A DNA stretch of 4,142 nucleotides from Candidatus Sulfobium sp. (GTDB taxonomy: Bacteria > Nitrospirota > Thermodesulfovibrionia > Thermodesulfovibrionales > UBA6898), in NCBI GenBank assembly GCA_037380845.1, contig JARRRI010000089.1, forward strand, positions 1-4,142. Reading direction: 5' to 3'. The number at the start of each line of letters is the position of its first letter. Positions within the stretch are counted from its first letter, which is position 1. The notes under the pieces were generated by a model. It saw only the letters and a list, made by a program, of their open reading frames with translations, was not told the origin of the DNA and ran no database searches. Position numbers and translations under genes: made by a program. This document shows positions 1 to 4,142 of the stretch, piece by piece.

Positions 1-49
1 CCCCTGGCCTGATATCCTATGAGGACTATCCATCCGTTAGGCACCTTCT

Positions 50-763
50 TTACCCCTGCGGTTCAATCGCCCAGAAGGGACTCTTCTTTGCTACTTCCGC
101 GACTGCGGCGAGAAAACCTTTAACATACGCCCCGCTGCGCGAAACATAGTCTTTATCCAGACGCCGCCGGAAGAAATCCAGCGAAAACAGGCCGACAAGG
201 TCCTTAAGTGCAACGATACCTCCCTCGGTTTCGGGCTGGTATCCTTTCCAGTTTTTGATGTGCTCTTCCGACCGGAAGAGGTTCATCGTGCTTCAGGCAT
301 GGGGCAGGTGTTCCATCCATTTCGAAAACGGAACTGACACATACCCCACGATCTCCTCCGGATCGGCCTTCAGGACCACCCCGTCCTTCATCTCCAGGTG
401 CATCGGTGCCCCACAGTCAAGGCAGGGGGCTTCGATTGTTACCGTCTTTCCGGGAAAAAGCCAGCAGACCGCCAGCGATTCGAAGCCTCACTCGGCGAAC
501 CACTTCTGGTGGCCGTCGATCGTGATCCTGTACTGTGTGGGGAGATTGCTGAAGGGTGCGAAACTACCTATATAGTCGGTCTCCGGAAACAGCCAGATGC
601 CCGGTATCCCCACGGACATAAGGTCGTGAAGGGCCTCTCGGGCCTCTTCGATCGGGACTTTAATCGCCGCTGCGATATCGGTATAGTGCGGGGCGCGTCC
701 CGTTGCCACCAGCCTCGTGATGATCGTATTGTACGTTTTATCCAGCACTTCTGCCTCACTCAT
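50..763 (-). CDS. merB: MerB-like (alkylmercury/organometallic lyase family) selenoprotein, 237 aa, with two in-frame UGA codons (predicted Sec92 and Sec157)
   Basis: ATG at 763-761 preceded by GGAGGAGG. The frame runs MSEAEVLDK...PFSNLPTQYRITIDGHQKWFAE-[TGA 490-488]-GFESLAVCWLFPGKTVTIEAPCLDCGAPMHLEMKDGVVLKADPEEIVGYVSVPFSKWMEHLPHA-[TGA 295-293]-STMNLFRSEEHIKNW...IEPQG-TAA (52-50). This joins track ORFs 488..862 and 50..286 in one frame. Motifs match MerB: N-terminal winged-helix-like segment, WFAEUGFESL ~ YAWC96ALD99TL, EAPCLDCGAPM ~ SSHC117AATGAPV, HAUSTMNLFRS ~ SFC159CHVHFFAS. The symbol means family membership, not proven function. Confidence 0.88.
257..287 (-). promoter_or_regulatory. Putative bacterial SECIS element for UGA 295-293 (Sec157)
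   Basis: mRNA: UGA-AGCAC-GAUG-AAC-CUCUUCC-GGUC-GGAAGAG-CA-CAUC. Perfect 7-bp upper stem plus a 4-bp lower stem. The apical loop starts with G, 19 nt after the UGA. Confidence 0.8.
460..476 (-). promoter_or_regulatory. Putative bacterial SECIS element for UGA 490-488 (Sec92)
   Basis: mRNA: UGA-GGCUUCGAAUC-GCUGGC-GGUCU-GCUGGC. 6-bp stem with two G-U pairs. The loop GGUCU starts 17 nt after the UGA and shares the C-GGUC motif of the other hairpin. Confidence 0.65.
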
Positions 764-772
764 GGCTTCTTT

Positions 773-780
773 CCTCCTCC
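773..780 (-). promoter_or_regulatory. Shine-Dalgarno site of the merB-like gene
   Basis: GGAGGAGG on the minus strand, 9 nt before the ATG at 763. This supports 763 rather than 862 as the start. Confidence 0.75.
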
Positions 781-909
781 CTCTCGTCAAGGGTTTGAAC
801 ACGGTCCGGATCAGTACCCCTCCTGCCTCTCTGAATATCCATTCTGTGCTGTTTCGTATCACGATAAAATATCATCAACTTCTGATCGCGTTGCATCCGA
901 CTTAATAGC

Positions 910-938
910 AATATAGCGCTGCAGGCCGCGACTGTCAA
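910..938 (-). promoter_or_regulatory. sigma70-type promoter for the merB-like gene
   Basis: Minus strand TTGACA (938-933), 17-nt spacer, TATATT (915-910). Implies a 5' leader of about 140 nt. Confidence 0.6.
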
Positions 939-1121
939 GGGCGGCGTACTATGTGATTCCGTGCAGTTAGTCATCGGTTCGGGCGGGACCGTCCGGACAG
1001 AGACCCATCGACTGTTTACCGAGGAAGAATACAGGAAAGTTATTTCGGCTCTGCCCTGATAAAGCCGCGTCCGGAAGCGAGCTGTGGACTCCTCTTTCAC
1101 TGACAATTATATTTCCTGCGA

Positions 1122-1149
1122 TTGACTTTCCTCCTTGACGGTTTAAAAT
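1122..1149 (+). promoter_or_regulatory. sigma70-type promoter for the ACT-domain gene
   Basis: TTGACT (1122-1127), 16-nt spacer, TAAAAT (1144-1149), just upstream of SD GGAGGT (1165-1170). Confidence 0.55.
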
Positions 1150-1175
1150 GTGATTAGAACATACGGAGGTGTGAC

Positions 1176-1574
1176 ATGGCAAAGGCAACGAAGACAAGGC
1201 TTCTCAGCTTCGACATGAAGGACAGGCCCGGACTGCTTGCGGAGGTCACTGAGGCGCTGGCCGGAGCAAAGGTGAATGTTACGGCCCTCTGCGCATACTC
1301 ATGGGACGACACCGCATATTTCGACATGACCACGGACAGCAACGCAAAGGCCAAAAAGGCTCTGGCGGCGCTGAAGATCAAGGTCGGTGAGGGAGACGCC
1401 GTCAGTGTTGAGATAGCCAACAAGGTGGGAGAACTCCGGAAGGTGGCCGAGCTCCTCGCCGGAGGAGGGATCAACATAATTTATATGTACGGCACGGCGT
1501 CTTCGGGCAGGACGTCAACAGCGGTTATCAGCACATCGGACAACAGGAAGGCGCTGAGACTCATCAATAAGTAG
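1176..1574 (+). CDS. Tandem ACT-domain protein (stand-alone amino-acid/small-ligand-binding ACT protein), 132 aa
   Basis: Strong SD GGAGGT and ATG. Two ACT signatures: DRPGLLAEVTEALAGAKVNV and NKVGELRKVAELLAGGGINIIYMY. Size and layout resemble the Bt0572/COG4747-like two-ACT proteins. Confidence 0.88.
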   Translation: MAKATKTRLLSFDMKDRPGLLAEVTEALAGAKVNVTALCAYSWDDTAYFDMTTDSNAKAKKALAALKIKVGEGDAVSVEIANKVGELRKVAELLAGGGINIIYMYGTASSGRTSTAVISTSDNRKALRLINK

Positions 1575-1650
1575 GGAAACATTTGCTTGTCCAGGCAAGG
1601 GCAGACTCCGTCTGTGATTTTCTTCCCCCGGGAATTTCCCTGGAGTCCCC

Positions 1651-1694
1651 AAAAGGCCGGCCAGGTGCCTCCAAGAAGTGATCCGGCTTTTTTT
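1651..1694 (+). terminator. Possible intrinsic terminator after the ACT gene
   Basis: GCCGG (1656-1660) pairs with CCGGC (1683-1687), preceded by AAAAG and followed by T7 (1688-1694). The 22-nt loop is atypically large. Confidence 0.3.
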
Positions 1695-1779
1695 CAGTGA
1701 TGGCTGCCGGTTTCACTTGGCGAGCCTCAGATCAGCAAAGCATGCCGGCCGACGATTTACAACGGCAGCATCCCATCAG

Positions 1780-1826
1780 TTGACAACTTGTTAGTAAAGT
1801 TGGCAAGCTTATTAAGAAATCTTAAT
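1780..1826. promoter_or_regulatory. Two adjacent AT-rich dyads, candidate transcription-factor sites
   Basis: TTGACAACTT-7nt-AAGTTGGCAA (1780-1806, 9/10 inverted match) and ATTAAGA-AA-TCTTAAT (1811-1826, perfect 7-2-7). Confidence 0.4.
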
Positions 1827-1847
1827 CTTACAGCGAAGAAAGGCCAT

Positions 1848-1871
1848 TTCTTTCTCCTTCAGGAGAAAGAA
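1848..1871. repeat. Perfect 11-bp inverted repeat
   Basis: TTCTTTCTCCT-TC-AGGAGAAAGAA. Confidence 0.7.
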
Positions 1872-1940
1872 CGGGGGTCTGAATAAAGGTCTCTATTTTT
1901 CGTGTTTACCGAAGATTTTCTGACCGGCCGCCGCCTTTTC

Positions 1941-1949
1941 TGTTATAAT
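1941..1949 (+). promoter_or_regulatory. Extended -10 promoter (TGnTATAAT) upstream of the small ORF and the Rieske/cytochrome b operon
   Basis: TG-T-TATAAT perfect extended -10. Only a weak -35 candidate (CTGACC, 1920-1925). Confidence 0.5.
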
Positions 1950-2036
1950 TTCACAGTTGGAGTTATAGGTAATTTATTAGCCTGTGACCGCGTCCGGCTT
2001 ATTGAAAAAGAGGCGTTAAAAGTCGAAGTCCTCACC

Positions 2037-2171
2037 GTGAAAGAGACCGGGATAATCGTCGATACAGTATCCGACACCATGCAGGAGGCCCTTGCAAAAC
2101 GGGGGCAAGATCGAGATAAGATGGATCGGTACCTTCAGGCCGCTCTTCATTTCAGGATGGCAAGGTGCTGA
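2037..2171 (+). CDS. Small hypothetical protein or gene remnant ending ...HFRMARC-TGA; start uncertain (GTG 2037, ATG 2079, or further upstream)
   Basis: The 3' half of track ORF 1902..2171 reads as protein-like (VKETGIIVDTVSDTMQEALAKRGQDRDKMDRYLQAALHFRMARC). The 5' part overlaps the predicted promoter. No clear SD and no family recognised. Confidence 0.35.
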   Translation: MKETGIIVDTVSDTMQEALAKRGQDRDKMDRYLQAALHFRMARC

Positions 2172-2275
2172 AGGAACCGCCGAACCCGAAAGTCCGGGAC
2201 TAAAGCCGGGACAAAAGGAGGCGGTTTTCATGGCTGCCCGCCTGTCCCGCGGTTAAAATCGTCCCTGTTTGTCAA

Positions 2276-2704
2276 ATGCAAAGAAGAGATTTCTTATCAT
2301 GGCTGCTCAAATCTGCGTGGGTGACGCTCGGTTTGGGGGGCCTTGCCACCCTGCCCTATTTCTACCACTCCCGGAAAGAAGGACCCCTGCGCTTCATTAA
2401 GGCGACGGAGGAGGAAAACATACCCAGGAGGGGAGTAAGACAGGTGGATTTTTCCTTCGCCGGCATGTCGCGCAAGGTTTTCCTCGTAAGGAAGGACAAG
2501 GAGTTTTTCGTCCTTTCCCCGACCTGCTCCCACCTTGGATGCCTTGTCAACTGGAACTACCTGAAGCATGAGTTCGACTGCCCCTGCCACGGCGGCAGGT
2601 ACGATATGGCCGGCCGCGTTATCGGGGGCCCCCCGCCCAAACCTTTGACCAGGCTGCCTTATGTGGTTAAAAAAGGCTTCCTTTACGTGGGGATGAGGAC
2701 GTAG
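2276..2704 (+). CDS. qcrA: Rieske [2Fe-2S] subunit of a Rieske/cytochrome b complex (QcrA/PetC-like)
   Basis: Twin-arginine motif QRRDFL followed by a hydrophobic anchor. Rieske boxes CSHLGC and CPCHGG, and a GPPPKPL proline loop. Confidence 0.95.
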   Translation: MQRRDFLSWLLKSAWVTLGLGGLATLPYFYHSRKEGPLRFIKATEEENIPRRGVRQVDFSFAGMSRKVFLVRKDKEFFVLSPTCSHLGCLVNWNYLKHEFDCPCHGGRYDMAGRVIGGPPPKPLTRLPYVVKKGFLYVGMRT

Positions 2705-3354
2705 TGATAGATTTCATAATAAGGCTGCTTGACCGCTGGTTTAAATTAAGGGAGCCGCACAAGAATTTTCTTGCGAGGGCGCTGCCCCCGAAGTTGAGCC
2801 CCTCCTACTGCCTCGGCGGCATGGCCTTTACGGCCTTCCTCATCTCGGCGGCCACCGGACTGCTGCTTTCCATATATTACGTCCCGTCGGCAAAAGAGGC
2901 GTATCCGAGCATAGTAATGCTCCACGATAAAGTATGGCTTGGATGGCTGATACGGAGCCTCCATAAATGGTCGGCGAATTTCCTCATAATATTCGTTCTC
3001 CTGCACGCAGTGAGGGTCTTTGTGCACAAGGCCTACAGGCCGCCGCGGGAACTCAACTGGATGGCCGGGGCCGCGGGGTTTGTCATTATAATGGTCTCCG
3101 GTTTCACCGGGTATCTGCTCCCATGGGACCAGAAGGCATACTGGGCCACCGAGGTGGGCACCGGGATGGCAAAGACAGTGCCCGGTGCGGGGGGATTCAT
3201 TCTGCGGCTGCTGCGGGGCGGGCCGGAAGTGAGCGGCGCGACGCTCGTCAGGTTCTACAGCCTGCACGCGCTGTGGGCGCCTTTCATGCTGCTTATGATA
3301 TTCTGGGCCCATTTCCACATGGTCAAAAGACAGGGGATATCGGGGGGCCTCTAG
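2704..3354 (+). CDS. petB: Cytochrome b6-like subunit (N-terminal half of a split cytochrome b; PetB/QcrB-like)
   Basis: GTG start overlaps the Rieske stop (TAGTG). YCLGG (Cys36), heme ligands His87/His101/His188/His203, GFTGYLLPWDQKAYWA motif, and C-terminus RQGISGGL similar to the cytochrome b6 end GISGPL. 216 aa. Confidence 0.95.
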   Translation: MIDFIIRLLDRWFKLREPHKNFLARALPPKLSPSYCLGGMAFTAFLISAATGLLLSIYYVPSAKEAYPSIVMLHDKVWLGWLIRSLHKWSANFLIIFVLLHAVRVFVHKAYRPPRELNWMAGAAGFVIIMVSGFTGYLLPWDQKAYWATEVGTGMAKTVPGAGGFILRLLRGGPEVSGATLVRFYSLHALWAPFMLLMIFWAHFHMVKRQGISGGL

Positions 3355-3735
3355 ATGGCAGACGGAAACGGCAAGAAAAGCCTTTACCCGGACTATCTCC
3401 CTTACGTGGCGGCGGCCCTGCTTGTGACCGTAGAGGCGGTCCTGGCGGCGGCCCTCCTGTTTCCCCCGCGCATCGGTCAGGCCATAAACCTGGCCGCGCC
3501 GTACCAGCCGAAGCCGGAGTGGTATTTCCTCTGGATTTATCAACTCCTCAGATATTTCCCCGGCGGGTATGCAATTTTTGGAACCGTCATCATACCCATA
3601 CTCCTGATCCTGGTCTTTATATTCATGCCCTATATCGACAGGGGTAAAAATGGAAGAACGAAGGCGGCCGTTGCAGCGACGGTGCTTCTCGTGCTGCTCG
3701 TGGTCCTCACTCTGATAGCGGCATTCAGGCCGTAA
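3355..3735 (+). CDS. petD: Subunit IV-like protein (C-terminal half of a split cytochrome b; PetD-like)
   Basis: Qo-site motif PKPEWYFLWIYQLLR, three hydrophobic helices, PYIDR motif. No CxxCH, so no fused cytochrome c. Confidence 0.92.
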   Translation: MADGNGKKSLYPDYLPYVAAALLVTVEAVLAAALLFPPRIGQAINLAAPYQPKPEWYFLWIYQLLRYFPGGYAIFGTVIIPILLILVFIFMPYIDRGKNGRTKAAVAATVLLVLLVVLTLIAAFRP

Positions 3736-3854
3736 AAAGAAGCCGTACCCTCGCAGGGTGAAATACCTTATCCGGAAACCCGCTGGATGTTATAAACATG
3801 CTATGGCTGAATTTTCATTAACCCTGGAATCCACCCGTCCCCCTCTCCGGAATC

Positions 3855-4085
3855 ATAACTCCCCCTTTCCCCCTCTTAACTTAAGAGGGGGTGCCGAAGG
3901 CGGGGGCGTTATTCCAAAGAGTCCCGAAAGCTTTCGGGATCTGGCAAAGGGACCTGCCTGCCGGCCGGCAGGTCCGCTGTCTGAAAACCTGGATTCTCGA
4001 TGCGAGTCCCGAAGCGGGTCTCCGCGTAGGGTCGCTACGACTTCGGTGAGAGTCGCTTCGACCCGATTATTACCTCGGGAATGAC
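3855..4085. repeat. Cluster of REP-like GC-rich palindromes (non-coding)
   Basis: CCCCCTCTTAA-C-TTAAGAGGGGG (3869-3891) inside ATAACTCCCCC/GGGGGCGTTAT (3855-3912). Perfect palindromes TCCCGAAAGCTTTCGGGA (3922-3939) and CCTGCCGGCCGGCAGG (3957-3972). CTGGATTC...CCCGA-TTATTACC-TCGGG-AATGAC (3989-4085) with an internal branched palindrome. Confidence 0.8.
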
Positions 4086-4142
4086 GAATTCGTAATGCAA
4101 TTCTTTTATACAACATCAGGGGGTTTATTAACGGCACAATCA

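Follow-up and report, generated by a model that had tools for sequence, protein, structure and literature searches.

An uncatalogued MerB-like gene with in-frame UGA codons at both catalytic cysteine positions and a likely two-selenocysteine product

The window, meaning the whole stretch of DNA analysed, is a 4,142-nt sequence from Candidatus Sulfobium sp. that makes up the entire source contig (C89) of a 3.18 Mb genome, estimated from marker genes to be 100% complete and 1.8% contaminated. Positions 763 to 50 of the minus strand, read from the window sequence, form a single frame of 237 codons that runs from an ATG to a TAG stop and is interrupted in frame by TGA at codons 92 and 157 alone, as an earlier note on this DNA had claimed. 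That note also expected standard pipelines to mis-call the gene, and they do: translation table 11 splits the frame into two ORFs (488-862 and 50-286) and leaves the middle segment uncalled, while database entries for the family are fragments or false Trp proteins. The contig ends 49 nt past the stop codon. Among named relatives, Candidatus Sulfobium (86%) and a Thermodesulfovibrionales genome (83%) come nearest, and matches from the window's family and genus fall on identical coordinates, making the host most probably an anaerobe of the Nitrospirota. The features of the gene are as follows:

50..763, minus strand: MerB-like gene, 237 amino acids, MerB fold (frame reading, Pfam, alignment, structure model)
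Domain layout of its product: N-terminal winged-helix part, residues ~1-70; MerB/NosL catalytic domain, ~71-190; then C-terminal helices
488..490, minus strand: UGA codon 92, predicted Sec at the MerB Cys96 position (alignment; TGA in 115/145 genes, TGY in 30/145)
479..481, minus strand: Glu95 at the position of MerB catalytic Asp99 (alignment; Glu in 144/145 genes)
460..476, minus strand: SECIS-1 upper hairpin, predicted, 6-bp stem and GGUCU loop, the loop 17 nt after UGA92
413..424, minus strand: C114-L-D-C117 motif, in which C114 corresponds to MerB structural Cys117 and C117 is additional
293..295, minus strand: UGA codon 157, predicted Sec at the MerB Cys159 position (alignment; TGA in 144/145 genes)
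257..287, minus strand: SECIS-2, predicted, 7-bp upper stem (280-263), GGUC loop 19 nt after UGA157, 4-bp lower stem
773..780, minus strand: Shine-Dalgarno-like GGAGGAGG, 9 nt 5' of the ATG
910..938, minus strand: sigma-70-like promoter match TTGACA-17-TATATT, 11 of 12 bases by consensus matching

A promoter scan by consensus matching gave 4 sites against 1.1 expected. The spacer of the listed match is the standard 17 bp, unlike that of MerR-type promoters, which have a 19-bp spacer.

The gene points away from the other genes of the window. A stand-alone tandem ACT-domain protein is encoded divergently from it (1176-1574, plus strand), followed by a Rieske protein, a cytochrome b and a PetD-like subunit (2276-3735, plus strand). 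The best NCBIfam matches of this cluster, ExtP (227.5 bits against a cut-off of 290) and ExtQ (25.5 against 150), belong to selenite/tellurite reduction operon families and both lie under their cut-offs. Neither the ACT gene nor the Rieske/cytochrome b cluster recurs beside homologues of the MerB-like gene. In the non-coding tail of the window a perfect 11-bp inverted repeat with a one-base centre (3869-3891) was noticed by eye and is possibly a small repeat element.

With U entered as C, the protein matched the Pfam MerB model (PF03243) at 77.9 bits against a cut-off of 27, and at 61.3 bits with the stops read through. It fell below the cut-offs of the NCBIfam MerB models NF009710 (43.3 against 193) and NF033555 (35.2 against 200). 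All five PDB sequence matches were MerB or MerB2, and these alignments place U92 (in the motif WFAE-U-GFE) at Cys96, E95 at Asp99 and U157 (in HA-U-STMNLF) at Cys159; two UGA codons and a carboxylate occupy the positions of the Cys96/Asp99/Cys159 triad exactly. An AlphaFold2 model reached a pLDDT of 96.2 from a 53-row alignment; Cys stood in for residues 92 and 157 in the model, and Trp occupies these positions in many rows of the alignment. Foldseek returned 11 chains at E<=0.001, all of them MerB, and a wide structure search gave MerB2 at Z 16.7 (rmsd 3.9, 193 residues aligned) and MerB at Z 14.9 (rmsd 4.3, 188 aligned). The next-best match after the MerB entries scored Z 4.5, with NosL at Z 3.8. 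The earlier note had proposed the MerB family and fold, the two TGA codons at Cys96 and Cys159, and a link to structural Cys117. The Pfam score, the fold and the PDB alignments all agree with it, and the counterpart of Cys117 is C114, kept in 145 of 145 genes. The change from Asp99 to Glu95 was absent from its description.

Codons were read in 147 loci representing 145 distinct genes. These comprised 9 genomic loci (window included), the best 80 of at least 563 metagenome stretches that carry the family, 29 loci from a sample of the G064 phylum and 29 from a sample of the G065 phylum. Two frameshifted loci (L011, L012), four duplicates (L014, L015, L112, L132) and one fragment (L017) were left out of the genomic set. 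G065, an unpublished genome, contributes the Cys92 gene L010 and one selA-negative row and serves as the centre of a 201-genome sample; it is the sole basis of no conclusion. At sites 92 and 157, 114 genes carry TGA/TGA, 30 carry TGY/TGA and one carries TGA/GTA. This last gene, L116, is a decayed copy with TAA at codon 23, Gln95 and Val157, and is the sole one of the 145 genes with a codon other than TGA or TGY at these sites. In-frame UGA is aligned with Cys at site 92 in the DNA of the 30 TGY genes, as it is in MerB itself. TGG occurs at neither site in the 147 DNA loci; five Trp positions taken as a control are TGG in 710 of 725 codons. C114, D116 and C117 are invariant (145/145), and H168 is present in 141/145.

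Protein databases give a different picture of the same family. Among the best 120 of 469 protein matches, 57 stop exactly at residue 156 and 54 have Trp92, 52 of them with Trp157 as well; three (P0031, P0055 and P0101) show Cys at sites 92 and 157 and may be records with U stored as C. Likewise, in the best 150 matches of a 50%-identity library, 44 end at residue 91 and 24 at residue 156. One Trp protein, P0013, matches locus L041 at 100% identity once the TGAs of that locus are translated as Trp. With the same translation, 8 of the 54 reach at least 90% identity to family loci, so the Trp proteins look like code-4 miscalls on short contigs.

A hairpin with a conserved GGUC(U)/AGUYU loop follows each UGA. 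The bacterial SECIS model described in PMC13188914 has a loop of 3-9 nt, a stem of 4-16 bp, a distance of 16-37 nt from the UGA, a G within the first two loop positions and an energy of -7.5 kcal/mol or lower. Both hairpins agree with it in spacing (17 and 19 nt), stem (6 and 7 bp) and loop (GG). The energy of SECIS-2, -9.1 kcal/mol, lies within the rule. The upper hairpin of SECIS-1 has -6.5 kcal/mol alone, and the 51-nt region around it reaches -12.2 kcal/mol with a different best fold. Against shuffled sequences the UGA157 hairpin was unusually stable (z -2.9; 2 of 200 shuffles equally good), and the UGA92 hairpin was no better than shuffles (z +0.9). The claim of the earlier note that a hairpin lies downstream of each TGA was therefore upheld by folding for UGA157; for UGA92 folding energy alone is non-significant and the case for SECIS-1 rests on conservation. 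Among UGA92 genes 113 of 115 retain its 6-bp stem, against 1 of 30 Cys92 genes, 28 of these 30 coming from one phylum sample and so not being independent. SECIS-2 is near-invariant across the family loci.

The codons that form the hairpins are also constrained. Modal-codon fractions are 0.99 at S96, 1.0 at C100, 1.0 at L162, 0.99 at R164 and 1.0 at S165, and stem codons range from 0.88 to 1.0 against a mean of 0.53 over 140 other sites. Where residue 100 is Ser, the codon is AGC in 19 of 19 genes. Changes within the hairpins are mostly one-sided G-U/A-U swaps, and no solid two-sided covariation was found in the family loci. All TGA triplets of the genome were also screened for a GGTC loop and a 5-bp stem at a distance of 14-24 nt. 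Of these, 136 of 106,527 pass, among them UGA92, UGA157 and the UGA of the genome's own FdhA gene, whose GGUCU loop lies 18 nt past its UGA, as in SECIS-1. Since the screen was built on the target gene, the FdhA pass is its independent part. Rfam gave no match within the window. Taken with the absence of TGG and the Cys codons at site 92 in 30 orthologues, the conserved hairpins support the view of the earlier note that random nonsense mutations at both positions are implausible.

The source genome encodes selA, selB, selD and tRNA-Sec, the genes that the note had proposed looking for, and its selD and FdhA genes carry in-frame UGA, indicating that the host uses selenium. Among carrier genomes selA was over its cut-off in 59/65 and 3/5. 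Elsewhere in the genome UGA is an ordinary stop: prfB and tRNA-Trp(CCA) are present, and TGA ends 845 of 1727 long frames. The genome also contains a 94-nt tRNA-Cys with a GCA anticodon, a long arm and a U discriminator (G000:C62:31154-31247) that resembles tRNA-ReC/selC*. Judged from the sequence, both UGAs are likely read through by SelB/SECIS recoding to give one 237-aa MerB-fold protein with Sec92 and Sec157; in view of the tRNA-ReC-like tRNA, a two-Sec product is likely but not certain.

The nearest named selenoprotein is SaoL (NF040728), a MerB-like protein with one Sec from the SAO locus (bioRxiv 10.1101/2022.07.06.499078). SaoL and the window protein share the MerB family, a Sec at the Cys159-equivalent position, occurrence in anaerobes, truncation in databases and a function that is only predicted. 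In SaoL, however, the one Sec lies in a CU motif, positions 96 and 99 remain Cys and Asp, and the gene is part of a nine-gene SAO operon, whereas the window protein has two predicted Sec, A-U rather than C-U at 156-157, U92 and Glu95, and its gene stands alone. Membership in SaoL was rejected, with 39.6 bits against the NF040728 cut-off of 140 and no CU motif, and the double-UGA form is distinct from SaoL. At E 1e-12 the SaoL model reached no carrier of the window family, and a true SaoL was found in 1 of 351 genomes. No SAO neighbours were seen in the window, whose contig ends 49 nt downstream, or among the scanned neighbours of homologues; a SaoC search of the genome gave zero matches, as did its control.

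The characterized enzymes MerB (EC 4.99.1.2, plasmid R831b, PDB 3F0O/3F2G/1S6L) and MerB2 (Bacillus, PDB 5C17) share with the window protein the fold (Z 14.9-16.7), the domain order, the triad position and Cys117. It differs from them in overall sequence (~17-22% identity in structure alignments), in predicted Sec for both Cys and Glu for Asp99, in an extra Cys that creates a CxxC, in a longer C-terminal helix and in having no mer operon. The canonical MerB signature includes Asp99 (PMC8261052). We rejected assignment to canonical MerB on the Asp99 to Glu change, the UGA codons at both Cys positions, the missed NF033555 and NF009710 cut-offs and the lack of mer or MerA context. The NosL/TRASH treble-clef relatives have a similar duplicated treble-clef core. 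A treble-clef origin has been described for the fold that MerB and NosL share, NosL being a copper chaperone without the winged-helix part (PMC4999995), and its structural similarity to the window protein is weak (Z 3.5-3.8). C114, C117 and H168 are possibly a remnant of a treble-clef metal site. A CxxC at the same place also occurs in MerB-like proteins with a Cys/Asp/Cys triad and in SaoL, and several of these MerB-like proteins, like SaoL, combine it with C164 and H168. Together with His168, the CLDC motif probably forms a second metal site with a structural role, and we speculate that C164 was replaced by the Arg codon that forms SECIS-2.

Quick IQ-TREE trees placed the U/U, C/U and C/C forms in a single clade with SH-aLRT 100 and a long stem. 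Outside it lie one SaoL, the Cys/Asp/Cys homologues and five plasmid proteins annotated as MerB or MerB-like. Cys92 and UGA92 forms are interleaved in the tree, suggesting that site 92 switched more than once. MerB-like selenoproteins had been reported, as the earlier note stated, and the published SaoL has one Sec; in the 2026 table of 119 prokaryotic selenoprotein families (PMC13188914), the MerB form is represented by single-Sec SaoL alone. The corresponding table row in PMC9312934 likewise gives only the single-Sec SaoL form, and the BSepDB text and one supplement hold no MerB entry. A literature search of papers available outside subscription found no two-Sec MerB, and the available text of deep-Sep and SelCysML has 0 MerB occurrences. 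The family is a real, uncatalogued two-UGA variant of the MerB-like selenoproteins, held in databases as 91-aa or 156-aa fragments or false Trp proteins. It is nevertheless common, with carriers making up 34 of 351 genomes in the G064 phylum sample and 55 of 201 in the Rokubacteria-containing G065 phylum sample. Within the window's order, 4 of 61 genomes have the full gene and one more a fragment. Carriage by 55 of 201 genomes looks more like steady inheritance than mobile resistance.

A conserved operon was sought and rejected: when 1435 flanking ORFs of the 147 loci were clustered by blast, the largest group covered 11 loci. Pfam searches covering 132 of 181 neighbour representatives turned up a single Metal_resist match and otherwise nothing from the mer, sao or metal-transport families; 59 of 79 ORFs scanned from seven wider loci contained no mer or sao family. 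The window itself has no mer context; genes downstream of the final 49 nt lie past the contig end. MerA over cut-off was absent from the source genome (0/1) and was found in 1 of 40 carriers, with 30 candidates scored per genome, and in 1 of 34 carriers of the 351-genome sample. In that sample, by hand counts, hgcA was over cut-off in 16 of 34 carriers (two being N-terminal fragments) against 87 of 317 other genomes, with a Fisher p of 0.03 that is overstated by kinship and genome size. This co-occurrence is weak and confounded by the same two factors, and 18 of the 34 carriers lack a full hgcA. A 2021 survey reported no hgcAB in genomes carrying only merB (PMC8261052), in contrast to the carriers counted here with their single MerA. 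The source genome's own hgcA (L164, G000:C20:88486-89381) is split by a frameshift, either an assembly error or decay, with ~28 model positions apparently missing; it is flanked by an Acr3-like transporter gene, identified by eye, and an hgcB-like ferredoxin.

In MerB, R-Hg is bound first by Cys96 and next by Cys159, the carbon receives its proton from Asp99, and the Hg(II) is handed on to MerA (PMC10114901); computation indicates that thiols can also strip Hg(II) from the enzyme (PMC4525700). MeHg is protonolysed by a selone-thiol compound that mimics MerB, and demethylated by selenoamino acids (PMC10114901). Given that the MerB geometry is kept with Sec, Glu and Sec, we tentatively favor a di-selenolate, Glu-assisted organometal lyase, at chances that we place a little short of even, with the selenium content, substrate, catalysis and product release all inferred. 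Sec92 would take an organometal cation R-M+, for which methylmercury is the leading candidate and other soft metals or metalloids are possible. With Sec157 bound as well, the metal would be held between two selenolates, weakening the M-C bond, and Glu95 and a water would deliver a proton, releasing R-H. Selenols are ionised at neutral pH, so this proton would come from solvent by way of Glu95 instead of from residue 157, the source in MerB. In cells that lack MerA, the metal product might be passed to cytoplasmic thiols or sulfide rather than being reduced. Several points stand against the lyase: Asp99 is replaced, the NCBIfam MerB cut-offs are missed, mer context is lacking, MerA is nearly absent, the distribution looks like steady inheritance, the hgcA link that speaks for it is weak and the genome's own hgcA is frameshifted. 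Very tight Hg-Se binding would also be expected to hinder product release. MerB cannot do without Asp99, and MerB2, which is naturally D99S, does not break down MeHg; the available text of PMC10114901 describes no Glu variant.

A more specific and doubtful proposal is that anaerobic sediment bacteria, often ones with hgcA, use this family as a selenium-based lyase for methylmercury or organometals more widely that works without mer, and that it would provide a gene for part of anoxic demethylation. No gene is known for the anoxic demethylation of methylmercury by organisms without mer operons, according to the available text of PMC10114901. Under this proposal the family would escape merB surveys because its gene is broken up at UGA and its product has no Asp99.

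An alternative in which the MerB fold has been repurposed for redox chemistry, with Sec92 and Sec157 cycling between selenol and diselenide, appears unlikely though it deserves attention. CLDC would then be an electron relay or a metal site, and the substrate a sulfur, selenium or organic compound unrelated to mercury. Most catalogued selenoproteins are redox-active (PMC13188914), and both the invariant CxxC (145/145) and the loss of Asp99 fit such a role, as does a context that is free of metal resistance and includes scattered redox neighbors: redoxin (4 loci), OsmC, CMD, glutaredoxin and nitroreductase. None of these recurs across lineages, however, and the protein has no thioredoxin fold, its structural matches being MerB only. 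In 144 of 145 genes the proton-donor position still holds a carboxylate, and the CxxC, being present in Cys/Asp/Cys MerB-like proteins and SaoL, may be only structural.

We consider it slightly less likely again, though also a serious rival, that the protein is a non-catalytic sink or chaperone whose di-selenolate captures Hg(II), methylmercury, Cu(I) or a similar soft metal, shielding other selenoenzymes or delivering the metal as NosL does. Binding of Cu by MerB D99S (PMC10114901, PMC8261052) and the common fold of MerB and NosL (PMC4999995; NosL Z 3.8) accord with such a function, as do the lack of a MerA for product removal and the host's use of selenium in SelD and FdhA. Yet a stoichiometric sink at two Sec per metal is expensive, the conserved acid beside the site suggests catalysis, and no metal-responsive regulator was seen adjoining the gene in the window or scanned neighbors.

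Slimmer still is the prospect that one or both UGAs are read mainly as Cys by the tRNA-ReC (selC*) tRNA with SelB, giving a Cys or mixed Cys/Sec enzyme compatible with lyase, redox or sink functions. In genomes with a tRNA-ReC, which decodes SECIS-flanked UGA as Cys, Cys may stand at either UGA (PMC13582414), and the 94-nt tRNA-Cys(GCA), with its long arm and U discriminator, satisfies the rule given there. The canonical tRNA-Sec, selA and selD of the source genome are nevertheless intact, and the conservation of UGA and SECIS across phyla would be hard to explain by constant Cys insertion; at low selenium, Cys forms may arise in this genome through the tRNA-ReC-like tRNA. A pseudogene with two nonsense mutations or a UGA=Trp organism, for which only the 54 Trp92 database proteins and the splitting of the gene by standard callers speak, is refuted by codon and hairpin conservation, with no TGG at either site, Trp entries that look like miscalls, Cys codons in orthologues, UGA in use as a stop in the host, and a truly decayed copy (L116) that looks different.

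On the lyase reading the family is a candidate, open to testing, for cleaving metal-carbon bonds where oxygen is absent, and its natural U/U, C/U and C/C forms are a ready series for examining the effect of selenium on Hg-C cleavage. Should the protein turn out to have another function, the MerB fold would still have been put to a new use.

Other MerB-like forms were encountered during the searches. A second di-UGA lineage (L166 in G340, L168 in G252, L169 in G312) has the motifs Y-A-A-U-A-I-D, with Asp99 kept, and S-F-U-R, and a hairpin after each UGA; its genes adjoin MarR or methyltransferase genes. This lineage may have a stronger claim to being a genuine di-Sec lyase. On the question of a separate origin of its Sec96, AU tests on the quick trees did not reject joining the window family with this lineage (p 0.25) or with SaoL (p 0.21). 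L167 (G101) and L170 (G229) have Cys96 and Asp99, carry their one UGA at the Cys159 position outside any CU motif, and fall below the SaoL cut-off. In kin genomes, L018-L020 encode a different form with Cys/Asp/Cys, CxxC...CxxxH and an N-terminal extension. The source genome has no full second copy of the window gene; a short remnant (L021, G000:C18:37030-37158) is ~46-51% identical to the C-terminal part of the protein. In a plasmid collection the best match was a distant full-length homologue of ~24% identity on Ralstonia megaplasmids, present in 82 records as an unannotated or hypothetical protein.

Follow-up and report, generated by a model that had tools for sequence, protein, structure and literature searches.

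The closest described relatives of the gene reported here are the organomercurial lyase MerB (R831b, PDB 3F0O/3F0P/1S6L, EC 4.99.1.2), MerB2 of Bacillus megaterium (PDB 5C17) and SaoL. As described in excerpts of PMC10114901, MerB2 has Cys at both catalytic sites and belongs to a mercury-resistance context. SaoL is presented, in excerpts of a preprint (bioRxiv 10.1101/2022.07.06.499078, Haft and Gwadz), as a selenoprotein encoded at the SAO locus of anaerobes, an organometallic lyase similar to MerB. It contains a single Sec in a Cys-Sec dipeptide, retains Cys99 and Asp102 and is ~213 aa long; its gene belongs to a conserved nine-gene SAO operon and was found in 45/52 loci (0.3% of species), and the same excerpts give a proposal that its function extends past classical mercury resistance. 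The earlier note on this DNA had named SaoL as a known MerB-like selenoprotein, and the preprint text bears this out. In addition, there are known families with two Sec per chain, which are presumed soft-metal ligands.

We analyzed a stretch of 4,142 nucleotides from Candidatus Sulfobium sp. (contig JARRRI010000089.1), hereafter called the window. The window contains an intact gene for a MerB relative at 50..763. Translation with TGA as Sec (U) reproduced the reading that had been proposed from the letters alone, i.e., one 237-codon frame on the minus strand (763..50) that is interrupted solely by TGA codons 92 and 157. The only non-standard steps in this translation were U92 (window 490-488) and U157 (window 295-293). 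Under Table 11, the same frame was cut into the ORFs 488..862 and 50..286 and an unlisted middle piece, as expected from the earlier claim that standard pipelines would yield fragments. The start codon is the ATG at window 763-761 on the minus strand, and 72 of the best 80 homologous loci were colinear with the protein, their alignments starting at residue 1 and reaching residue 228 or beyond. A purine-rich GGAGG-like stretch was also present upstream of the gene in loci L001-L003. The features of the gene and its upstream region are as follows.

910..938, minus strand: promoter-like TTGACA-17-TATATT, ~147 nt upstream of the ATG, with 11/12 matches in a consensus scan (pattern match only)
772..780, minus strand: Shine-Dalgarno-like GGGAGGAGG, read from the sequence, 8 nt 5' of the ATG
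50..763, minus strand: coding sequence of the predicted MerB-like double selenoprotein, 237 codons followed by TAA at 52-50, translated with TGA as U
554..763, minus strand: N-terminal helical (winged-helix-like) domain, residues 1-70; the NCBIfam MerB model aligns from residue 12
194..553, minus strand: MerB catalytic core, residues 71-190, from PF03243 and alignments to MerB2 5c17 and MerB 3f2g/1s6l
488..490, minus strand: TGA codon 92, equivalent of MerB Cys96, from translation and HMMER alignments
479..481, minus strand: Glu95 codon, equivalent of the proton donor Asp99 of MerB, from alignment to D99
460..476, minus strand: SECIS element 1, a 6-bp stem (GCUGGC/GCUGGC) with the loop GGUCU, starting 11 nt after UGA92
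413..424, minus strand: Cys114-x-x-Cys117 motif; Cys114 aligns with MerB Cys117
293..295, minus strand: TGA codon 157, equivalent of MerB Cys159, from translation and HMMER alignments
258..286, minus strand: SECIS element 2, a 7-bp stem (CUCUUCC/GGAAGAG) with the loop GGUC and a 3-bp outer helix, the stem lying 12 nt after UGA157
53..193, minus strand: C-terminal helical extension, residues 191-237, absent from MerB structures, with a conserved PFW at its end

The protein matched Pfam MerB (PF03243) over residues 71-190 with a score of 77.9 bits (cut-off 27; E 8.5e-22), which confirmed the proposed MerB homology. A profile search of the PDB returned MerB2 (7.5e-12) and MerB (6e-5); MerB2 was the best sequence match among solved structures, with E 3.4e-8 for the single sequence. 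The AlphaFold (AF2) model was of high confidence (pLDDT 95, pTM 0.90), and all 11 of its 11 Foldseek matches at E<=0.001 were MerB or MerB2 structures, with TM scores of 0.58-0.66 when normalized to the target and 0.49-0.58 when normalized to the query. Identity to the solved MerB structures was just 18-21% in Foldseek. The protein thus shares with MerB the Pfam family, the fold and the N-terminal helical domain, which comprises helices 3-21, 27-34 and 38-50 in the model and gave weak Foldseek matches to winged-helix proteins. The equivalog models were more restrictive: the NCBIfam MerB cut-offs were missed (NF009710, 43.3 vs 193; NF033555, 35.2 vs 200), as was that of SaoL (NF040728, 39.6 bits vs 140). 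By these cut-offs, the protein counts as neither a MerB nor a SaoL equivalog.

The HMMER alignment set U92 on MerB Cys96 (faeC/yawC) and U157 on MerB Cys159 (phaCs/sfCc), reproducing the manual alignment of the earlier note, and alignments to MerB2 (5c17) and MerB (3f2g/1s6l) paired U92, E95, C114 and U157 with MerB C96, D99, C117 and C159, of which C117 is structural. Both positions of the MerB catalytic thiols are therefore occupied by UGA, for Sec, the selenium analogue, and relatives carry Cys there. The earlier note had listed Asp99 with Cys96 and Cys159 as the catalytic set of MerB; the two Cys positions are the TGAs as claimed, but the Asp99 position is Glu95, so that the carboxylate is retained and the Asp that marks a strict MerB is not. 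MerB2 also departs from Asp at this position, with Ser (excerpts of PMC10114901). Glu95, Cys114 and Cys117 were each invariant in 82/82 sequences (alignment A2). In contrast to MerB, the window protein has the additional Cys117, which completes the CxxC motif, and a C-terminal extension of ~45 residues, and it lacks the neighboring Cys160 (A-U-S). The alignments to MerB stopped near residue 190-201; the extension beyond contains the model helices 186-192, 196-199 and 206-225 and the invariant W231 (A2).

SaoL and the window protein are both MerB homologues with Sec at the Cys159 equivalent, and the database entries of both are truncated there. However, compared with SaoL as it appears in the preprint excerpts, the window protein carries a second Sec, has Glu where SaoL has Asp and lacks conserved neighbors. 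It also has no CU dipeptide: the sequence at this site is His-Ala-Sec-Ser, and the residue before U157 was Ala in 65/73 sequences. The known two-Sec soft-metal families are unrelated, and the window protein gave no match at E<=1 to either of their NCBIfam models. In those families the Sec residues lie close in sequence (UxxU, CU), whereas here they are 65 residues apart and are joined by the predicted fold.

Folding recovered a hairpin downstream of each TGA, as had been claimed. Bacterial SECIS elements are characterized, in excerpts of PMC13188914, by a loop of 3-9 nt that has G in its first two nucleotides, a stem of 4-16 bp, a distance of 16-37 nt from the UGA and an MFE of <= -7.5 kcal/mol. 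The two hairpins fall within all four ranges, with loops of 5 and 4 nt beginning with GG, stems of 6 and 7 bp, spacings of 17 and 19 nt and MFE values of -7.9 and -13.6 kcal/mol, respectively. SECIS 1 was paired in 99.4% of 480 cells (80 distinct sequences); taken alone, it was no stabler than shuffled sequences (z +0.3 and -0.4; 119 and 72 of 200 shuffles as stable). SECIS 2 was paired in 97% of 770 cells and was stabler than its shuffles (z -3.3; 0/200 equally stable). Synonymous-site entropy along the gene (mean 0.81) showed only two deep minima, at codons 95-100 (0.26) and 158-167 (0.14), each sitting just 3' of a TGA, and the value over SECIS 2 was the lowest in the gene. Covariation was uninformative because the stems are almost invariant; changes on both sides were seen in 0 pairs of one hairpin and 1 pair (4 cells) of the other. 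A comparison of the window with Rfam gave no match at E<=1.

We compared the two codons in the best 80 related loci, each from another species genome. The codon pair 92/157 was TGA/TGA in 76/80, TGC/TGA in 3/80 and TGA/GTA in 1/80; codon 92 was thus TGA in 77 loci and TGC in 3, and codon 157 was TGA in 79. The earlier note had called two chance nonsense mutations at the catalytic positions implausible, and this recurrence across species excludes chance; its expectation of TGA or a Cys codon at both sites among homologues likewise held, codon 92 being TGA or TGC and codon 157 TGA or Cys. Across 201 family rows, the states of the two positions were U/U in 77, W/W in 53, C with a stop at 157 in 62, C/U in 3 and C/C in 3, leaving three exceptions (GTA at 157 in L028, Pro at 157 in P0053 and Ser at 92 in P0084). 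Position 92 was Cys in 68 of these rows, and position 157 was Cys in the full-length relatives P0030, P0054 and P0100 and in more distant ones (A3). Near-identical pairs of loci and proteins connect these states: L009 (TGA/TGA) corresponds to P0005 (W/W), and L054 (TGC/TGA) corresponds to P0048 (C, 156 aa), indicating that the W and the early stop in database entries both represent TGA. On the tree, Cys and Sec were exchanged at position 92 at least 14-20 times. Read in this way from the codons, Sec occupies position 157 with few exceptions, and position 92 switches back and forth between Sec and Cys.

Protein conservation continued past both TGAs, which also had been predicted: amino-acid identity between the relatives and the window protein was 0.64, 0.67 and 0.57 in the three segments separated by the TGAs, and only 2 insertion columns occurred among 73 sequences. 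A Cys/Sec pair, by which bacterial selenoproteins are recognized, was found at both UGAs, and UGA-containing homologues conserved on both sides of the UGA were found in other organisms. Both UGAs are almost certainly read as selenocysteine.

These data can be set against two readings in which no Sec is made. If two nonsense mutations had inactivated a MerB-like gene, it would have two stops under Table 11, as this one has, and would appear in public databases as pieces, as the family does (~91, 63, 75 and 155 residues). However, a decaying gene would not be expected to share both TGAs with 76/80 species genomes, to be nearly free of indels with 57-67% identity in all three segments, to alternate TGA with Cys codons at both positions or to show synonymous constraint exactly 3' of each TGA. 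We regard a pseudogene as extremely improbable, refuted by the shared TGAs, the synonymous constraint and the conservation of the segments. Alternatively, TGA at 92 and 157 may encode Trp or Gly, under genetic code 4 or 25, since 53 of the 120 database proteins listed have W at both positions. But TGA is an ordinary stop in the related loci, where it ends 133/297 ORFs of >=300 aa, and the W proteins are near-identical to TGA loci in genomes annotated with the standard code; therefore, we consider W most likely to have been introduced by gene callers working on short contigs. In the genomic TGY or Cys forms, relatives show Cys and never Trp, and a dedicated hairpin follows each TGA. A reassigned codon thus deserves hardly any credence.

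Relatives were found in at least 570 species genomes, mostly of anaerobic Thermodesulfobacteriota, together with Nitrospirota and other phyla, and the closest relatives of the window protein are from Nitrospirota. The host taxa are the Sec-richest known, according to excerpts of PMC9312934 and PMC13188914. The databases store the family either as the fragments listed above or with Trp at the Sec sites. Sulfate reducers, syntrophs and Nitrospirota are guilds usually credited with mercury methylation, and the hosts of the family would fall within these guilds.

Next to the gene, the window carries a gene for an ACT-domain protein and a Rieske/cytochrome b operon. Pfam revealed no gene of the mer, hgc or SAO types in the window or among the 147 nearest flanking ORFs, a scan that took the longest ORF within 1.5 kb per side and that small genes could escape; the flanking ORFs scanned had unrelated housekeeping functions. 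An apparent SelD beside the gene in L004 proved to be PurL. All-against-all clustering of 2680 flanking ORFs from 80 loci gave no conserved neighbor, the largest clusters beyond the gene's own fragments and overlapping frames being a response regulator with a cyclase domain (10/80) and an acyl-CoA dehydrogenase (8/80). The ACT, Rieske, cytochrome b and subunit IV proteins had no tblastn match in any of the 80 loci, and L001, the closest locus, resembles the window in nucleotide sequence (88%) only at 47-834. The gene is a stand-alone gene outside mer and SAO operons, and mercury as the substrate has no contextual support since the window and those 147 flanking ORFs showed no mer, hgc or SAO gene.

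Taken as a translated protein, the product is probably a 237-residue MerB-fold double selenoprotein in which U92 and U157 would serve as metal-binding catalytic residues in a MerB-like lysis of organometals. SelB with Sec-tRNA(Sec) would bind each hairpin, so that Sec is inserted instead of termination; each UGA would be served by its own hairpin, 11-12 nt downstream, with the apical loop G-G-U-C. For catalysis, we used the mechanism of MerB (excerpts of PMC10114901) as the model. By homology, an organometal cation, e.g., CH3Hg+, would be bound successively by the two selenolates, which would weaken the metal-carbon bond, and Glu95 would protonate the leaving carbon. The hydrocarbon would then leave, and the metal would stay on the diselenolate. 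The Hg-Se bond is very strong, so that product release from a diselenolate is mechanistically difficult. Because no merA or other mer gene is linked to the gene, the bound metal would have to exit by another route; speculatively, it may be exchanged with Cys114-x-x-Cys117, low-molecular thiols or sulfide, or else turnover may be slow or the protein may act as a trap. We infer that the protein may be a lyase, and infer its substrate, from the likeness to MerB.

A protein of the same fold with two Sec need not be an organomercurial lyase. It may instead carry a site for binding or trafficking soft metals (Hg, Cu, Cd, As etc.) or a low-potential redox pair of the diselenide/selenol type, or be a lyase for other organometals or organometalloids. 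The stand-alone gene without mer genes, the scores below the MerB equivalog cut-offs, the Glu in place of Asp99 and the invariant CxxC and C-terminal extension, both absent from MerB structures, are consistent with such a role. In addition, the MerB site accepts other metals, the D99S variant binding Cu(II) (excerpts of PMC10114901 and of the Haft and Gwadz preprint), and the majority of selenoproteins are redox proteins (excerpts of PMC13188914). However, the spacing of the catalytic residues is kept, a thiol or selenol at i being followed by a carboxylate at i+3 and, ~63-65 residues on, by another thiol or selenol; the carboxylate, invariant as Glu95 in 82/82 sequences, would be superfluous in a site that served for binding or redox chemistry alone; and the fold is matched by MerB enzymes only. 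A role other than organomercurial lysis is therefore possible, though we consider it the less probable reading. In another reading, the double selenoprotein may be the missing enzyme by which anaerobes demethylate methylmercury independently of mer, acting without MerA as a diselenol lyase on C-Hg bonds; its selenolates would capture and cleave methylmercury at the trace levels of the environment and pass Hg(II) to sulfide or thiols. We put this proposal forward only tentatively and think it rather unlikely. According to excerpts of a review (PMC10114901), the strains and pathways of anaerobic mer-independent methylmercury demethylation are still uncharacterized, and the manner in which MerB works without MerA is still unexplained (PMC8261052).

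Literature searches on MerB or organomercurial-lyase selenoproteins returned SaoL as the sole MerB-like selenoprotein. The double-Sec family is absent from a 2026 inventory of 119 prokaryotic selenoprotein families, in which only the single-Sec SaoL appears; the families of Haft and Tolstoy 2025 (mSystems) were compared as they are given in Table 1 of PMC13188914. MerB is not mentioned in the text of the GOS paper (PMC2398784), and the main text and supplements of Kivenson 2021 contain neither MerB nor the term 'mercur'. Similarly, the main text of the BSepDB paper, considered apart from its web tables, contains no MerB, SaoL or 'mercur', and its supplement, screened by 'lyase', contains no MerB or SaoL. 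A published merB survey never mentions selenocysteine or truncated genes; surveys of merB would have missed the family because gene callers cut the gene at the UGAs. The double-Sec MerB-like form is widespread but overlooked.

If the protein is made as read, both metal-ligating catalytic Cys residues of MerB would be replaced by Sec, 65 residues apart and with one SECIS each, and the protein would offer a natural counterpart of the MerB active site with two selenols. A selone mimic of this active site cleaves C-Hg bonds, as described in excerpts of PMC10114901. Since the database entries of the family are fragments or show Trp in place of Sec, it would be undercounted or mis-scored in surveys of mercury-cycling genes, and its annotation needs a model that reads through both UGAs. 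The gene offers a concrete, clonable candidate for anaerobic mer-independent demethylation.

The MerB-like gene lies on the reverse strand, and translation with TGA read through (window 763..50) bore out the proposal of the earlier note that it forms a single frame broken only by TGA at codons 92 and 157, which encode the residues termed U92 and U157.

763-761 (ATG) to 52-50 (TAA), reverse strand: MerB-like gene, frame of 237 codons
490-488, reverse strand: TGA at codon 92, first of only two frame interruptions
460-476, reverse strand: SECIS element 1, 11 nt after UGA92, stem GCUGGC/GCUGGC with two G-U pairs and a GGUCU loop
295-293, reverse strand: TGA at codon 157, second of only two frame interruptions
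12 nt after UGA157: SECIS element 2, stem CUCUUCC/GGAAGAG with a GGUC loop and a short outer helix

Under translation table 11, the frame appears as ORFs 488..862 and 50..286, with the middle piece unlisted. A GGGAGGAGG box was read from the sequence 8 nt upstream of the ATG, and a promoter-like TTGACA-17-TATATT was found at 938-910 by pattern match only.

The window protein (P0001) was searched with Cys in place of Sec. Pfam MerB (PF03243) matched residues 71-190 with an E value of 8.5e-22 and 77.9 bits (gathering score 27), in line with the MerB kinship proposed previously. Among solved structures, P0001 matched MerB2 (5c17, E 3.4e-8) and plasmid MerB (3f2g and 1s6l, E 0.006-0.045); with a profile of 82 family members, these values became 7.5e-12 for MerB2 and 6e-5 for plasmid MerB. 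Both the P0001 and the profile alignments pair U92 with Cys96, Glu95 with Asp99, Cys114 with Cys117 and U157 with Cys159, confirming the earlier placement of the two TGAs at the catalytic cysteines. An AlphaFold2 model built from the 82-sequence alignment reached a mean pLDDT of 95.0 and a pTM of 0.90. Foldseek comparison of this model with the PDB returned 11 matches at E<=0.001, all of them MerB or MerB2 (target-normalised TM 0.58-0.66, identity 18-21%), and the next match had an E value of 0.5; the modelled protein thus has the MerB fold. Beyond the MerB alignments, the model continues into a C-terminal helical extension (about residues 191-237). None of the NCBIfam models of June 2026 claims the window protein, which scored below every curated cut-off, including those of MerB PRK13239 (43.3 vs 193), lyase_MerB (35.2 vs 200) and SaoL (39.6 vs 140). 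Therefore, the protein belongs to the MerB superfamily and is not an equivalog of either MerB or SaoL.

A hairpin downstream of each TGA had been suggested, and both were located. Over 46 nt, element 2 has a folding energy of -13.6 kcal/mol (z -3.3), and 0/200 shuffled sequences were as stable, whereas element 1 (-7.9 kcal/mol) is alone no better than shuffled sequence. Evolutionary constraint is the decisive evidence for the SECIS elements. Synonymous codon use was analyzed in 73 aligned genes, namely the window and 72 of the 80 best related genomic loci (L handles, each from a different species genome); the eight dropped were L003, which has a third U within the aligned span, and L015, L028, L040, L054, L055, L056 and L072, whose alignments were incomplete. 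Normalised synonymous-codon entropy averaged 0.81 over 212 codons, with just two deep drops: to a minimum of 0.26 within codons 95-100 and of 0.14 within codons 158-167. Ser96 is TCG in 66/67 sequences, Leu162 is CTC in 67/68, Arg164 is CGG in 72/73 and Ser165 is TCG in all 73, while adjacent six-fold and four-fold codons vary freely. Stem pairing was kept in 99.4% of 480 cells for element 1 and 97.0% of 770 cells for element 2. Changes on both sides occurred in no pair of element 1 and in one pair of element 2 (four cells); covariation is uninformative because the stems hardly vary. The GGUC loop resembles the loop of the fdhF SECIS in E. coli. No Rfam match was obtained anywhere in the window. 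Both elements agree on all four points with the published bacterial SECIS consensus (PMC13188914, legend to Fig. 2). Both metal-ligand positions are occupied by Sec codons, each with its SECIS element. Separately, UUUUU follows the SECIS-1 hairpin (460-476, reverse strand) within the coding sequence, and this site was therefore also detected as intrinsic-terminator-like.

Relatives were sought in one genome per species, which yielded at least 600 pattern matches, at least 570 of them encoding a relative. Among the best 80 loci, codons 92 and 157 are TGA/TGA in 76, TGC/TGA in three (L012, L014 and L054) and TGA/GTA in one (L028). In protein databases, the family appears in three disguises among the 120 related proteins listed (P handles): full-length proteins with Trp at both positions (53/120; P0002-P0019 and others), proteins with Cys92 that end exactly before position 157 (62/120), and proteins with Cys at both positions (P0030, P0054 and P0100). 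The other two are odd forms, P0053 (W/P) and P0084 (Ser at 92). P0053 is 181 aa long with Pro at 157; in L028, the GTA of codon 157 lies at 6469-6471 and the alignment starts only at residue 24. Gene decay or misassembly may account for L028, P0084 and P0053, the three that depart from the Cys/Sec rule. In the tree, L009 (TGA/TGA) is the neighbor of P0005 (W/W) and L014 that of P0051, and L054 (TGC/TGA) and P0048 (Cys, 156 aa) do not differ in any compared column. Such near-identical pairs of locus and protein account for the disguises: the 'W' is TGA, probably translated by a gene caller using code 4 on a short contig, bridging the TGAs, and the early protein end is TGA157. Among 1.84 billion cluster representatives searched, 1367 matched at E<=0.001, many of them pieces of about 90-91 aa (profile 1-90), 155 aa, 63 aa (profile 93-155) and 74-77 aa (profile 159-232). 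These pieces are what results when the gene is split at both UGAs, the fragmentation that the earlier note had expected of standard pipelines.

An alternative code, with TGA as a sense codon, was ruled out because TGA serves as a normal stop codon in these genomes, where it terminates 133/297 ORFs of at least 300 aa (loci and window). Conservation continues across the TGAs: amino-acid identity to the window over 72 loci was 0.64 before U92, 0.67 between U92 and U157 and 0.57 after U157, with only two insertion columns across 73 sequences. Together with the stop data, these values exclude a pseudogene. The MerB-like gene is intact and under purifying selection, and it almost certainly encodes a genuine double selenoprotein of MerB fold; the earlier interpretation was upheld for sequence, structure and recoding.

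A FastTree phylogeny of 201 rows (the window, the best 80 loci and the 120 listed proteins) was built on alignment positions 1-156 without position 92. Cys and Sec interchanged at position 92 at least 20 times, at least 14 of these changes being forced by well-supported branches; label shuffles gave a mean of 57 changes, and 0/500 were as low. The deeper groups carry Cys92 and Sec157, and one supported clade of 144 rows contains 124 Sec92 and 19 Cys92. The nearest relatives of the window are L002, L001 (Candidatus Sulfobium, Nitrospirota) and L003, all U/U, followed by P0020 (85% identical, Cys92). In more distant full-length relatives (20-38% identity), positions 92 and 157 are both Cys and position 95 is Glu, Asp or Ser; several distant forms of 150-160 aa also end just before position 157. 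In the close family, Glu95, Cys114, Cys117, Met160, Phe163, Arg164, Ser165, His168 and Trp231 are invariant (82/82), and Glu is thus invariant at the proton-donor position.

The window contains the following neighbors of the gene:

1176-1574, forward strand: ACT-domain protein of 132 residues with two ACT domains, divergent from the MerB-like gene
2276-2704, forward strand: Rieske 2Fe-2S protein, three-gene operon
2704-3354, forward strand: cytochrome b6, same operon
3355-3735, forward strand: subunit IV-like protein, same operon

Start and stop codons in the operon (2276-3735) overlap or abut. None of these four proteins had a tblastn match in the best 80 loci. DNA similarity to the closest locus, L001 (2806-3595), is 88% and confined to window 47-834, with unalignable flanks. 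Clustering of 2680 flanking ORFs revealed no neighbor family in more than 10 of the best 80 loci, and Pfam found no mercury-resistance, heavy-metal-associated, HgcA/B or SAO components among the 147 nearest flanking ORFs (longest ORF within 1.5 kb per side only, E<=1e-8 or 1e-10), whose content was miscellaneous. The gene thus stands alone, in surroundings that change even from one close relative to another. This pattern, with 88% identity in the gene, suggests that the gene often moves as a unit by itself, through relocation or horizontal transfer. An IS110-family transposase adjoins the gene in L006, and neighbors differ in nearly every locus. One sub-clade has an upstream DUF1573 protein of the OS_HP2 family (L008 4188-4919, L014 4273-5001, L028 4269-5069; 82 bits vs the NCBIfam OS_HP2 cut-off of 100), a family that includes selenoproteins. 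In the window operon, the cytochrome b scored 227.5 bits (cut-off 290) against NCBIfam ExtP, which models the b-type cytochrome in an operon for selenite/tellurite reduction, and the subunit IV-like protein scored 25.5 against ExtQ (cut-off 150), both below cut-off. The only ORF in the 700 nt between the ACT gene and the operon (1575-2275) has 89 codons (1902-2171) and matched nothing in Pfam; this stretch also contains a perfect inverted repeat of 11 nt (1848-1871). Dense short perfect or near-perfect palindromes at 3839-4096 (e.g. 3869-3891, 3922-3939, 3950-3975, 4010-4060), with no convincing gene or Rfam match, might represent repeat elements, terminator-like elements or a small RNA.

According to PMC10114901, MerB binds R-Hg+ through Cys96 and then Cys159, and the C-Hg bond is weakened as a result; the carbon receives its proton from Asp99, and Hg(II) is retained by the two thiolates until passed to MerA. 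By analogy, the U92/E95/U157 triad would perform MerB-type protonolysis. Selenolates, ionised at neutral pH and softer as ligands, should favor trace organomercury capture and bond activation. The metal might leave without MerA by exchange with the invariant Cys114-x-x-Cys117 pair, thiols or sulfide; alternatively, the role could be slow or single-turnover. We lean slightly toward an organometal lyase, most likely an organomercurial one. The genomic context gives no hint of the metal; therefore, another organometal as substrate, or a part in metal trafficking or redox chemistry, is a serious rival, to which we give a low but real probability. 

MerB-like selenoproteins are already known, and passages of the Haft and Gwadz preprint confirm the earlier mention of SaoL of the SAO locus. 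Unlike the window protein, SaoL is described there as having a single Sec, the second residue of a Cys-Sec dipeptide where MerB has Cys159, as keeping Cys99 and Asp102, and as lying in a nine-gene operon; it was found in 45/52 loci, corresponding to 0.3% of species. Table 1 of PMC13188914, a 2026 review, lists 119 prokaryotic selenoprotein families with SaoL (CU motif, one Sec) as the sole MerB-like entry and a few two-Sec families, all unrelated; a 2022 review has the same single MerB-like entry. Passages of a 2021 mer-gene survey (PMC8261052) give MerB Cys96, Asp99 and Cys159 as strictly conserved and mention neither selenocysteine nor truncation. The literature searched yielded no account of a double-Sec MerB homologue. 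Trp at Sec sites, seen in 53 of the 120 listed proteins, would represent systematic mistranslation in public protein sets. The finding is real, and it concerns a distinct subfamily: a widespread group of MerB-superfamily selenoproteins with Sec at both catalytic positions and Glu for Asp, further marked by two SECIS elements and a gene without operon partners.
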